Assembly (NCBI GenBank): GCA_000998425.1
Contig: LCDG01000003.1
Span: forward strand, 1,619-65,618
Direction: 5' to 3'
Source of the DNA: Candidatus Nomurabacteria bacterium GW2011_GWC2_42_20
GTDB taxonomy: Bacteria > Patescibacteriota > Minisyncoccia > Phycocordibacterales > UBA1550
Length of the DNA stretch: 64,000 nucleotides
This document shows, one piece after another, positions 1-64,000 of this stretch; within the stretch, counting starts at the first letter, position 1, and every line of letters begins with the position of its first letter. A model generated the notes under the pieces. The model was not told the origin of the DNA. It worked only from the letters and a program-made list of their open reading frames with translations, and did no database searches. The translations under genes and the position numbers were made by a program.

Positions 1-220
1 GGATATTTGAAAAAATGAGTTCGGGCGAAATGTTTTTGCCGTCGCAGGTAAAACGCGCGGGAATCACTCCGTTCGTCTCAAATGCAGGGCTAGTGATGGT
101 GAATGTCATGGACTTTTGCTGTGGTTCTGGGGTGGGCGCTTGCGGTGCTTTTGGCAGCACATACCAACTTAGAATCGCTAGAAAAATTATCCCAGTGATT
201 ATCAAAATCAAACCGCGCAT
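1..220 (-). CDS. YbhB/YbcL (PEBP/Raf-kinase-inhibitor-like) family protein, runs off window edge
   Basis: Not in ORF track. Reverse strand from ATG 220 reads MRGLILIITGIIFLAILSWYVLPKAPQAPTPEPQQKSMTFTITSPAFETNGVIPARFTCDGKNISPELIFSNI, with the SPAF..G.IP..FTCDG.N.SP.L motif. TATAAT lies 7 nt upstream. Confidence 0.85.
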   Translation of the reverse strand, partial: MRGLILIITGIIFLAILSWYVLPKAPQAPTPEPQQKSMTFTITSPAFETNGVIPARFTCDGKNISPELIFSNI

Positions 221-247
221 GATCTAAATTATAACACAAATACCCTA

Positions 248-874
248 TTACTTTACATAAAATTTCCCGAGCGGGCAATTCGCGTGACTGTGCTTCCGTG
301 CCGAGCAGTACTCGCGTCCGTAAAGAATAAGCGTGTGTGAAAAACGAACGCAGTCTTTTTTAGGGACAATTACCATTAGATCTCGTTCGATTTTGTGCGC
401 TTCGCGGTACTTCGTGAGACCAAGGAGTCGTGACAAACGGATGACGTGTGTATCGACGGCGATGCCTTCACTTGTGCCATATAATTCTCCGAGAACAACA
501 TTTGCAGTTTTTCTGCCGACACCAGGAATAGTTATCATCTCCATCATCGTCTTTGGAATCTTTCCACCAAAATCTTTTTTTATTGTTTGCGCGGCGGCAA
601 GAATATTTTTTGCTTTAGCTTTGTAGAAACCTGTTGAATAAATATCTTTTTCAAGTTCATCAGGTTTGGCATTTATATAATCGTTTAATGTTTTGTATTT
701 TTTAAAAAGCTCTTTCGTGACCTCGTTCACTTTTTTATCGGTGCATTGCGCAGACAAAATAACAGCAACGAGAAGTTCCAATGGTTTCGCGTAATGAAGA
801 GCACATTTTGGTTCAGGAAACAGTTTGGTAAGAACCGTAAGTATTTTAGGCAGGTTGACGTTTTCTTTTTTCAT
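248..874 (-). CDS. nth: Endonuclease III
   Basis: LVAVILSAQCTDKKVN, HhH motif IPGVGRKTANVVL, IAVDTHV. Confidence 0.95.
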   Translation of the reverse strand: MKKENVNLPKILTVLTKLFPEPKCALHYAKPLELLVAVILSAQCTDKKVNEVTKELFKKYKTLNDYINAKPDELEKDIYSTGFYKAKAKNILAAAQTIKKDFGGKIPKTMMEMITIPGVGRKTANVVLGELYGTSEGIAVDTHVIRLSRLLGLTKYREAHKIERDLMVIVPKKDCVRFSHTLILYGREYCSARKHSHANCPLGKFYVK

Positions 875-918
875 AAGTAATAAATGACCCGTGTTGTCTA
901 TAAGAAGTATTACACGAC

Positions 919-2814
919 TTATTCCACTGTTACCGATTTTGCAAGATTGCGAGGTTTATCGACATTGTTTCCTAGCGCGCGAGCGTAGTGATAGGCAAAA
1001 AGTTGAAGCGGAAGAATCTCTAGAGCAGGATATAGAAGCTGATTTTTTAGAGTTGGGATTATTATGACTTCAATATCTTGTAGTACTAAATTTTGCGCGC
1101 CTAGCTCGTCAGTAACGACAATTACATTTCCACCCTTAGAGAGAACTTGTTCCAAAGAATTTTTATTTAATGCAAAGAGATCGTCATGCGGCATAATGAT
1201 GATTGAGAGAGCATTATTATCAATAATTGCTATTGGTCCATGCTTAAGCTCGCCCAGCGGGTAGCTCCCTGTTTCAAGATATGTTAATTCCTTGAACTTT
1301 AGTGATGCTTCGATACATATCGGCACGTGGATCCCGCGTCCGAGGAAATTTATTGTTCTAATTCCTTTGCTTGCGTAATTCTCGGCAAGCCTCTTTATTT
1401 CAGACTCAGTTGTCTCCAACGTTTTTATCATTAGATTCGGAATTTTATTGAGCTCGTTCAAAATACTTTGTCCTTCTTGTGGCGTCATACCTCTTTCTCG
1501 CGCTAATTTTATTGCAAGTAAATAAAAAATGGCAAGTTGTGCAATAAAGGCTTTGGTAGACGCCACGCCAATCTCAAACCCTGCCCTTGCGTACACCCCA
1601 GCATCGACAGCTTCTGCTATAGCGCTTCCAACAACATTCACAATACCAAAGGTAGTATAACCTTTACGACGCGCTTCCTTTACCGACTCAAGAGTATCTG
1701 CTGTTTCTCCAGACTGGCTTACCGCAAAAAGTATTGCTTCCTCGGGGCTTATTGGCACCTTTTTATAACGAAACTCTGATGCGATTTCATTTCTAACAGG
1801 GAGATTGGCTAATGTTTCAATGAGTATTCCGCCAACAAGTGCCGCATTGTGTGCTGTACCACATGCAACAGTAATCACCTGCCTAGCGTGACGTAGCATA
1901 TCCTCGTAGTCGATTAATCCACCCAAAACCGCGTCACCAGTTGTCTCATCATAACGCCCCAGTATTGTGGTTCTAAAAACAGAGGGTTGCTCATGAATTT
2001 CTTTTTTCATAAACGACTCATACTCCCCCATTGACATGTCTTCTCGTGAATGATCAGTAATCGTTGTTGTTTCCTTTGTAATTAAGTTTTCTCTGTCCTG
2101 TATCGTACCGATTTTGTACGATACATTCCCGCTACCAATTGAAAGGTCGGCGTACTCTCCATCTGCAAGAGTAATAAAAGTATTCGTGTATGCGAGAATT
2201 GCGTTTGAACTTGATGCGGCGATTAAGGTATCTTTGAGCACACCAAAAAGGAGCGGACTACCGTGTTTTGCTAGGAGAAGACGATCTGGTTCATTTGATG
2301 AAATTAATGCAAGGCCAAAGCTACCATCGAGGCACGCAGCTGTGTCTAGGAATGCATCCTTAACCGAACTCCCTTCTTTTATTTTTTGCTCTATAAGGTG
2401 TGGTATTACCTCGGTATCTGTTGTGGATGAAAATGTGTGGCCGAGCGCGATAAGTTCCTTTCGCAACAATTCATGATTTAATATCGTCCCGTTATGCACA
2501 ATCGCCAGTGTATCTGTGCAATCAAAGTGCGGATGAGCATTTTCCTCAGATGGCTTACCGTGCGTTGCCCATCTATTGTGACCAATGGCTACAGAAAGTC
2601 CGTCGCTAGTAACTCCAAGCTCCTCTGAAATCTGTTGTGGCACGAAAACATCGCTCGGCGCGCCAAGTCTATGTACCCGCCTGATTTCCCCTGTATTGAT
2701 AATCGCTATACCAGTACTGTCGTAACCACGATACTCAAGATTTTTTAGGGATGAAATAATCTCAGGAACTAGATTACGTTTTTCGCTAGTGATGATGCCT
2801 ACAATGCCACACAT
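919..2814 (-). CDS. glmS: Glutamine--fructose-6-phosphate aminotransferase
   Basis: N-term MCGIVG, LEYRGYDSTG, GHNRWATHG, C-term PRNLAKSVTVE. Confidence 0.97.
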   Translation of the reverse strand: MCGIVGIITSEKRNLVPEIISSLKNLEYRGYDSTGIAIINTGEIRRVHRLGAPSDVFVPQQISEELGVTSDGLSVAIGHNRWATHGKPSEENAHPHFDCTDTLAIVHNGTILNHELLRKELIALGHTFSSTTDTEVIPHLIEQKIKEGSSVKDAFLDTAACLDGSFGLALISSNEPDRLLLAKHGSPLLFGVLKDTLIAASSSNAILAYTNTFITLADGEYADLSIGSGNVSYKIGTIQDRENLITKETTTITDHSREDMSMGEYESFMKKEIHEQPSVFRTTILGRYDETTGDAVLGGLIDYEDMLRHARQVITVACGTAHNAALVGGILIETLANLPVRNEIASEFRYKKVPISPEEAILFAVSQSGETADTLESVKEARRKGYTTFGIVNVVGSAIAEAVDAGVYARAGFEIGVASTKAFIAQLAIFYLLAIKLARERGMTPQEGQSILNELNKIPNLMIKTLETTESEIKRLAENYASKGIRTINFLGRGIHVPICIEASLKFKELTYLETGSYPLGELKHGPIAIIDNNALSIIIMPHDDLFALNKNSLEQVLSKGGNVIVVTDELGAQNLVLQDIEVIIIPTLKNQLLYPALEILPLQLFAYHYARALGNNVDKPRNLAKSVTVE

Positions 2815-2815
2815 A

Positions 2816-3406
2816 TTATTGGATATGAATTATTGGATACTGGGCAAACTCTGGCAATAAATTTTTACCGTGCAAAAGGCGGGAAAATGCTTCTGCTTCA
2901 TATTTAGCTCCATTTAACCCATGATGGGGTTTAGGCTCTTCTGGCAGGCCTAGGTATTTTAAAATGGTATCGAGACTCAAATCTGCTCTGTCGTTTTTGT
3001 GCTGTATTGCGACATCGCGCTTCACCATGTCCATATATGCCATTGAGTTGAGGTCGAGTGTGCGATATGAAAAATGCCATCCGATACTCGATCGCGCGAA
3101 AGAATTGTTTAGAAAATCACGGTCAAAGGATGGGTTCTGACCAGCAAGTGTTTTGTCTTCGCATTGCTCTACCCAATGCAAAAAGTTTTCCATGAGTTCT
3201 TTTAGTGAATGTTTTTTGGAGTCCATACATTCCTGTTTCGTGAATCCGTTGACTGCGAGCGCGTCACTCATTATACTCGCGCCATCCCACATACGACATT
3301 CGCCATAAAATTGGCGCTCTGGGTGCTCGAAATCTACAGCACCAATACTTAGAATTGAGTGTTTTTGCGGATCGAGTCCTGTAGCTTCAATATCGGCAAC
3401 TATCAT
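2816..3406 (-). CDS. DEDDh 3'-5' exonuclease (DnaQ-like)
   Basis: VADIEATGLD, GQNPSFDRDFL, late HHGL motif. Confidence 0.85.
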   Translation of the reverse strand: MIVADIEATGLDPQKHSILSIGAVDFEHPERQFYGECRMWDGASIMSDALAVNGFTKQECMDSKKHSLKELMENFLHWVEQCEDKTLAGQNPSFDRDFLNNSFARSSIGWHFSYRTLDLNSMAYMDMVKRDVAIQHKNDRADLSLDTILKYLGLPEEPKPHHGLNGAKYEAEAFSRLLHGKNLLPEFAQYPIIHIQ

Positions 3407-3460
3407 ATCAGCTGATTATATCACAAATCCAATTACCCCACCTACTTAGTAATTTGCTAT

Positions 3461-4477
3461 TTAAAGTGAAGAGAATTGTTTACTTACTTTACCTGTCGCT
3501 AGAATTTTTTCTGTAAAACCGATGGTTTCCTTGGAGAACCAATCATTCGCTACATATCGCTCAAGATCCTCTACTGTGTGCGCGTCTGAACCACCAAGGG
3601 CGAGCAATTCATACTTTTTTGCCATATTGCGAAGCGCGTCACGTTCTGTGTTCATCTCTGCCTCACCAATTGTTCCATACTCGCGAATGCCATACACAAC
3701 CTCAACTCCATCAAGACGTTTCTCATATAGCAGACGTTCAAGCACGTGAAGCGGCATTTTTTGTTGAACCGTAAAATAATGCGCCAGTATAGCCACCCCG
3801 CCAGACTCGCGAATAAGTTTTACCGATTCATCGAGATCTGGCATGTATTCGTGCTCCGCATACCCATTTCGAAACGCATTCGGGGTAAGAAAAAGCGCGT
3901 ACGGGTAATTGTTCTCCCCTTTTTGCATCATACGTGTGTATTGTTCCTGGATTGCAGGATTGGTGGAGGCTTCTGTAGCCATTTCTATACGAATTTTTTC
4001 GATTACGACATTGTTCTCGGGGTATTTTTTAATAGCTTGAACTATGTGCGGCCTGCCAACAGACTCCCCTCCCGACATTTCAAGACAGTCGGTTTCTGTG
4101 ATTTTAAATCCTAAATTTTGAAGATTATCAACAATCTTCCTCATTCTTTTTCTTCGAGCATCTTGCGCTAGCCTGCAGTGAGCAAGAAGCTTTTTGTTTT
4201 TTGGGTTAACAAAAAGTCCTATAATGTGCATTGCGCCTGTCTCTGGATAAAGCTCCGTTGGTAGATTTGCTGTAATTTCAATACCTATCACCCACTTTGT
4301 TTTTTCTTCGCGAAGTGTTTCAAGTTCAGAAATTATTGTATCTGTTGGTACAGAATCGTGGTCCGTAAATGCGACAATAGAGATCCCTAGCGTTTGAGCC
4401 AATTCAAACATTTCACGATGGGATAGTTTCCCGTCAGAAAGTGTCGTGTGCGTATGAAGTGATTCAATTGATGTCAT
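3461..4477 (-). CDS. PHP-domain phosphoesterase (TrpH/YciV-like)
   Basis: LHTHTTLSDG, AFTDHD, GRPHI, LAHY, GGSDAH. Confidence 0.9.
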   Translation of the reverse strand: MTSIESLHTHTTLSDGKLSHREMFELAQTLGISIVAFTDHDSVPTDTIISELETLREEKTKWVIGIEITANLPTELYPETGAMHIIGLFVNPKNKKLLAHCRLAQDARRKRMRKIVDNLQNLGFKITETDCLEMSGGESVGRPHIVQAIKKYPENNVVIEKIRIEMATEASTNPAIQEQYTRMMQKGENNYPYALFLTPNAFRNGYAEHEYMPDLDESVKLIRESGGVAILAHYFTVQQKMPLHVLERLLYEKRLDGVEVVYGIREYGTIGEAEMNTERDALRNMAKKYELLALGGSDAHTVEDLERYVANDWFSKETIGFTEKILATGKVSKQFSSL

Positions 4478-4495
4478 ACAGTTATTTTAGCATGC

Positions 4496-4918
4496 TCAGA
4501 GACCTTTGCATGTTGCCGATGGTGTATACCCTCGAGCCTCTGCCTCCGTTTTTGATGTGAAATGTATTATATTTGCTTGAGCTATTTTTTGTACGCCAGT
4601 GCACCAAGGATAATAATACTTTGTACCATTCTTTGAGCCAACGAGTTGGTCTCCTGCTGAATTTATGATACTAGCAGCTTGTCCGCCTGCTAGTGCTTTT
4701 TGATAGGAAGTCTCCTTGGTAGCTTCTGTAATATTTTCAAACCGAACAGGTGTTTTTGACCCCTCTATTTTAGAGAGTCGTCCAAGCCCAAAAGATGCAA
4801 AAGCAATAAGTATTAAAATTAGCCCCAAGAATACGTCATCTGGGATAATCCTTAAATTTACTTGTTTACGTACGTTAATCCCCTTGATTTTTTCAACTAT
4901 CTTCTGTATACTTGTCAT
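4496..4918 (-). CDS. Membrane-anchored protein with C-terminal Ada-like metal-binding domain
   Basis: TM segment, then GSKNGTKYYYPWC...F.S..EAEARGYTP..C. Confidence 0.75.
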   Translation of the reverse strand: MTSIQKIVEKIKGINVRKQVNLRIIPDDVFLGLILILIAFASFGLGRLSKIEGSKTPVRFENITEATKETSYQKALAGGQAASIINSAGDQLVGSKNGTKYYYPWCTGVQKIAQANIIHFTSKTEAEARGYTPSATCKGL

Positions 4919-4966
4919 TACTTTAGATTATAGGCGTTTTATAGATATTTACGAAATTTTTACACC

Positions 4967-5239
4967 ATGGCAACACGAAAAGCTGGCGGATCCGCCAAAA
5001 ACCTAACTGATTCAACAGCAAAGTACCTTGGTACTAAGCTTTATGATGGAGAGACTGCAAAGGCTGGCTCAATTATTGTGCGTCAGCGAGGTACAAAGAT
5101 TCTTGCAGGAACCAATGTTGCTATCGGCAAGGACCACACCCTCTACGCTCTCAAGGAAGGAATTGTAGAATTCTCTGAGAAGCGCAAAGGAAACTTTGAT
5201 GGCACAACTACGCGTCGCAAGGTAGCGAGCGTGAAATAG
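4967..5239 (+). CDS. rpmA: 50S ribosomal protein L27
   Basis: [36 protein letters not shown]. Confidence 0.97.
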
Positions 5240-5252
5240 AAACATTATACAC

Positions 5253-5284
5253 GAAACTCCGACTCATTAATGAGTCGGAGTTTC
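5253..5284 (+). terminator. Intrinsic terminator-like perfect 32-bp palindrome after rpmA
   Basis: GAAACTCCGACTCATT/AATGAGTCGGAGTTTC. Confidence 0.75.
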
Positions 5285-5304
5285 TGTTGTGCCTCGTGGT
5301 GTTG

Positions 5305-5333
5305 TTGACTTTATTCAGCAAATCTTGTACAAT
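5305..5333 (+). promoter_or_regulatory. sigma70-type promoter for the 5366 orphan
   Basis: TTGACT-17nt-TACAAT. Confidence 0.7.
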
Positions 5334-5365
5334 TAAAAGAGATAGTCAATGAATGGGGGCGTACA

Positions 5366-5686
5366 ATGCTAGACGAGAATCCAGCACGTAATGAGTGCGA
5401 TGAATGGATGAGAATATCTAAAACAAATGAGCTTCTAGGTCCCGAATGTTTTGTTCTTGTTAAGAATAATTTTCACCTACACTTTGCAAATAATTTCGTT
5501 GGACGTATATATCGCGAACAAAACGCTTACAAAGAATGCTTTAAAGGCAATTCGAATTTTCCAAGGCTTGCCGAATATTTAATTGCTCGTGGTAATCGCC
5601 CATCTATAATATATATTGCGCTATTGTACGAGGCATATAAAATGATGCGCATATATGCAGAATCAAACTGGGAAATGTTCCAGTAA
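5366..5686 (+). CDS. Hypothetical protein (stand-alone accessory cassette)
   Basis: 106-aa ORF with own promoter, GGGGG SD and downstream hairpin. Confidence 0.65.
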   Translation: MLDENPARNECDEWMRISKTNELLGPECFVLVKNNFHLHFANNFVGRIYREQNAYKECFKGNSNFPRLAEYLIARGNRPSIIYIALLYEAYKMMRIYAESNWEMFQ

Positions 5687-5690
5687 TCCT

Positions 5691-5718
5691 AGGATCGTCT
5701 TACCTATAAGACGATCCT
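5691..5718. terminator. Terminator between 5366 ORF and convergent rplI
   Basis: AGGATCGTCTTA-CCTA-TAAGACGATCCT followed by T-run. Confidence 0.8.
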
Positions 5719-5720
5719 TT

Positions 5721-6164
5721 TTATTTAACTGCTCCCACTACAACCTTAAGTGTCGACTTATTCTTTTCAATAACCACTGGGATTTCATATGTGCCAATTT
5801 CTTTTAGTGGGCGGTCGAGCATGATATAGTCTGGATGCATATCAATATGTGCAGATCGTTTGAGCTCTGCCAAAAGTTCTTCTTTATGGATACTTGCAAA
5901 GAGATGTCCCTTCTCGTTAGCCTTACCTAGAAGAGTGATGGTCGCACCAGAAAGTACCTCGAGATTTTTCATCAATAACTCAGTATGAACTTTTTTTAGT
6001 GTTGCATCTGTTGCCATTTTACTTTGTATACGCGCAAGAACCTCCTTTGTAGCAGGCTCAGCTATTCTTTGCATAACAAGATGTCGCCCATACCCATCTG
6101 CAACATCTTTGACTTCATATTTTTTACCTACACGCGGGACATCTTTTAAAAATACAATTTTCAT
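5721..6164 (-). CDS. rplI: 50S ribosomal protein L9
   Basis: MKIVFLKDVPRVGK..EVKDVADGYGR, G.LFASI, PLKEIG.Y. Confidence 0.95.
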   Translation of the reverse strand: MKIVFLKDVPRVGKKYEVKDVADGYGRHLVMQRIAEPATKEVLARIQSKMATDATLKKVHTELLMKNLEVLSGATITLLGKANEKGHLFASIHKEELLAELKRSAHIDMHPDYIMLDRPLKEIGTYEIPVVIEKNKSTLKVVVGAVK

Positions 6165-6168
6165 AATA

Positions 6169-7401
6169 TTATCGTTTAAAATCAGGGTCTTTTAAGATTG
6201 CTACAGCTTTATCCATCTGAGGATCAAGTTTTTTCTCTATATCATTCTTTGTTATCTCTACCTTTACATCTGGTTCAAGACCATTTTCTGAAATTGATAA
6301 TCCATTTGGAGTGAGCCATTTTGCAATAGTAACCTTGAGCGAGGTTTCTGGTGTTATCTCAATAAGTTCCTGCACGGATCCTTTGCCAAAGCTTTTTTCA
6401 CCGACAAGTTTTGCAATTTTGTGTTCATGAAGGGCGCCGGCGAGAATTTCTGAGGCTGACGCAGAACCCTCGTTGATAAGAATCACCATCTTCAAATTCT
6501 CAGTGAATACATCGTACCCTCTGCTCTTTTCTGATTTTTGCTTTGACTTTATCCCACCGTCCTCAATGACGACAGTTTTCCCTATCGGAAGAAAGAAGCT
6601 CGCCATATCAACAGCTGCTTCAAGGTATCCGCCTGGATTACTACGCAGATCAAGCACTAGCTTATCGGAGCCTGATTCAATAAACTCACGAAGAGCTCCA
6701 CGAAATAGATTTGCGGAGTTTGCCGAGAAGTTATAAAGAGAAATCACAAAAACACCGTCATCGCGAAGCTCTGTGTCTATGGTTGGGATATTTATAATAT
6801 CGCGCGTCACATTGATATCTTCCACTCCCCCATTTCTCTTAATAACAAGCACAACGGTGCTCCCACGCGGGCCACGAATATGCTGGACGGCTTCCTCTAC
6901 CGTCATGCCACCTGTATAAAGTTTATCAATTTTTAAAATTTGGTCGCCAGGCAGTATTCCTGCGCGTTCTGCCGGGGTGCCTTTAAGTGGCGCAACAACA
7001 GTAATCACCTTGTCTTTTAAAGCAATCTCCATCCCAACCCCCTCAAAGCTTCCTCTAACCTCCTCCTCAAATGCTGTCGTTTCCTTTGGTGGGAAAAACA
7101 CAGTGTACGGATCACCATAGGAAGCTGTTAACCCCTCAATAGCCCCCCATACTTTTGCCTCGTCGCTTGGTATAGATGATGATGCAGAAGTTGCGACAAA
7201 TCGGTTTTCTAATACGTCAAGCGTTTTCCATAAAGGATTAAGGTCAAGCCTATTTTGTGGTGTAGTATTCGTGGCCTCGTACGTACTCACAACAAGAAGA
7301 GCGTTTTTCTGACCAATTTGCATACCAGCGCCGAATGCGCCAACAACTCCAATGATGGTCAGAACAGTAAGAGTATTTTTACTAATAGATGATTTCATCA
7401 C
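6169..7401 (-). CDS. ctpA: S41 family C-terminal processing peptidase with PDZ domain
   Basis: GDPYT, PDZ (GTPAERAGILPGD), LDLRSNPGGYL, SASASEILAGAL, SFGKGSVQ. Confidence 0.92.
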   Translation of the reverse strand: MMKSSISKNTLTVLTIIGVVGAFGAGMQIGQKNALLVVSTYEATNTTPQNRLDLNPLWKTLDVLENRFVATSASSSIPSDEAKVWGAIEGLTASYGDPYTVFFPPKETTAFEEEVRGSFEGVGMEIALKDKVITVVAPLKGTPAERAGILPGDQILKIDKLYTGGMTVEEAVQHIRGPRGSTVVLVIKRNGGVEDINVTRDIINIPTIDTELRDDGVFVISLYNFSANSANLFRGALREFIESGSDKLVLDLRSNPGGYLEAAVDMASFFLPIGKTVVIEDGGIKSKQKSEKSRGYDVFTENLKMVILINEGSASASEILAGALHEHKIAKLVGEKSFGKGSVQELIEITPETSLKVTIAKWLTPNGLSISENGLEPDVKVEITKNDIEKKLDPQMDKAVAILKDPDFKR

Positions 7402-7491
7402 GTGTAGTATCGCAAAAGTTTACAATCTGGTCAATGTTTGTTGAAATCTAATTTGATGATATTAAATATTTAATATGTTATAATTTCAAGC

Positions 7492-8409
7492 ATGATTTCG
7501 CGATACAAATATAAGGACCTCGTTTGGGTAGACGTACTATCGCCAACTCCAGAGGAAGTACGTGTTCTTATGGATGAATTTAATATCCACCCATTGGTCG
7601 CAGAGGAGCTTTTGACCCCAACCCTTCGTTCAAAGGTGGATCTATATGATGATTTTATTTATCTCATTCTGCACTTCCCAACAATATCACATAAGCACGA
7701 TGGAGGTAGGGATCAAGAAATCGATTTTATTATTGGTGATAAGTTTATTATCACATCGCACTACGACTTTGTTGATCAGCTTCACGAATTCTCAAAAGCA
7801 TTTGAAGTAAATTCAATTCTAGAAAAATCGAATATCGGGGATCATGCTGGGTTTATTCTATTTTATATACTAAAAGATCTTTATAAGATGCTTGATGGCG
7901 AGCTCGAGCATATCAGTCACGACTTTAACGAAATTCAGGCAAAGATTTTTGGTGGGAATGAGCGTGACATGGTTAATTCCATTTCGCACCTAAATCGTGA
8001 TCTGCTTAATTTCAAACAGATTCTTCGCCCACACAAAGAGGTTCTCGAGTCATTTGAGATTGCCGGCACTAAATTTTTTGGTGAAGATTTTTCCTATTAT
8101 TTACATACTGTTGTTGGTGAATTCTACAAAATATCATCGATTCTCGATGGGCACCGTGAGACAGTACTCGACCTGCGCGACACAAATGATTCACTTCTTA
8201 CTACAAAAACAAATGACATCATGAAAACTCTCACAGTAACTGCTTTCATTATTCTCCCTCTCACATTTATAGGGCAAGTATTTGGAATGAGCGTTTCAAG
8301 CATACCGCTAGCTAGCAACCCAAACGCATTCTGGATTATATTGGCCACAATGGGCGTCGTCGGCGTCTGCCTTTTTAGCTACTTCAAGTTTTTTAAGAAA
8401 TGGATGTAA
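7492..8409 (+). CDS. corA: CorA-family Mg2+/Co2+ transporter
   Basis: WVD...P..EE, IHPL..E, N.IMKTLTV, PLTFIGQVFGMS (GMN variant), two C-terminal TMs. Confidence 0.88.
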   Translation: MISRYKYKDLVWVDVLSPTPEEVRVLMDEFNIHPLVAEELLTPTLRSKVDLYDDFIYLILHFPTISHKHDGGRDQEIDFIIGDKFIITSHYDFVDQLHEFSKAFEVNSILEKSNIGDHAGFILFYILKDLYKMLDGELEHISHDFNEIQAKIFGGNERDMVNSISHLNRDLLNFKQILRPHKEVLESFEIAGTKFFGEDFSYYLHTVVGEFYKISSILDGHRETVLDLRDTNDSLLTTKTNDIMKTLTVTAFIILPLTFIGQVFGMSVSSIPLASNPNAFWIILATMGVVGVCLFSYFKFFKKWM

Positions 8410-9752
8410 GACTGTTTAATACACTCTCGCGCTCTATCGAGAAACTCGAGCCGATTAATGATAATGAGATTCGAATGTACCACTGTGGTCCTACAGTTTA
8501 CGACTACGCGCATGTTGGGAACCTACGTGCCTTTATTGTAAATGATACATTGAGACGAACACTTGAGTACCTAAATTACAACGTAAAACAGGTGATGAAC
8601 ATCACAGATGTTGACGACAAAATGATTGCTCGCGCAAGGCAAGAAGGGGTTACGATTCAAGCTCTTGCGCGAGAGTATACAAATTTCCTACTCGCTGATT
8701 TTAAAGCGTTAAATATCCTCACACCACACAAAATACCGCATGCTACCGAGCATATTGGTGGTATGGTCGTGATGATTGAAAAGCTGATTCGCGATGGATA
8801 TGCGTACACTACTTCAGACGGAATATATTTTGATGTTACTAAATCAAAAAATTATGGCTCTCTCGCGCAGCTTGATCTTGACGCAAGCACTGAGTCGCGA
8901 ATAGAGAGTACAGGAGAGAAGAGGTCACATCGAGACTTCGCTCTCTGGAAGTTTGAATCCAAGGACGACAACGGAGTAGCTTATGATGCATCTTTCGGGC
9001 GAGGAAGACCTGGTTGGCATATTGAATGTTCAGAAATGGCATGCGACTCACTTGGAGAAACAATAGATATTCATACAGGTGGTGTTGACCTTATTTTCCC
9101 ACACCACACGAACGAGATTGCACAATCAGAAGCAGTAAATAAGAAGCCTTTTGTGCGTACGTGGGTTCACACTGAATTTGTTATGATAGATGGCCAAAAA
9201 ATGTCTAAATCACTTGGCAATCACACAACACTAAAAACTGTCACAGAGCGTGGCTTCTCCCCCCTCTCCTTTAGATATTTCGTATTAGGCACTCACTATC
9301 GTTCAAAGCTCAATTTTACGTGGGATGCGCTTGATGGCGCTCAGAATGCATTAAAAAAATTAAATGAATCATTTCGCGAACTTCCAGATGGTGGGACCCC
9401 CGTACCGACTGAGCTCGCGAATTTTGAAAATGCTTTATGTAACGATATGCATATTACATGGGTACTTGCGCGCATATGGCAAATCCTAAAAGAGGAACCT
9501 AGTATCCCCCCTGCAGATAAAAAAGCGACAATTCTTGAATTCGACAAGGTGCTAGGTCTTGGACTCGTAAATGTAAAAAAAGAAACGATACCAAGCAATA
9601 TAGTAGCTTTGGCCAAAGCTCGTGAGGAAGCTCGCAAAAATAAGGATTGGATAAAATCGGATAAAATCCGTGAGGAAATCAATTCCCTTGGGTGGAGTGT
9701 TGAGGACACAGATAAGGGCCCAAAAATCATAAGATTAGACGTTCAGGAATAG
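8400..9752 (+). CDS. cysS: Cysteine--tRNA ligase
   Basis: CGPTVYDYAHVGN, GRPGWHIECS, FPHHTNE, KMSKS. Confidence 0.97.
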   Translation: MDVRLFNTLSRSIEKLEPINDNEIRMYHCGPTVYDYAHVGNLRAFIVNDTLRRTLEYLNYNVKQVMNITDVDDKMIARARQEGVTIQALAREYTNFLLADFKALNILTPHKIPHATEHIGGMVVMIEKLIRDGYAYTTSDGIYFDVTKSKNYGSLAQLDLDASTESRIESTGEKRSHRDFALWKFESKDDNGVAYDASFGRGRPGWHIECSEMACDSLGETIDIHTGGVDLIFPHHTNEIAQSEAVNKKPFVRTWVHTEFVMIDGQKMSKSLGNHTTLKTVTERGFSPLSFRYFVLGTHYRSKLNFTWDALDGAQNALKKLNESFRELPDGGTPVPTELANFENALCNDMHITWVLARIWQILKEEPSIPPADKKATILEFDKVLGLGLVNVKKETIPSNIVALAKAREEARKNKDWIKSDKIREEINSLGWSVEDTDKGPKIIRLDVQE

Positions 9753-9836
9753 TTTTTGTGGCATAATTTTGTATCCACCGCTTATCCCCTATTTTTTCCA
9801 CGATTTTGTTTTTGTGAGAATTGAAGCTGTGCTAGA

Positions 9837-11249
9837 ATGGCCGATATGGCAGATACAAAAAACCGACAATTCAAATCAAGAGAGCTCCGCATTCCTCCTC
9901 AAAACATTGATACAGAAAAAGCGCTTCTTGGATCCCTAATGCTTCGCCCAGAGGGTATGTATGATGTTGGGGATGTTGTCACAAGAGAATCATTTTATGT
10001 AGACAAGCACCGCATGCTTTTCGATGCAATGCTTGAACTCCATACTCGACATGAGCCAATAGACCTGCTTTCAGTGTCTACTCGACTAAAGGAACGTGGT
10101 AAATTTGACAATATTGGTGGCGGAAGTTATTTGGCCGAGCTTGTAGATACCGTCCCCTCCTCTACAAACGCAAAACATTATGCTGAGATTGTTCAAAGAA
10201 AATACATTTTAAGACTACTTATTGAGGCGGCGGAACACATCTCTGAGTTAGGATACAATGAGGCTGAAGCAATAGAAAATGTGCTTGATGAAGCAGAAAA
10301 GAAAATATATGCGATCACAAATTCAAGTGTCACGAAAAAATTTATCGGCCTGAAAGACACTCTTGAAGAAGCGTGGGAGCGCCTTGATAAAATGCACAAA
10401 TCTGGTAGCGAGCTACGTGGAGTGCCTTCTGGTTTCCCTGCACTCGATACACTGCTTTCAGGCTTTCAAAAATCCGATCTCATCATCCTCGCTGCTCGCC
10501 CTTCGATGGGTAAGACAACCCTCGCGCTTGATATTGCCCGCCAAGCAGCGATTCATCACAATGTTCCTGTTGGAATCTTTTCACTTGAAATGAATACACA
10601 GCAACTCGTCGACCGCCTGCTATCGGCAGAGGCGCGCGTAAATGCATGGAAGCTTCGTACGGGGAAGCTTTCACTTGATGAGGATTTTGAAAAATTACGT
10701 GGCTCACTCGACAGACTTTCTAAAGCACCGATTTTTATCGATGATCAATCTGGAAATACGATTATGAAAATGCGTTCTGCAGCTAGAAAACTCAAGAGCG
10801 AGCATGGGCTTGGGCTCATCATTGTCGACTATCTCCAGCTTATGAATACATCAAAAAATCATGATTCTATGGTCAACCAAGTGACAGAGATATCTCACTC
10901 TCTCAAGGCGCTAGCAAAGGACCTCGATGTGCCAGTGATTGCGCTTTCTCAGCTTTCTCGCGCAGTGGAGGCTCGTGGTGGCAAACCTCGCCTATCTGAT
11001 CTTCGTGACTCAGGTTCTATTGAGCAGGATGCCGATGTTGTTATGTTTATTCACCGCGAGGACAAGCAAGACAAGAATGCCGAGAAGACCAACATTGCGG
11101 AGATTCTTGTAGAAAAGCATCGCAATGGCCCTGTCGGCGCCATTCAGCTCTACTTCGATGAGGAAAAATCAACGTTTATGTCTGTTGATAAGCAACATGA
11201 GTATGCAGGTGCCACACGCAGTTCTGGTGGGAATTTTGATGATTTTTAA
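9837..11249 (+). CDS. dnaB: Replicative DNA helicase
   Basis: AARPSMGKT, FSLEM, IVDYLQL, LSQLSR, SDLRDSGSIEQDAD. Confidence 0.97.
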   Translation: MADMADTKNRQFKSRELRIPPQNIDTEKALLGSLMLRPEGMYDVGDVVTRESFYVDKHRMLFDAMLELHTRHEPIDLLSVSTRLKERGKFDNIGGGSYLAELVDTVPSSTNAKHYAEIVQRKYILRLLIEAAEHISELGYNEAEAIENVLDEAEKKIYAITNSSVTKKFIGLKDTLEEAWERLDKMHKSGSELRGVPSGFPALDTLLSGFQKSDLIILAARPSMGKTTLALDIARQAAIHHNVPVGIFSLEMNTQQLVDRLLSAEARVNAWKLRTGKLSLDEDFEKLRGSLDRLSKAPIFIDDQSGNTIMKMRSAARKLKSEHGLGLIIVDYLQLMNTSKNHDSMVNQVTEISHSLKALAKDLDVPVIALSQLSRAVEARGGKPRLSDLRDSGSIEQDADVVMFIHREDKQDKNAEKTNIAEILVEKHRNGPVGAIQLYFDEEKSTFMSVDKQHEYAGATRSSGGNFDDF

Positions 11250-11251
11250 AT

Positions 11252-11872
11252 ATGAGTTCAATTGAAAACCTATCACATCTTTTCATGAAATTCCCCGGTA
11301 TTGGCACACGCCAAGCAAAACGCTTTGTGTATTTTCTGCTTGCGCAAGATCCGTACTTTGTGGATAGTCTAGCTCGCGAAATATCCGCATTAAAGAAAGA
11401 TATTGCACAATGCGCTGGGTGTTTTCGATTCTACCAAAAACGCATATCATCAAATTCAAGCACGCTTTGTGATATTTGTGTTGATGATGCAGACAGCAGT
11501 ACTCTTATGGTTGTGGAGAAGGATACAGATCTTGAAAGCGTTCGTCGCAGTGGAGGCTACGCAGGCAGATACTTTATTTTAGGAGGCACTATCCCCGTGC
11601 TTGAACGTGACCCTGCTTCAAAAATTCGCATTAGAGAGCTTTTAGAGCGAATAGAGGGTTCTGCAACAGATGGCCTTACGGAAATAATCCTAGCGCTTTC
11701 CGTAAACCCTGAGGGGGATTTTACTCATGATTACATACTCAAGGTGATCACACCACTTGCAGAACAGCTTGGAATCACCATAACCACATTAGGTCGCGGG
11801 CTATCCACAGGCACCGAGCTTGAGTACTCTGATAGCGATACTCTTAGGCATGCTTTGAAAAACAGAGGGTAA
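11252..11872 (+). CDS. recR: Recombination mediator RecR
   Basis: FPGIG.RQAKR, C4 zinc finger, Toprim EIILA..NPEGD, LEYSD..TL. Confidence 0.95.
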   Translation: MSSIENLSHLFMKFPGIGTRQAKRFVYFLLAQDPYFVDSLAREISALKKDIAQCAGCFRFYQKRISSNSSTLCDICVDDADSSTLMVVEKDTDLESVRRSGGYAGRYFILGGTIPVLERDPASKIRIRELLERIEGSATDGLTEIILALSVNPEGDFTHDYILKVITPLAEQLGITITTLGRGLSTGTELEYSDSDTLRHALKNRG

Positions 11873-12011
11873 TTTAGTAGTCACAGTACATTTTCAATTC
11901 ATACATCCGTGGTTATAGCCATAAATATATGTTAGTTGATTATTGAGCGGGATATGTTAGTCTATTTTGTAGAAAGCTTTTGTACCTAAACAGAGAAGAA
12001 AGGATAGAAAA

Positions 12012-12257
12012 ATGGCACAAACCTTGAAAGAGTATCTTCAAAATCCACATGCGGTGATAGTTGAACTTTGCGGATGCGGATGCGGTGAGTCATTAGAGAA
12101 AAATGACCCGCTCGGCCCGCAATTTATGGTCGTTGATTGTAAAAAGGTTTTCGTTAATCCTGACTGCTACTTTGACCAGATTGGCGAAGAAATCGACAAG
12201 CACCCAATCGGTGGACGCGGGATTCATGGTCCTGGATGCAAATCACCAATTGACTAG
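12012..12257 (+). CDS. Small Cys-rich hypothetical protein (accessory cassette)
   Basis: LCGCGCGE motif; upstream TTGATT-16-TAGTCT and AAGGA SD; terminator downstream. Confidence 0.65.
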   Translation: MAQTLKEYLQNPHAVIVELCGCGCGESLEKNDPLGPQFMVVDCKKVFVNPDCYFDQIGEEIDKHPIGGRGIHGPGCKSPID

Positions 12258-12263
12258 AAACAA

Positions 12264-12295
12264 AAAACCTCTGAATCAGTAGATTCAGAGGTTTT
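12264..12295. terminator. Bidirectional terminator
   Basis: AAAACCTCTGAATC-AGTA-GATTCAGAGGTTTT between convergent genes. Confidence 0.8.
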
Positions 12296-12318
12296 CTTAT
12301 TTAAAGCTAAAGCCTTGA

Positions 12319-12636
12319 TTACTTGATAGCGTCTATCGTTACCTTCATAAAAGGCTGGCGATGGCCGTTTTTCTTGAAATAGCGGGATTTGTTACGATAT
12401 CGAATAACGACAACCTTCTTTCCGCGCCCCTCCTCCTTGAGTGTAGCATGAACAGATGCACCCACTACCGTTGGAGCGCCAACCAATGTCTTAACGTCAT
12501 CATTAACAAGAAGAACCTGATCAAAAACGATCTTATCCCCTACTTTTGGCTCACCTGGCAGCTTCTCTATAAGAAGAGTTTCACCTGGGGCTACCTTATA
12601 TTGCTTGCCACCTGTCTGTATTACTGCAAAAATCAT
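12319..12636 (-). CDS. rplU: 50S ribosomal protein L21
   Basis: FAVIQTGGKQYKV, GHRQPF. Confidence 0.97.
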   Translation of the reverse strand: MIFAVIQTGGKQYKVAPGETLLIEKLPGEPKVGDKIVFDQVLLVNDDVKTLVGAPTVVGASVHATLKEEGRGKKVVVIRYRNKSRYFKKNGHRQPFMKVTIDAIK

Positions 12637-12777
12637 AATCTGTCTATTCTACACGAAATTATAGAAAACGCAAGCGAATTTGCCTACAATCGCGCCAAAA
12701 TCAGATTTTCCACATAAGCATGCTACAAAAACTGTAAGAAATTGACAAAATCACTAACCTCGTGCTATTGTTAAGTC

Positions 12778-12896
12778 GTTGGTATGCGCGCTTCTCCTCC
12801 CTGAGCGCTCGCATGCTAGCCCTTGGCCCCACATTTTTACCACTAAAAAGACCTGGCCACCCGGAAGCACCACCCCTTTGCTTCCGGTTTTTTTTT
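12778..12896 (+). ncRNA. Candidate ~119-nt small RNA with three hairpins and C-rich loops
   Basis: TTGACA (12742) and TGnTATTGT (12766) promoter; hairpins with G-U pairs on the + strand; ends in CCGGAAGCA/TGCTTCCGG plus T9; no meaningful ORF. Confidence 0.65.
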
Positions 12897-12911
12897 GCAA
12901 AAATTACTTAT

Positions 12912-14045
12912 CTACTCACCGGAAACTGGTTTTTCAATTAGGATAGGATCAATACTTGCAGTCTCCCCTGTAATTTTCACCATATCCTTGTCTACCTTTT
13001 TGAGTTCATTGTACGCCATGTTGTAATGGTTCACAGTAGTTCCAAGTGTATTGCCAAGTTTCTTCATGTACTCTTCGTATGCGACTAGGTGCTTCCTCAG
13101 TTCCTCAACGCGACCAATTATTAACTGCGCGGATTCTTCAATTTTAAATGCGCGAAAGCCATATAATACAGACTGCAAATATGCCGAGAACGTTGTTGGC
13201 GACACAATGATCACTTTTTTTTCATTTGTGGCATAGTCAATCAAACTACGAGTGTTCACTTTTACAGAACCTACTTCGTTGATTAGCAGGTCATAATAAA
13301 TACCTTCTGCCGGGATAAACATAAATGCAAATGGGAGTGTCCCCTCTGCTGGACGCACATATTTTGCAGTTTCATCTATTCGCTTTTTAAGATCATTCCG
13401 AAAATCTTTTTCGAGCTCCTCCTTGCGTGTTTGGTCTGATTCATTCACGACACGATTATAGTTATCAAGAGAAAACTTTGCATCCACAGGAATCATTCCA
13501 TCTTTAGTAATGATAACAGCATCAACAGTCTCCCCGCCCTTGAATTGGTGCTGGAGCTTGTATGCTGTTGGCGGTAAAATATTTGAAAGAATTAGCTCAA
13601 GCGCAGCCTCGCCTAGGTTCCCCCTCTGCTTTTGATGAGTAAGAACTTTTTCTAGGTTCTGAAGTTGGTCTGTAATTCCGAGCACTTGCTTACTGGTCTC
13701 ATTTGCAGTTGTCATTTCTTTTGCCACATTACTGAGATTTCTTTCAACCTGTTCATTGATTTCGCGAATAAGCTTTTGAGATTCGCTAAACTGCATGTGG
13801 ACCGCCTGTTGCATTTCCTTGTTTGAAGACCCGACCTTGGCATCTACTGTTTTCATAAAGTCCCCAAGTTGCGTCTGAAAGTTGCCAAGCTGATTTTGAA
13901 TGAGAACCAAGGCATCCCCTTGTGACCCTCCAAGGGTTTCATTTTTTTTGCGTAAAAACAAAACTACTACAACCGCAGCAATAGCGCCTAGGGCTAGTCC
14001 TATAAAAATTAATAAAATTGAGTACATAATTATTTTAGAGTCCAT
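12912..14045 (-). CDS. rmuC: DNA recombination protein RmuC
   Basis: N-term TM and coiled coil, KQRGNLGE, PVDAKF, FAFMFIPAEG, IVSPTT. Confidence 0.92.
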   Translation of the reverse strand: MDSKIIMYSILLIFIGLALGAIAAVVVVLFLRKKNETLGGSQGDALVLIQNQLGNFQTQLGDFMKTVDAKVGSSNKEMQQAVHMQFSESQKLIREINEQVERNLSNVAKEMTTANETSKQVLGITDQLQNLEKVLTHQKQRGNLGEAALELILSNILPPTAYKLQHQFKGGETVDAVIITKDGMIPVDAKFSLDNYNRVVNESDQTRKEELEKDFRNDLKKRIDETAKYVRPAEGTLPFAFMFIPAEGIYYDLLINEVGSVKVNTRSLIDYATNEKKVIIVSPTTFSAYLQSVLYGFRAFKIEESAQLIIGRVEELRKHLVAYEEYMKKLGNTLGTTVNHYNMAYNELKKVDKDMVKITGETASIDPILIEKPVSGE

Positions 14046-14232
14046 ACGCACCACTCAATGTAGACATAAGTGCGGGGATCGCAATCATAAGTCCGACCAA
14101 AGGCAGTACAAATAGCGCTACTGTGGCATAAAATGTCCACAAAAAATACTTGCGTGTTTTTTCTGACGAAATATAGATTTTTTGTAAAAGCTCGTCCTGT
14201 GTCTGAAGGCGATTTAAAATTTCTTGTTCCAT
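14035..14232 (-). CDS. Small membrane protein
   Basis: 65 aa; coiled N-term (KIY.S.EKTRKYFLW) plus TM helix; overlaps rmuC start. Confidence 0.7.
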   Translation of the reverse strand: MEQEILNRLQTQDELLQKIYISSEKTRKYFLWTFYATVALFVLPLVGLMIAIPALMSTLSGAYGL

Positions 14233-14264
14233 TACGCCATTTTACCACAGATGGGCAAAAGAAA

Positions 14265-14292
14265 AACCCTTGTGCAAAAATACACAAGGGTT
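14265..14292. terminator. Terminator after GGDEF gene
   Basis: AACCCTTGTG...CACAAGGGTT with A-run on its left (U-tract on - strand). Confidence 0.7.
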
Positions 14293-14310
14293 CCTAAAAA
14301 TAGAAAATTG

Positions 14311-15024
14311 TTACTTTTTCTTGTCCAGATACATCGCTTTGTCTGCGACCCCGATAATTTCTTCGAGGGTATGAGCCATGTGCGCATCAGATGTTGATGC
14401 CACGCCAAACGACGCTCTGATAGGCACTTGTTTGCTGTCAGGACATTGCATAAATACGCCTTCGAGCTTGTCCTTGACCGCAATTACAATCTCAACTGCC
14501 CTATCGTAACAAATCCCAGGAAGCAACACTACAAATTCATCGCCACCCCAACGACTAATTATGTCGGTTTCGCGAAAAGACTGCTTCAAAAAATTTGCAA
14601 AAATGCTTAGCGCACGATCTCCATATTGATGACCGCAAGAATCATTGATAATTTTGAAGTCGTTTAAATCGACAAACAAGATTGAAAAATTTTCATCATC
14701 GATGTTTGCAACCTTTTTATTTTTGAGCAAATATTCTGCGCGAGAAAGAAGCGAAAAGTGATGCTTTATCTGCACTTCCATTTCATACCGAGTAAACAAT
14801 CCGGTTAGATTGTCGTAAACGGCGCGTTTTTCTGCCAATGCGAGATTTTGCAAAAGTATGCGAGTGTTTCTATTGGCCATCTCAAGCTCAATCGCCTTCT
14901 CCCTCAATGATGCAACTGCGTCGTCGTAGCAACCTTGCAATTGACTTAACTTATTTCTAAGCTCGTCATTTTCTGCCTCGCAATTTAGGCAGAGCATTCC
15001 GCCTGCGCTTAATTTATCCGCCAT
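14311..15024 (-). CDS. Diguanylate cyclase (coiled coil + GGDEF)
   Basis: D.LTGL, DLNDFK.INDSCGH..GD, SRWGGDEF, ADKAMY..K. Start moved to ATG 15024 (AAGGAG SD; TTGACA-18-TATACT promoter). Confidence 0.9.
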   Translation of the reverse strand: MADKLSAGGMLCLNCEAENDELRNKLSQLQGCYDDAVASLREKAIELEMANRNTRILLQNLALAEKRAVYDNLTGLFTRYEMEVQIKHHFSLLSRAEYLLKNKKVANIDDENFSILFVDLNDFKIINDSCGHQYGDRALSIFANFLKQSFRETDIISRWGGDEFVVLLPGICYDRAVEIVIAVKDKLEGVFMQCPDSKQVPIRASFGVASTSDAHMAHTLEEIIGVADKAMYLDKKK

Positions 15025-15157
15025 CACCTTCTCCTTTATTAAAAGACCAAAATAATACCGACCCCAGTATAGCATAATTTATATACATGTGTCAATATTG
15101 GTCATAATGGTAAAAACGCTTACAATGTACGGATTAATTGGTAATTTATAAAAAATA

Positions 15158-15613
15158 ATGTCACTACATGAACAAATAAAGGCTGAGGTGAAACCTGCAA
15201 TGATGGCAAAGGATGCAGTTCGTCTATCGGTGGTACGCAATATGCTATCAGCGTTTACTAACGAGCTTGTTGCTACAGGAAAAACACCGCAGGATGTCCT
15301 AGATGATGCAGGGGTTCTCAAGGTCATTAAACGCCTTTCAAACCAACGCAAGGACTCAATAGAGCAGTTTGTAAACGGCGGGCGACCAGAGCTCGCAGAA
15401 AGCGAGCAGGCAGAGCTTGCGGTTCTAGAGAAGTACCTCCCCACCCTCATGTCACGCGAGGAAATTATGGTCGTTGCTCTCGCAAAAAAGGAAGTACTTG
15501 GTGTAACAGACAAATCAAAAGCTGGCCAACTTACCGGCGCTATCATGAAGGACCTTGCTGGTAAGGCAGACGGTGGCGATGTAAAAGCAGTTGTTGATGG
15601 ATTATTCGCGTAA
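15158..15613 (+). CDS. GatB/YqeY domain protein
   Basis: AMMAKD..RLSVVR, QRKDSIEQF..GGR.ELA..E..E..VLEKYLP, GKADG. Confidence 0.92.
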   Translation: MSLHEQIKAEVKPAMMAKDAVRLSVVRNMLSAFTNELVATGKTPQDVLDDAGVLKVIKRLSNQRKDSIEQFVNGGRPELAESEQAELAVLEKYLPTLMSREEIMVVALAKKEVLGVTDKSKAGQLTGAIMKDLAGKADGGDVKAVVDGLFA

Positions 15614-15614
15614 T

Positions 15615-16916
15615 CTACGATAATTTACCGCGCAGTTTTCGATGATACCCTATCGCAAAGCGATGTGCTTCACTGTTTGCGAGCAGGATTGCGCGGTCGT
15701 GTTTTTGAACTAGCGCTTTATCCCCGAGAAAACCTTTTGGCTTGTGTAGCTCGTCCTTCACAACACCAACGACTGGGATGATCAACCCACACTCATTAAG
15801 GACCTTCTCTGCAGTGTTAACCTGAGCCTTCCCTCCATCTACAACAATTAGCTTCGGCATTGGCCACTCTGGATGATTGAAACGACGCTCAAGAATCTCG
15901 CGCAAGGATGCATTGTCATCGTTGGTACTAGTTTTGATTTTAAATTTTCTATACTCGCTTTTCCTGGGTTCATTGTCTTCTAACACAACCATTACACCTA
16001 CTGTATGTGTACCTGAAATATGCGCTACATCGTACGCTTCAATCCGAACAGGTAAAGCCTCATGTAGGCTAACAGCAGAAGCACGCAGAAAATCCGCCCT
16101 TAATAAAGCAACATCCCGAATATGATTAAGTGCGAAAATCGCCTTCTTTATTTTTCCTGCTTCTTCAAAATTTTGATTCCTTGCTGCTGTCTTCATTTCA
16201 CGCTCGAGCCTCACAATAAGAGTTTTTTTCTTCCCCTCAAAAAAGAGTTTAATGCGCTGAATTGTTTTTGCATACTCTGTTTTTGTTATAGAACCTGAAC
16301 ACACACCAGGGCAAAGTCCAATCTGCGCATTAAAGCACTGTCTGCATTTACTAGTCAGTTGTAAGTTGTTAGTTGTTAGTTGTTTGCAAGGCACACACCT
16401 GTCTCTAAATGGAAAAATTTTACGAACGATAGAGAGCGCTTCGCGTAAAACGCTACCTTGTGGAAACGGACCAAATGAATATTTTACTTCATCAATTCGC
16501 AAGTTCACTTCTCGACCGCGCATGGTAATCACACGAGGAAAATCCTCCTTTGTAATGACAATATAATTAAAACTTTTGTTATCCTTTTCCTTAGTGTTAT
16601 ATATTGGCTGATGTTTTTTAATTAGTGCCGCTTCTAGGATAAGTGCTTCAAGCACGGAGTCAGTTTCAATGAAATCAACAGACTTTGCGGCTTCAACCAT
16701 TCCTACAATAATAGGCCCACGAGTAGCTATGAGGTCGCGACGAAAATAGCTCGCTACGCGCGTACGAAGTGATGTTGCCTTGCCTATGTATAAAATCTCG
16801 TGCTTCCGAATAGGCTTACTAACGCCTTGGACGCAACCTCGAAATATATATACACCAGGCGTATCAGGAAGTTTTCGAATCAGCTGATTCGCGTCTTGGA
16901 CGTAAAGTTTTTCCAT
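15615..16916 (-). CDS. uvrC: Excinuclease ABC subunit C (short, no C-terminal HhH)
   Basis: LPDTPGVY, YIGKA..LR.RV.SYF (GIY-YIG), UVR helix, RIEAYDVAH, VDGGKAQ, EAHRFAIGYHR. Confidence 0.9.
   Translation of the reverse strand: MEKLYVQDANQLIRKLPDTPGVYIFRGCVQGVSKPIRKHEILYIGKATSLRTRVASYFRRDLIATRGPIIVGMVEAAKSVDFIETDSVLEALILEAALIKKHQPIYNTKEKDNKSFNYIVITKEDFPRVITMRGREVNLRIDEVKYSFGPFPQGSVLREALSIVRKIFPFRDRCVPCKQLTTNNLQLTSKCRQCFNAQIGLCPGVCSGSITKTEYAKTIQRIKLFFEGKKKTLIVRLEREMKTAARNQNFEEAGKIKKAIFALNHIRDVALLRADFLRASAVSLHEALPVRIEAYDVAHISGTHTVGVMVVLEDNEPRKSEYRKFKIKTSTNDDNASLREILERRFNHPEWPMPKLIVVDGGKAQVNTAEKVLNECGLIIPVVGVVKDELHKPKGFLGDKALVQKHDRAILLANSEAHRFAIGYHRKLRGKLS
16357..16384. repeat. Heptamer tandem repeat (AGTTGTW)x4 inside uvrC
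   Basis: agttgta agttgtt agttgtt agttgtt; within the QLTTNNLQLTS stretch between Cys residues. Confidence 0.85.
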
Positions 16917-16987
16917 ATTGCGGTTCCTTAAAAGAGAGTATATAGTAAATATGGAAATTGTCCTTCATCAACAAATAGGGGGTTATT

Positions 16988-17524
16988 ATGTCGCAGTCTC
17001 GAGAGCTGATTGTATGTCAGCGATTGCAGTTTTCAGTGCTTTTCCCAGAAGTACACAGGCTAGTAAGATACGCCCTCGTGCGCTATTTTCATGTCCTACA
17101 ACTTCGTTGCGTGAAGCCGCTTTTGGACGTATGTGCAGAGAAACTGACTCGTCACATTATTGCACTACCAGAAAAACGCAACGCCTTTACAAGGCCATTT
17201 CTGGACCTTGGAGAAATTCATGGATTCGCAGAAGAGCGAATAGACACACTTGTTCATTGTTGGCACAATGAGATAAGTATGTATGACGATCCGGATATAG
17301 CCAATGTCGTTTTGCCAAAGATTTTTAAATTCACTCGCGAACAAGTGCTTTTGAAGGAGCCTGATGTATATCCGTTTTATCTTTCAGAAAATGATATCGC
17401 TGTTCTTTCAATGCTACTCGTAAAAAACACTACTGTTTTCTACAGAGGAGCAAACTGGTGGTCCAACAAGCGCCAAATTGAACGTACCCTCGGGTGTTGG
17501 TTCATTACTCCAAACCAGAACTAA
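16988..17524 (+). CDS. Hypothetical protein (accessory cassette between uvrC and uvrA)
   Basis: 178 aa; TTGCGG-17-TATAGT promoter, AGGGGG SD, hairpin 17529-17560. Confidence 0.6.
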   Translation: MSQSRELIVCQRLQFSVLFPEVHRLVRYALVRYFHVLQLRCVKPLLDVCAEKLTRHIIALPEKRNAFTRPFLDLGEIHGFAEERIDTLVHCWHNEISMYDDPDIANVVLPKIFKFTREQVLLKEPDVYPFYLSENDIAVLSMLLVKNTTVFYRGANWWSNKRQIERTLGCWFITPNQN

Positions 17525-17528
17525 CAAA

Positions 17529-17560
17529 TAGACATCTCGCCATCGTGCGTGAGATGTCTA
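17529..17560. terminator. Bidirectional terminator
   Basis: TAGACATCTCGC...GTGAGATGTCTA between convergent genes. Confidence 0.7.
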
Positions 17561-20122
17561 TTTCTTTTTAAGGACCTTCTTCAGATATTTGCCTGTATGT
17601 GAATTTGGACTCAGAGCGATTTGCTCTGGCGTACCACGCGCAACTATTTGCCCTCCACCCTCTCCGCCCTCAGGACCTATATCTATTACATAATCTGCAC
17701 TCTTAATGACATCCATATTATGCTCAATAAGCAGCACGCTATTTCCTTTATCAACCAATTTTTGCAGGATTTCAATAAGCTTGCGTACGTCCTCATAGTG
17801 AAGGCCTACCGTCGGCTCATCAAGAAGATAAATCGTTTTTTCTATGTGTGGGCGATAGAGCTCGGACGAAATCTTTACTCTTTGCGCTTCACCACCAGAC
17901 AACGTTGTTGCTGATTGTCCAAGCTTAAGATACCCTAGTCCGACATCATTTAACGTTTTTATTCGATCATAGATTGCTGGAATATCCACAAAAAAATCAA
18001 TTGCTTCTTCAACCGTCATTTCCAAAATGTCGTAAATATTTTTCTTTTTGTATCTGATCTCAAGCGTGTCTTTTTCAAAACGTTTTCCACGACAAACATC
18101 GCATGTTACATATACAGTTGGAAGAAAGTGCATCTCAACAGCTATCGTGCCATTACCTTGACATGTCTCACATCTCCCACCTTTTACATTAAACGAAAAT
18201 CGACCTGGCCCCCATCCACGCAAGCGAGCCTCAGATGTTTCTGCAAACAAGTCACGGATAAATGTAAATGCGCCTGTGTACGTTGCTGGATTTGAGCGTG
18301 GAGTACGACCAATAGCAGACTGGTCAATGAGCACTGTACGAGATAGGTATTCTGTACCAGTAAAGCTTTCACAATTATAAATATCGTTTGTACGATACTT
18401 ATACTCCAATCGAGCCTGTAAATTTCTATGAATAAGCTCGTACATAAATGTAGACTTACCGGACCCTGACACACCTGTGATAGCTACAAGTTTACCGAGT
18501 GGAATATCAGCATTTAGACGTTTGATATTAAAAATAGTACCTTCACGAATACGCAGATGTCCCTTATCTGTATCGCGCCTTTTTGGAAGTGGCACAGCCA
18601 CTTCGCCACGCAGATAGTCAAGAGTAAGTGACTTGTACTTTTTAGGGTTCGTAATGAGCTCGTCTAAATCACCTGAGACAACAATATTGCCTCCGTGCAC
18701 CCCCGCGCCTGGGCCAATATCTACCATATAGTCTGCCGCAAAAATAGTATCTTCATCGTGCTCCACAACAATAATAGTGTTTCCTATGTCACGAAGTTCC
18801 TTGAGCGTTTTTATAAGACGGTCATTATCCCGTTGGTGAAGCCCGATAGTTGGCTCGTCAAGCACGTACAGAGCTCCAACAAGGCGCGAACCAAGCTGAG
18901 ACGCAAGGCGAATACGTTGACCCTCGCCACCAGAAAGTGTCCCCGCGCGCCTGCTTAGTGTGAGATAGTTTAAACCTACCTCCAGCATGAAAGTAAGCCG
19001 ACTTTGAATTTCTTTTACAACTGGAACCGATATGTCTTTATCTCGTTCTGAAATTTTCAGGTTTGCAAAAAAATCTGATGCCTCCGCGATGGTCATGTCT
19101 ACAAGCTCAACAATATTTTTCCCGCTTACGAGAACATTTAGAGCTTCCTTGCGTAGTCGCGCCCCATCGCAATCTGGACATTTCTCGTTTCCAAAAAAAT
19201 GTTTTGTGCCAAGCCCATTACAGAGGGCGCATGCGCCGTATGGAGAGTTAAATGAAAATAATCTAGGTTCGATTTCTGGGTATGAAAAACCGTCATTTGG
19301 ACACGCGAAGCGGTTAGACATAACTGTGTCTTTTGTGTCTATCTTCCCGTCATTAAATACAATGCGAACAAGGCTCTGTGATTCATCAAGCGCTTTTTCA
19401 ACGGCTTCTCCAAGCCTTTCTCTTCCTCTCTCTTTTCCTTTAAAATCAGAAAGTAGTATCTCATCCACAAGCACATCAATCTCGTGTTTTTTTGTTTTTG
19501 AGAGTTCGATTTTTTCGCGTAGATTGTGCATCACGCCATCAATGCGAACCATCAAAAATCCCTTGCTCAAAAGGTCGTAAAGAAGCTGATAATACTCACC
19601 TTTGCGTCCACGTACCATAGGCGCGAAAATACGAATTGAGACTGCTTTTTTACCAGCAGAACCCTTCACGTCATCCATAATAAAATTAATAATTTCTTCA
19701 TTACCGAGACGTTTAATTTCTGTGCCGCAGACAAGACAGTGTGGCTTTCCTATCCGCGCATAAAGTACACGTAAATAATCGTATATCTCAGTAATAGTAG
19801 CTACAGTTGAGCGAGGGTTTGATGAATGAGATTTTTGATCAATAGAAATAGATGGGGATAGTCCCGTAATCTCATCCACATCTGGTTTCTGCATTTGATT
19901 CAGGAATTGACGCGCATACGCTGAAAGCGACTCTACATAGCGACGCTGACCCTCCGCAAAAATAGTATCAAAGGCAAGCGAAGACTTCCCAGACCCAGAA
20001 AGTCCTGTAAAAACAATCATTTTGTCGCGTGGTATCTCTACACTGATATTTTTAAGATTGTGAGTACGCGCGCCACGCACAACAATCTTGTCTAAAGGTT
20101 TGTGTTTTTTATTTTCAGCCAT
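17558..20122 (-). CDS. uvrA: Excinuclease ABC subunit A
   Basis: [45 protein letters not shown]; start placed at MAENKK (20122). Confidence 0.97.
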
Positions 20123-20248
20123 GGTAATTAAAAACTTTAGTATACCAGATTTTTTAAAATATGGCAATGGTATTGCTCACCATTTTCTTGTATGGTACCC
20201 TTTTAGCAGTACAAGGTTTCCCCTTGATGTACAAAATGGGAGGTTAAA

Positions 20249-20776
20249 ATGAAACAATATCTTATTGGCATCCTCATTCTTGCTTTACCTATTTACGGGT
20301 ACGCGGAAGGATATTTACCAAATAGTGTCAAAATTGGGATTATTGATTCTCTTGAGGCTGAATCGCTTGAAAAGGAACAAAGAATCACAAACAGTTCAGA
20401 AGGAGTGAATTCATCAATAATTAAGACTGATTTTTACACAAAGAACCATCGCGAATACGCCGACATGCGCGCGCGACGAGAAATGCTGTTATCTGCGATA
20501 CAATTATCCGTAACGAAAAAGATTTCTGTTGATGACGAGCTTGATGTTTTTGGGAGAGTTGGTGTTTATAATTATCAAATTGAAGCACTCGCAAGGAGGC
20601 ATTCATCCCGAAACAATTTGAGCTTTCCCTGGGGTAGTGTCGGTAGAGAAACGGCACCAATAGCAAGCATTGGTATCGAAGCAAAGCCATTTCAGCATTT
20701 TTCATTTCGTGCCGAGTACCAAAGAGCTGGATCGGCGACTTCAAGTTCACTTTCTGTTCTTTATAAGTTCGAGTAA
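20249..20776 (+). CDS. Signal-peptide protein resembling a small outer-membrane beta-barrel (OmpA-TM-like)
   Basis: Signal peptide; alternating strands DVFGRVGVYNY, ASIGIEAK, FSFRAEYQR, C-term LSVLYKF; own promoter, GGGAGG SD, terminator 20798-20830. Confidence 0.55.
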   Translation: MKQYLIGILILALPIYGYAEGYLPNSVKIGIIDSLEAESLEKEQRITNSSEGVNSSIIKTDFYTKNHREYADMRARREMLLSAIQLSVTKKISVDDELDVFGRVGVYNYQIEALARRHSSRNNLSFPWGSVGRETAPIASIGIEAKPFQHFSFRAEYQRAGSATSSSLSVLYKFE

Positions 20777-20832
20777 TGCAGGCGTGTAGCATAATTTAAT
20801 AACTGCCACTGTGGACCAGTGACAGTTATTTT

Positions 20833-22848
20833 TTACTCCAATATTTGCTTCCTAAGTAGCGCGAGTTCATCTCTTAGAATTGCTGCTGTTTCAAAGTCGA
20901 GTTCTTTCACAGCCTTGGACATCTCCTTCTCTTTAAGCTTTATTAGTTTTTGAGGATTTTTTGCAAAGATCTGCGCATCAATATCTAGATTTAATTTTAC
21001 AGCCTTCATGTGATCGGTCTCTAGATGCTCTGTAATATCTTTGATTTGCTTGATAATAGTTTTTGGGGTAATACCGTGCTCCTTGTTGTACGCAATCTGA
21101 ATAGCGCGCCGACGATTTGTTTCCGAAACTGCGCGCTCAATAGAGCCTGTTATTTTTTCAGCGTAAAGAATTACTCGCCCATGAACGTTACGAGCAGCAC
21201 GACCAATAGTTTGTATGAGTGCAGTATCAGAACGCAGGAAGCCTTCTTTATCGGCGTCTAGTATGCCGATAAGGGTGACTTCAGGCAAATCGAGCCCTTC
21301 ACGGAGCAAGTTCACTCCCACGAGACAGTCGAATGCCCCCTTGCGAAACCCAGTTAAAATTTGAATACGTTCGAGTGTTTTAATGTCACTATGCACATAC
21401 TCAGCCTTAATCCCCTCTCCCTTTAAATATTCGGAAAGGTCTTCCGCCATTTTTTTTGTGAGAGTAGTGGCAATAACCCGACCGCCTTTCTTGACCGCAG
21501 TTTTTGTTTCAGTAATAAAGTCTTGAATTTGCCCGGGGTATTTTCCTTTTTCTAAAATAGGACGAATTGAGATTTCTGGATCAATGAGCCCAGTTGGACG
21601 GATGACCTGCTCAACTACCTGCTCGCTGTTCTCCTTTTCGTAAACAGATGGTGTTGCTGATGTAAAAATCATTTGCCCTACGCGCTCATGAAATTCCTCT
21701 GAACGAAGCGGGCGGTTATCCATCGCAGATGGCAATCGAAAACCAAATTCTACAAGAGTTTTCTTGCGCGACTGATCGCCAGCATACATTCCACCGATTT
21801 GCGGAATCGTTACGTGTGATTCATCTATAATAGTGAGAAAATCAGGCTTTCCGTCTTTTGTGCGTGGGAAATATGAGAGGAGAGTGTCGGGGGCAGAACC
21901 TTCGGTACGCCCCGACATATGACGCGAGTAATTTTCAATGCCGTTGCAATATCCAACCTCACGTATCATTGCAAGGTCGTATGTGGTGCGACGCTTCAAT
22001 CGTTCTGCTTCCAAAGGCTTCCCTTCTTTTTCAAACTTTTTAAGTTGAGCGTCTAGTTCTGCTTTTATTTTTTTAATAGCGCGTGTTTTTTCTGCCTCAT
22101 TAGTAATAAAATGTTTAGCTGGAAAAATAAAAATAGAAATGGGGGTGTCTACAATTTTTTGAGACACTGGGTCAACCTTGTTAATTGATTCAATACCTTG
22201 AGCGTTGAGTGTGATACCCCATACTATTTTTTCAGAAACTGGCATTATTTCAATAAGTGTCCCAATAGAGCGAAACGTTCCGGGGGTAAGGTCAGCATTC
22301 GTGCGAGTAAAGTGAATGTTGATGAGCTTCATCATTAACGACTTGCGGTCAATTTTCTGTGCGGTAAAAAGCTTCATATTTTCTTTTTCGTATTCCGCAG
22401 GACTTCCTAAGCCATAAATACAAGAAACAGACGCAACGATAATCACGTCCTTTCGCGTGAGGAGCGCCTGAGTGGATGCGTGACGAAGCCTATCAATTTC
22501 TTCATTAATCTGCGCGTCCTTTTCAATATACGTATCTGTCGTTGGCATATACGCCTCTGGTTGGTAGTAGTCATAGTACGAAACAAAATAGTGTACCGCA
22601 TTGTCTGGGAAAAATTCTTTGTACTCCTGCGCTAGCTGAGCAGCGAGAGTTTTGTTGTGCGCAATAACGAGCGTGGGCTTGCCGACAGAAGCTATGACGT
22701 TCGCCATCGTGAAGGTCTTCCCAGAACCTGTAACCCCAAGCAATGTCTGCGCGCGCATCCCCTTTTTAATGCCATCCAAAAGCTCCTTAATCGCCTTTGG
22801 TTGGTCGCCTGCCGGTGGCCAGTCGGATTTTAGATTAAACATGGTCAT
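20833..22848 (-). CDS. uvrB: Excinuclease ABC subunit B
   Basis: PAGDQP, LLGVTGSGKT, FVSYYDYYQPEAY, NLLREGLDLPEV, GRAARN. Confidence 0.97.
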   Translation of the reverse strand: MTMFNLKSDWPPAGDQPKAIKELLDGIKKGMRAQTLLGVTGSGKTFTMANVIASVGKPTLVIAHNKTLAAQLAQEYKEFFPDNAVHYFVSYYDYYQPEAYMPTTDTYIEKDAQINEEIDRLRHASTQALLTRKDVIIVASVSCIYGLGSPAEYEKENMKLFTAQKIDRKSLMMKLINIHFTRTNADLTPGTFRSIGTLIEIMPVSEKIVWGITLNAQGIESINKVDPVSQKIVDTPISIFIFPAKHFITNEAEKTRAIKKIKAELDAQLKKFEKEGKPLEAERLKRRTTYDLAMIREVGYCNGIENYSRHMSGRTEGSAPDTLLSYFPRTKDGKPDFLTIIDESHVTIPQIGGMYAGDQSRKKTLVEFGFRLPSAMDNRPLRSEEFHERVGQMIFTSATPSVYEKENSEQVVEQVIRPTGLIDPEISIRPILEKGKYPGQIQDFITETKTAVKKGGRVIATTLTKKMAEDLSEYLKGEGIKAEYVHSDIKTLERIQILTGFRKGAFDCLVGVNLLREGLDLPEVTLIGILDADKEGFLRSDTALIQTIGRAARNVHGRVILYAEKITGSIERAVSETNRRRAIQIAYNKEHGITPKTIIKQIKDITEHLETDHMKAVKLNLDIDAQIFAKNPQKLIKLKEKEMSKAVKELDFETAAILRDELALLRKQILE

Positions 22849-24108
<1,260 letters not shown>

Positions 24109-24155
24109 TTAAACAAGGAAAGTTCCTAAACAATACAAAGAGAAAGGAAGTAATT

Positions 24156-24683
24156 ATGCACTCAATCAGCATTATTACAGCAATGACAAACGATAAGCGA
24201 GTCATTGGGAATAAAGGCGAAATGCCATGGGGACGCATGCTAAGAGACCTTGAGTATTTCAAGAAGCTCACAATGGGGTTTCCTGTCGTTGTTGGCTACA
24301 ATACACTGGTATCAATCAGTGAAATGTCAAGACGTAGCACGAACCTGCTTCCAGGTCGCACGCTGTGTGTTTTAACTCGCGACCAAAACAAATTGACGAG
24401 GTTCACTGATTGCATCTGGCTTCCAGATGTTATGTCTGTGATAAATTTAAGTCAAAGGATACGTGTGTTCATTGCTGGGGGAGAAAATGTTTACCGCCAA
24501 TTTATTGACCTCCCAGAAGTACGTACAATCTACATGACAAGAATCATTGCCAATTACCATGGGGATACTTTTTTCCCAAACTATTCCGCAGATGATTGGC
24601 TGACCATACAGCGAGAAAACCACGCTGTTAGCGAAAAAAACAAACATCCTCTCATTTTTGAAACCTTGATTCGCAGAAAATAA
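24156..24683 (+). CDS. folA: Dihydrofolate reductase (divergent)
   Basis: VIG..G.MPW, D..YFK.LT, LLPGR, IAGGE.VY, GDTFFP; start at ATG 24156 after AAGGA SD. Confidence 0.88.
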   Translation: MHSISIITAMTNDKRVIGNKGEMPWGRMLRDLEYFKKLTMGFPVVVGYNTLVSISEMSRRSTNLLPGRTLCVLTRDQNKLTRFTDCIWLPDVMSVINLSQRIRVFIAGGENVYRQFIDLPEVRTIYMTRIIANYHGDTFFPNYSADDWLTIQRENHAVSEKNKHPLIFETLIRRK

Positions 24684-24699
24684 CAATCAGCTCACTAAC

Positions 24700-24725
24700 A
24701 AAGCCCTACTTGCGTAGGGCTTTTT
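24700..24725. terminator. Bidirectional terminator
   Basis: AAAGCCCTAC-TTGC-GTAGGGCTTT. Confidence 0.8.
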
Positions 24726-24739
24726 ATCTATACAAAAAG

Positions 24740-25879
24740 TTAATCATATATAACTCTTTTAACAACATCCACCAAGCCTTTATCAAACTGGGCTGGAAGA
24801 ACTTGATCTGGTTTTGGATCGGCTACATACCTAGAAAGCGCTTCTGCTGCGCTAATAAACATTTCTTCATTAAATTGCTTAATTCTGTTATCGAGAGCAC
24901 CACGAAAAATCCCAGGAAATGCAAGTGAGTTATTAATTTGATTTGGGAAATCTGATCTGCCAGTAGCAACTACAAATGCTCCAGCTTCTTTGGCAACATC
25001 AGGCATGATTTCTGGGATTGGGTTTGCAAGAGCAAAAATAATTGGCTTCTCTGCCATCGTGCGGACCATCTCTGCGGTCAAAAGTCCCGGCTTTGAAACA
25101 CCAATAAAAATATCTGCTCCGTGTAGCACTTCAGCAAGTGTGCCAGTTTTTTTATCACGATTTGTAACTCGCGCAAGTGCCTGCTTTTCCTCATTTAACC
25201 CTTCTCGTCCATCGTATATTGCACCCTGTGTATCACAAACAATAAAATGCTTGAACCCATATGCTAAAAGAATTTTTGTAATCGCGGTTCCAGCTGCACC
25301 TGCTCCGCTCATTACGACCTTCGCGTCTTCCTTTTCAGTGCCACGAAGTTTTAGCGAATTTATAAGACCTGCAAGGACCACCGTTGCCGTGCCATGTTGA
25401 TCGTCGTGCATCACCGGGATAGGTAGCTCTGCGCGTAATCTCTCCTCTATTTCAAAACAACGTGGAGCTGAAATATCCTCCAGATTAATCCCGCCAAACA
25501 CCGGCGCAATATTTTTTACAAGAGCAATAATTTCCTCCACATCCTGAGTGTTCACGCAAATAGGAAATGCATCGATTCCGGCAAACTCTTTAAAAATCGC
25601 GGCTTTCCCTTCCATCACTGGTATCGCAGCATGAGCACCAAGGTTGCCAAGTCCAAGTATTGCAGAACCATCAGAAACTATAGCTATCGTGTTTCCTTTA
25701 ATTGTGTACTCGTATGCAAGCTCTACGTCACGTCCTATCTCGCGTGAGACCTCTGCAACTCCTGGCGTATATGCAAGCGAAAGCTCCGCTCTATTTGTAA
25801 GAGGAACCTTGCTTATAACCTCAATTTTACCGCGATGCTCCTTGTGAAGCTCGAGTGATTGTTTATATACATCATCCAT
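24740..25879 (-). CDS. NAD(P)-dependent malic enzyme
   Basis: LSLAYTPGVA, PVMEGKA, GGINLEDISAPRCF, HDDQHGTA, ATGRSDFPNQINN. Confidence 0.95.
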   Translation of the reverse strand: MDDVYKQSLELHKEHRGKIEVISKVPLTNRAELSLAYTPGVAEVSREIGRDVELAYEYTIKGNTIAIVSDGSAILGLGNLGAHAAIPVMEGKAAIFKEFAGIDAFPICVNTQDVEEIIALVKNIAPVFGGINLEDISAPRCFEIEERLRAELPIPVMHDDQHGTATVVLAGLINSLKLRGTEKEDAKVVMSGAGAAGTAITKILLAYGFKHFIVCDTQGAIYDGREGLNEEKQALARVTNRDKKTGTLAEVLHGADIFIGVSKPGLLTAEMVRTMAEKPIIFALANPIPEIMPDVAKEAGAFVVATGRSDFPNQINNSLAFPGIFRGALDNRIKQFNEEMFISAAEALSRYVADPKPDQVLPAQFDKGLVDVVKRVIYD

Positions 25880-25880
25880 A

Positions 25881-26729
25881 TTAGTAACGCATTCTTGCGT
25901 ATGCTAGTGAACCATATAATCCTCCAAAATCGCCAAGTTCAGCCTTTTCTATGCGTGGCGCCCTCGGAAAGATTTTTAAAATTTCAGCGAGATGCTTGCG
26001 AACTGCAGAGATAGGAATACCAACTTCGTTCATCATTGAGCCTCCTATCACTACTATATCTGGTGACCAGTGCACAATTGTATTATTAAGCCCGTACGCA
26101 AGGAATTTTGCAAGCTCGTCCCACACGGCATCATCATGAATCTCGTACGGTTTCATCCCAAAACGTTTTTCAACTGCTGTTCCCGACACATACGCCTCCA
26201 AATCATTCCCTTCACACGTTGGACAAAGAGAATTGTCTGGATCAATAATCTGATGTCCAGGCTCAAACCCAAGCGACGACCTATCGATCTTCCCATTAAT
26301 AACACGCACACCGCCAACACCTGTACTCACCGTAATATACGCAACAATAGATTCACCTCGCCCAGCCCCAAAATGAGCCTCGCCTAAGCCAACTAGCGCT
26401 GCATCGTTTTCTATCTCAACTGGGACCTTGTAAGATTCATGGAGGGTATTTTTAATGTCATGGCCCACCCAGCCACCCAAATTCGGACTTTTTACAAGCA
26501 TTGTTTGCTCCGTGTTTAGTGGTCCAGCGATGCCACCAACTATTGCGGTTACTGAACGATTTTGATCCGCAAGCTCCTGTGCTATATTATCAATAACACG
26601 CTTGAGTGTGTCTATACCTTCACCAAAGTCCTTTGGTGTTGAAACTACGATAGGATTACCAAGAAATTTCTCACGATCTGCTGCGACAACACGCATCTTT
26701 GTTCCGCCTATATCAAAAAGTATGTACAT
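25881..26729 (-). CDS. ROK family sugar kinase
   Basis: FDIGGTK, ENDA, ITVSTGVGG, EPGH. Confidence 0.9.
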   Translation of the reverse strand: MYILFDIGGTKMRVVAADREKFLGNPIVVSTPKDFGEGIDTLKRVIDNIAQELADQNRSVTAIVGGIAGPLNTEQTMLVKSPNLGGWVGHDIKNTLHESYKVPVEIENDAALVGLGEAHFGAGRGESIVAYITVSTGVGGVRVINGKIDRSSLGFEPGHQIIDPDNSLCPTCEGNDLEAYVSGTAVEKRFGMKPYEIHDDAVWDELAKFLAYGLNNTIVHWSPDIVVIGGSMMNEVGIPISAVRKHLAEILKIFPRAPRIEKAELGDFGGLYGSLAYARMRY

Positions 26730-26772
26730 ATGCTCACATTCTAGCAGGCCAGCGAGAAAATGTAAAAAACAC

Positions 26773-28767
26773 CTAATCCTCCTTATAAAGCGGGTTGCAC
26801 TTCAAACAAATACCAAGCTCTTCTAATTTATCCAGATATTTTACAACTGTCATAACATACTCGGAATGACTCCACGTAAGAGGTGTTGCGGAAAGCGGTT
26901 CTCCGTTGTATGGATGCAATTGTTCTGAAAAAATTCCAGACTCTGTCGTATGTTTTACTGCCCACGAAAGCCATTGATGTACTGGCGCAAAATCCGATTC
27001 CTTTTTAGCGCGCGCAATATGGTACTGAGCAAGCCAGAGAGTGGTGATAATCCATGGATTCCCTGGGACTCCTACTACATCGCGAAAATAAACGTCACCT
27101 TCGTATCGCGCGACTCCTCCAACATTAGTTTTAACAACAATGCGGTCTTCGATCTGTTTTATTGCGCGAGAAAGACGAGGATCATCTATATCTAGAACGC
27201 CGAAAGCAAAAATACCATAAACGCTCGACATATCAAGTGTGCGGTCGTATGAAATAGTGCCATCATCAGCAACATTGATCATCTTTACAAAAATTCCAGA
27301 CTCTTCTTCGTATAAAAAGTTTAATATTGATTGACGAATTTCAAACGCGGCAGTGGTATATATATGCTCACTCTTTTCTTTTCCCAAAAGTTTTGCGAAT
27401 TTCGCCGCACACATCAAGGCCTCATACACAGCTGCGGACGTGAATGTATGTATCCCAAATTTTTCTTCCCATAGATCGTATGATGCTTTCGGAAGACGTG
27501 TTGTTGGATCGCGATACTCAACCATAAAGTCCGCTGCTCTTTTTACAAGGCTATTGTAAACCTTCTCAATAAATTCCAAATCCCTGGATTGTATATAGTG
27601 ATGCCAAAGTGCAATAAGAACAAGTGCTGTTTCGTCTTCTTGAATTGGAAGCTCTATTTTCCCATTTTTCATCCATGGATGCCACGAACTACCGAGGGAT
27701 TCATCTGGACGATATTTATGCATAAAATACCCATCATCTGTAATGACATGTTCGCAAAAATCAAAAAATCTTTCCGCAACATTAAAATCACCCGCCATAT
27801 CAAATGCCATAGCAGAAAATGCTCCATCGCGTGGCCACATATAGCTATATGTATCACGGCCGTTTTGCAGCATGTCTGAATCTGCAGACGCAATAATAGC
27901 TCCGTTGTTGTCTGCGTGAGTGCGTATAGCAAGAAGCGATCTTTTAAACAGCGCTATCTCGTCTTGTGTAAGCCCGTAAAATGTAAAATTATATTTATTT
28001 ACCCATGCGTGCCAATAATCACGAGTTGTTCTCATCAAATGCCCGGGGTTCCTCTCAAGAGTATATTTATTTAACTCAAGCGCCTCCTTAATAGATTCAG
28101 CCGCAACTACCCAATAATGAATTATTTTCGATTCATGTGGAGGAATGTCCAAATAAAATCCCATAACGGAGTCAGATGGTCCATGCTCTATAAGGTTTTT
28201 TGCAAGAATCCCATCCTCTGCATCCTTAAAACTTCCTTCCTTCCCTTCAATCTTGAATATTCCGGCTGTATAGTCGTCAAAACCACCATTAGATGACTGT
28301 CCATTAATTAAGAAAACTCTTTTCCCGTTATAATGAACAATCACATGATTTATTGGGTCAAAATATGAAGTATCCCCGCGGTGTGATTCGTATATTTCAA
28401 ATTCGTGCCCAAAGAATAGCCTGACTGAACGCTCTCTGTCGGAATCATTTGTAACCTTTACCTCACGCAGAAAAATATTTTTTTCATTGTATACTGTGTC
28501 AGATAAATTTAGAGTGACACCAAGCGTACTGTTTTTTGCGACTGTCTCACCAAGCAGTGACTGGTCTGATGAGTGAATTTGTATGTCCCAATTTGGATTA
28601 TCGAACCAATTGAGCTGATAATCAACAAACACTCCTACGCGATGTGTATAGTGTCCCCCAATATGATTTTCAAGACCTACATATGGGAAATAGAAGTCTC
28701 GCACTTGTGCGCGCTTGTCCATGCATACAAGAATATTTCCATTACCAAGTGAAAGGGACTTTGACAT
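26773..28767 (-). CDS. Glycoside hydrolase family 15 (glucoamylase-like)
   Basis: GAIIAS, YSYMWPRDG, IQEDET, DLWEE, SEQ....G.PLSATPLTWSH. Confidence 0.9.
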   Translation of the reverse strand: MSKSLSLGNGNILVCMDKRAQVRDFYFPYVGLENHIGGHYTHRVGVFVDYQLNWFDNPNWDIQIHSSDQSLLGETVAKNSTLGVTLNLSDTVYNEKNIFLREVKVTNDSDRERSVRLFFGHEFEIYESHRGDTSYFDPINHVIVHYNGKRVFLINGQSSNGGFDDYTAGIFKIEGKEGSFKDAEDGILAKNLIEHGPSDSVMGFYLDIPPHESKIIHYWVVAAESIKEALELNKYTLERNPGHLMRTTRDYWHAWVNKYNFTFYGLTQDEIALFKRSLLAIRTHADNNGAIIASADSDMLQNGRDTYSYMWPRDGAFSAMAFDMAGDFNVAERFFDFCEHVITDDGYFMHKYRPDESLGSSWHPWMKNGKIELPIQEDETALVLIALWHHYIQSRDLEFIEKVYNSLVKRAADFMVEYRDPTTRLPKASYDLWEEKFGIHTFTSAAVYEALMCAAKFAKLLGKEKSEHIYTTAAFEIRQSILNFLYEEESGIFVKMINVADDGTISYDRTLDMSSVYGIFAFGVLDIDDPRLSRAIKQIEDRIVVKTNVGGVARYEGDVYFRDVVGVPGNPWIITTLWLAQYHIARAKKESDFAPVHQWLSWAVKHTTESGIFSEQLHPYNGEPLSATPLTWSHSEYVMTVVKYLDKLEELGICLKCNPLYKED

Positions 28768-28829
28768 ACATAAAGTATACTAGAATCTGTCGTAAAAACA
28801 ATCCAAAACCGCTGTGACACTGTTGAAAA

Positions 28830-30065
28830 CTATGACAACTCTTTTACTTTTATCTTTTTTGCATGCATTGGATGCCCTACAATGCGCAAGCGTAAATCTT
28901 GGAGTGCGTTCATGTACGCGATGAATGCTTCGTAAGGTGTATTGTATGGATTAAAATATTTATGCACATCGCCATCATTGAACCACTTGGTGCACATATA
29001 GTAGAAATGATCAGATGTTTGCAGTTTCCGCCAATCGCTGATGAGCTTGTCATCGTTGGTAGCAAGCACATCTTCTTCAAGCTTGTAAATGCTCTGAATT
29101 GCATCGTGCTGCATTGGGTTTGAGAGCCACGCTGAAAGATCCCGCTCCACATCGGCCCATGACATATAGTTGTGCACATCAAGCTCTGATACTGGCTCAT
29201 ACCGCGCAATTGCCTCGCTTGGTGTTATAAAGTCGTTGTCTGGGTGTTTATAGATCTCCTCAGGCAAATGACGAAGGAAATTAAAGATACCTGTGTCCTC
29301 CCACTGATGCTCTCCAAATGTCTCATAATCCATAAATAGATTAATGACGTGCCCATTCCCATTTACTTGTGACGCCCATTGAGCAAACTTTGGCGCTGTT
29401 AGAGGAAAATCAGCCCACTCTTTTGATGAAAATCGAAAAGCAATATCATCTGAAAGGCGATAATTTTTGAGCAGGAGCTTCAGGTTTTGTGCCCCTTGAG
29501 GGCGATATAAAAAATTTGGACTCTTCCATCCAAGTACGTGGTCTGCCCCTTCTGCTATGATCCCCTTGTACCCCATTTTTTCTACCTCATGCGCAAGCGC
29601 ATTATTATAAATAAGCTCGGTATTGCGAAATACTGTCGGCGTAACACCAAAAAGCTCCTCGATTTTATCACGGTGCATTTTTACCTGACGACGAAACTCT
29701 TCTGGCGAATACAGAAATGATAGCGAATGATAGTACGTTTCCTCGAGCACCTCTACACGTCCTGTGTCAATAAGCTTCTTAAAAGACTCAAGTGTCTCTG
29801 GATTAAACTCCTGAAGCTGATCAAGAAATACCCCCGAAAAAGAGAAGCTGATTTTGAATTCTGGATGCTTATTTAAAAGCTCAAGCATAACCGCATTTGC
29901 TGGCAGATAGCACTTCCCTGCTACTTTGTTGAGGATCTTTTTATTGTTGATTGAGCGATCTGAATCGTCATTAAAATACTCGCTATCTTTCCCAATATCA
30001 AATACGCGATAATCCTTTACTCGAAACGGTTGGTGAACTTGAAAATAAAAGCAGATTGACGCCAT
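28830..30065 (-). CDS. Glycoside hydrolase family 57 (alpha-amylase-like)
   Basis: FQVHQP, ETYYHS, FRNTELIY, MDYETFGEHQW, LQTSDHFYYM. Confidence 0.93.
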   Translation of the reverse strand: MASICFYFQVHQPFRVKDYRVFDIGKDSEYFNDDSDRSINNKKILNKVAGKCYLPANAVMLELLNKHPEFKISFSFSGVFLDQLQEFNPETLESFKKLIDTGRVEVLEETYYHSLSFLYSPEEFRRQVKMHRDKIEELFGVTPTVFRNTELIYNNALAHEVEKMGYKGIIAEGADHVLGWKSPNFLYRPQGAQNLKLLLKNYRLSDDIAFRFSSKEWADFPLTAPKFAQWASQVNGNGHVINLFMDYETFGEHQWEDTGIFNFLRHLPEEIYKHPDNDFITPSEAIARYEPVSELDVHNYMSWADVERDLSAWLSNPMQHDAIQSIYKLEEDVLATNDDKLISDWRKLQTSDHFYYMCTKWFNDGDVHKYFNPYNTPYEAFIAYMNALQDLRLRIVGHPMHAKKIKVKELS

Positions 30066-30090
30066 AGATTACTAGTATATCAGATTATGA

Positions 30091-31323
30091 TTAGATATAG
30101 CGAGTTTCCGATGTTGCCCCGCTTTCGCAAATAACTTTTTCATAATAATCGATGCATTTACGACTTGCGGCGTCCCATGTAACTTTTCTCACTTCCTCAC
30201 GACTGTTCCCCCAAAGAGTTTGCCAGAGCGAACGGTGCGACACAACACCGAGAATTTTGTTTGCCATATCTTCAGTATCCCAGAAATCTGTTTTGAGTGC
30301 ATGAGTGAGCACCTCGGACACGCCAGATTGTTTTGAAATAAGAACTGGTGCGCCGGCAATGATGGATTCTAGTGGAGTAATACCAAATGGTTCTGAAACT
30401 GATGGCATCACAAATAAATCCGCTGCGCGATACACAGCATTCAGATCATCACCACGTAGAAATCCAACAAACACGACATGGTCAGAAATACCGAGGGATG
30501 CAGCCTCAAGCATCATTTGCCTTTCCATATCACCACTCCCAGCCACAAGGAAAAGCACATTTGGATTTACATCAAGCACCCGCTTTGCAGCGCGAATAAA
30601 ATATTCTGGGCCTTTCTGGATAGTGATACGCCCTGCATACAGCACAATTTTTTGCCCAGCTTTTTTAAGATCTGAAAGTTTGTCTGGTATATTTGCGTAA
30701 TCACATTCATCGATACCATTGTGAACCACCTCGATCTTATGTTCTGGGATCCCATAATGCTCGACTATTTTTTGTTTTGTAAAATTTGATACAGCAATAA
30801 TCCCGTCGGCGTATTGCATGCTCTCACGTTCAATTTTGTAAACATCCTGATTTACCCCTTGTCCGCCAGTACGATCAAACTCTGTAGCATGCATATGAAG
30901 AATGAGCGGTTTCCCAGAGATTTTTTTTGCCTCGACACCAGCAAGAAAAGAAAGCCAGTCGTGCGCATGAATTACGTCAAAATGTTCTTTTTTTGCTATG
31001 TCGCGTGCGCGCAGGGCATAGCGACGCACCTCCTGCATGAGAGTATTACCATAAATATCTGAGATTATTTTATCTCGTTCGTAAATATATCCCTCAGATG
31101 TAACGTACGGTTTGAGTGGTGTCTCGATTTCCAAAAACTTTACCTTTCGTGTATCGGCAAAAAGAATGCTCATAAAGTCTGCTGACACACCAACTTTTTT
31201 GGGAAGGATAAAAAGTACATCAATTTTTCGTGAAGACAGAGCGCGTGTAAGTCCAAAACACGCTGTGCCTAGACCACCGCTGTTATGAGGAGGAAATTCC
31301 CATCCGAACATTAGTACGCGCAT
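30091..31323 (-). CDS. GT4 glycosyltransferase (glycogen-synthase-like)
   Basis: WEFPP..SGGLG, HAHDW, GRI..QKG, PSVSEPFGI. Confidence 0.92.
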   Translation of the reverse strand: MRVLMFGWEFPPHNSGGLGTACFGLTRALSSRKIDVLFILPKKVGVSADFMSILFADTRKVKFLEIETPLKPYVTSEGYIYERDKIISDIYGNTLMQEVRRYALRARDIAKKEHFDVIHAHDWLSFLAGVEAKKISGKPLILHMHATEFDRTGGQGVNQDVYKIERESMQYADGIIAVSNFTKQKIVEHYGIPEHKIEVVHNGIDECDYANIPDKLSDLKKAGQKIVLYAGRITIQKGPEYFIRAAKRVLDVNPNVLFLVAGSGDMERQMMLEAASLGISDHVVFVGFLRGDDLNAVYRAADLFVMPSVSEPFGITPLESIIAGAPVLISKQSGVSEVLTHALKTDFWDTEDMANKILGVVSHRSLWQTLWGNSREEVRKVTWDAASRKCIDYYEKVICESGATSETRYI

Positions 31324-31386
31324 ATATTTTTAAAAAGCTTGAGCTCATTGTAACACGTGTAAATAAAAAATGTGTAAAAAATATAA

Positions 31387-31395
31387 TGTGGATAA
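31387..31395 (-). promoter_or_regulatory. Consensus DnaA box
   Basis: TGTGGATAA, the reverse complement of TTATCCACA, in an AT-rich divergent intergenic region. Confidence 0.5.
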
Positions 31396-31474
31396 CTTAT
31401 TCAATGTGCTAATTCTTACCACTACGACAAAACTTGATTTTTATATTAAATTGTGATATAATTGCACTTATATT

Positions 31475-32194
31475 ATGGAACCTATTGAATTCCCAGTTCG
31501 TCTCAACCGCTATCTTGCTCACAAGGGTTACTCCACGCGCCGTGGCGCCGATGAGCTGATTACCAAAGGTTTGGTAAAAATTAATAATAAGATTGCTGTC
31601 CTAGGCGACAAGGTTGAATCTCCTGATGATATTGTTGAGGTTTCTGCTAAGGTGATTGCAAAAATTGAGGGTTCGTATCGATACCTCGCGTATTACAAGC
31701 CGAGAGGCATTTCCACGGACACACAGACAGAAGGTGAAAGCATTAAGTCGTCGCTCCCAGCACTTCGCGGACTATTCCCTCTTGGCCGTTTGGACAAGGA
31801 CTCAGAGGGACTCGTCATACTGACCAACGATGGTCGCCTGACTGATCGCGTCCTTTCACCAGACCGTGTGCACGAGAAGGAATATTTAGTAAAAGTAGAT
31901 AAAAAAATAACCGACACATTTATCCGCCATTTAGAGCGTGGCGTTTTGATAGAAACCTACAAGACCAAACCCTCAAAGGCTCGTCGCGCAGGAGAGACAC
32001 TCTTTCGAATCGTGCTCACCGAGGGGAAAAAACATCAGATCCGCCGAATGTGCGCAGCCGAAGGCTACCAAGTCCTTGAGCTCAAACGATTACGTATTAT
32101 GAACATAAAACTCGGAGACCTCAAAGAAGGCGCGTATCGAGACATCACAGGTGAAGAACTAGCTGAACTAAAGAAAAGTATAGGATTACAATAA
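31475..32194 (+). CDS. rRNA pseudouridine synthase (RsuA/RluB/RluF family)
   Basis: S4 domain (RLNRYLA..G..TRR.AD), GRLDKDSEGL, EGKKHQIRRM. Confidence 0.93.
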   Translation: MEPIEFPVRLNRYLAHKGYSTRRGADELITKGLVKINNKIAVLGDKVESPDDIVEVSAKVIAKIEGSYRYLAYYKPRGISTDTQTEGESIKSSLPALRGLFPLGRLDKDSEGLVILTNDGRLTDRVLSPDRVHEKEYLVKVDKKITDTFIRHLERGVLIETYKTKPSKARRAGETLFRIVLTEGKKHQIRRMCAAEGYQVLELKRLRIMNIKLGDLKEGAYRDITGEELAELKKSIGLQ

Positions 32195-32210
32195 GAGCGG
32201 TATACCCTTA

Positions 32211-32304
32211 TATTATGACGGCGACTCGGACGCTGTGTGTATGAGAGCACTCATCAGCACGATTCTCAATGGCATATTGACCTACTGGGTCGCTTGTCAT
32301 AATA
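32211..32304 (+). ncRNA. Candidate structured RNA (three-way junction) downstream of pseudouridine synthase
   Basis: ~19-bp closing helix with three G-U pairs on + strand enclosing two hairpins; separate terminator follows. Confidence 0.5.
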
Positions 32305-32305
32305 A

Positions 32306-32339
32306 AAAAAACACGTAATTTGTAAATTACGTGTTTTTT
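32306..32339. terminator. Bidirectional terminator
   Basis: AAAAACACGTAATTT-GT-AAATTACGTGTTTTT. Confidence 0.75.
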
Positions 32340-32682
32340 ATAAATAGCTCCAAAAAATTATTGCTCCAATCACAGCTGAGACAAAACACACAATAAGAAC
32401 AAACCCTCCCATGATGTCTTTTACCTTACCGATTACAGGGTCGATGTTTGGCTCAACCTTGTTGCATAGGTCCTCGACTGCCGTGTTTAATATCTCAGCT
32501 GAGAGAACTGCACCGACACACCCGACGATAATCATCATGTCTCGCATTAAAAAATTCAGATAGTATGCTGAACACAAAACAATAACAGCAATAACTACCT
32601 CAATTCGAAAGTTTATCTCTTCACGCCACACCACACGTATGCCGTTTATTGCCCAACCAAAGCTCTTAGGTATTTTATCCAT
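32338..32682 (-). CDS. dgkA: Diacylglycerol/undecaprenol kinase (DgkA family)
   Basis: SF.WA..G....WREE.NFR, E.LNTAVE, KVKD; start at MDKIPK (32682). Confidence 0.88.
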   Translation of the reverse strand: MDKIPKSFGWAINGIRVVWREEINFRIEVVIAVIVLCSAYYLNFLMRDMMIIVGCVGAVLSAEILNTAVEDLCNKVEPNIDPVIGKVKDIMGGFVLIVCFVSAVIGAIIFWSYL

Positions 32683-32708
32683 ATTCAATTGATTATAACA
32701 AATATCAT

Positions 32709-33110
32709 TTAAAATTCCTGGTGCTGACCTTGCTTTGCCTCCCATTCTGCCACCATGCTTTCGCCCATTCCAAGATAATGCGCGACTTCATGAAGAACGG
32801 TTTCGCGGACAACCGTGCGGACGAGTTTTGTGTCTCCTGATGCAGCCCTCTCGGTTGGGCCCTGGTAGATTGTTATCACATCCGGAAGCGTCATGCCTAC
32901 GCCATAGTTATCTCCGCGCGCTGTAAGCGGAATGCCTTTGTACAATCCTAGGAGATCCTGCTCTTTTGTTAAATGGTTCTCGCCACGCACATCTATAGAC
33001 ACTTCATACTCAACAACAAAGACAACGTTTTTAATTTTATTGCGAAAGTGTAGTGGGATTTTTTCAACCTCGTCGATGACAATTTGTTCGAATTCTCCGC
33101 GTGGTATCAT
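32709..33110 (-). CDS. Zincin-like metallopeptidase (minimal MMP-like)
   Basis: LLGLY.G.PL..R, PDVITIYQ.P, HEVAHYLG. Confidence 0.85.
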   Translation of the reverse strand: MIPRGEFEQIVIDEVEKIPLHFRNKIKNVVFVVEYEVSIDVRGENHLTKEQDLLGLYKGIPLTARGDNYGVGMTLPDVITIYQGPTERAASGDTKLVRTVVRETVLHEVAHYLGMGESMVAEWEAKQGQHQEF

Positions 33111-33163
33111 TATCAGGAAAGTATATCATCACTTTTGTGTATCAGGAAACAGTGTACTATTTC

Positions 33164-34003
33164 TTATAAATTGTTACGGAAAAAATCATTAATCCTTTTT
33201 TTGTACGTTTCCTCAAATACGCCGTGAGTAAGATTTTCTTGAAACCAAAATTCTGCACGTGAGTTCCCTCTCAGTGCTTCCTGAAGCAGGAGAGCATTCT
33301 TGAATGGAATTACCTCATCGTCTTTTGAGTGAATAATTAGAATGGGGACTTGAATATTTTTTACTGCATCTATTGGTGCTACTTTGTTTATATTGATACC
33401 AATAAACAATTTGGCCCAAAGCTCGGTGAGCCACGCGAGTGGGTAATCAAGGAATGGCAGACGATAAAGTTCCCGAGCCATCAAATCTAGTCGTGCATAC
33501 CCTGCTTCAGAAATAACGGCTTTTATTTCTGGTGTTTGTGATGCCGCCATAAGCGCAACAGCACCACCCATTGAAAAACCAAAAACTCCTATCTCTGTAA
33601 TGCCACGTGATTCCAAATATTTTATTGCCTCAACAAGATCGTCTGTTTCTTTTGCGCCAGCGGTAGAATACGATCCTTCGCTTTGTCCAAAATAACGAAA
33701 ATCAAATAAAAATAAATTATATCTATCATTCAAAAAAGCCAATGAAGGGAGAATGTCCCCTTTGTCGGCAGGATATCCATGAAGAAGCACGATTGTTTTA
33801 GCACCATTCTCTGCTTTCTTACTTGGAATAAACCAGCCCGAGAGTGTAAGCCCATCTTCTGTATTAAAGGTTGTCTCTTCGTATGTGAGACCGATATCAC
33901 TCGGTGTGATCATTGAATGTATTTTGGGTGGTCGAATCGATATAAGAAATCCCCACAATGAAATAACGAGAACGGATGCTAGAATAATGAGAATAATTTT
34001 CAT
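33164..34003 (-). CDS. Alpha/beta hydrolase, membrane-anchored
   Basis: LHGY, FDFR.FG.SEG, GFSMGG, PILIIHS..D, late His. Confidence 0.9.
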   Translation of the reverse strand: MKIILIILASVLVISLWGFLISIRPPKIHSMITPSDIGLTYEETTFNTEDGLTLSGWFIPSKKAENGAKTIVLLHGYPADKGDILPSLAFLNDRYNLFLFDFRYFGQSEGSYSTAGAKETDDLVEAIKYLESRGITEIGVFGFSMGGAVALMAASQTPEIKAVISEAGYARLDLMARELYRLPFLDYPLAWLTELWAKLFIGININKVAPIDAVKNIQVPILIIHSKDDEVIPFKNALLLQEALRGNSRAEFWFQENLTHGVFEETYKKRINDFFRNNL

Positions 34004-36717
34004 TGTGGTATTTCCTTATGGCGCGTCACATCAATATACATTCTGTAGAAAAACTTTCGTATTTCCTCAGCAACAATAATAGACGATGCGATAACAAATA
34101 TTGCACCCCATTCTGGAATAGAGAGTGGCGTTGTGTGCAAAATCTTTTGACCAAAGCTAGTGTATAGTGCAAATATTTGGAGCAAAATAACAATTGTAAG
34201 CGCCCCAAGTAGATAAATATTTGAGAATGGATTCATTTGAAAAATTGATAATTTGTGCGATCGACAATTCAGCGCATTCATCCATTGAAATACTGCGAGG
34301 AGTGTAAGAGATATTGTCCACGCTTTCATCGGATCTCCAAATGCATAATTCCCAAAGAGATACACTGTTCCTATTGCCATCACACTTGCCATAATAATGA
34401 TACGAGCTGTCATAAGCCGATCTACAAGCCTCCGAGAATCTCTAGATCGCTTTTCTAGTAGTAACTCTTTATCTTTTGGCTCCATAGCAAGTGAAACATC
34501 AAGAAACCCGTCGGTCACAAAATTTAGCCAAATAATTTGCGCAGGCAGTATAGGCACCATATATCCCATAACTATGGCACCAGCAATCGTCAGAACCTCT
34601 CCTGCGCCTGTTGAAAATAGATATAAAATAACCCTTTTAATAGTTTTATATATACTTCTTCCCTCCTCGATTGCTGAAATAATACTATTCATATTATCAT
34701 CAAGAAGCACAATGTCTGACGCTGATTTTGCGACCTCTGTACCAATCACACCCATTGAGACGCCAAGATCAGCCGCAGTTAGCGAAGGAGCGTCATTTAC
34801 GCCATCGCCAGTCATTGCAATGGTATTCCCATTAGCCTTAAATGCGCGAATAATGCGAAGCTTATGTTCGGGGGTGACGCGAGCAAACACAGATACAGTT
34901 GCTATAACATCAGCAAGCTCAATGTCAGACAATAGATCCATTTCCCTTCCTGTTAAAATTTTGTCTCCTTCATGGAAAATCCCAGCATCAACTGCTATAG
35001 AGTGCGCAGTGATACGATGATCCCCAGTAATCATTACTGTGCGAACACCTGCCCGAGCGGCATGCAATATTGTAGAGGCAGCCTCAATGCGAAGCGCATC
35101 GTGCATGCCAAGAAAACCCACAAACGTCGCGCATGGAGGATTGCCAGCACTAGGTAATTCATTTACTCCAATAAGTGTGGCCAACGCAATAACCCGAAGC
35201 CCCTCCTTAGACATTCCAATCATCACGGATTCAATCTGCTGGCGCATCTCAGCATCAAGCCTGATACTATTGCCATCACGCCATACTGTGTCACAAAAAT
35301 CCAACACTATCTCAGGCGCGCCAGAAAGCGATAGAGTGCTTGTATCACCAGTTTTATTCAGCACAGCATGATATTTTAAATTGTAATCAAATGGCAACTC
35401 TGCAATGACAGGTGATTCATTCTCAAGAATATCCTTATGAAACCCAAGCTTTTGTGAAAGAACAAGCATGGCTGCTTCTGTCGGATCCCCAGAAATGTTC
35501 CATCGTTTATCTTCTTCATTAAAGAAGACGTGTGCATTTGCGCACAAAGAGGATATTTTACCAACAGCTAGCAGATCTTGATGATTAGCCACCTCGATGC
35601 GAACCCCGTCTAAAATGACATCTCCATGCGATTCGTACCCTACTCCACTTATGTCAAAAAACCTGCTATTTGTATAAATTTTTTGAACCACCATTTCATT
35701 TTTTGTGAGCGTTCCAGTCTTATCTACAGCAAGTATATTTATTTGTCCAAGTGCTTCTACTGCCTGCATTCTCTTTACAAGCGCATTTTGTTTACCCATT
35801 CGCCATACACCAGTTGCTAGAACAATAGTTAGAACGATAGGCAGACCCTCAGGAATAACAGATACCGAGAGAGCAACAACAGTTAGAAACATTTCTGTTG
35901 GCGCTCTTCCTGAGATAACCCCAATGACAAAAAGCAATAATGCTACAACTGCCGTAACATATATGATTAGTCTCGCTAAATGATCTATCTCAATTTTAAG
36001 TGGTACATCTGTGCTAATCGCAGAAATCTCTTTTGCGATAACCCCTATTTCAGTATTAATCCCAGTTCCAACAACAATGGCGCGCCCTGAACCTACGGAA
36101 ATATTCGTACCCTTGAAAAGCATGTTGCGTCTATCGGCAACATCTAGACCCTCCCACGTAGGCGTTTCAGATGATTTACGTGTCGGAGTCGACTCCCCAG
36201 TAAGTGTTGCTTCGTCTACTCTTAGGTTCCGCACCGAGATAATACGCGCATCTGCAGGGACCCTCTCCCCTTCTTGCACAATGAGAATATCGCCAGGAAC
36301 AATCTCATTATCTGGAATAATTACTTCTCTTCCATCACGCAAAACAGTTGCTTTAGTTTCTACAAATTTTTGCAGACTAGCGAGCGTATTCTGAGCGCGA
36401 CCTTCCTGAACAGAGCCAATAACTGCATTTATAATCAGCACAGCAAAGATAACCCCAGCGTCAATCGCTTCTCCGAGAATAAGTACTGCTCCACCAGCCG
36501 CAATGAGCACATATATTAGAGGGCTCTGAAATTGCCTCAGAAATACTTTAGCTAAACTATCTGGTTTTGTCTCAGGTAGTTTATTTTCACCGTATTTTTT
36601 AATACGAACCAACACCTCATCACTACTCAATCCATGCTCGTCAGTTTCAAGCAACCTAAAGACGTCTTCAACAGATTGTGTATGCCACACTTGCCGTTTT
36701 TTCAAGGGCTCGCTCAT
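34000..36717 (-). CDS. P-type cation-transporting ATPase (type II)
   Basis: LTGES, IPEGLP, DKTGTLT, MITGDH, MTGDGVNDAP. Confidence 0.95.
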   Translation of the reverse strand: MSEPLKKRQVWHTQSVEDVFRLLETDEHGLSSDEVLVRIKKYGENKLPETKPDSLAKVFLRQFQSPLIYVLIAAGGAVLILGEAIDAGVIFAVLIINAVIGSVQEGRAQNTLASLQKFVETKATVLRDGREVIIPDNEIVPGDILIVQEGERVPADARIISVRNLRVDEATLTGESTPTRKSSETPTWEGLDVADRRNMLFKGTNISVGSGRAIVVGTGINTEIGVIAKEISAISTDVPLKIEIDHLARLIIYVTAVVALLLFVIGVISGRAPTEMFLTVVALSVSVIPEGLPIVLTIVLATGVWRMGKQNALVKRMQAVEALGQINILAVDKTGTLTKNEMVVQKIYTNSRFFDISGVGYESHGDVILDGVRIEVANHQDLLAVGKISSLCANAHVFFNEEDKRWNISGDPTEAAMLVLSQKLGFHKDILENESPVIAELPFDYNLKYHAVLNKTGDTSTLSLSGAPEIVLDFCDTVWRDGNSIRLDAEMRQQIESVMIGMSKEGLRVIALATLIGVNELPSAGNPPCATFVGFLGMHDALRIEAASTILHAARAGVRTVMITGDHRITAHSIAVDAGIFHEGDKILTGREMDLLSDIELADVIATVSVFARVTPEHKLRIIRAFKANGNTIAMTGDGVNDAPSLTAADLGVSMGVIGTEVAKSASDIVLLDDNMNSIISAIEEGRSIYKTIKRVILYLFSTGAGEVLTIAGAIVMGYMVPILPAQIIWLNFVTDGFLDVSLAMEPKDKELLLEKRSRDSRRLVDRLMTARIIIMASVMAIGTVYLFGNYAFGDPMKAWTISLTLLAVFQWMNALNCRSHKLSIFQMNPFSNIYLLGALTIVILLQIFALYTSFGQKILHTTPLSIPEWGAIFVIASSIIVAEEIRKFFYRMYIDVTRHKEIPQ

Positions 36718-36737
36718 TACTATTCATTATAGCAAAT

Positions 36738-37187
36738 TTACTTTTTGATTGTGTTGATTACAAAATCTAAAACTGCCTCACCGTGTCCTTCTGGTTTTAC
36801 ATTTTCCCAAATGTGAACAATGGTCCCTTCTTTGTCTATTAGAAATGTTGTTCTGGCGACACCTGTAAGTGACCATACGCCAAGTGCGTCTAAGAGCTCG
36901 TGCTTTGTATCTGCCCAGAGCGAAAACTGAAGTTCGTGGTGTTCCGCAAATTTTTTGTGAGATTCCTCACTGTCTGGACTAACTCCCACAACTGCAACAC
37001 CAATCTCTTTAAACTTTCCATGTGCGTCGCGGATACTGCACGCCTCCTTCACACATCCTGGAGTTTCGTCCATAGGGTATGCGTATAAAACGACATACGA
37101 ACCCAGAAGGTCACGCAAGGAAACCAACACCCCCTTGTTGTCCAGGACCAAAATATCTATCGGCGCTTTTTCTCCTTTTTTTATCAT
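36738..37187 (-). CDS. bcp: Peroxiredoxin Bcp
   Basis: YP.DETPGCVKEAC, GVSPDS, RTTFLID. Confidence 0.9.
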   Translation of the reverse strand: MIKKGEKAPIDILVLDNKGVLVSLRDLLGSYVVLYAYPMDETPGCVKEACSIRDAHGKFKEIGVAVVGVSPDSEESHKKFAEHHELQFSLWADTKHELLDALGVWSLTGVARTTFLIDKEGTIVHIWENVKPEGHGEAVLDFVINTIKK

Positions 37188-37240
37188 CTGTTAAGTATAC
37201 CACCAAAAAAAGAATACGACACAACCTATATATAATAAAT

Positions 37241-37495
37241 CTATGTAGGTTGTGAATTTATGAAATCCGTCTTTTCCACCCTGCTCCACCTTTTGAACTC
37301 CGCTTCACGGGCGCGCGCGACGCCAAAGCCTTGAACCTCTTCTGAATATCTCAAAACAACGGGTCTGCGAATTTTTGTATAATGCGCGCCACTTTTTAGA
37401 TTATTGTGGGAATGCAGCCTCTTTTCAAGATTACTAGTGCTCCCCACATAAAATGTCCCATCGGCACATTCAAGGATATATACAAAGTGCGACAT
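37241..37495 (-). CDS. GIY-YIG nuclease (UPF0213-like)
   Basis: [19 protein letters not shown]...HN...GA.YT..RRPV. Confidence 0.9.
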
Positions 37496-37508
37496 TGGTG
37501 TACAGCTT

Positions 37509-37922
37509 TTATTTTAGACCGTGCTCATGAAAACATTCAACATACTTGCGGTCTTCTCCTAAAATATGCCCTGTCCACCAACTCCCTAGGTAATCCATTA
37601 AATCAAACGGTAACGTGTTTGACTCGTTTGATTCATATGATTTTGAAAATTGAGCTATTTTTTCTTTATATGCATCGTGTGACTTTGTGTGCGGGACCTT
37701 GTCTACGTAATTAAATTCCTCAAAGTGTTTTTCTTCTGTGGAAAAATGGTAATCTGCGTAATCAGTGAGTTCTTTGAGGATCGTTTGCATTTCTTCCTTT
37801 TCTGTAGATGCCCGCATTGCATTATAAAGCTTATTTATAATGCCAATTAATTTTTGATGCTGTGGATCAATTTCTGAAATACCAAGATTATAAGACTCTC
37901 TCCATGCAATCAAATCGTTCAT
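37509..37922 (-). CDS. Bacteriohemerythrin
   Basis: W...Y.LG..EID.QH..L, HFSTEE, H...H, W...HI..ED.KY. Confidence 0.92.
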
Positions 37923-37983
37923 TTTATTTATTATTTATTATTTAGAACAATTGTATCACATCATTTACATAAACAAAGCTTGT

Positions 37984-39483
37984 TCAGTTCATTTCCTTGT
38001 AGAGCTTTTCCCAAATAGCGTACATGGCATACGTATCTAGTCCGCAATAAACCTTTAAATCATTTGCAATCTCCGCACTCCGCTCTAGGCTTGTTCCAGA
38101 CGCAAGCATTTCCCACCATGCATTTGACGCCTGACCACCCTCCTTTATGCCGAGATCCTTATACGAAAGCTCTGGCACAAGAGCTGGTAAAACTTTTTTT
38201 ATTGACGTGCTTCCGCGAAATTCGGGGTGTACAAAATGCTGTTTTTTGAACACATCCATCAGATCATAGAGCATACTGTTCACACGCTCCATCGTAGCCT
38301 TGTGCTGTGGCATACGCAATGCAAGCTCTCTGTTCACACCGGCTTCAAACGATTTATTCCATGCAATGACTGTCCCCACTACGCCGATATGTTCTTCTAA
38401 GAGTTGCGCGACACGTTCCGACGGATCGCTCATTTCCTCGTGCAAATATTCCACGTGTTTCATTTCTGCCCCTGACTTCTCTAGAATATGAAGGGAGAAT
38501 TGGAATGGGATTCTTTGATACGGACTGTAGCCGTCAAAAGCAGGTATCGCAGGTGCGTAAGTTTCATAATCAAAAAAATAAAGTGGAAATTTGAGATCCT
38601 TCAATTCTTCGCTAATGCCGTTGCTGTCTATAATAGACTTCCCTTTTCGATGTACGGCAATTTGGTTTATCTGAATATCTGAAAACTCCATATCCTCTGG
38701 GACATTTTCAATATCAAAAATTCTTGAATCAATCAACGTTTCCAGTTTTCGCTTACTGCTACCAATACGTGAAATGTCATGCACTGAATAGTCAGGGACC
38801 TCTGGGTTTGAATATTTAAATGTGGTGCAGTGCTTACTTCTACCATTATAGATACACTCGCAGCCACCAACTGGTTCCTTCTTGCATGTTAAATACTCCT
38901 TCGCGGTTTTCATTTGCTCTTCAACGATTGGAAGCCCTGCAAGAACTTTTTCTGTCTGCTCCTCAATTAAAAATAATTCAGGGATATTAAGCGCGCCAAA
39001 ACGCACGTAGTCCTTGTTCAGATGCACTAGAAAATATCGTCCAACAGGAACATCTGCGCGACTAAGCACAGACGCCTGAAATGTAAGATCATCGATATGG
39101 TTGTGGTCAGTCCCGCCCTCTTTGAGCGAGTTTGTGCCCTTTATTTCGTACAAATCCCAACAACCATTTTTTTCATCCCACACGAGCGCGTCGTTACGTG
39201 CAATAAATCCGTCTACAATAAACGTGGCCTGAAAAATGGCTGGAACTTTCGATGCCATAAAGCGCGCTGTTTCCTCTACGGCGCTTTCACCGGTCTCTAC
39301 AACCTCTATCCCACCAGGAAAAAGATTTCTGGCGTATGATTCCACCTCGTTCCCCTGCTCCATCAAATTCTGCTCAAATGCAGACATTTCAAATTTTTCA
39401 AAAAGCTCTGGCTTATGTAATTTTAGCCAGGTATTTTTCGGACAAAAAACATAGTCAAGAAATGTAGTTTTAGATATTATCAT
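37984..39483 (-). CDS. DUF2779-type protein (RecB/Cas4-like N-term, RNase-H-like C-term)
   Basis: ISKT.F..Y..CPK..WL, D.L......W.LYEIK, YFFDYET, PYQ.IPFQFSLH, GSTSIKKVLP, YC.LDT. Confidence 0.75.
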   Translation of the reverse strand: MIISKTTFLDYVFCPKNTWLKLHKPELFEKFEMSAFEQNLMEQGNEVESYARNLFPGGIEVVETGESAVEETARFMASKVPAIFQATFIVDGFIARNDALVWDEKNGCWDLYEIKGTNSLKEGGTDHNHIDDLTFQASVLSRADVPVGRYFLVHLNKDYVRFGALNIPELFLIEEQTEKVLAGLPIVEEQMKTAKEYLTCKKEPVGGCECIYNGRSKHCTTFKYSNPEVPDYSVHDISRIGSSKRKLETLIDSRIFDIENVPEDMEFSDIQINQIAVHRKGKSIIDSNGISEELKDLKFPLYFFDYETYAPAIPAFDGYSPYQRIPFQFSLHILEKSGAEMKHVEYLHEEMSDPSERVAQLLEEHIGVVGTVIAWNKSFEAGVNRELALRMPQHKATMERVNSMLYDLMDVFKKQHFVHPEFRGSTSIKKVLPALVPELSYKDLGIKEGGQASNAWWEMLASGTSLERSAEIANDLKVYCGLDTYAMYAIWEKLYKEMN

Positions 39484-39528
39484 TTCCTCATTCTATCATA
39501 AACAAAAAAACACTCTATTGAGTGCTCT

Positions 39529-39756
39529 TTATTCAGAATTTCTGGGAAGCCAGTCCATTAGCTTTTTGCGATGCTGATCGAGGGACCAAAGGTCGCCATG
39601 TGTAAAGAGAGCAGTGTGCGCATCTCTAAATTTTTGCAGAAGCGCTGATGTGGCTTTGGGCCAACCAGCTGGCATATTTTTATTATAAGACTCAAGAAAT
39701 TCTGATACAGATATCAAAACAGGGGCTTCCTTCATGTTTTTCTTTTGTCCGAGCAT
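39529..39756 (-). CDS. Small hypothetical protein
   Basis: 75-aa ORF with TATTAT 6 nt upstream of ATG. Confidence 0.7.
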   Translation of the reverse strand: MLGQKKNMKEAPVLISVSEFLESYNKNMPAGWPKATSALLQKFRDAHTALFTHGDLWSLDQHRKKLMDWLPRNSE

Positions 39757-39793
39757 CTATTCATAATACCACAAAAAATCCTTAAAAACAAGC

Positions 39794-40597
39794 TTAAAAT
39801 AGATTTCGCAAAAGGCTCACAATTGTAATCGGCCCAACACCCCCCGGAACTGGGGTTATAAACGAAGCCTTACTCTCGCAAGCTGGGTCAATGTCACCAA
39901 CGAGTTTTCCTGCTTGCTCGCTTGTGCCTGCGTCTATTAAGACCACGCCATCTTTTATCATCTCTGGTTTGATGTCATGAGGGACGCCAATCCCAGAAAT
40001 AATAATGTCCGCGTTTTTATACAAAGCAAGTTTTCCTTTTTCACTTGTTTTTATATCAACAACATCATGCGGAACCTTCATTCGCTTAAGCATCAAATGC
40101 ACGGGCTCGCCAACAAGTCGCCCCTGCCCAACCACAACAATTTTCTTGCCTAAGAGTTTAATATTGCATGACTCTAGTATCTCGCGTACAGCCTGCGCGA
40201 CGGGTGGAGTCCTGTCTATTTCTCCTTTTGCATAGCTTTCTTTTGCAATCGTTCCAAGAACGTCAATATCCTTGTGTGGCGGGACTACGTCAAGCACAGT
40301 TTGCGTGTCTATCCCTGCTGTAAAAGGAAGCTGTGCGACTATTCCATCATAATCCTTTTCTCCGAGCTCGCGCACAATTTCTACAGCATCCTCTGTATTT
40401 TTAGTGTCTGGATATTTTTTAACATCTACTGCAACTCCCACACGCTCCGCGACGCGTGACTTCATTTTTACAAATTGCTCTGTCGCGCCATTGCCTCCAA
40501 ACACTACAAAGCAAACCTTTTTAGGTACAGAAAACAACAGCTCTGTGGACAGCTTTTCTTCCAACGATTTTGCGATTTTGTTACCATCAACAAGCAT
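39794..40597 (-). CDS. folD: Methylenetetrahydrofolate dehydrogenase/cyclohydrolase
   Basis: VDG..IA, G...QLP, KDID, G.LVG.P, ITPVPGGVGP.T. Confidence 0.92.
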   Translation of the reverse strand: MLVDGNKIAKSLEEKLSTELLFSVPKKVCFVVFGGNGATEQFVKMKSRVAERVGVAVDVKKYPDTKNTEDAVEIVRELGEKDYDGIVAQLPFTAGIDTQTVLDVVPPHKDIDVLGTIAKESYAKGEIDRTPPVAQAVREILESCNIKLLGKKIVVVGQGRLVGEPVHLMLKRMKVPHDVVDIKTSEKGKLALYKNADIIISGIGVPHDIKPEMIKDGVVLIDAGTSEQAGKLVGDIDPACESKASFITPVPGGVGPITIVSLLRNLF

Positions 40598-40604
40598 TAT
40601 TATT

Positions 40605-40991
40605 TTACTCTGTTGTCACTCCGTCAAAATGTTCCTCTTGCTCATCTGACTTGGTTTGGTGTATCGTACCGTCTTTGTGCTCAGCTGGTGAGTAAATACT
40701 ATAGAGCTTGAGATGTGTGCCGCCAGTGTTAATAACATTATGTTTTGTCCCCTGCGGAATCACCACCGCAAATCCATCAGAAACATTATGCTCTACTCCA
40801 TCAAGAATTACTTTGCCCTCCCCTTTTTCAAAACGTAGGAACTGATCTAGGTGGTGTGTTTCCTCTCCAATCTCATCTCCAGGCGCAATACTCATCAGCA
40901 CAAGCTGACTGTTTTTTGCCGTATGGAGCACTCGACGATAATCAGTGTTCTCCAGAGTCGCCTTTTCAATATTTGTAATATATCCTTTCAT
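40605..40991 (-). CDS. Cupin domain protein
   Basis: QLVLMS...G.EIGEE.H..DQF, GTKHNVIN, LKLYSIYSP.EH. Confidence 0.9.
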   Translation of the reverse strand: MKGYITNIEKATLENTDYRRVLHTAKNSQLVLMSIAPGDEIGEETHHLDQFLRFEKGEGKVILDGVEHNVSDGFAVVIPQGTKHNVINTGGTHLKLYSIYSPAEHKDGTIHQTKSDEQEEHFDGVTTE

Positions 40992-41025
40992 ATCAAAATT
41001 GTACCATATTTATATTACAAGAAAA

Positions 41026-41051
41026 AAGACGGTTCCTTAAGGAACCGTCTT
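41026..41051. terminator. Palindromic terminator after the 41072 ORF
   Basis: AAGACGGTTCCTT/AAGGAACCGTCTT with A-run on left. Confidence 0.75.
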
Positions 41052-41071
41052 GGTTTTACTGCACGCTGTGC

Positions 41072-41371
41072 TTAGTGCCCTGGAGCCTTGACGTCGTAGC
41101 CAATGCCGGCCAGGATTTGGACCGCCGCGACTTCGAACTCGCCCATTGTGGTCGAGAACGTCGGACCGCCGCTACCGTTTTGGATCAGGATGGTGTCGTC
41201 GATTTTCGTCGTCTTCAGGCTATTGACCTTTTGGCCATTTGCCGTCACACCATGGTGATGGTCCCACTTGTTGTCGGGGATATCCTGCGGGTTAACGCGG
41301 GCCATGAGGCCACCCTTGAGAATGACCGGAACGGTTTGGGTACGTTTGTTTCCCTGAATTGCAGTTTTCAT
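41072..41371 (-). CDS. GC-rich hypothetical protein (accessory cassette)
   Basis: TAAGGAG SD, TTGACA-16-TACTAT promoter, terminator; visibly GC-rich third codon positions. Confidence 0.7.
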   Translation of the reverse strand: MKTAIQGNKRTQTVPVILKGGLMARVNPQDIPDNKWDHHHGVTANGQKVNSLKTTKIDDTILIQNGSGGPTFSTTMGEFEVAAVQILAGIGYDVKAPGH

Positions 41372-41497
41372 AAAAACTCCTTATTGGTTGAAAGAACATT
41401 CACTTATGCCACACGACAAAAATGAAATCGACCCAGAAAAGGTCGATTCGGATATAGTACACTATTCACAAAAAATGTCAAATTTTCCTACAAGTGT

Positions 41498-42754
41498 CTA
41501 CAAAAACAGCAAATCGCGGTCTAACTCGTCTGCATCAGTGCCACTGGTCTTATGTTTCAACGCCTTCTGTGTTGAACCGAGGTGAACGATCCGTTTTCCA
41601 AGTTTGTACTCCAAAAGATCAATCTGTTTGTGTATTAGATCAAACTTGTCACTCTTTGTTGTGCCTCCAAACAGATCTGCCTGAGGCGTAAAATCGGCTG
41701 TTAGATCATCTAGTATTACTCCGGCTGTTCTATAAAGAATATCTTTTGAGTAGACCTTCTTAAATAGATTGCGAGTAATTGAAAGAGTAACTTCTGGAGC
41801 GTTTGAAGGCAATGATAGCGCGGAACTCGCAGACACTATTTTGAAATCTTTTGTTTTAAGAAAAATAGAAATTTTTTTTGGAACCAATTCATAATACCGC
41901 GCCTTTCTGCACGCGTCTTCTATATGCTTTGATATCTGAGACCACAAAAAAACTTTATCATTTGTAGCAGGATGAAATGTTCTCGTTTTTTGAATTGACG
42001 AATAGGTATTTTTTACATCAGTGTCTACATCCATTATTAAAATGCCATTGAGTTCATTCCAAATTGCTTCATACGGTTTTGAAAGACATTGCTTTACCCA
42101 TACTAAATCTTTTTCGCAAAAATCAACCGCTGTTTCTACACCTCTCCTTATCAATACCTCGGCAGTTTTTGGACCAATACCCCAAACTTTTCCAACAGGA
42201 ACTTTTGCAAGAAAGTTTGACGCTGTTTCTTTTTCAATAATCGTTAATCCGTTTGGCTTTACCCAGTTGGATGCGACCTTTGCTAAAACTTTTGTGGGCG
42301 CGAGTCCTATTGATACCGAAAGCCCCAGCTCGTCATTTATTTCTTTCTTGATTTGCTCCGCAATTTCCTTATATGTCTTTTTGAGCGTTCTGTCTAATCC
42401 AGTAATATCAGCGAAGCATTCATCTATACTGTATTCCTCTACGCAATACGCATACCTACTCACAATATCAAACATCTTGCCTGAATATTCCGCGTACGAT
42501 TTGTAGTCACCCGGAAGAATGATGGTACTCGGAAATTCTTTTTTAACTCTAAATATCGGCATTCCACGCACGACACCAAGAGCCTTCGCCTCGTATGAAA
42601 GAGCAGAGACAATCCCACGTTCCTCGCCTGTAACCACAGGGAGACCTTTTAGTTTAGGATTTTTTGCAACTTCAACCCCCACAAAAAACGCATCACCGTC
42701 TATATGCAAAATAACCTTTGATTTTGAGTTTTTTTGAAAATCATGCGCGTCCAT
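41498..42754 (-). CDS. dinB: DNA polymerase IV (Y family)
   Basis: HIDGDAFF, SYEAK..GV..GMP, YSIDE, K.LAK.AS...KPNG, WGIG. Confidence 0.93.
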   Translation of the reverse strand: MDAHDFQKNSKSKVILHIDGDAFFVGVEVAKNPKLKGLPVVTGEERGIVSALSYEAKALGVVRGMPIFRVKKEFPSTIILPGDYKSYAEYSGKMFDIVSRYAYCVEEYSIDECFADITGLDRTLKKTYKEIAEQIKKEINDELGLSVSIGLAPTKVLAKVASNWVKPNGLTIIEKETASNFLAKVPVGKVWGIGPKTAEVLIRRGVETAVDFCEKDLVWVKQCLSKPYEAIWNELNGILIMDVDTDVKNTYSSIQKTRTFHPATNDKVFLWSQISKHIEDACRKARYYELVPKKISIFLKTKDFKIVSASSALSLPSNAPEVTLSITRNLFKKVYSKDILYRTAGVILDDLTADFTPQADLFGGTTKSDKFDLIHKQIDLLEYKLGKRIVHLGSTQKALKHKTSGTDADELDRDLLFL

Positions 42755-42761
42755 ACGCCTA

Positions 42762-43400
42762 TTATACTCTATCTGAATGTGTCATACGGAATGAGACAAA
42801 GATGACTACAAACAATATTCCAACGAGTGAAAAAAACTTTAACGCTTCTCCATATAGAACTGCTTCGCTAGCGTATGCGGAAATAATTGCAAAAGGAAGC
42901 TCTGAAAGAAAGGTGATTATTATATAAATTCCCGCGGGATAACGGATAATGCCAAATGCGTATCCGAGCTCGGCTGGGAGCGCAATGCGTAAAAGTAAAG
43001 CAGTAGAAAAAGTTGCTCTCTTTTTAACCATACTGCTCCAGTCATCAAGTTTTTCCGTTGATACAAAATATGAAACGGCCTTGTACCCAAGATAGCGCCC
43101 TATAATATACGCAATAATATCACCTATGAACCAACCAAATAATAAATAAATAATTGTTGGAATTGGTCCCCAAATCAGAGTCGCGATAGGGACCAGCGGA
43201 ATGTTTGTCAGCGGACTAACAAGAGCGGCGAGCGCCGATGTTAGAATAAACACAAAAATCGCGAGAAGTTTATTTTGTATAGCTAACTCCTTTAGCAAAT
43301 CGGCAATTACATAAAACGAATTCTGCAGAACGCTTGAATACCAAAACAAAAGGGCGATAATTACCGCAAGTGATAAAAAAACAACAAGGCGCCTGTTCAT
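42762..43400 (-). CDS. TVP38/VTT (DedA-superfamily) membrane protein
   Basis: Multiple TMs, G...AY.IGR..G, LR...P; start at MNRR (TATACT 6 nt upstream). Confidence 0.8.
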   Translation of the reverse strand: MNRRLVVFLSLAVIIALLFWYSSVLQNSFYVIADLLKELAIQNKLLAIFVFILTSALAALVSPLTNIPLVPIATLIWGPIPTIIYLLFGWFIGDIIAYIIGRYLGYKAVSYFVSTEKLDDWSSMVKKRATFSTALLLRIALPAELGYAFGIIRYPAGIYIIITFLSELPFAIISAYASEAVLYGEALKFFSLVGILFVVIFVSFRMTHSDRV

Positions 43401-43441
43401 GCCATAAGTATACCTCCACACCTACTTTTTATAAAGTAAAT

Positions 43442-44083
43442 TCATTCGCGGGCGCGTAGAGAGCTTCTGAATGCATGTACGTTAAACACGACGACGATTG
43501 CAAAAATGATGAGACCCGTGACGATTTGGTACCTTAACGATAAAACCGCCACATAGCTGAAAACAAACGCAAACGGCGTAACACCGATGGCGGTCGCGAA
43601 TGTATACTGCGCGAATCGCATGTTGCTGATAGCACCGAGCGAGTAGCTTAAAACATCTACAGGAAGGATCATGCGAAGGAACACGACGTTCCAAAAAAGA
43701 TACTTTTGAGGGATTGCGTACGCGGTGCGACGCAATGTTTCCTTTGGGAAAAACGTTGCGATCCATTGTTGCCCGTATCTACGCGCCAATGTAAACGCCA
43801 CGATAGCGCCGAGCGTCCATCCAGCAACAGAAAGGAGCGCGGTCAGCATTGGGCCCCATAGAGTCGTTGCCAGTGGCATTAGTGGCACAGTGCTTAGTGG
43901 CGCAATTATCACAGCGCTTGCCGCCGTTAATACTATGTACACAAACATGCCAAACGGACCCGAAAGAACGTTTTGAAAAAGAGGCGTCTCAATCCAGAGC
44001 CCTGCTACGTATGACATTATCGCAAATGCAACGAGAACACCTGCAATCAACAAAGTACCACGCAATTTCAAATTAAATTTCAT
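43442..44083 (-). CDS. TVP38/VTT (DedA-superfamily) membrane protein
   Basis: GA..AF.LAR..G, LRM..P.D.LSY..G, T.IG..P. Confidence 0.85.
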   Translation of the reverse strand: MKFNLKLRGTLLIAGVLVAFAIMSYVAGLWIETPLFQNVLSGPFGMFVYIVLTAASAVIIAPLSTVPLMPLATTLWGPMLTALLSVAGWTLGAIVAFTLARRYGQQWIATFFPKETLRRTAYAIPQKYLFWNVVFLRMILPVDVLSYSLGAISNMRFAQYTFATAIGVTPFAFVFSYVAVLSLRYQIVTGLIIFAIVVVFNVHAFRSSLRARE

Positions 44084-44173
44084 AGTATTAGTTTAATCAT
44101 GACGCATCGTATGTGTATGTGAGTGCGCGGGAGTAGCAAGGTGTCTGTTCATATAGTAAGTATGAACAAAAAC

Positions 44174-44476
44174 CTATTTTGATATGATGAACAGAATAGA
44201 GAAAAGTGTAAGCGTGATTATCGCAAAAGTTCCTATTGTTTTCAGAAATAGATTCAATGACTCTGCCTTTTTCCCTTCAATAAGAAGCTGAACTGGTTGG
44301 TAGAAAAATATATATGCCATAACTCCGGCAGAAAGCACAAAAAGCGAGAGCATCGCAATGCCAACCAACACCGGAGCAACAGGCTCAGGTGTTTTTTCTG
44401 TGTAAAACATACCAAGTGCAACTATCGTGATGTACAGTGTAGCGGACAGGGCGTTTATGATTGGGTTTTCGGTCAT
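44174..44476 (-). CDS. Small three-TM membrane protein
   Basis: Hydrophobic 100-aa ORF; TACACT 6 nt upstream of ATG. Confidence 0.75.
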   Translation of the reverse strand: MTENPIINALSATLYITIVALGMFYTEKTPEPVAPVLVGIAMLSLFVLSAGVMAYIFFYQPVQLLIEGKKAESLNLFLKTIGTFAIITLTLFSILFIISK

Positions 44477-44534
44477 AGGTTAAGTGTACCAAATTTATAG
44501 CAAACAGAATCATCGCATTGCCTGTTTTTGTTCA

Positions 44535-44544
44535 AAGCTGGGAG
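44535..44544. repeat. Distal att core
   Basis: AAGCTGGGAG, identical to 50686-50695. Confidence 0.7.
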
Positions 44545-44601
44545 TTTGGGACGAAGTGGGAACTTTATTACTGATAAAAAACTTTCATATTGTTAATGCC
44601 A

Positions 44602-45687
44602 CTAGCTCTGATCCGGCCAGAATTCGATAATAAAATCATGTTTACTATACGGATATCCATCATATTCTTTTACAAAACCATTATTTTTTACACTTATTTT
44701 TGCCTTCATCAAACTTAACGCCTTTTTTACAATAAAAAGACCTATACCTGTTCCATCTTGAGCTATTCCTGACTTATCTTCTTTTGGCTTTTTAACATTT
44801 CTCCCTTGTCTATTTTCTAGAAATATTGTTTCTTTCTCGTCGTCCTCTATAGATACGCTAGTCATCGATAAAATTAATTTTTTAGATCTTGAAGATAGGT
44901 CAGCTGTAATTTCGATGTCAGTGTCGTGTAAAGCATACTTGCTGATATTGTCAAAAATTTGCCATATGACAGCGTTAAATAAACTGTGAACCACATTTAT
45001 TTTATTTAGTGAGGCTAAATCAGTATTTATATTAATATTTATTTCTATATTTTTTTTCCTCAGTTCATCAACAAAAGGATTAGTTAACCGATACATCGCC
45101 TTTTGAATATTTACAGGAAGAAATGAACCTGTACTATCAGCATACCCACCTATGATTCGAAGAGTTTCTATTTGTGCGTCTAAATCTATTGCCCTGTGAG
45201 ACATCTGACATACATCATTAGCAGCTATGTCTGTGTTTTCCTCAATTCTTCTTTTGACCTCATCCTTAAATTCTATATATGGACGTCCCCTGGCTTTGTC
45301 TGAGATGAGCCTATCAAAATTATCTTTAAATCTTCTTTGAAATTTAATTAGGTTGTGAGAAAATCTTCTTGTAACTGCGTCAAATGATTGCCTTTGACTT
45401 GTTGCAATTTGATTAAATTTAGGAATAAAACCTAAATAAATATTACATGATCTTTGAATCGACCTATTCCCTTGAAATAATTCGTGATCAGCTTTAACGA
45501 TTAAACGCACAGATCCGAGACTATTACTTCTGTATATATTTCGGTATCCTTTTTCAGTAAAATTATCATTTTGTGAAATACTAAACTTTTCTGGAAGTGT
45601 ATGGAGTTGCCCGTATCGTGCTACAACACTACCTTTTTCGTTTTGTAGTTCAAAAAATATTATTCCGTCATTATTATCGAGACTCAT
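44602..45687 (-). CDS. Cytoplasmic histidine-kinase-like (HATPase_c) protein
   Basis: RRFSHNL (H-box-like), QIFDNISKYA (N box), DGTGIGLFIVKK (G2 box); start at MSLDNN overlaps REC gene stop. Confidence 0.75.
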   Translation of the reverse strand: MSLDNNDGIIFFELQNEKGSVVARYGQLHTLPEKFSISQNDNFTEKGYRNIYRSNSLGSVRLIVKADHELFQGNRSIQRSCNIYLGFIPKFNQIATSQRQSFDAVTRRFSHNLIKFQRRFKDNFDRLISDKARGRPYIEFKDEVKRRIEENTDIAANDVCQMSHRAIDLDAQIETLRIIGGYADSTGSFLPVNIQKAMYRLTNPFVDELRKKNIEINININTDLASLNKINVVHSLFNAVIWQIFDNISKYALHDTDIEITADLSSRSKKLILSMTSVSIEDDEKETIFLENRQGRNVKKPKEDKSGIAQDGTGIGLFIVKKALSLMKAKISVKNNGFVKEYDGYPYSKHDFIIEFWPDQS

Positions 45688-46180
45688 GAATTTTCTTTGC
45701 GGCAACTTCTATCTGATCAACAAAAACAAAGGCGTCAGCGTGTTTATCAATCCAGGCATCAGCAATAGAATGAACCTCGCTTCCTGGGATATGCCCTGCG
45801 TATCCTGAACAAAAAATTATAAACTTCTCAGGGTATCTTTTTTTGATACTTTTAAGTAAGCCTATCCCACTCTCTTTTGGAGTTAAGACATTTCCAACTC
45901 CAACATAATCCATAAAGATAATGTCAGCACTTTTTATATCTTCAGCGTCAAAATTTATAACATCATTAATTTGATTAACATTCCAGCCAGCATTTCTAAT
46001 TGTCGACAGAGTAACACCAAAGTCTTCATCGTCTATAAATAAAATTTTGGTTATTTTTTTTATCTCTTCTATCGACAGTACTTTTTTACCTGAATATTTT
46101 GCTTTTATCCACTTTTCAGCCTTATCCATGCCAACAGTTGCCAATATTGTGCAAACTTTAGTTGCTATTGTTTCTATCAT
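45674..46180 (-). CDS. Single-domain response regulator (REC)
   Basis: ILFIDDE, IIFMD, IIFCSG, ADAWIDK. Confidence 0.8.
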   Translation of the reverse strand: MIETIATKVCTILATVGMDKAEKWIKAKYSGKKVLSIEEIKKITKILFIDDEDFGVTLSTIRNAGWNVNQINDVINFDAEDIKSADIIFMDYVGVGNVLTPKESGIGLLKSIKKRYPEKFIIFCSGYAGHIPGSEVHSIADAWIDKHADAFVFVDQIEVAAKKIHESR

Positions 46181-46293
46181 ATATTTATTCTTTAGTTTTT
46201 TTGTGGCTTCACTTTTTGAGAAAGTTCTTTCTTGTTGAATTTCCCATATTTGTTAATGATAGTCTACCACAATGTGGGAGGATACGCATTGTT

Positions 46294-46788
46294 TTAAGGA
46301 GTAATTTTAGAATCGATCTGTGTTTTTAAATCCATTTCTTTTGGAATAGAGGTAATATGCAGAATAGGAATACCGCACTGGTTTAGTACTCTATCCACAA
46401 AGCCGTCACGAACCTGCCTCTCTGGTCTTTGGTGTGTGTAATCATCGAGTTCAATGACAAGAACAGGCGAAATATTTTGTTTATCGAAAAGCACAAAGTC
46501 TACTGATTTTTGGTCTATTTTATTTCTGTATCCACCCCTAAGAGAGCCTTTACCTTCAAGCATTACGATTTTATCAAGAGCAAGTTGTGGAAAAATGTAA
46601 TATTTACCATCAACAGCTCGTTCAAGAACACTCAAAAATTCTCGCTCTGCACGAGTAAGTAACCATGTCTTTTTTGAATACGGAAGCCATTCATCTTTTT
46701 CGTTTACCCTCCCACCTTTTCTCGTTAATTCGCCCACAACAAATCCAACAACCGCAACGATGACAGCAAATATAACAAGATTATTCAT
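46294..46788 (-). CDS. DUF2726-type membrane-anchored PD-(D/E)xK-like protein
   Basis: LLT.AE..F...L, IFPQ, KSVDFVL.D, VIELDD..H, RD.FV......GIP.L.I. Confidence 0.8.
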   Translation of the reverse strand: MNNLVIFAVIVAVVGFVVGELTRKGGRVNEKDEWLPYSKKTWLLTRAEREFLSVLERAVDGKYYIFPQLALDKIVMLEGKGSLRGGYRNKIDQKSVDFVLFDKQNISPVLVIELDDYTHQRPERQVRDGFVDRVLNQCGIPILHITSIPKEMDLKTQIDSKITP

Positions 46789-47341
46789 GGTTAATATTAT
46801 CTAGAATTATTTTTGCTTCCGCAAGCAAATTTTTAGTTACGCTTAGGTTCCATGCTCGCATCGTGCTATGCCATTTCCGGTATTTAAGAAATTGCTCCCA
46901 TGTTAATTCGATTATTCTTTTAGGTTTATAATTCTTAAATATTTGCACAATAATTACATATTCAAATTTCTTTTCTAGCTGATTAATGTCATTATTATCT
47001 CCGCACCCATAAAATACACCAGTGGTAGTTCCTGGCTCCGAAACTGTTTTAATACTATACCTTTCTCCTTTGCGGCTTAACGCATCAACATTTTGAGTAC
47101 CTTCTGGTGCAGCTTGTAATTTTGACAAGCCAGCTATGAAATTATAAGTTTCTACCGCCAAAAATTCCCCTCTCTCGCCAACCATATTGTTTGTTCTTGC
47201 TAGGTTACGTCTCCTCAACTCTTGTTGGGTTTCACCGTAGTTTAGCCACAACTCCTCATTGTCTAATTGACCTAGATTTATTTTGTTCAAATCTTTATCA
47301 TGAGTAGAATTCTTCTCCTTTTTATTAGTTTCTATTCCCAT
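46781..47341 (-). CDS. Restriction-endonuclease-like PD-(D/E)xK protein
   Basis: NN.VGERGE...VDA...GERYSIK catalytic-type spacing. Confidence 0.6.
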   Translation of the reverse strand: MGIETNKKEKNSTHDKDLNKINLGQLDNEELWLNYGETQQELRRRNLARTNNMVGERGEFLAVETYNFIAGLSKLQAAPEGTQNVDALSRKGERYSIKTVSEPGTTTGVFYGCGDNNDINQLEKKFEYVIIVQIFKNYKPKRIIELTWEQFLKYRKWHSTMRAWNLSVTKNLLAEAKIILDNINHE

Positions 47342-47438
47342 AGCATTACTCTTACATATCCCATTTACTTAGTCCAGCAGAAAAGTGCCATCCTCAATAT
47401 CTTCTTGCTTGCAGAAACCGTATGATACATAATTTAAC

Positions 47439-47528
47439 TATGCCTGCGGGCGAGAGTTTTTTCGACTGTCGATTACCTAAATTGAAGGCAGGCATAACAA
47501 AATAGCTCTCATAACTGAGGGCTTTTTT
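47439..47528 (+). ncRNA. Candidate small RNA unit 1 in island (alternatively encodes a 21-aa leaderless peptide)
   Basis: TTGCTT-17-CATAAT promoter; TATGCCTGC/GCAGGCATA closing stem; terminator AGCTCTCA/TGAGGGCT plus T-run. Confidence 0.55.
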
Positions 47529-47617
47529 GCTGTCTAAAAACCGCAAAAATTCCTATATATCTAATGGATTTACATAGCGACCGCTTGCTATCATTAGCAA
47601 GTTAGTGTATTATCAAA

Positions 47618-47764
47618 TTGTAGCTTGACGTCAGAAAATTTCTATCGGCTTGCTGCGGGCATCAATAAAACGATGTACCTATGAGCGAAATGACACATTG
47701 TGTCTGCCGTCGCTCCGAGCTACAAATATAAGCGTCACCTCAACGGGTGGCGCTTTTATTTTTT
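47618..47764 (+). ncRNA. Candidate small RNA unit 2 in island
   Basis: TTGCTA-17-TATTAT promoter; TTGTAGCT/AGCTACAA closing stem; internal hairpins; terminator 47730-47755 plus T-run. Confidence 0.6.
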
Positions 47765-48208
47765 CTTCTTATTTTTCTTAAAATGAACTGAAATTATCTC
47801 AAGCTTCTCGTCTTGTAGTTCAAGGAGAACACGCAGTGACGGTTTCCCGACATGAGAGTAATCTTTTATATAGAAATGTTTTATGGGTGGCTCATATTCG
47901 TAAAAATCAAAATGAGTGATGGTTTCCTGCAGGTTATCTATAGCAAAAAATACAGCCGTCAAAGTCTGCTCTGCTGTGTGATTCTTGCTGAATTCTTTTT
48001 TGCGACTTTCAACAAAATGCTTCAAGGACTTGCGCGAAATATAAACTCTTATATTTTTATGAGGGTGACCTTTATGTTTAGACCCTCGAACGTCAAAGGC
48101 TCGTATTAGCTCAGTATGTTTTTCTATGAAGGATCCATGATCGAGATCGTAATACTCCCTCATTAGCTTTTTTATTTTATTTAATCTTCTTGGAATACTC
48201 GCTATCAT
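47756..48208 (-). CDS. Hypothetical protein, possible BECR-fold (barnase/EndoU/colicin/RelE-like) RNase
   Basis: VYISRKSLKHF...IDNL.ETI...D...HFYIK...LRVLLE...IISVHF pattern; basic tail. Confidence 0.5.
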   Translation of the reverse strand: MIASIPRRLNKIKKLMREYYDLDHGSFIEKHTELIRAFDVRGSKHKGHPHKNIRVYISRKSLKHFVESRKKEFSKNHTAEQTLTAVFFAIDNLQETITHFDFYEYEPPIKHFYIKDYSHVGKPSLRVLLELQDEKLEIISVHFKKNKKKK

Positions 48209-48403
48209 AATTGCTCATATTACCATTTTTGACGCCTTGCAGGAATTTTCACGGTTTTGCGTCCATAACAGTGAAAAAGTACTCGAAAATACAACTTTTC
48301 ACGGTTATTACATTGAAGAAAAATTTTTGTTTACCATAATTTCAAAATATGATATATTAGAAGAGCTTGAAGCGTATCGAGTGTAGGCATGTGACGGCAT
48401 CAC

Positions 48404-48631
48404 ATGCGAAAAAATTCACTGCATTCTCTACCCCTTACTTCAAGGGGTGTTTCGAGTTTCAAATTCTCACAGGAACTCATCGAGGAAACAATTCAGTGCT
48501 TTAGAGAGGAGAATACTGAAGATATCTCTCCCGAAACCGCAAACGAGTATCTCAACTCGCTTTCGGGTTTTTTCCTTGCGCTTGCTGACAATCCATCCCC
48601 TCATCCAAAAGATGAGAACGGGGATGTTTGA
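48404..48631 (+). CDS. Small acidic helical hypothetical protein of the element
   Basis: FSQELIEETIQCFREE...DIS.E.ANEYL..L; upstream of putative rep and recombinase genes. Confidence 0.55.
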   Translation: MRKNSLHSLPLTSRGVSSFKFSQELIEETIQCFREENTEDISPETANEYLNSLSGFFLALADNPSPHPKDENGDV

Positions 48632-48644
48632 TGTACCTATATAA

Positions 48645-48692
48645 ATGCACGCTACTTTCTCGATCCTTAAGGGACGAGAAAGTAGCGTGCAT
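48645..48692. repeat. 18-bp perfect inverted repeat
   Basis: ATGCACGCTACTTTCTCG-12nt-CGAGAAAGTAGCGTGCAT. Confidence 0.85.
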
Positions 48693-48701
48693 AAGTCAAT
48701 T

Positions 48702-49178
48702 ATGAAAAAGAAGCAACCAAGTTATATAAAACTCTACCGTGCCGACCTTAGTGCCCCGCACATCAAGAACCTCTCTGATCGCGAGTTTAGGCTTTGGGTT
48801 GTCTTAAAAGTTCTTGCTGGTTGGGATCCACGACACGAGGAACACTTCATGGTCGTAAAAAGTTCAATCAGAGACTTGCAAGCGAGCCACCTTCCTACAT
48901 GGAAAAGTTCAGGAAAGTTTAGCTTAACGATTAACCAACTGATTGAGAAAGATATGATTAAGCGCATAGGTGTAGGGAAAATGAAACTTTTGAATCCTGC
49001 TCTACGAGAAGAACAAGATTTTCTTCTCAAGGAACAAAGTGTTCTTCTGGAAGAAAATCTTGTTTCGCAGAAAGAACGGGAACGGGTCAACGAAAAGCTT
49101 CAGGACATCAAAAACCTGCTTGCAAATAACGGTATTTTGAGAAAGCGCGAAAATAATATTCCGCCTAAAGAAATATAA
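48702..49178 (+). CDS. Putative winged-HTH replication-initiator-like protein
   Basis: YIKLYR...LSDREFRLWVVL..LA.W...I.QLIEK.MI.R resembles phage replisome-organiser N-termini; start moved past the hairpin to ATG 48702. Confidence 0.5.
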   Translation: MKKKQPSYIKLYRADLSAPHIKNLSDREFRLWVVLKVLAGWDPRHEEHFMVVKSSIRDLQASHLPTWKSSGKFSLTINQLIEKDMIKRIGVGKMKLLNPALREEQDFLLKEQSVLLEENLVSQKERERVNEKLQDIKNLLANNGILRKRENNIPPKEI

Positions 49179-49239
49179 AGAAAAAAATGAAACTTAAACA
49201 AATATTGCTTCATTTAACCAAGGGGGCTATAGTAATTCC

Positions 49240-50718
49240 ATGAAATACATTATCTACTGTCGAAAATCCACGGAAAGCGAAGACAGACAACTTCTGTCAC
49301 TGGATGCCCAAGAACGGGAGCTTTTGGATATTGCTAATAAGCACAGCCTAGAAATTACAAAAGTTTTTCGCGAGAGCATGTCTGCCAAAGCACCTGGTCG
49401 CCCTATCTTTGACGAGATGATGAAAATCATTGAAAAAGGAAGAGCAGATGCTATCCTCTGTTGGAAAATTGATCGTCTCACGCGTAATCCTGTTGATGGC
49501 GGAAAAATTCAGTGGCTCCTGCAAACGAACAAGATAAAGTGCATTCAGACTTTCGAGAAAAGCTACTTCCCTAATGACAATGTTCTGCTCATGAGTATCG
49601 AGCAAGCAATGGCGAATCAATACATTCGAGACTTGAGCGTGAATGTAAAGCGTGGGCTACGAGAAAAATTGCTTCGTGGAGAATGGCCAAACAAGGCACC
49701 TTTTGGATATACAAACGACAAGGGGTCTAAGTTTGTCATTCCTGATCCTGTTCGTTCAAAATATGTTTCTCGTGCTTTTGAAATCTACCTCACGGGCTCA
49801 CATGGCACAAAAGATATTTCAGAAATTCTTTACAAGGAGGGTTTACGCACGGCTACAGGAAAGAAAATTTTGAAGGGGCGCATTCATAGCATTCTTTCCT
49901 CAATTTTCTACACGGGCATCATGGAAAAAGAAGGAAAATATTATGAAGGCAAACATAAGCCACTCATCTCAAAAGAAACTTTTGAGAAAGCTCAAGATCT
50001 TATGCACGGCCGTTCACGACCCCGCCCACAACGATTATTCTTCCCTCTTCGTGGCTTTCTCAAGTGTGAAAATTGCGGATGCGCCCTCACTGCATCTCTC
50101 AAAAAAGGTCATCACTATTACTACTGCACGGGAAACAGAGACTTTTGCAATGAACACAAAAGCTACATGCGAGAGGTGTACCTATATGAGAAAGTTTCTG
50201 CTGTCCTCGAATCAATTCATTTTTCAGAACGCAAGATCGAGATTATGTATCAGGCGGCCAAGGAGAGACTCGAGTTTGATAATGGGTACAACAACCAGAC
50301 TATATCCACCCTCCAAAACCATTTAAAATCGCTTGAGACGAAAGAATCCCTTTTGCTCGACACTTTCCTCGCTGAACAGATTACAAAGGATTTATACGAC
50401 GCTAAAATCCTCGCTTTGCGTAATGAGCGAGTTCAAGTTACCAAGCAACTCAAAGAAGCCGAATCACGACAACCTGTCGCGCTGTTGGAACCTACCAAAA
50501 ATGCTTTTTTAACCGCTAGTAGAGCCTCAAAAGAGTTTTTAGAAGGCGACGATTTGAAGAAAAGAAATATCCTAGAAAGTCTCTGTTGGAACCTTTCGCT
50601 CAAAGAGAAAAATATCCATACAGTGTCGCTCAAAAGTCCTTTCGACATCATGTCAAAAGCATCGAAAAATGACGGTTTGTGCACTAAGCTGGGAGGCTTG
50701 GAATCGAACCAAGATTGA
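49240..50718 (+). CDS. Large serine recombinase (integrase)
   Basis: YCRKSTE, SL.AQ, E..SA...GRP.F, DRLTRN, recombinase domain (APFGY), Zn ribbon CENC/YYYC, coiled coil; ends inside tRNA (LGGLESNQD*). Confidence 0.93.
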   Translation: MKYIIYCRKSTESEDRQLLSLDAQERELLDIANKHSLEITKVFRESMSAKAPGRPIFDEMMKIIEKGRADAILCWKIDRLTRNPVDGGKIQWLLQTNKIKCIQTFEKSYFPNDNVLLMSIEQAMANQYIRDLSVNVKRGLREKLLRGEWPNKAPFGYTNDKGSKFVIPDPVRSKYVSRAFEIYLTGSHGTKDISEILYKEGLRTATGKKILKGRIHSILSSIFYTGIMEKEGKYYEGKHKPLISKETFEKAQDLMHGRSRPRPQRLFFPLRGFLKCENCGCALTASLKKGHHYYYCTGNRDFCNEHKSYMREVYLYEKVSAVLESIHFSERKIEIMYQAAKERLEFDNGYNNQTISTLQNHLKSLETKESLLLDTFLAEQITKDLYDAKILALRNERVQVTKQLKEAESRQPVALLEPTKNAFLTASRASKEFLEGDDLKKRNILESLCWNLSLKEKNIHTVSLKSPFDIMSKASKNDGLCTKLGGLESNQD

Positions 50719-50759
50719 CGGCTTCAAAGGCCGCTGTCCTACCATTAGACGATCTCCCA
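50689..50759 (-). tRNA. tRNA-Gln (UUG)
   Basis: TGGGAGATCGTCTAATGGTAGGACAGCGGCCTTTGAAGCCGTCAATCTTGGTTCGATTCCAAGCCTCCCAG; cloverleaf, anticodon TTG, CCA not encoded. Confidence 0.95.
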
Positions 50760-50800
50760 AAGTTGCATTGTCTTACACAATACATTACCCATGCAACTGT

Positions 50801-51835
50801 TTACGCTCCACATATGCGGAGTAGCGCAATTTCCAAAGCAAGACCAGGCACGACTGCCACACGCACACTTTCGTAGGTTCGCAGGAGCTCTGCCAGCTCT
50901 TTTGATGTTAAGGTTTGAATTGCGTTTTTAGACATGTCTTCAATGAGCGCCATATCCTCTTGAGAAAAATCATCCGCCATTCCTTTGCGCGAGTCGGTAA
51001 CAAAACGAAACATCATTACCGCGCGCATTTTTCTAAGAAGAAGGTCAAGAAAAGTTTTTTCATCTACACCGCGTTCCATAGCAGTTTTTAATGATGTAAG
51101 TCCAGACGAAACATCACGGGCAACAATAGCGCGAAGGAACGAATTTACAAGGCGACTATCAGGCGCGCCTGTCACTTTCTCAACCTCCTCCTGTGAAATC
51201 TTTTTATCAGATGATGATGCGATAACCTTTTGCAAAATGCCAAGCGTATCGCGGAATGAACCATCTCCAAGAAGCGCAATAAGGCCCGCAGATGCTGGCT
51301 CTAATGTGTATCCCTCTTTTTTTGAAACAGTCTCAACGAGAGTTTTTAGTATTGCCTGAGAAGGTTTCTCAAAACGAAAACTCTGGCAACGCGAAACAAT
51401 TGTTTCTGGAATCTTATTTTCATCGGTAGTAGCTAGGATGAACACAACATGGCGTGGCGGTTCCTCAAGTGTTTTCAAGAGCGCAGGAAACGCCTCTCTC
51501 GAGAGCATGTGCGCCTCGTCGATAATGTATACTTTGTACGGAGAATGCATTGGCACCGTATGAACCGCGTCGCGAAGCGCGCGTATGTCGTCAATGCCAC
51601 GATTGGACGCAGCGTCAATTTCGTAAATGTCGTCATCGTGCGACCCTATCGCTCGTGCAAAGATGCGCGCAATAGAAGTCTTGCCAGTACCACGCGAGCC
51701 ACAAAAAAGATACGCATGAGAAATTGAACCTGCTTTAATAGCACCAAGTAGAGCTTTAATCACCTGCTCCTGCCCTATTACCTCTTCAAAAGTTTTTGGG
51801 CGATATTTCGTATACAGTGCGAGATTGGAAGACAT
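50801..51835 (-). CDS. dnaX: DNA polymerase III subunit gamma/tau
   Basis: LYTKYRP.TF.EVIGQ, HAYLF.G.RGTGKTS, EIDAASNRG, IIDEAHML, LLKTLEEPP, SRCQ. Confidence 0.96.
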   Translation of the reverse strand: MSSNLALYTKYRPKTFEEVIGQEQVIKALLGAIKAGSISHAYLFCGSRGTGKTSIARIFARAIGSHDDDIYEIDAASNRGIDDIRALRDAVHTVPMHSPYKVYIIDEAHMLSREAFPALLKTLEEPPRHVVFILATTDENKIPETIVSRCQSFRFEKPSQAILKTLVETVSKKEGYTLEPASAGLIALLGDGSFRDTLGILQKVIASSSDKKISQEEVEKVTGAPDSRLVNSFLRAIVARDVSSGLTSLKTAMERGVDEKTFLDLLLRKMRAVMMFRFVTDSRKGMADDFSQEDMALIEDMSKNAIQTLTSKELAELLRTYESVRVAVVPGLALEIALLRICGA

Positions 51836-51841
51836 GGTTGG

Positions 51842-51876
51842 TAGAATATAGAATATTGAATATAGAATATAGAATT
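51842..51876. repeat. Heptamer tandem repeat (TAGAATA)x5 upstream of dnaX
   Basis: tagaata tagaata ttgaata tagaata tagaatt. Confidence 0.85.
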
Positions 51877-51909
51877 AAATTCAATAATCGTTAGTATATC
51901 ACAAAGAAA

Positions 51910-51932
51910 AAACCCCGCGAAGTGCGGGGTTT
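51910..51932 (-). terminator. Terminator after 51961 ORF
   Basis: AAACCCCGC-GAAGT-GCGGGGTTT. Confidence 0.75.
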
Positions 51933-51960
51933 CAATTAGCTTCTTATTCTTACATCTTAC

Positions 51961-52206
51961 CTAATCTTGAACAACGGTCTTATTTTTTACAAATTCCATT
52001 TCGCTCAAAAGATTTCCATGTTTATTTTCGGCACTGAGCAATTCTTGACGGAGAGCATCTCTTTCGATACTCAGTTCAATCCTTTGCATAAGGTATGGAA
52101 GCTCGTCTATTTTTATTTGAACCTGTTTCAACCGTTCGCGTATCGCAGACTCTTCATTTTTTGCAAGGGTGCAGATGGAGCTCAGTTCTCCAATTTCCAT
52201 TTTCAT
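51961..52206 (-). CDS. Small coiled-coil hypothetical protein
   Basis: 81 aa; GAAAGG SD. Confidence 0.55.
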   Translation of the reverse strand: MKMEIGELSSICTLAKNEESAIRERLKQVQIKIDELPYLMQRIELSIERDALRQELLSAENKHGNLLSEMEFVKNKTVVQD

Positions 52207-52269
52207 AACACACCAAACCTTTCCTGTTTAAATGTTAGCAAATAGACTTTCCTAACTAGCAAACACAGT

Positions 52270-52644
52270 TCATGAGTAGTTAAGCAGGGTATTCTCACAA
52301 ATGGATGCGAGGGCAAAGCATTTCTGCAGGAAAGGTGAGTCCGAGATACTTATCCATTCTGGTGGTGTTTGCGAGAAGCTTGCTAGCTTGAACTTCTCGG
52401 CAAAATTAATTATTTCAACACCATCTGTTATTTCCTTGAGAATCGGTGCTGGATAATTATCAAATTCAAATAGACAATATTCTGCATATTCTAGATTGTC
52501 ATATGCAAAAACCCAATGACGCGAATCTGTAGTTTCTGCCGATGGCCGATATGCAAAGAAAATTCTCTTGTGCCCGTTTTCCGCCTTTACTTCAATGATC
52601 AAATTATGGCACTCAAAGTGCCGCACCACTTTCGCGAGAAGCAT
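52270..52644 (-). CDS. Hypothetical protein
   Basis: 124 aa; AAAGGTGG SD; TTGACG-17-TATTTT promoter. Confidence 0.6.
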   Translation of the reverse strand: MLLAKVVRHFECHNLIIEVKAENGHKRIFFAYRPSAETTDSRHWVFAYDNLEYAEYCLFEFDNYPAPILKEITDGVEIINFAEKFKLASFSQTPPEWISISDSPFLQKCFALASICENTLLNYS

Positions 52645-52712
52645 TTTGAGCCACCTTTCTTTTTAAAATTTACCTAATCAAAAAATACCACAACTAGCAG
52701 GTGACGTCAAAA

Positions 52713-53759
52713 CTAAATCGTCTTCAAAAAATCGCGAGCGATGCGCTCCACTTCATCGGCATTTTTTGCATCCATCATGTGTACGCGAAGCTCCTTTGCT
52801 CCGTCAAATCCATGCACGTATGCTTTATAGTGTTTTTTCATGATCGCAAAATTCTTTATGTCACCAAGAAGTTTTTCATAGAGATGCGTATGCTCAATGA
52901 GAATCTCAAATTTTTCTTCTAAGCTCGGAGGTTCTTTACGCATGCGGTCAAAAAGCCATGGAGTTCCAAACATAGCACGACCAAGCATCACACCGTCTGC
53001 TCCAGTTGCATCTACTTTTGATTTTGCATCGGCGAGGTCTTTTACGTCGCCATTACCAATGATTAGCGTACCCGTACCCTCTGCGAGTTTTTTAGCGCGT
53101 GCCACGTAGTCCCATTGCGCTGGAACAAGCGAGAGCTCCTTGCGTGTGCGCGCATGCACAGTGATCACAGCGGGTTTTGTTTCAAGTATTGCGCCGATCC
53201 ATTCCTCTAGACTTTCTTTGTTGTATCCGATACGTGTCTTTACAGACACAGGAAGCCCTCCAGCACCCTCCATTGTTGCTCGAATACATTCCTGAGCGAG
53301 TTTTGGATTTTTAATATGTGCTGCTCCTGCTCCTTGCTTCTCAATACTTTTGTCGGGGCAACCCATATTAATGTCTATACCATCAAAGCCGAGTTCTTTG
53401 ATAAGCTCTGCAGTTTTTTTCATATGCTCTGGGGTAGAACCAAAGATCTGCGCAACAATTGGATGTTCGTTTTTACTAAATGCAAGGTCGCGCTTTAAAA
53501 CCTCACGACCTGCGCTACAAAGACCGTCCGCAGAAACAAACTCTGTCCAAAAAACATCTGGGCCGCCACCTATCTCACCATGACGACTGTATTTTGCAAT
53601 CATCTGGCGGAACGCACAGTCGGTCACATCCGCCATCGGTGCAGACACAAAAAATGGCTTTGGCAATTTCGCCCAAAATCCCATATTTGGCGTCATAGAA
53701 TTATTTTTCACAACCTTACTCATTGCATGCACTCTAGCATACACAAACCAATCTTTCAT
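52713..53759 (-). CDS. tRNA-dihydrouridine synthase (Dus family)
   Basis: APMADVTD, TEFVS, QIFG, GIDINMGCP, PVSVKTRIG, VHART, GNGD; true start probably downstream of 53759. Confidence 0.93.
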   Translation of the reverse strand: MKDWFVYARVHAMSKVVKNNSMTPNMGFWAKLPKPFFVSAPMADVTDCAFRQMIAKYSRHGEIGGGPDVFWTEFVSADGLCSAGREVLKRDLAFSKNEHPIVAQIFGSTPEHMKKTAELIKELGFDGIDINMGCPDKSIEKQGAGAAHIKNPKLAQECIRATMEGAGGLPVSVKTRIGYNKESLEEWIGAILETKPAVITVHARTRKELSLVPAQWDYVARAKKLAEGTGTLIIGNGDVKDLADAKSKVDATGADGVMLGRAMFGTPWLFDRMRKEPPSLEEKFEILIEHTHLYEKLLGDIKNFAIMKKHYKAYVHGFDGAKELRVHMMDAKNADEVERIARDFLKTI

Positions 53760-53793
53760 CTATTGTATGACAGTAGATGATGAAAAGGTAAAC

Positions 53794-54654
53794 TTAATTT
53801 TCAAAACCGAAAATAACCTTGCTCCCAAATCTCATATCTATATAAAGAAGCTTTTTCTTTAAAGCTGTATTCTCTGGGAATTTGGCAGGGATTGATGAGA
53901 GAAGATTTTTTAGCAGATATTCAGGTTGAGAATCTTCCTTGAATCGTATCGTAACCCCATCAAGAAAAGGATGCTCTGCGCTCGTATGAATAGTAATCTC
54001 AAATTCTCCATTTTCCTTAACTAAAATACGAAATGGCCTTCCTATGTTGTCGCGAAGAATCCCAGAAAATTTGTCGGCAAATGCAAAACGATTAGTTGGA
54101 AGCGTGCTTCGCAAGTGCTCACCAATATTTTTTTCCACAAGCTCACTATAAAATTCAATATATATGCCACTTGGGAAAATTGGTGCTTGGTCAAAAACAA
54201 AACCATCCTTGTCTATAAACCAGCAATTCTTGGATTGATCTTTCTCGATATCAAATTGTGCACCACACCAAAGCGCATACGGCTTGCGCTCTGTTGCAAT
54301 GATTCCAATCGTATTATTATCAATGCGTTTTATGTGAACGCTTTCGAGTCTTGGAAATGTTTCTAGGAGAGCTTGCTCAATATCTTTTTTGGGGAACAAA
54401 TAACTATTTCCTCTAGAATATACAAAAAAATAATTACCAGTAAGCTTTTGACGAGCAATGGAGCGTACCATATCTTCTGATACAACATTTGTTTCAGAAA
54501 TTTCTATATTTTCGACTCGCCATTTAGCATTTTGCGATACACCCCCGCCAGCAACAAAAAATAGCAAAAAAAGCACTACAAGAATAAGTGTTTTACTTAA
54601 CCACACCCCAAAATGCTCTCTAATCTTATTAGCAACTGTGTGAAATCTTTCCAT
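53794..54654 (-). CDS. FtsQ/DivIB-like cell-division protein
   Basis: N-term TM, POTRA-like region, ER.P.ALWC, C-term YIDMRFG.KV. Confidence 0.75.
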   Translation of the reverse strand: MERFHTVANKIREHFGVWLSKTLILVVLFLLFFVAGGGVSQNAKWRVENIEISETNVVSEDMVRSIARQKLTGNYFFVYSRGNSYLFPKKDIEQALLETFPRLESVHIKRIDNNTIGIIATERKPYALWCGAQFDIEKDQSKNCWFIDKDGFVFDQAPIFPSGIYIEFYSELVEKNIGEHLRSTLPTNRFAFADKFSGILRDNIGRPFRILVKENGEFEITIHTSAEHPFLDGVTIRFKEDSQPEYLLKNLLSSIPAKFPENTALKKKLLYIDMRFGSKVIFGFEN

Positions 54655-54680
54655 AAAAAAGGAACTGTGTGGGGCTCACG

Positions 54681-55946
54681 TTATCCGATTTTTTCTTTAC
54701 CTCCCATATATGGGCGAAGAACCTCTGGAATAATAATGCTTCCGTCCTCCTGTTGGAAATTTTCAACAAGCGGTACGAGGATACGTGGACATGCAATCGC
54801 AGTGTTGTTGAGCGAGTGCGCGAAACGAAGCTTACCTTCGGCATCTCGATAACGAATATTCAAACGACGAGTCTGAAAGTCATGGAAGTATGAAGCCGAG
54901 TGAGTCTCACGATAAGTGTTTTGTGATGGTACCCATGCTTCGATGTCATATTTTTTAACCTGTCCAAGACCAAGGTCCCCACCACAGTTCAACACTACGT
55001 GATACGGAATGCCAAGCTTCTGCATCAGCTTCTCGCTATTCTCCGTGAGATACTCATGGAATTTCACGCTCTCCTCGTGGCTCGCCTCACACAGGATCAC
55101 TTGCTCCCATTTGAAAAATTCATGAACACGAATTAAGCCTTTTGTGTCCTTACTGTGGCTCCCCGCCTCACGTCTAAAACTCGTCGAGAATGAAATATAT
55201 TTTTTAGGAAAATCTGACAATGAGAGTACCTCGTCCATATGGTACCCCATTGTAGCCACCTCAGCAGTGCCTGCGAGAAAATCTCCGTCTTGAGTTTTAT
55301 AAAGATCTTCTTCACCCTGTGGCAAAAAACCAGTGCCAATGAGCGGTGCACGTCGTACAAGTGATGGCACAATCATCGGTTCGAATCCTTCTTTAGAAAG
55401 TTCGTTCAACACAAATTGCGAGAGTGCAAACACAAGCCTTGCTCCATCACCCTTCAAAACATAGCCACGAAAACCAGCGACCTTTGTCCCACGTTCAAAA
55501 TCCGCCATATCGTGTTTTTCAAAAAGCTCAATGTGATCTTTTGGTGTAAATGAAAATGTTGGAATTGTCCCCCATGTTCTTACCTCCACATTGTCAGAGT
55601 CTTCTTTACCATCAGGTACAGACATATCAGGAATATTTGGTACTTGAACCATGAGTCCGTGCCATGTTTTCATAATCTCAGCGAGCTCTTCCTCCTTTTT
55701 TTGCAGGATATCCTTTGCTGATTTTGATTCCGCGATAAGTTTTTCTCGCTCCTCTTGATTTATTGCGCGAGGAACAGCATTTGCAATTTCATTTTGCTTG
55801 CCACGCATTGCCTCAACATCTGCAAGATGAGCTCTGCGTGCATCGTCAACAGTGACGAGCTCTGAAACATCAAATGTGATATTTTTTTTCTGAGCTGCCT
55901 CCTTTACTAATTCTGCGTTCTCGCGAATAAATTTAATGTCTAACAT
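54681..55946 (-). CDS. serS: Serine--tRNA ligase
   Basis: MLDIKFIREN start (55946), LAGTAEV, FRREAG, GLIRVHEF, HSLNNTAIA.PR. Confidence 0.97.
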   Translation of the reverse strand: MLDIKFIRENAELVKEAAQKKNITFDVSELVTVDDARRAHLADVEAMRGKQNEIANAVPRAINQEEREKLIAESKSAKDILQKKEEELAEIMKTWHGLMVQVPNIPDMSVPDGKEDSDNVEVRTWGTIPTFSFTPKDHIELFEKHDMADFERGTKVAGFRGYVLKGDGARLVFALSQFVLNELSKEGFEPMIVPSLVRRAPLIGTGFLPQGEEDLYKTQDGDFLAGTAEVATMGYHMDEVLSLSDFPKKYISFSTSFRREAGSHSKDTKGLIRVHEFFKWEQVILCEASHEESVKFHEYLTENSEKLMQKLGIPYHVVLNCGGDLGLGQVKKYDIEAWVPSQNTYRETHSASYFHDFQTRRLNIRYRDAEGKLRFAHSLNNTAIACPRILVPLVENFQQEDGSIIIPEVLRPYMGGKEKIG

Positions 55947-55984
55947 ATCCTGAAGTATACCAAACATGATAGAATGAGTAAATA

Positions 55985-56857
55985 ATGAAGGCATCACATT
56001 CATACACCATTGATACGCTCTCACGCGAGGAATTCCCTCCTGCTCTTTTAGAAATCCCTCAGGTGCCAGAAAAACTCTTCGTTGCTGGTGAGCTACCCAA
56101 TCCTTCTGAATACTACTATTTGTCTGTTGTTGGCTCTCGAAAATACACGAGCTATGGGAAGGAGGTGTGTGAGCGAATTATATCTGGGCTCGCTGGATAT
56201 CCTATTTGTATTGTGTCTGGGCTCGCAATGGGTATTGATGGCATTGCACACCGTGCAGCACTCGATGCAGGACTTCGTACAATCGCTGTACCTGGCTCGG
56301 GACTTGATCAGTCTGTCATTTATCCGCGCACACATCTTGGGCTTGCAAAAGAAATTATAGAAAATGGTGGCACTCTTCTTTCTGAATATGAGCCGGACTT
56401 TCGTGCGACACCATGGAGCTTCCCACAGCGCAACAGGATCATGGCAGGACTCTCGCAAGGGGTTCTAATTATAGAGGCCGAGGAAAAATCTGGCACACTT
56501 ATCACCGCGCGCATGGCTCTCGACTACAACAGAAATGTATTTACTGTCCCGGGTCCGATTTTTTCTGCGACCTCAAAAGGGACGAACAATCTTTTGCGAC
56601 AAGGCGCTACGCCTATCACCTCTGCAAAAGATTTGCTTGAGGAGATTGGATTTATAGAGCAACAAACAGGCACCCTAGACCTCACACTTTTCACACCCGA
56701 AGAGCAAGCAATCATCATTTTACTCGACGAGCCTCTTGCGCGCGAAGACATCCTCGCATCACTCGACACTCCGCCAGCACAAACACTTTCAACCCTCACA
56801 GTACTAGAAATCAAAGGCGTGATCCATGAACGTATGGGGAAAATTGAACGAGTATAA
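55985..56857 (+). CDS. dprA: DNA processing protein DprA
   Basis: VVGSR..T.YG, VSGLA.GID..AH..AL, FPQRNRIMAGLS, EA..KSGTLITA. Confidence 0.95.
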   Translation: MKASHSYTIDTLSREEFPPALLEIPQVPEKLFVAGELPNPSEYYYLSVVGSRKYTSYGKEVCERIISGLAGYPICIVSGLAMGIDGIAHRAALDAGLRTIAVPGSGLDQSVIYPRTHLGLAKEIIENGGTLLSEYEPDFRATPWSFPQRNRIMAGLSQGVLIIEAEEKSGTLITARMALDYNRNVFTVPGPIFSATSKGTNNLLRQGATPITSAKDLLEEIGFIEQQTGTLDLTLFTPEEQAIIILLDEPLAREDILASLDTPPAQTLSTLTVLEIKGVIHERMGKIERV

Positions 56858-56962
56858 TTTCAAACTATCAGCCTCTTTTGTTTGACAAAAATATAATATA
56901 GTGCTATGCTTGCTTTAGAATCGTGACATTGTGTTGCGATAAATCCTAAGGAGGATCAAGAG

Positions 56963-57211
56963 ATGGACAGAGACTTTACCGTAATTGCAGTGCTTGTTGT
57001 AATCAGCGCAATTGCCGTGCTGGCAACAAAAGTGTACTTGGGTAACACTGTGGCTGGCATTGTCACAATTGTGGCAACAATTTTTGTCGCTGGCAAATGC
57101 CTTCTTTCATTAATGACAATAACAAAGCAAGAAAAAAATGCATTAGCCAAGAAGAATGGTTCTGAGGATATTTCATTCGCCCCGGTTGGGAGGATGTCTC
57201 AGTTCCCATAG
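56963..57211 (+). CDS. Small two-TM hypothetical protein (accessory cassette between dprA and topA)
   Basis: TTGACA-17-TATGCT promoter, AAGGAGG SD, terminator 57227-57263. Confidence 0.7.
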   Translation: MDRDFTVIAVLVVISAIAVLATKVYLGNTVAGIVTIVATIFVAGKCLLSLMTITKQEKNALAKKNGSEDISFAPVGRMSQFP

Positions 57212-57316
57212 CAGCAAAGTATGAATAATACCCTTTGCAAAACTAGGTTTTGTGAAGGGTATTTTTTTACTTTTCAATTTGCAAAATAAATCACTTCATA
57301 GTACTAATGTAATTTA

Positions 57317-59524
57317 ATGGCAACCAAACAATACAAACTCCTCATCGTAGAATCGCCGTCAAAGGCGAAGACTATTGGGAAATATCTTGGGGACGAATAT
57401 GTTGTAAAGGCGAGCGTTGGGCATATTCGCGACCTTCCAAAATCAAACAAGCAAGCTATCGATATCCCCGGGGGCTTTATTCCTTTTTACGAAATCTCAA
57501 AAGGTAAATCCGATGTGGTGCATGAGATTGACTCACTTGCAAAGAAAGCGAGCGAGGTGCTTCTTGCAACCGACCCTGACCGTGAAGGTGAGGCTATCGC
57601 ATGGCACATTGCAGAAGCATGCGGTCTAAAAAAACCAAAGCGTGTCACCTATCACGAGATCACCAAGAGTGCCATAGAGGAAGCCATCGCGCATCCACGC
57701 GAGATTGATGCCAACCTTGTGAAAGCGCAGGAGGCGCGACGCGTTCTAGACAGACTCGTGGGATACGACCTCTCGGGTCTCATTTGGAAAAAAGTTCGCT
57801 ACGGTCTCTCGGCAGGGCGCGTGCAATCCCCCGCTCTCCGCATTATCATGGAGCGCGAGCGTGAAATCCGTGCCTTTATTCCAGAGGCGTATTGGACCCT
57901 CACAGCAAAAGTAAAAACAATGAAAGGCGCCGAGCTTGAGCTTTCATGCACAGAGGAACCCAGTGATGAATCAATCGTAAAAAATATCCTAAAAATAGGT
58001 CGCGCAAATCAGTGGGTTGTGCGTGAGGTAAAAGAAAGCGAGGTGGGCCGTTCACCAAAGGCACCATTCATTACTTCTACACTTCAGCAGGCTGGTTCTT
58101 CACGCTTTGGATTTGCACCGTCACGCACTATGGGTATCGCGCAAAAGCTTTACGAAAAAGGTTTCATTACCTACATGCGTACCGACAGCACAACTCTCTC
58201 TAAAGACGCAACCACCGCGATACTTGCAGAAATTACGAAACGCTATGGCGCACAGTCAGCTGAGGCACGCGTGTATAAAACCAAGAGCAAAAATGCCCAA
58301 GAAGCGCACGAGGCTATACGCCCTACCGACGTGAGTAAGGACAACCTCGGCATCAATCCCGAAGAACAAAAGCTTTACCGTCTCATTTGGGCGCGAACCA
58401 TTGCATCACAAATGGTGGACGCGAAGCTTGCAAGAACAACAATACTCGCTAATGTGCGAGATTTCAGCGTGCCAAACTTTTCTGTCACTGGTTCGCGTGT
58501 CATCACACAAGGATGGCTTGCCGCAGATCCTGACTCTCGTAGTGAGGATGTCGAACTTCCAAAAGTTGCTGAAGGTGAGTCGCTCATTCTACTTTCTCTC
58601 GATGATGAGGCAAAATTTACCGAGCCACCAGGACGCTACTCTGAAGCAGGTCTCGTGAAGGAGCTTGAAAAGCGCGACATCGGTCGTCCTTCTACGTATG
58701 CGTCTATTATTAAAACGATTCAGGATCGTGGCTATGTCATTAAAGATGGTAAAGCACTCAAGCCGACAGACACGGGGGACGTCGTGAGCTCATTCCTCGA
58801 GGAACATTTTGCAAACTATATTTCAGACACCTTCACATCAGAGATGGAGAACAAGCTCGACGATATAGCAAACGGCGAGCGCGAGTATGTAAAAACACTC
58901 AAGGATTTTTATGGTCCATTTTCCAAAGACCTCAAGGCAAAAGACAAGTTAGATAAACAGACGACTCTCGGCGACGCAGACCCACAACACAAATGTCCAA
59001 AATGCAACAGCCCGATGATAATCAAGCTCGCGCGTACGGGGAAGTTTCTCTCGTGTAAAAAATATCCTGACTGCGACGGCGCGCGCATGATAGACGGCAC
59101 CGAGCTTGCCGGCCCGCGCGATACTGGAGAGCTTTGTCCAAAATGTGGAAAATCAAACCTATTTGAACGTGATGGGCGATTTGGAAGATTCATTGCCTGC
59201 GGCAATTATCCAAAATGTAAACATATTAAAAAAGACGAGACTGCCGCGCTCCTCAACCACACGGGTGTCCCCTGCCCAATGTGTAAAAAGGGTTTTATGA
59301 CAGAGCGCAAGGGTCGCTTTGGAATTTTTTATAGTTGTACTGGCTACCCAGACTGCAAAAATGCAATCAAAGCAAGGCCGACAGGCAGAATTTGTGAGTA
59401 TCCAAAAATTGACGGCACCCCTTGCGACTCACTCATGATGGAAGGCACGAAGACAATTCCAGAACGCTGTTCAAATAAATTGTGCCCAAACCATAATCCA
59501 CATAAACTAGAGAAGGTGAGCTAG
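57317..59524 (+). CDS. topA: DNA topoisomerase I
   Basis: IVESPSKAKTI, ATDPDREGEAI, SAGRVQS, ITYMRTDS, AQEAHEAIRPT, C-terminal Zn ribbons. Confidence 0.97.
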   Translation: MATKQYKLLIVESPSKAKTIGKYLGDEYVVKASVGHIRDLPKSNKQAIDIPGGFIPFYEISKGKSDVVHEIDSLAKKASEVLLATDPDREGEAIAWHIAEACGLKKPKRVTYHEITKSAIEEAIAHPREIDANLVKAQEARRVLDRLVGYDLSGLIWKKVRYGLSAGRVQSPALRIIMEREREIRAFIPEAYWTLTAKVKTMKGAELELSCTEEPSDESIVKNILKIGRANQWVVREVKESEVGRSPKAPFITSTLQQAGSSRFGFAPSRTMGIAQKLYEKGFITYMRTDSTTLSKDATTAILAEITKRYGAQSAEARVYKTKSKNAQEAHEAIRPTDVSKDNLGINPEEQKLYRLIWARTIASQMVDAKLARTTILANVRDFSVPNFSVTGSRVITQGWLAADPDSRSEDVELPKVAEGESLILLSLDDEAKFTEPPGRYSEAGLVKELEKRDIGRPSTYASIIKTIQDRGYVIKDGKALKPTDTGDVVSSFLEEHFANYISDTFTSEMENKLDDIANGEREYVKTLKDFYGPFSKDLKAKDKLDKQTTLGDADPQHKCPKCNSPMIIKLARTGKFLSCKKYPDCDGARMIDGTELAGPRDTGELCPKCGKSNLFERDGRFGRFIACGNYPKCKHIKKDETAALLNHTGVPCPMCKKGFMTERKGRFGIFYSCTGYPDCKNAIKARPTGRICEYPKIDGTPCDSLMMEGTKTIPERCSNKLCPNHNPHKLEKVS

Positions 59525-59661
59525 GAAGCATGCTTTGCGTGCGCAAATCGTCTTCGTGGGGCGGAGCTATATCGAGTGAAGCGAGATAATGAGCCGGGGT
59601 CGAGAGTACTTAGTCCGCGCAGTGTGTACACACACGAGCAGACTTAGTAACTCGTAACCAG
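59525..59661. other. Structured non-coding insert between topA and a duplicate of its 3' end
   Basis: Several palindromes plus a long imperfect hairpin (59598-59659); no ORF. Confidence 0.55.
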
Positions 59662-59662
59662 G

Positions 59663-59734
59663 ACAATACCCGAACGTTGCTCAAATAAACTTTGTCCCAA
59701 CCATAACCCGCACAAACTAGAGAAAATTAAGTAG
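59663..59734 (+). pseudogene. Orphan copy 2 of topA 3' end
   Basis: Encodes TIPERCSNKLCPNHNPHKLEKIK*; in-frame stop at 59648, no start codon. Confidence 0.9.
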
Positions 59735-59797
59735 ATTGACACATAAATAGAGAAAAGGTAGTCTTCAAAGAGACACATTCACATAGAGGAGATTGTA

Positions 59798-60094
59798 ATG
59801 ATTGAAACACTAGGAGTAATTATTCTGTTTGTATTTATTTACTACATTCTTCCCACTATAATTATATGTGGAGGATATTTGTTGTATAAAATCTGGTCAG
59901 CAAATCCGTATGAAGTCGAGAAGGTTCAGCAAATGAAACACACAGTAAAGCTTGCAAATGCAGGTAATCAAAATGCCATTCTTGCATGCGAAGAAGACTA
60001 TCAAATTAGAAAAAGCATACGCTATGTTGACGGGCAGATCATTGCTCACTACTCAGTCCCATCTTGGATGACTTTGCGTGCCTTCGGTTTCTAA
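59798..60094 (+). CDS. Small membrane protein, paralogue A
   Basis: TTGACA-17-TAGTCT (59736-59764), GAGGAG SD, N-term TM, terminator 60106-60135. Confidence 0.8.
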   Translation: MIETLGVIILFVFIYYILPTIIICGGYLLYKIWSANPYEVEKVQQMKHTVKLANAGNQNAILACEEDYQIRKSIRYVDGQIIAHYSVPSWMTLRAFGF

Positions 60095-60191
60095 GCGACA
60101 CCTTCGTCCCCATTTGCTCAAGCGCAGATGGGGACATTTTAAATTATAAAAACAAAAGGGATGGCTTCATCATTGCGTATGCGCAAAAAAA

Positions 60192-60263
60192 ACAATCCAC
60201 GAGAGGTGTAGTAATAAACTTTGCCCAAACCATAATCCACATAAACTCAATAAACCTGAATAA
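60192..60263 (+). pseudogene. Orphan copy 3 of topA 3' end
   Basis: Encodes TIHERCSNKLCPNHNPHKLNKPE*; in-frame stop at 60147, no in-frame start. Confidence 0.9.
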
Positions 60264-60319
60264 TTGACACTTATGGGCGATAAGTATAGTCTTTGATCTA
60301 GACACTATTTAAGGAGGTT

Positions 60320-60586
60320 GTGATGATTGAAAAAATAAGTTTTTCACTGATTGGGCTCTTTGTTCTTCTGATGATTTGGCCGTGGCTCATGGAGCTGATT
60401 TTGTATGACAAGACGACACGTCAAACGCGTCAACGTCTACAACTTCTCATAAAACGAGCAAACAACGGCAATGACGCAGCTCGAAGGGCGTGCGACAGAA
60501 ATGGTCTCATCAACAAAGGAATGGTTCTTTGCGAGGATGGGATAAACGTGAAGAGTGTCTATTCCCTTCCGCATAGATGGCAATGA
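60320..60586 (+). CDS. Small membrane protein, paralogue B
   Basis: TTGACA-17-TAGTCT (60264-60292), AAGGAGG SD; shares MIE, K.AN.GN..A..AC, DG, YS.P motifs with paralogue A. Confidence 0.8.
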   Translation: MMIEKISFSLIGLFVLLMIWPWLMELILYDKTTRQTRQRLQLLIKRANNGNDAARRACDRNGLINKGMVLCEDGINVKSVYSLPHRWQ

Positions 60587-60634
60587 CTCCATCGCTACTT
60601 CAAAACTGCATGACCATTTCAGGTCGTGCAGTTT

Positions 60635-61802
60635 TCATTTGTATTTCTCCATCATATCCCATATCGCACCAGCGACGTTACGTGGCTTGCCTTCAAATGG
60701 CAGATGGTGGTTATCGAAAAACGGCATGCTGTTGCACTCGATAATTCCACATCGCTTCTCCTTTCTCCACGAGTGGCTGATATCATTGATTATAAAATCA
60801 ATACCGACGATAGGCGCCTTCAAAACATCGGCAACTTGCTCAAAAAGCTCGACATTGTCAGGGTGCACCAAATCAGAGACATCGGCAGTCGTGCCACCCA
60901 CACTCCAATTCACTTTTTGATGAAATGTCACGCGCTTCCTCATTTATAGCACTATCATCAATTTTTATTTTTGAAAAATATGGGCCAGTGCGTGCTGGGT
61001 GTTTGTTGGCCTCATCCACAAGCTCTTGAATGGTACTCACCCCATCTCCTATCACATATGGCTGGTTCCGACGAAGCGTTGCTACAAGTTTTCCATCGAC
61101 CACAGTGGCTCGATATACTGCGCCAACAAGTTCCTCTTCTACAATTACCGATGGCGATATTTTTGTCGCTATAAAAAATGCGCGCACGAGCTCATTTTCA
61201 TCAGTAATATGAAGAGTCGTATGCCTAGAACCAGACCCATGGCGGGGCTTCACAATAACTGGCGTTTCAAGATTCTTAAAAACCTGCATCGCTCCTCTTT
61301 TTGTAATCACAGAGGATCCTTTTGCGACAGGAAATCCATATTTAATAAAATGTTTTTTGAGAGCATCTTTATCATCAATCCATTTCACCTGATGCTTTAT
61401 CTTCTGAGGTAGTGGTATCCCTTCATAAGTTATACGTTTACCATTTGGGAACTCCGCGATATAAATGTTTCTTGGTAGCCCAAAAAGTCTAAACTCCCAA
61501 ACATTTAAACCCCTCTTGTTGGCCTCCTTCCAAAGCATTCCTGCAAGTATTGAAACATCGCTATCTACTTCAATTTGTTTTTTTGCTAGGCCGGTTTGCA
61601 AGCACGCTCGAATGAAATGTGGAGTAACTAGATGCTCATATGAATGAATCTGAAAAAATAACCAATTCATTAAACTCCAGCGAGTGAAAAGTAGGTTAAA
61701 AACAGAGCTGATGATAATATCAGCATACACAATCCGGTGAAAGATTGCGTTGTTGCTCCCGCACTCCCTGCATTCCATTGGTTTTGGTAATTTAAATACC
61801 AT
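60635..61802 (-). pseudogene. Frameshifted ATP-grasp protein (cyanophycin synthetase/GshF C-terminal-like)
   Basis: PVIVKP..GS, IVEE, P.VIGDG.STI.EL in one frame; N.SVGGT..DV...VHPDN, GIDFI..DI, IECNSMP in another; junction near 60940. Confidence 0.75.
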
Positions 61803-61862
61803 AATTCATGCAGTATACCACGAATCTTTTTATGGTATTCCAGATTTCTTTTTGTTAAAATT

Positions 61863-63380
61863 TTGTGGCATAGTAAGCCAATGCTTCCGCCTAAAAAAAT
61901 TGACTCTTGCCCATCAATAAAGGAGATAATTTCACTCCTAAAAAATCCAACAAAGGACGATATTGCGCTTATAGAAAAGGCTTATGCCTTTGCAAAAACA
62001 GCACACGAGGGGCAAAAACGCTACTCTGGGGAACCATATTTCCTTCATGTGGCAAGCGTAGGGAAAACACTTTCGGCGATTAACATTGACGCCACTACAA
62101 TAGCTGCAGGAATCCTCCATGACACAATTGAAGACGCAGAAATACCTGCGCGAACAATTGAAAAAGAGTTTGGTAAAGAGGTGTTGTCTCTTGTAGAAGG
62201 AGTGACGAAGCTCGGGAAATTGAAGTACCACGGAGTAGAGCGACACGTAGAGAGTTTGCGTAAATTTTTTATCGCTATGTCGCACGATGTGCGCGTATTG
62301 CTCATCAAGCTCGCTGACCGACTTCACAACATACAAACATTGGAACACGTGCCAGAAGCAAAAAGGCACCGTATCGCCCTTGAAACACTAGAAGTCCACG
62401 CACGCCTCGCTGACAGATTTGGTATGGGAAAATGGAAAGCGATTTTTGAGGACTCTGCATTCCCGTATGCATACCCAAAAGAGTATGAGCAGGTTCTTGC
62501 GCTTATCAAAAACAAACGTGTCGTAGATGAAAAATATGCGGAAAAAATTCATCGCTCTATTCAAAAAGAGCTTGCAGCCAATGGTATCAAGACTGCACGA
62601 GTTGATTATCGAGTCAAAAATCTTTTTAGTCTCTGGAAAAAACTTGCGCGAAAGGAAATGGACCCCGACAAAGTGTACGACATTCTTGCTGTGCGTGTCA
62701 TTGTAAAAACTGTCGAGGATTGCTACAAAACACTTGGCATAATTCATAAACACTGGCGTCCGGTTTCTGGTCGCATAAAGGACTATATTGCAACACCAAA
62801 ATCAAATGGTTATAAATCGCTCCACACTACTATCTTTCGCGGAGATGGAGGGATTATAGAGATACAGATACGCACAGAGGAAATGCATGCCGAGGCTCAG
62901 TATGGTATCGCCTCTCATTTAGCATACAAAGAAAAAGGTTCTATACACGGAGAAACTGAGCGAAATCTTGCTTGGGTAAAGGAGCTTGCTAAATGGCAAA
63001 AAGAGGTCGCAAGAACAGATGATTTTATGGAGCATCTCCATATGGACTTTTTTAAGAACCGCACATTCGTTTACACTCCAAAGGGTGATGTGATTGATTT
63101 ACCAGAGGACTCGAGTCCAATTGATTTTGCGTATGCTATTCATTCAAATATAGGTAACCACCTGGCGGGTGCAAAAATAAACGGCAAGCTTGTATCGATT
63201 GAAACAAAACTTACAAATGGCGATATTGTTGAAATAGAAACAAAGGAAAGCGCGAGCCCAAAACGTAAATGGCTAGACTATACAAAAACTACCCTTGCCA
63301 AAAGGCACATCCGCACATATCTCGAAAAATCAAATCCTATTGAGCTACTAGCACAGAAATTTTTTGGGAAGAAAAAGTAG
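61863..63380 (+). CDS. RelA/SpoT homologue (HD hydrolase + synthetase + TGS; no ACT)
   Basis: AH.GQKR.SGEPY..H, LHDTIED, KLADRLHN, KDYIA.PK.NGY.SLHT, EIQIRT, TGS (TPKG, DFAYAIH); likely start 61881. Confidence 0.93.
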   Translation: MWHSKPMLPPKKIDSCPSIKEIISLLKNPTKDDIALIEKAYAFAKTAHEGQKRYSGEPYFLHVASVGKTLSAINIDATTIAAGILHDTIEDAEIPARTIEKEFGKEVLSLVEGVTKLGKLKYHGVERHVESLRKFFIAMSHDVRVLLIKLADRLHNIQTLEHVPEAKRHRIALETLEVHARLADRFGMGKWKAIFEDSAFPYAYPKEYEQVLALIKNKRVVDEKYAEKIHRSIQKELAANGIKTARVDYRVKNLFSLWKKLARKEMDPDKVYDILAVRVIVKTVEDCYKTLGIIHKHWRPVSGRIKDYIATPKSNGYKSLHTTIFRGDGGIIEIQIRTEEMHAEAQYGIASHLAYKEKGSIHGETERNLAWVKELAKWQKEVARTDDFMEHLHMDFFKNRTFVYTPKGDVIDLPEDSSPIDFAYAIHSNIGNHLAGAKINGKLVSIETKLTNGDIVEIETKESASPKRKWLDYTKTTLAKRHIRTYLEKSNPIELLAQKFFGKKK

Positions 63381-63388
63381 AAAAATAA

Positions 63389-63432
63389 AAAAGCGAGCAG
63401 ATTCTCGAAATTTCTAGAATCTGCTCGCTTTT
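63389..63432. terminator. Bidirectional terminator
   Basis: AAAAGCGAGCAGATTCT...AGAATCTGCTCGCTTTT between convergent genes. Confidence 0.85.
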
Positions 63433-63442
63433 ATATTTTTGA

Positions 63443-64000
63443 TTACAATGAGAAATTCTTCACATTATATAGATCTTCGTCTGGGTCTTTTTCCATTACA
63501 TCTTCCCCGCCCTCTGCAAGCTCGTCAGCGGTAGCAGGGGTTGCCATTTCAGTTGGGGTTTCACCAAGTGGAATTTCTGCTACAATTGTTCCTACTTGCG
63601 CTGTCTGCATTTCCGCGTGCAAACGCTTCATAAAGTTGCGCACGTCATCATTGGAAAAGAAATCAATTACAATCTTTCCTCCAACCTCACGCTTTTCAAT
63701 TTGCACACGTGTTCCAAGCCTCTCAGTCAGCTCTGCCTCAAATTCCATTATTTCAGGGTCAAAATCGCGCCCAGGTTTACGAACCTTTTCTACTGCGATG
63801 CGTCTAGCTATGCGTTCAGATTCACGCACATTCAACTTTTTAAAAATTATTTCCTTGTACAGTGTGAGCTGTTCCTCCTTGCGGTCGCAAAGCATAAGAA
63901 GTGGGCGTGTATGTCCCTCTGTAATACGACGCTCTGCAAGTGCAGTGAGCATCTCGTCTGGAAGCATGAGTAAGCGTAATGTGTTTGATACGTACTCACG
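63443..64000 (-). CDS. parB: ParB/Spo0J partition protein, C-terminal part
   Basis: REYVSNTLRLL.LP...ITEGH.R.LL, LNVRE.E, L..RLGTRV.I, GKIVI.F. Confidence 0.88.
   Translation of the reverse strand, partial: REYVSNTLRLLMLPDEMLTALAERRITEGHTRPLLMLCDRKEEQLTLYKEIIFKKLNVRESERIARRIAVEKVRKPGRDFDPEIMEFEAELTERLGTRVQIEKREVGGKIVIDFFSNDDVRNFMKRLHAEMQTAQVGTIVAEIPLGETPTEMATPATADELAEGGEDVMEKDPDEDLYNVKNFSL

Follow-up and report, generated by a model that had tools for sequence, protein, structure and literature searches.

Two unrelated structured RNA families are paired with predicted colicin-like BECR RNases in Patescibacteria

A short intergenic gap in the genome of Candidatus Nomurabacteria bacterium GW2011_GWC2_42_20 holds two small transcription units, unit 1 and unit 2, which are copies of two unrelated, covarying RNA families, RNA-A and RNA-B, that occur nearly one-to-one with two unrelated families of basic proteins of ca. 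150 aa, NucA and NucB. Both RNA families are supported by covariation and are absent from Rfam. We favour, with modest confidence, the reading that each unit specifies a folded RNA that likely inhibits, by binding, a predicted BECR RNase encoded tail-to-tail with it, as in a type III-like toxin-antitoxin (TA) system; unit 2 would work with the adjoining 150-aa gene, and an orphan status is likely for unit 1.

The window, that is, the whole stretch of 64,000 nucleotides that was analysed, comes from a 679-kb genome (92.6% complete) whose relatives are Patescibacteria/CPR. Both units lie in an island with the following landmarks:

44519..50759: island of ca. 6.2 kb, at tRNA-Gln(TTG)
50688-50759, minus strand: tRNA-Gln(TTG), island border
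49240-50718: serine recombinase, within the island
44519-44551: copy of the tRNA 3' end, far island border
46781..47341, minus strand: 186-aa gene, methyl-directed restriction enzyme (PADLOC mREase_II, E 1.6e-55)
47756..48208, minus strand: NucB (150 aa), the protein paired with RNA-B, predicted to be a colicin-like BECR RNase (PBECR3-like)

The gap between the last two genes, both on the minus strand, measures 414 bp (47342-47755) and not the 415 bp given in the first-pass annotation, which had correctly placed in it two plus-strand promoter-to-terminator units with their boxes, stems and terminators. The same annotation had proposed the 186-aa flanking protein as an RNA partner, which did not hold: none of 62 RNA-bearing loci carries a homologue, and we found no copy in the 400 other genomes of the class that were searched. 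This restriction enzyme is thus an island neighbour outside the RNA modules. It has 672 relatives and, since most of those listed are 164–175 aa long, its true start may be ca. 18 codons downstream. Elsewhere in the island, an AT-rich pair on the minus strand (44602-46180) comprises a histidine-kinase-like ATPase and a response-regulator-like ORF, with a DUF2726 gene (46294-46788) adjoining it, and a near-perfect loopless 24-bp hairpin (48645-48692) at the start of a 177-aa ORF might serve the element as an origin or a site of processing. The tRNA was the only gathering-level match of the window in Rfam 15. The Rfam search suggested in the first-pass annotation likewise returned no match in 18 loci with intact RNA-A or RNA-B, and otherwise only hits far below threshold.

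Unit 2, or RNA-B, has these elements, all on the plus strand:

47585..47613: sigma-70-type promoter TTGCTA-17-TATTAT (motif scan)
47618..47725: RNA-B core of ca. 110 nt (covariation; model R2, 118 bits, the window copy being part of the R2 training set)
47618-47625/47718-47725: closing stem
47621-47627/47716-47722: P1, covarying
47629-47634/47653-47657: P2, hypothetical, invariant or nearly so
47659-47663/47672-47676: P3, covarying
47683-47688/47710-47715: P4, covarying
47692-47696/47700-47704: P5, covarying
47646-47649/47706-47709: pseudoknot, hypothetical, invariant or nearly so
47730..47764: intrinsic terminator, usable from both strands

The internal helices that had been named for this unit are present in the sequence, and an alignment of the window copy with 16 distinct relatives supports the fold: 18 of the 32 proposed pairs vary on both sides and 97.6% of the cells pair, values reached by none of 500 shuffles. 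Without its terminator, unit 2 folds better than all 200 shuffles on the plus strand (z -4.4; minus strand, z -2.1). A promoter matching at least 8/12 positions occurs at the same place in 12 of 17 relatives, versus 16% of shuffles; the operator-like inverted repeat reported over the -35 box, in turn, is not conserved in the 17 relatives. The U-tract of the terminator reaches into the final codons of the 150-aa gene.

The pairing of RNA-B with this gene recurs. We found 40 relatives of the NucB protein, and a metagenome scan yielded 19 NucB loci, 17 of which carry RNA-B on the opposite strand just beyond the stop codon, i.e. tail-to-tail. In the other two, the contig ends with the gene (L161) or the gene is cut after residue ca. 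109 (L165). The claim of an RNA-nuclease module, with covarying RNAs beside homologues of the 150-aa protein, was thus supported for unit 2, and was not supported for unit 1 and its flanking protein. The RNA-B family is rare: in an RNA-first pattern search, 5 of 391 genomes matched, including the source genome, versus 1 with the reversed pattern as control, and of the four other matches only that in L276 was true (86.5 bits), with a NucB relative adjoining. NucB itself gave, across the phylum (391 genomes), only three weak matches inside long proteins, which lacked RNA-B. One NucB gene has a 332-aa reverse transcriptase gene directly upstream (L152:1008-2003), an arrangement seen once among the loci scanned.

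Relatives of RNA-A were first revealed by three short BLAST matches among 401 genomes. A pattern scan with one genome per species then gave 74 matches, 40 of which passed a 5'-strand filter; three further matches were true by the model and the remainder were chance or partial. RNA-A is a three-way junction of ca. 57 nt in which 9 of 18 pairs vary on both sides (27 diverse members); among 500 shuffles, none reached its covariation score and 10 reached its pair count. Promoters with at least an 8/12 match precede 78 of 88 relatives, versus 14% of shuffles. The RNA-A partner, NucA, is a family of ca. 155 aa with 1688 clusters, present in 38 of the 43 RNA-A loci tested. Starting from the gene instead, we located NucA in 45 of the 401 genomes sampled from the class, with 55 places in all; 53 places were examined, leaving 51 informative copies after setting aside one at a contig end and one gene listed as two fragments. 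RNA-A lies beside all 51, tail-to-tail in 50 and upstream on the same strand in one. Ten of these 51 NucA genes look broken (four in-frame stops, two frameshifts, four partial matches) and still have an RNA beside them. The loci of both families are mutually related rather than independent, and the co-divergence of proteins and RNAs (Spearman 0.75 and 0.35) is expected from linkage, so we do not count it as support.

In L247 and L504, two RNA-A/nuclease modules of different subfamilies lie close to each other, each keeping its own RNA; in the L247 tandem the proteins are 37% identical and the RNAs 87%. Distant NucA subfamilies (L502, L504, L506, L509 and L510) have divergent RNA-A variants of 25–43 bits, indicating that the RNA family is wider than modelled.

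Unit 1 of the window comprises:

47405..47433, plus strand: promoter TTGCTT-17-CATAAT (8/12 match, under the 9/12 threshold of the scan)
47440..47495, plus strand: RNA-A copy, three-way junction (model R1, 28.5 bits)
47439-47447/47488-47496, plus strand: closing stem, intact
47504..47528, plus strand: terminator
47534..47539, minus strand: Phe codon and stop, candidate remnant of the RNA-A partner gene (as at the gene end of the nearest relatives)

Without its terminator, unit 1 also folds on the plus strand better than all 200 shuffles (z -4.0; minus strand, z -2.2). Nevertheless, it is likely a decayed orphan left after the loss of its own nuclease gene, because NucA was not found in the 92.6% complete assembly, its score is low, its centre has diverged and a Phe-stop remnant may persist. 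Its 28.5 bits compare with 60–68 bits for the 41 paired rows, and among 41 highly conserved columns it deviates at 9, as against two at most in 33 relatives. The RNA-A core is strongly constrained beside a gene, with 0–5 differences in 44 positions among the six nearest relatives, and relaxed in unit 1, which differs from them at 13–14. Its terminator divergence is ordinary; the terminators of paired relatives differ at 4–15 positions. The unit 1 terminator most resembles those of a subfamily whose protein ends in Asp-Phe/Tyr-stop. The Phe codon and stop at 47534..47539, just 6 bp and weak alone, are likely what is left of the lost gene; indeed, several RNA orphans retain the last codons of a nuclease gene. 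Of six RNA-A orphans, three score below 50 bits, versus none of the 41 paired rows. The lost partner gene was apparently replaced by the RNA-B module.

The first-pass annotation had instead seen the units as twins, and the corresponding explanation is that the two RNAs are related, share a motif and work with both flanking proteins, unit 1 being a functional, re-tuned partner of an island gene. Against pure decay, the promoter, closing stem and terminator of unit 1 are all intact and 17 of its 18 pairs can still form, four of them as G-U; C-to-T drift, however, yields G-U pairs automatically. Within the 679-kb genome the combined motif CTGCGGGC..TACCTA is indeed confined to the two units, but it is complete in 0 of 90 RNA-A and 0 of 17 RNA-B relatives, and with 0 of 107 we rejected it as a functional core. 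The covariance models of the two RNAs do not cross-match at E≤1, a search of 18 NucB metagenome loci found RNA-A in none of them, and the RNA loci, as said, lack the 186-aa gene; we consider this explanation very improbable. The leaderless peptide suggested for unit 1 is not conserved either: its first codon is ATG in 12, GTG in 67 and a non-start codon in 11 of 90 relatives, with ORFs ranging from 12 to 172 aa.

Module layout bears on how the RNA might act. A hairpin lies between the RNA and the stop codon, with the longer T-run on the RNA strand, and such two-way terminators common to the RNA and the convergent gene are conserved. The nuclease genes look mostly leaderless, as judged from a Shine-Dalgarno-like word before only 2 of 69 and 1 of 12 of them and a -10 box immediately before the ATG in 33 of 69 and 6 of 12. 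This convergent arrangement with a shared terminator resembles that of the pAD1 par locus (PMC4147584, as far as its available text describes it), and raises the alternative of a type I-like antitoxin that, as fst/RNAII, would base-pair with the mRNA of the convergent nuclease gene. In RNA-B, complementarity to the mRNA slightly exceeds that of shuffles (mean z of -1.1; longest perfect match of 9.0 nt versus 7.8 nt), at scattered places, and read-through of the weaker gene-strand terminator could yield a long duplex. Yet the overlap is confined to the terminator, with a median of 36 nt from the RNA-A core to the nuclease stop; 71 A and 14 B pairs revealed no conserved pairing site, the sites being scattered; the RNA-A/mRNA duplex is near shuffles (z -0.3); and the conserved RNA cores are locked in helices. 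Furthermore, L249:1368-1500 holds RNA-A, a terminator and an intact nuclease gene on one strand, the canonical type III order (1 of 51 copies), which implies that the 3' overlap is not required. The lack of a conserved pairing site together with this same-strand order makes antisense control rather improbable. The RNAs had also been proposed as guides; neither RNA-A nor RNA-B has a variable guide segment.

That the elements might be folded single-stranded DNA recombination sites at cassette ends (attC-like), and not RNAs, agrees with the mobility of the modules, which have no recombinase of their own, and with the fact that covariation also arises in DNA hairpins. However, they have a dedicated promoter and terminator, each is attached to one gene family and not to varied cargo, and G-U outnumber A-C cells on the promoter strand by 42:5 and 25:3, an excess favoured in part by structures derived on that same strand. 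This is the least probable of the explanations that we weighed.

If they are RNAs, direct inhibition of the protein is suggested by the tight pairing, the orphan asymmetry and the lack of a conserved antisense site. An inhibitor is favoured over a cofactor because RNAs without a gene are seen and intact nucleases without an RNA are not. Tight pairing and core constraint, on the other hand, would suit equally an RNA that is a required subunit or sensor (cofactor, scaffold or phage-triggered part) of a ribonucleoprotein nuclease. The one-to-one pairing, the invariant unpaired RNA segments, the basic proteins (median pI 9.6–9.7) and the four arms of RNA-B with their possible pseudoknot, elaborate for a simple plug, all agree with such a particle. 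It would predict harmless RNA-less nucleases, though, and there are no intact ones among the 51 + 18 informative copies; BECR domains, moreover, have been characterised as stand-alone protein enzymes in the available text of PMC5512222 and bioRxiv 10.64898/2026.08.28.747851. We therefore regard a cofactor role as unlikely, if the most serious competitor. The orphan asymmetry itself is one of raw counts, with no reference frequency of broken accessory genes for these assemblies, and part of it is expected under any model, since mutations can strike a 460-bp gene at more positions than an RNA of 57–110 nt.

The roles could also be reversed: the RNA would then be the effector, or a precursor of it, which the nuclease would process or destroy. 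The strong RNA conservation and the cutting of structured RNA by BECR RNases would fit, but intact RNAs with promoters persist where the gene is absent or broken, so cells tolerate the RNA by itself, which argues against a toxic RNA. In addition, the RNA decays once orphaned, and its similarity to host tRNA and tmRNA does not exceed that of shuffles (longest shared words of 8–9 nt in both, sequence and not shape being compared). We judge this reading highly unlikely.

Under the inhibitor reading, the RNA would be transcribed separately, from its own promoter to the two-way terminator, and would keep inactive, by direct binding, a predicted BECR RNase that is presumably toxic to its own cell. 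The RNA might perhaps be a tRNA-shaped decoy, which is speculation given that no sequence likeness to tRNA was found. When RNA synthesis stops, through phage shut-off or module loss, the RNA would be the first to decay, and the freed RNase could bring about dormancy-type defence or addiction. This model is borrowed from AvcID, which is activated on transcription shut-off according to the available text of PMC10511110.

NucA and NucB are predicted, from structure models (pLDDT 89.0 and 91.9, respectively), to be colicin-like BECR RNases. The two families do not align with each other (hhalign probability 0.4%). In NucB, K63 and H64 (helix 59-73) and S140 and H142 (strand 135-144) are invariant in 39 of 39 sequences; in NucA, H42 is present in 35 of 35 and S132 in 33 of 35. 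A conserved His in a helix and a Ser on the last strand, plus a His in NucB, fit the PBECR/colicin-like active site, described in the accessible text as a His within the N-terminal helix plus Ser/Thr (and His) on the final strand (PMC5512222; bioRxiv 10.64898/2026.08.28.747851). Fold searches gave weak matches, namely CdiA-CT Kp342 (Z 4.7) and RegB (Z 4.4) for NucA, and ParE (Z 6.3, rmsd 3.1, 87 aligned), CdiA-CT NC101 (Z 5.9) and BrnT (Z 5.8) for NucB, whose top rows are nearly all BECR/RelE-type with Z of 5.2–6.3. Comparison of NucB with PBECR3 clusters gave Atlas features of 0.91 and a TM of 0.62, and its model is also near phage polyvalent-protein domains. Foldseek against the PDB gave no match at E≤0.001, and profile searches of PDB sequences nothing significant. 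NucB had no direct Pfam match, staying below the cut-offs, as did NucA against LPD3 (E 5e-4). Neither protein matched the ToxN, CptN or TenpN families in Pfam, NCBIfam or PADLOC, the nearest families being PBECR3 and LPD3. By analogy with characterised colicin-like BECR members, which cut mostly tRNA (bioRxiv 10.64898/2026.08.28.747851, in its available text), the predicted substrate of NucA and NucB would be tRNA.

The RNA/nuclease module spans ca. 650 bp and is found at many different chromosomal sites; many modules have housekeeping genes on either side and are not part of defence islands. Flanking genes vary, comprising housekeeping genes and some restriction, AbiTii, Fic or integrase genes, and no third protein partner recurs among 85 flanking ORFs from 46 loci. 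Each module has a single RNA copy, and no repeat family links the two units or falls inside them. Both module types were found downstream of dprA (L157, L173 and L196; between dprA and topA in L157 and L173), a possible insertion hot spot. Scans of viral loci, two of which covered 120 of ca. 450 and 120 of ca. 220 stretches, gave no true RNA or protein match among the loci listed, and tblastn gave none in plasmids and phages.

BECR toxins, as described, are neutralised by immunity proteins and, to our knowledge, known protein-binding RNA antitoxins act on ToxN-like RNases or AvcD. We tentatively propose, short of holding it probable, that CPR bacteria use at least two independently evolved multi-helix RNAs as the immunity factor, maybe a tRNA-shaped decoy, of a colicin-like BECR tRNase, in a widespread and unrecognised defence or addiction module. 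If true, RNA would substitute for the immunity proteins used by BECR toxins, and the one-to-one match of two unrelated RNA folds to as many unrelated BECR-like families suggests that inhibition of this fold by RNA arose twice. Such modules may help explain defence in streamlined CPR genomes; being of two parts and ca. 650 bp, they are directly testable in the laboratory, and synthetic biology could use an RNA that naturally inhibits a tRNase as a compact switch.

In the literature searched, which left aside bioRxiv supplements and most subscription journals, there is no description of RNA-A, RNA-B or their modules. The main text of bioRxiv 10.64898/2026.08.28.747851 contains none of the terms 'RNA antitoxin', 'ncRNA', 'small RNA', 'noncoding' and 'CPR'. 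Four motif strings are absent from the eight supplementary files of PMC8040213 that were searched, where 11 of 12 PBECR mentions concern other taxa or contexts. In these supplements, the candidate RNAs HMP2_1217 (Streptococcus) and HMP2_1418 (Capnocytophaga) have PBECR domains within 5 kb, and HMP2_1217 also lists ToxN/TenpN; both could be starting points for finding BECR-RNA pairs in cultured bacteria.

Among known systems, and as far as the available parts of the cited sources describe them, the modules resemble ToxIN, CptIN and TenpIN in combining an RNase gene, a structured non-coding RNA and a terminator, with direct binding as we propose it (PMC13682666, PMC4147584). However, the antitoxins of these systems are tandem pseudoknot repeats, whereas RNA-A and RNA-B are single and non-repeated; their RNA lies upstream in one operon, whereas 50 of 51 NucA and 17 of 17 NucB genes with an RNA are convergent with it and the RNA has its own promoter; and their toxins are of the ToxN, CptN and TenpN families, unlike the BECR-like NucA and NucB. 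In AvcID of Vibrio cholerae, a non-canonical type III system, the antitoxin is one non-repeat RNA that binds the enzyme, as we propose for RNA-A and RNA-B; the enzyme, AvcD, is however a deoxycytidylate deaminase, the RNA, AvcI, measures ca. 300 nt, and we saw no sequence relation (PMC10511110). The type I systems fst/RNAII (pAD1 par) and txpA/RatA share the convergent RNA and toxin genes with a common terminator (PMC4147584), their toxin being a hydrophobic peptide, unlike the predicted enzymes of ca. 150 aa, for which there is no conserved RNA-mRNA site. The fold predicted for NucA and NucB would be that of colicin D, CdiA-CT tRNases, PBECR3 and LPD3 (PMC5512222; bioRxiv 10.64898/2026.08.28.747851); the His in the helix (after Lys in NucB) and the Ser and His on the last strand are shared with the PBECR group, PBECR3 being nearest to NucB. 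Unlike members of that group, NucA and NucB are stand-alone CPR genes paired with an RNA, with no recurring immunity protein or delivery domain. In all, the best reading of these comparisons is a type III-like way of working, but with a new toxin fold and a new layout.

Follow-up and report, generated by a model that had tools for sequence, protein, structure and literature searches.

The final 24–25 codons of topA in this Candidatus Nomurabacteria genome fall within a gene-free, hairpin-forming repeat of 211 nt. This repeat belongs to a family of Patescibacteria that is very probably a mobile element displacing the ends of host genes. On balance, we favour the reading that it inserts as a single strand through pairing of a short internal segment, X′, with its target, and that its enzyme is supplied in trans. 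Its anatomy and fixed junction, the covariation of its helices, the agreement of X′ with the live site, relatives with an empty site and a coexisting shorter allele are established. Members of the family lie behind a fixed C close to gene ends, with the functional version of the end on one side and the displaced version on the other. The host is a tiny groundwater bacterium and topA is an essential gene. The following features were recognized in the window, that is, the whole stretch of 64,000 nt analysed.

57317..59524 (+): topA, type IA topoisomerase, 735 aa (Pfam Toprim, Topoisom_bac, Zn_ribbon_Top1)
59446..59454 (+): target core X across the left junction (same junction in relatives; pairs with X′)
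59449..59659 (+): 211-nt element, comprising replacement topA end, small hairpin, X′, P2 and P3 (alignment with 9 relatives and 37 other topA-site copies)
59449..59524 (+): copy 1, live element-borne topA end (nearest to the element-bearing end of G018)
59528..59542 (+): small hairpin S, past the stop codon (folding; covariation visible in the column alignment)
59550..59558 (+): X′, 9-nt candidate guide, reverse-complementary to live-site bases −3 to +6
59560..59595 (+): hairpin P2 with conserved GGA/GA internal loop (alignment and covariation)
59598..59659 (+): hairpin P3 with conserved base and bulged A (alignment and covariation)
59660..59734 (+): copy 2, displaced end B, which lost one base at the junction (alignment)
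59736..59764 (+): promoter-like TTGACA-17-TAGTCT (sequence; absent from consensus-scan output)
59798..60094 (+): paralogue 1 (98 aa), predicted membrane protein from a genus-level family (0 Pfam matches)
60106..60135 (+): terminator-like hairpin (terminator prediction)
60140..60188 (+): junction preceding copy 3 (nothing resembling the element)
60189..60263 (+): copy 3, oldest displaced end C (G011 live topA end is of the same type)
60222..60247 (+): 26 nt that repeat 59483-59508 exactly, where the short allele is joined (repeat and bridging contig)
60264..60292 (+): promoter-like TTGACA-17-TAGTCT (sequence; near-identical in G011)
60323..60586 (+): 87-aa predicted membrane protein, paralogue 2 (74% identity to a G021 gene)

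An earlier note on this DNA had reported that the last codons of topA occur three times, and we located the copies at 59453, 59663 and 60192. The observation was confirmed: copy 2 differs from the live end at 12 of 63 nt without any amino-acid change and copy 3 at 12 of 57 nt with one (Pro>His), while the tails (KVS, KIK and KPE, each followed by a stop) and the absence of an in-frame start in the orphans are as claimed. Only about 20% of sites are silent, and when 12 substitutions were drawn at random 200,000 times, none of the draws was silent throughout (approximate P 4e-9). The copies do share a junction, but it lies 4 nt upstream of the ACA codon at which the note had placed their common start, copy 2 being one base short there. 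The cut would fall after the C at 59448, within the Thr codon of G-T-K. Copy 1 shows 6 differences in 57 nt from the element-bearing end of G018, with the downstream hairpin in common, and to judge from the motif it would provide the second pair of Cys residues in the final zinc-ribbon-like motif. The live topA of G011 has end, tail and promoter all of the copy 3 type.

That the orphans are former translated ends of topA is borne out by element-free relatives, which use matching ends and flanks as their live C-terminus. Five empty-site pairs were found (G011, for copy 3; G008/G014; G009/G018; G023/G016; G341/G342), in which the element-free topA end and its downstream flank match the orphan of the element-bearing partner. 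These pairs and the same junction in relatives uphold the claim that insertion at a single fixed site in topA brings a replacement C-terminus: the element-borne copy restores the gene and the old end is displaced.

The idea that each copy heads a cargo unit and that every unit is a gene-carrying cassette is not supported. The live end precedes a non-coding element (the topA end and 135 nt behind it, protein-free, with the displaced end next), the recurrent mobile unit is this gene-free hairpin element of about 200 nt, and the small genes belong to a resident family. TTGACA-17-TAGTCT does follow each orphan, and both boxes of the first occurrence recur in relatives with variable spacers. The two small genes are paralogues of each other (34% over 47 aa) and related to a resident neighbour; their family resides in the topA–relA interval and is sometimes distant from any topA end. 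Homologues of the 98-aa protein occur in 7 of 27 other genomes of the genus, with no Atlas match at or above 0.9 and no metagenome relatives in a pattern scan; the 87-aa protein has six homologues, none of them named. A search for a decayed element before copy 3 was negative, 187 of 300 shuffles scoring equally high against the element set. The earlier reading contained neither the element and its target-complementary segment nor the tRNA targets and the coexisting short allele.

Covariation supports the proposed structure. Across the four helices, 98.1% of cells are paired and 101 double changes were counted against 24 in shuffled alignments, with slid controls at 30–43%; the fold of the whole segment is weakly unusual (DNA z −1.25, RNA z −2.14). 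It is the sense strand that folds, and towards the 3′ end of the element it carries a G.T/U pair that hardly varies and a bulged A; the bulged A is found in 185 of 188 P3 stems, and the right end of P3 in the topA copy here departs from the family consensus by one base. No Rfam model matched the element, including intron and ribozyme models and RF00391, and a literature search, mostly of papers outside subscription journals, found no published description of the family.

The same element occurs at the same nucleotide in 82 GTDB loci, mostly of Patescibacteria. In 80 of these the shared junction is accompanied by a gene-free unit of 159–339 nt, and 89 metagenomic units measure 152–305 nt, leaving no room for a gene; the two sets overlap, and the junction in them was preset by the search pattern. 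In an unbiased set obtained by protein search, the junction was the same at 9 of 29 relatives' loci. The core pattern was found in 35 of 40 relatives, with 2 matches for the backward control. A strict pattern, applied to 301 genomes across the phylum, found the element in only 11, so that its distribution beyond this class is poorly constrained. The commonest targets are the ends of tRNA and tmRNA genes; the same genome carries more copies at tRNA-Val, -Lys and -Arg and past a tmRNA island. Among viral contigs, the core pattern picked out 28 loci with a real element only at L069, and the topA C-terminus gave a single chance match. No autonomous copy appeared in ten extended regions, in long units or in a metagenome scan.

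At −3, where the base belongs to the host and precedes the junction, the segment X′ agrees with the live site in 70 of 70 topA copies (shuffle mean 34.8, maximum 48) and in 77 of 79 in a second set. Where live and orphan ends differ at +1, X′ follows the live end in 22/22 and 35/39 cases in the two sets, and at +4 in 23/25 and 31/32; no pairing was seen at −4 to −7. A circle integrating by homologous crossover within the duplicated end would make X′ follow the orphan, and was rejected. Outside topA, X′ matched an upstream target with at most one mismatch in 74 of 98 copies: 56 targets are tRNA T-loops, 15 acceptor ends and 3 unclear. This covariation fits target choice by base-pairing, although post-insertion correction templated by the hairpin could give the same match at −3.

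No enzyme moving the element was found. Pfam annotation of the neighbours confirmed that no recombinase adjoins the array, no recombinase or nuclease gene recurs beside the elements, and 35 loci around Y1, XerC/D-like and GIY-YIG genes contained no element. The two Y1 genes of this genome carry their own, different palindromes, and Y1_Tnp was not found in six element-bearing genomes. Reverse transcriptase occurs in 11 of 40 relatives and was not found in this genome, nor was the IS110 DEDD recombinase (PF02371), the assembly being 92.6% complete. Y1/RAYT, reverse transcriptase, IS110, GIY-YIG and a single XerC/D-like gene were set aside as showing no link to the element; a Y1 partner may still act in trans. 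TopA itself, which prefers a C at −4, would cut at +3/+4, and this fits poorly because X′ tracks the live end at +1.

The array is not an assembly chimera, a possibility the earlier note had asked to see checked. In run X2, which may be the source of the sequence, 59380-60340 lies in one 12-kb contig without differences; run X5 covers 59593-60900 in one piece at flat depth, and short contigs from two other studies (X10, X11) cross several junctions with 0–4 differences. The search for alternative topA-end junctions, also proposed there, revealed an allele 739 bp shorter that joins copies 1 and 3 through the 26-nt repeat and coexists with the array in two samples. Its 34-nt bridging contig is present in X6, X8 and X9; the depth of this contig is 32.8 in X8/X9 against 3.9–4.7 for the insert and about 37 for the flanks, and 7 against 7.2 in X6. 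The contigs of seven runs, from which rare forms tend to be lost, showed neither a circle junction nor an exact excision.

Among the rival explanations, repair or template-switch copying, in which the second end and X′ are synthesized from the host site at insertion and differences accumulate later, is unlikely. It would account for the almost perfect agreement of X′ with the host base at −3 and for the 29 of 76 live/orphan pairs that differ by at most 10 of 58 nt and are often identical over a long stretch beginning at the junction; the short allele, however, offers another route to such near-identical pairs. The other 47 pairs differ by 12–24 nt, like unrelated genomes, and the differences are mostly silent, which is not how a dead copy would decay: in codons that the pattern left free there were 359 silent changes, 107 replacements and 0 stops (three interrupted or frameshifted orphans and one truncated orphan left out), and 349/165/3 in the second set. 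Moreover, locus L114 and the topA locus here have the live end (0.91) and element (0.80) in common but not the upstream sequence (0.39–0.78). It is improbable that the elements are attL/attR arms, the scars of a lost island of a tyrosine or serine recombinase, or mini-islands that such an integrase moves. The T-loop and 3′-end targets are known integrase sublocations, and in three genomes elements flank serine-recombinase islands at tmRNA. Gene-end replacement is also standard for islands in tRNA genes and icd, according to PMC10111431. Against this, a single conserved core serves many tRNAs, tmRNA and topA, the units are uniform in size without integrase remnants, and only a single C is common to both junctions (28 of 80 pairs already differ at +1) where an overlap of about 7 bp would be expected. 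The tmRNA islands, furthermore, appear to have inserted between tmRNA and a pre-existing element, and tmRNA copies without islands exist.

A very improbable alternative is that the element works at the RNA level: like an intron, it would be cut out of transcripts, and it would spread through reverse splicing followed by reverse transcription. The sense-strand structure, the G.T/U pair and bulged A near the 3′ end, and the resemblance of X′ to an internal guide speak for it; yet X′ tracks the first copy instead of what would be the 3′ exon, many orphans have a damaged start, precise excision would put topA out of frame here, and neither the Rfam search nor the distribution of reverse transcriptase lends it support. 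Hardly credible, finally, is a chimera of strains or a plain tandem duplication with neutral decay: the population is truly mixed at the locus in two samples, but the contigs spanning the array, the silent-only divergence and the recurrence of the architecture in dozens of genomes all oppose it.

For the favoured reading of a displacing element, end C would be native with its gene; unit B (end, promoter, paralogue, terminator) would have come second, by a route that left no element, and element A would be the last arrival. Recombination between repeated ends would afterwards pop out arrays, leaving hybrid ends that would be perfect targets for re-insertion. Such turnover of ends would explain orphans that are conserved as protein and sometimes nearly identical to the live copy. 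Several results count against this reading: no enzyme was found, the contigs showed no circle or exact excision, the unit B junction has no element, the replacement is often host-like, since 26 of 76 orphans have their own live end as nearest live end, and element similarity is only a weak predictor of live-end similarity (rho 0.11, much as for orphans, 0.12). As for the chemistry, strand transfer at the target C might, by analogy with IS608, open a circle in which the P3 end is joined to the start of the replacement. The single-strand guide mechanism in itself has, in our judgement, slightly less than an even chance of being correct. More tentatively, the family may be a naturally programmable system, in which one folded scaffold is re-aimed at essential gene ends by swapping a guide of about 9 nt and a matching replacement tail, with a single-strand recombinase or a host enzyme, and which continually exchanges TopA C-termini and tRNA 3′ arms between lineages of ultra-small bacteria.

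The element would show how tiny selfish DNA persists in streamlined genomes: by invading essential genes while supplying a functional spare for the lost end. That X′ matches its targets in tRNAs and in a protein gene alike points to insertion directed by base-pairing, with no known enzyme; if true, either the recombination chemistry would be new or a known chemistry would be put to a new use, and a programmable tool might follow. The topA locus offers the cleanest setting for tests: the origin of each copy can be read from silent codon positions, and natural populations hold both the array and the collapsed allele.

Like REP/REPIN sequences, the element is short, multicopy, non-autonomous, hairpin-rich and extragenic; unlike those mobilized by RAYT (TnpA-REP), it was not found around RAYT genes, and each copy is tailored to a gene end, which it duplicates. 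The rtT repeats of E. coli tyrT (RF00391) are structured and each ends in a copy of the tRNA 3′ end, a similar layout, but the element here has no RF00391 match; we know of no mobility mechanism for rtT. Insertion with long target duplication, as PMC2853133 describes it, leaves repeats of more than 30 bp around inserts without a mobility gene, mostly in naturally competent species, and may apply to unit B. Its cases there have near-identical repeats, variable positions and restriction-modification inserts, in contrast to the fixed junction, often silently diverged copies and inverted guide found here. In the IS200/IS605 family (IS608; Y1 HUH TnpA), as presented in PMC5934647 and PMC6006769, subterminal hairpins with unpaired bases direct reprogrammable insertion 3′ of a short base-paired target. 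Our element has such hairpins and would also insert 3′ of a short target, which X′ may read by pairing, but contains no tnpA or tnpB, its candidate guide is an inverted copy of at least 9 nt across the junction and not a tetranucleotide at the hairpin foot, and it brings a replacement gene end, which IS608 does not. Integrative islands and prophages that replace a gene end, such as those at tRNA/tmRNA genes and the E. coli icd site, are described in PMC10111431 as entering the 3′ part of a conserved gene and rebuilding it from a copy they carry; the former end stays behind downstream, and such insertions accumulate in tandem. The topA element likewise restores the gene and displaces the old end downstream; it differs from those islands in lacking cargo and an integrase (the 80 and 89 units leave no room for a gene, no recombinase recurs beside the elements and none adjoins the array here), in having a unit of about 200 nt with a shared core of 1 nt, and in that one scaffold appears to be retargeted through a complementary segment.

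The genome assembly (679 kb, 92.6% complete) carries the topA end three times in the window: as the live end (copy 1) and as two displaced ends or orphans, B (copy 2) and C (copy 3).

57317-59524, topA, its end repeated at 59663 (copy 2) and 60192 (copy 3)
59449-59659, element unit of 211 nt, delimited by spacer alignment with relatives

The silent-only divergence of copy 2 reported in the earlier note was borne out: all 12 differences from the live end in 63 nt are silent, although silent sites are ~20% of the total, and 12 all-silent changes arose in 0 of 200,000 simulations. Copy 3 differs from the live end at 12 of 57 nt, with one amino-acid change (Pro>His). The promoter-like boxes, ribosome-binding sites and small genes lie where that note placed them, and the array is real DNA rather than a strain chimera, as one contig of sequencing run X2 (possibly the source run) spans 59380-60340. 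A single piece from run X5 covers 59593-60900, and short contigs of X10 and X11, from other studies, cross several junctions with 0-4 differences.

Searching 40 genomes at the protein level yielded 29 relatives' topA loci, nine of which have an orphan ~200-240 nt behind the live end. The aligned spacers share one order: stop codon, small hairpin, X' (an inverted copy of the insertion site), P2 (GGA/GA loop), GG, P3 ending in GACC, orphan. The P2-P3 core also occurs elsewhere in the genome, behind tRNA-Val, tRNA-Lys (twice) and tRNA-Arg and after a tmRNA island. Its pattern is present in 35 of 40 relatives (two matches in a backward control), and in only 11 of 301 genomes sampled phylum-wide; P2 was found in 98 of 104 distinct copies from relatives. 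X' matches an upstream site with at most one mismatch in 74 copies, whose targets, assigned by context and in some cases confirmed with ARAGORN or Rfam, are the tRNA T-loop (56), the acceptor end (15) or unclear (3). At all sites the pairing of X' covers three bases upstream and ~6 or more downstream of a junction preceded by C, and the orphan resumes immediately after GACC. As the topA site resembles the acceptor-end site in sequence, the latter is a plausible origin of the topA target.

The four helices are 98.1% paired in 38 aligned copies (30-43% in slid controls) and show 101 double changes, shuffled data giving 24; kinship among the copies inflates these figures. A bulged A marks P3 in 185 of 188 stems, and the element has no match in Rfam. 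In longer forms (L099, L147, L035) P2 and P3 are separated by two additional helices, a GTA-triloop hairpin among them; these forms may stand nearer to a parent element, and L147 and L035 have no Rfam match. At L111, L214, L251 and L234 one element apparently sits inside another at the GG that separates P2 from P3. Near 340-480 of L274 an element follows rplL and is accompanied by a displaced copy of the last rplL codons; rplL is probably a second protein-gene target. An IMG/VR contig (L069, 2880-3420) has tandem elements bordering a prophage-like region. Downstream of topA at L005 (290-840) a truncated second element of the window's subtype precedes a small gene, nuclease-like and by eye resembling GIY-YIG, which has a different repeat type on either side. 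Orphans at tRNA sites (e.g. L051, L054, L062, L066) often have altered starts able to fold back onto the P3 strand, which suggests template-switch damage that would lock copies in.

A pattern of element end plus orphan, with the junction and first seven codons preset, found 82 GTDB loci. Both copies are present in 80 of these (the reference copy of L153 being set by hand), with a unit of 159-339 nt (median 203) and a gene inside none. A scan of metagenomes recovered 120 loci, in which 89 units measure 152-305 nt; this set, the GTDB set and the relatives overlap. X', located through an independent motif in 70/80 GTDB and 79/89 metagenome units, corresponds to the live base at -3, a Gly wobble position upstream of the junction, in 70/70 and 77/79 cases (shuffles of the 70: mean 34.8, maximum 48). 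Where live end and orphan differ, X' agrees with the live end in 22/22 and 35/39 cases at +1 and in 23/25 and 31/32 at +4. X'-target pairing ends at -3. A at -3 occurs in 0/70 and 0/79 scored element-bearing sites but in 3/30 loci covered by the GTDB analysis of X'; the unscored L331 combines it with a mismatched X'. In L003 and L008 the orphan is broken after its Ser-Asn codons by another kind of insert (~110-155 nt), and the two genomes share the right end of that insert.

The topA end and downstream flank of element-free relatives correspond to the orphans of element-bearing ones in four genome pairs (G008/G014, G009/G018, G023/G016, G341/G342), and copy 3 is matched by the live end, tail and promoter of G011. 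Closest to the window's live end is that of G018 (6/57 differences), followed by the same hairpin. Locus L114 resembles the window at 0.80 in the element and 0.91 in the live end, but only at 0.39-0.78 upstream. Across codons 8-19, outside the pattern, differences within 76 live/orphan pairs were silent in 359 cases, amino-acid-changing in 107 and stop-forming in none after four orphans were dropped, three of them interrupted or frameshifted; metagenome pairs without such dropping give 349, 165 and 3. The own live end is the nearest relative of 26 of the 76 orphans, and element similarity only weakly predicts live-end similarity, which count against a simple carried-tail model.

The two small genes, proposed earlier as cargo, are instead resident neighbours: they are paralogues of a predicted membrane-protein family of the topA-relA interval in the genus, whose members sometimes lie hundreds of bases from any topA end. 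Since the junction before copy 3 has no element-like sequence, unit B (end B, promoter, first paralogue gene and terminator) came by another route or with an element since lost; dprA nearby makes transformation a candidate. L153 likewise has a different live topA end upstream of an element-bearing copy, at a junction without an element. The window's element looks immobile, its right end being off consensus and copy 2 one base short, so that exact excision would frameshift topA. An ATP-grasp-like gene at 60635-61802 (-) is divided between two frames of 309 and 102 aa; in G007 its C-terminal part is a single 225-aa frame.

A stretch of 26 bases is identical in copies 1 and 3 (59483-59508 = 60222-60247). 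In runs X8 and X9, from one sample, depth is ~37 in the flanks against 3.9-4.7 in the insert, and a 34-nt contig at depth 32.8 fits both repeat places; X6 has the same contig at depth 7 and an insert depth of 7.2. We infer a 739-bp shorter allele with the start of copy 1 and the tail of copy 3, four contig bases being unplaced and depth a rough measure. Six sites distinguish the dominant X8 contigs from the window. Because the copy 1 start is element-type, this allele is more likely a collapse than the ancestral state. The G018 orphan is a hybrid, its first 48 nt element-type and its tail native, which fits collapse followed by re-insertion. Such a cycle would repeatedly bring orphan tails back into service and give rise to near-identical pairs.

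The data establish where the junction lies, how the element folds and that X' matches its target. Our favoured mechanism is single-strand insertion with X' as guide, modelled on IS608, an element that reads its target through base-pairing and can be reprogrammed to other targets (PMC5934647, PMC6006769). As to the enzyme, nothing recurrent was found among genes adjoining elements, the Y1 genes of the window's genome have palindromes other than the element's, and Y1_Tnp was not found in six element-bearing genomes. Each of two RAYT-like Y1 genes (L180 and L181; G000 C9 and C5) has short palindromes of its own on either side. Possible alternatives are copying from a template at insertion, scars left by an integrase, and an RNA-based route; a reverse transcriptase (RT) was found in only 11 of 40 relatives, and IS110 was not found in the window's genome. 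An X' that tracks the live copy contradicts integration of a circle by homologous recombination within the duplicated end. In three genomes a serine-recombinase island (L032 1023-8600 in G000 C7; L276, L277) occupies the tmRNA 3' end, between tmRNA and tmRNA-matched elements.

We found no description of this family in search listings of the open literature or in passages of bioRxiv 10.64898/2026.10.21.760802. Integrase islands are an established case of gene-end replacement and have a core of ~7 bp (PMC10111431); restriction-modification genes are one of insertion with long target duplication (PMC2853133). The element fails defining tests of both, as it does of IS200/IS605, REP/RAYT, introns and rtT. 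What the locus contributes is a codon-level assignment of donor and host copies, covariation at -3 and a population with both states.
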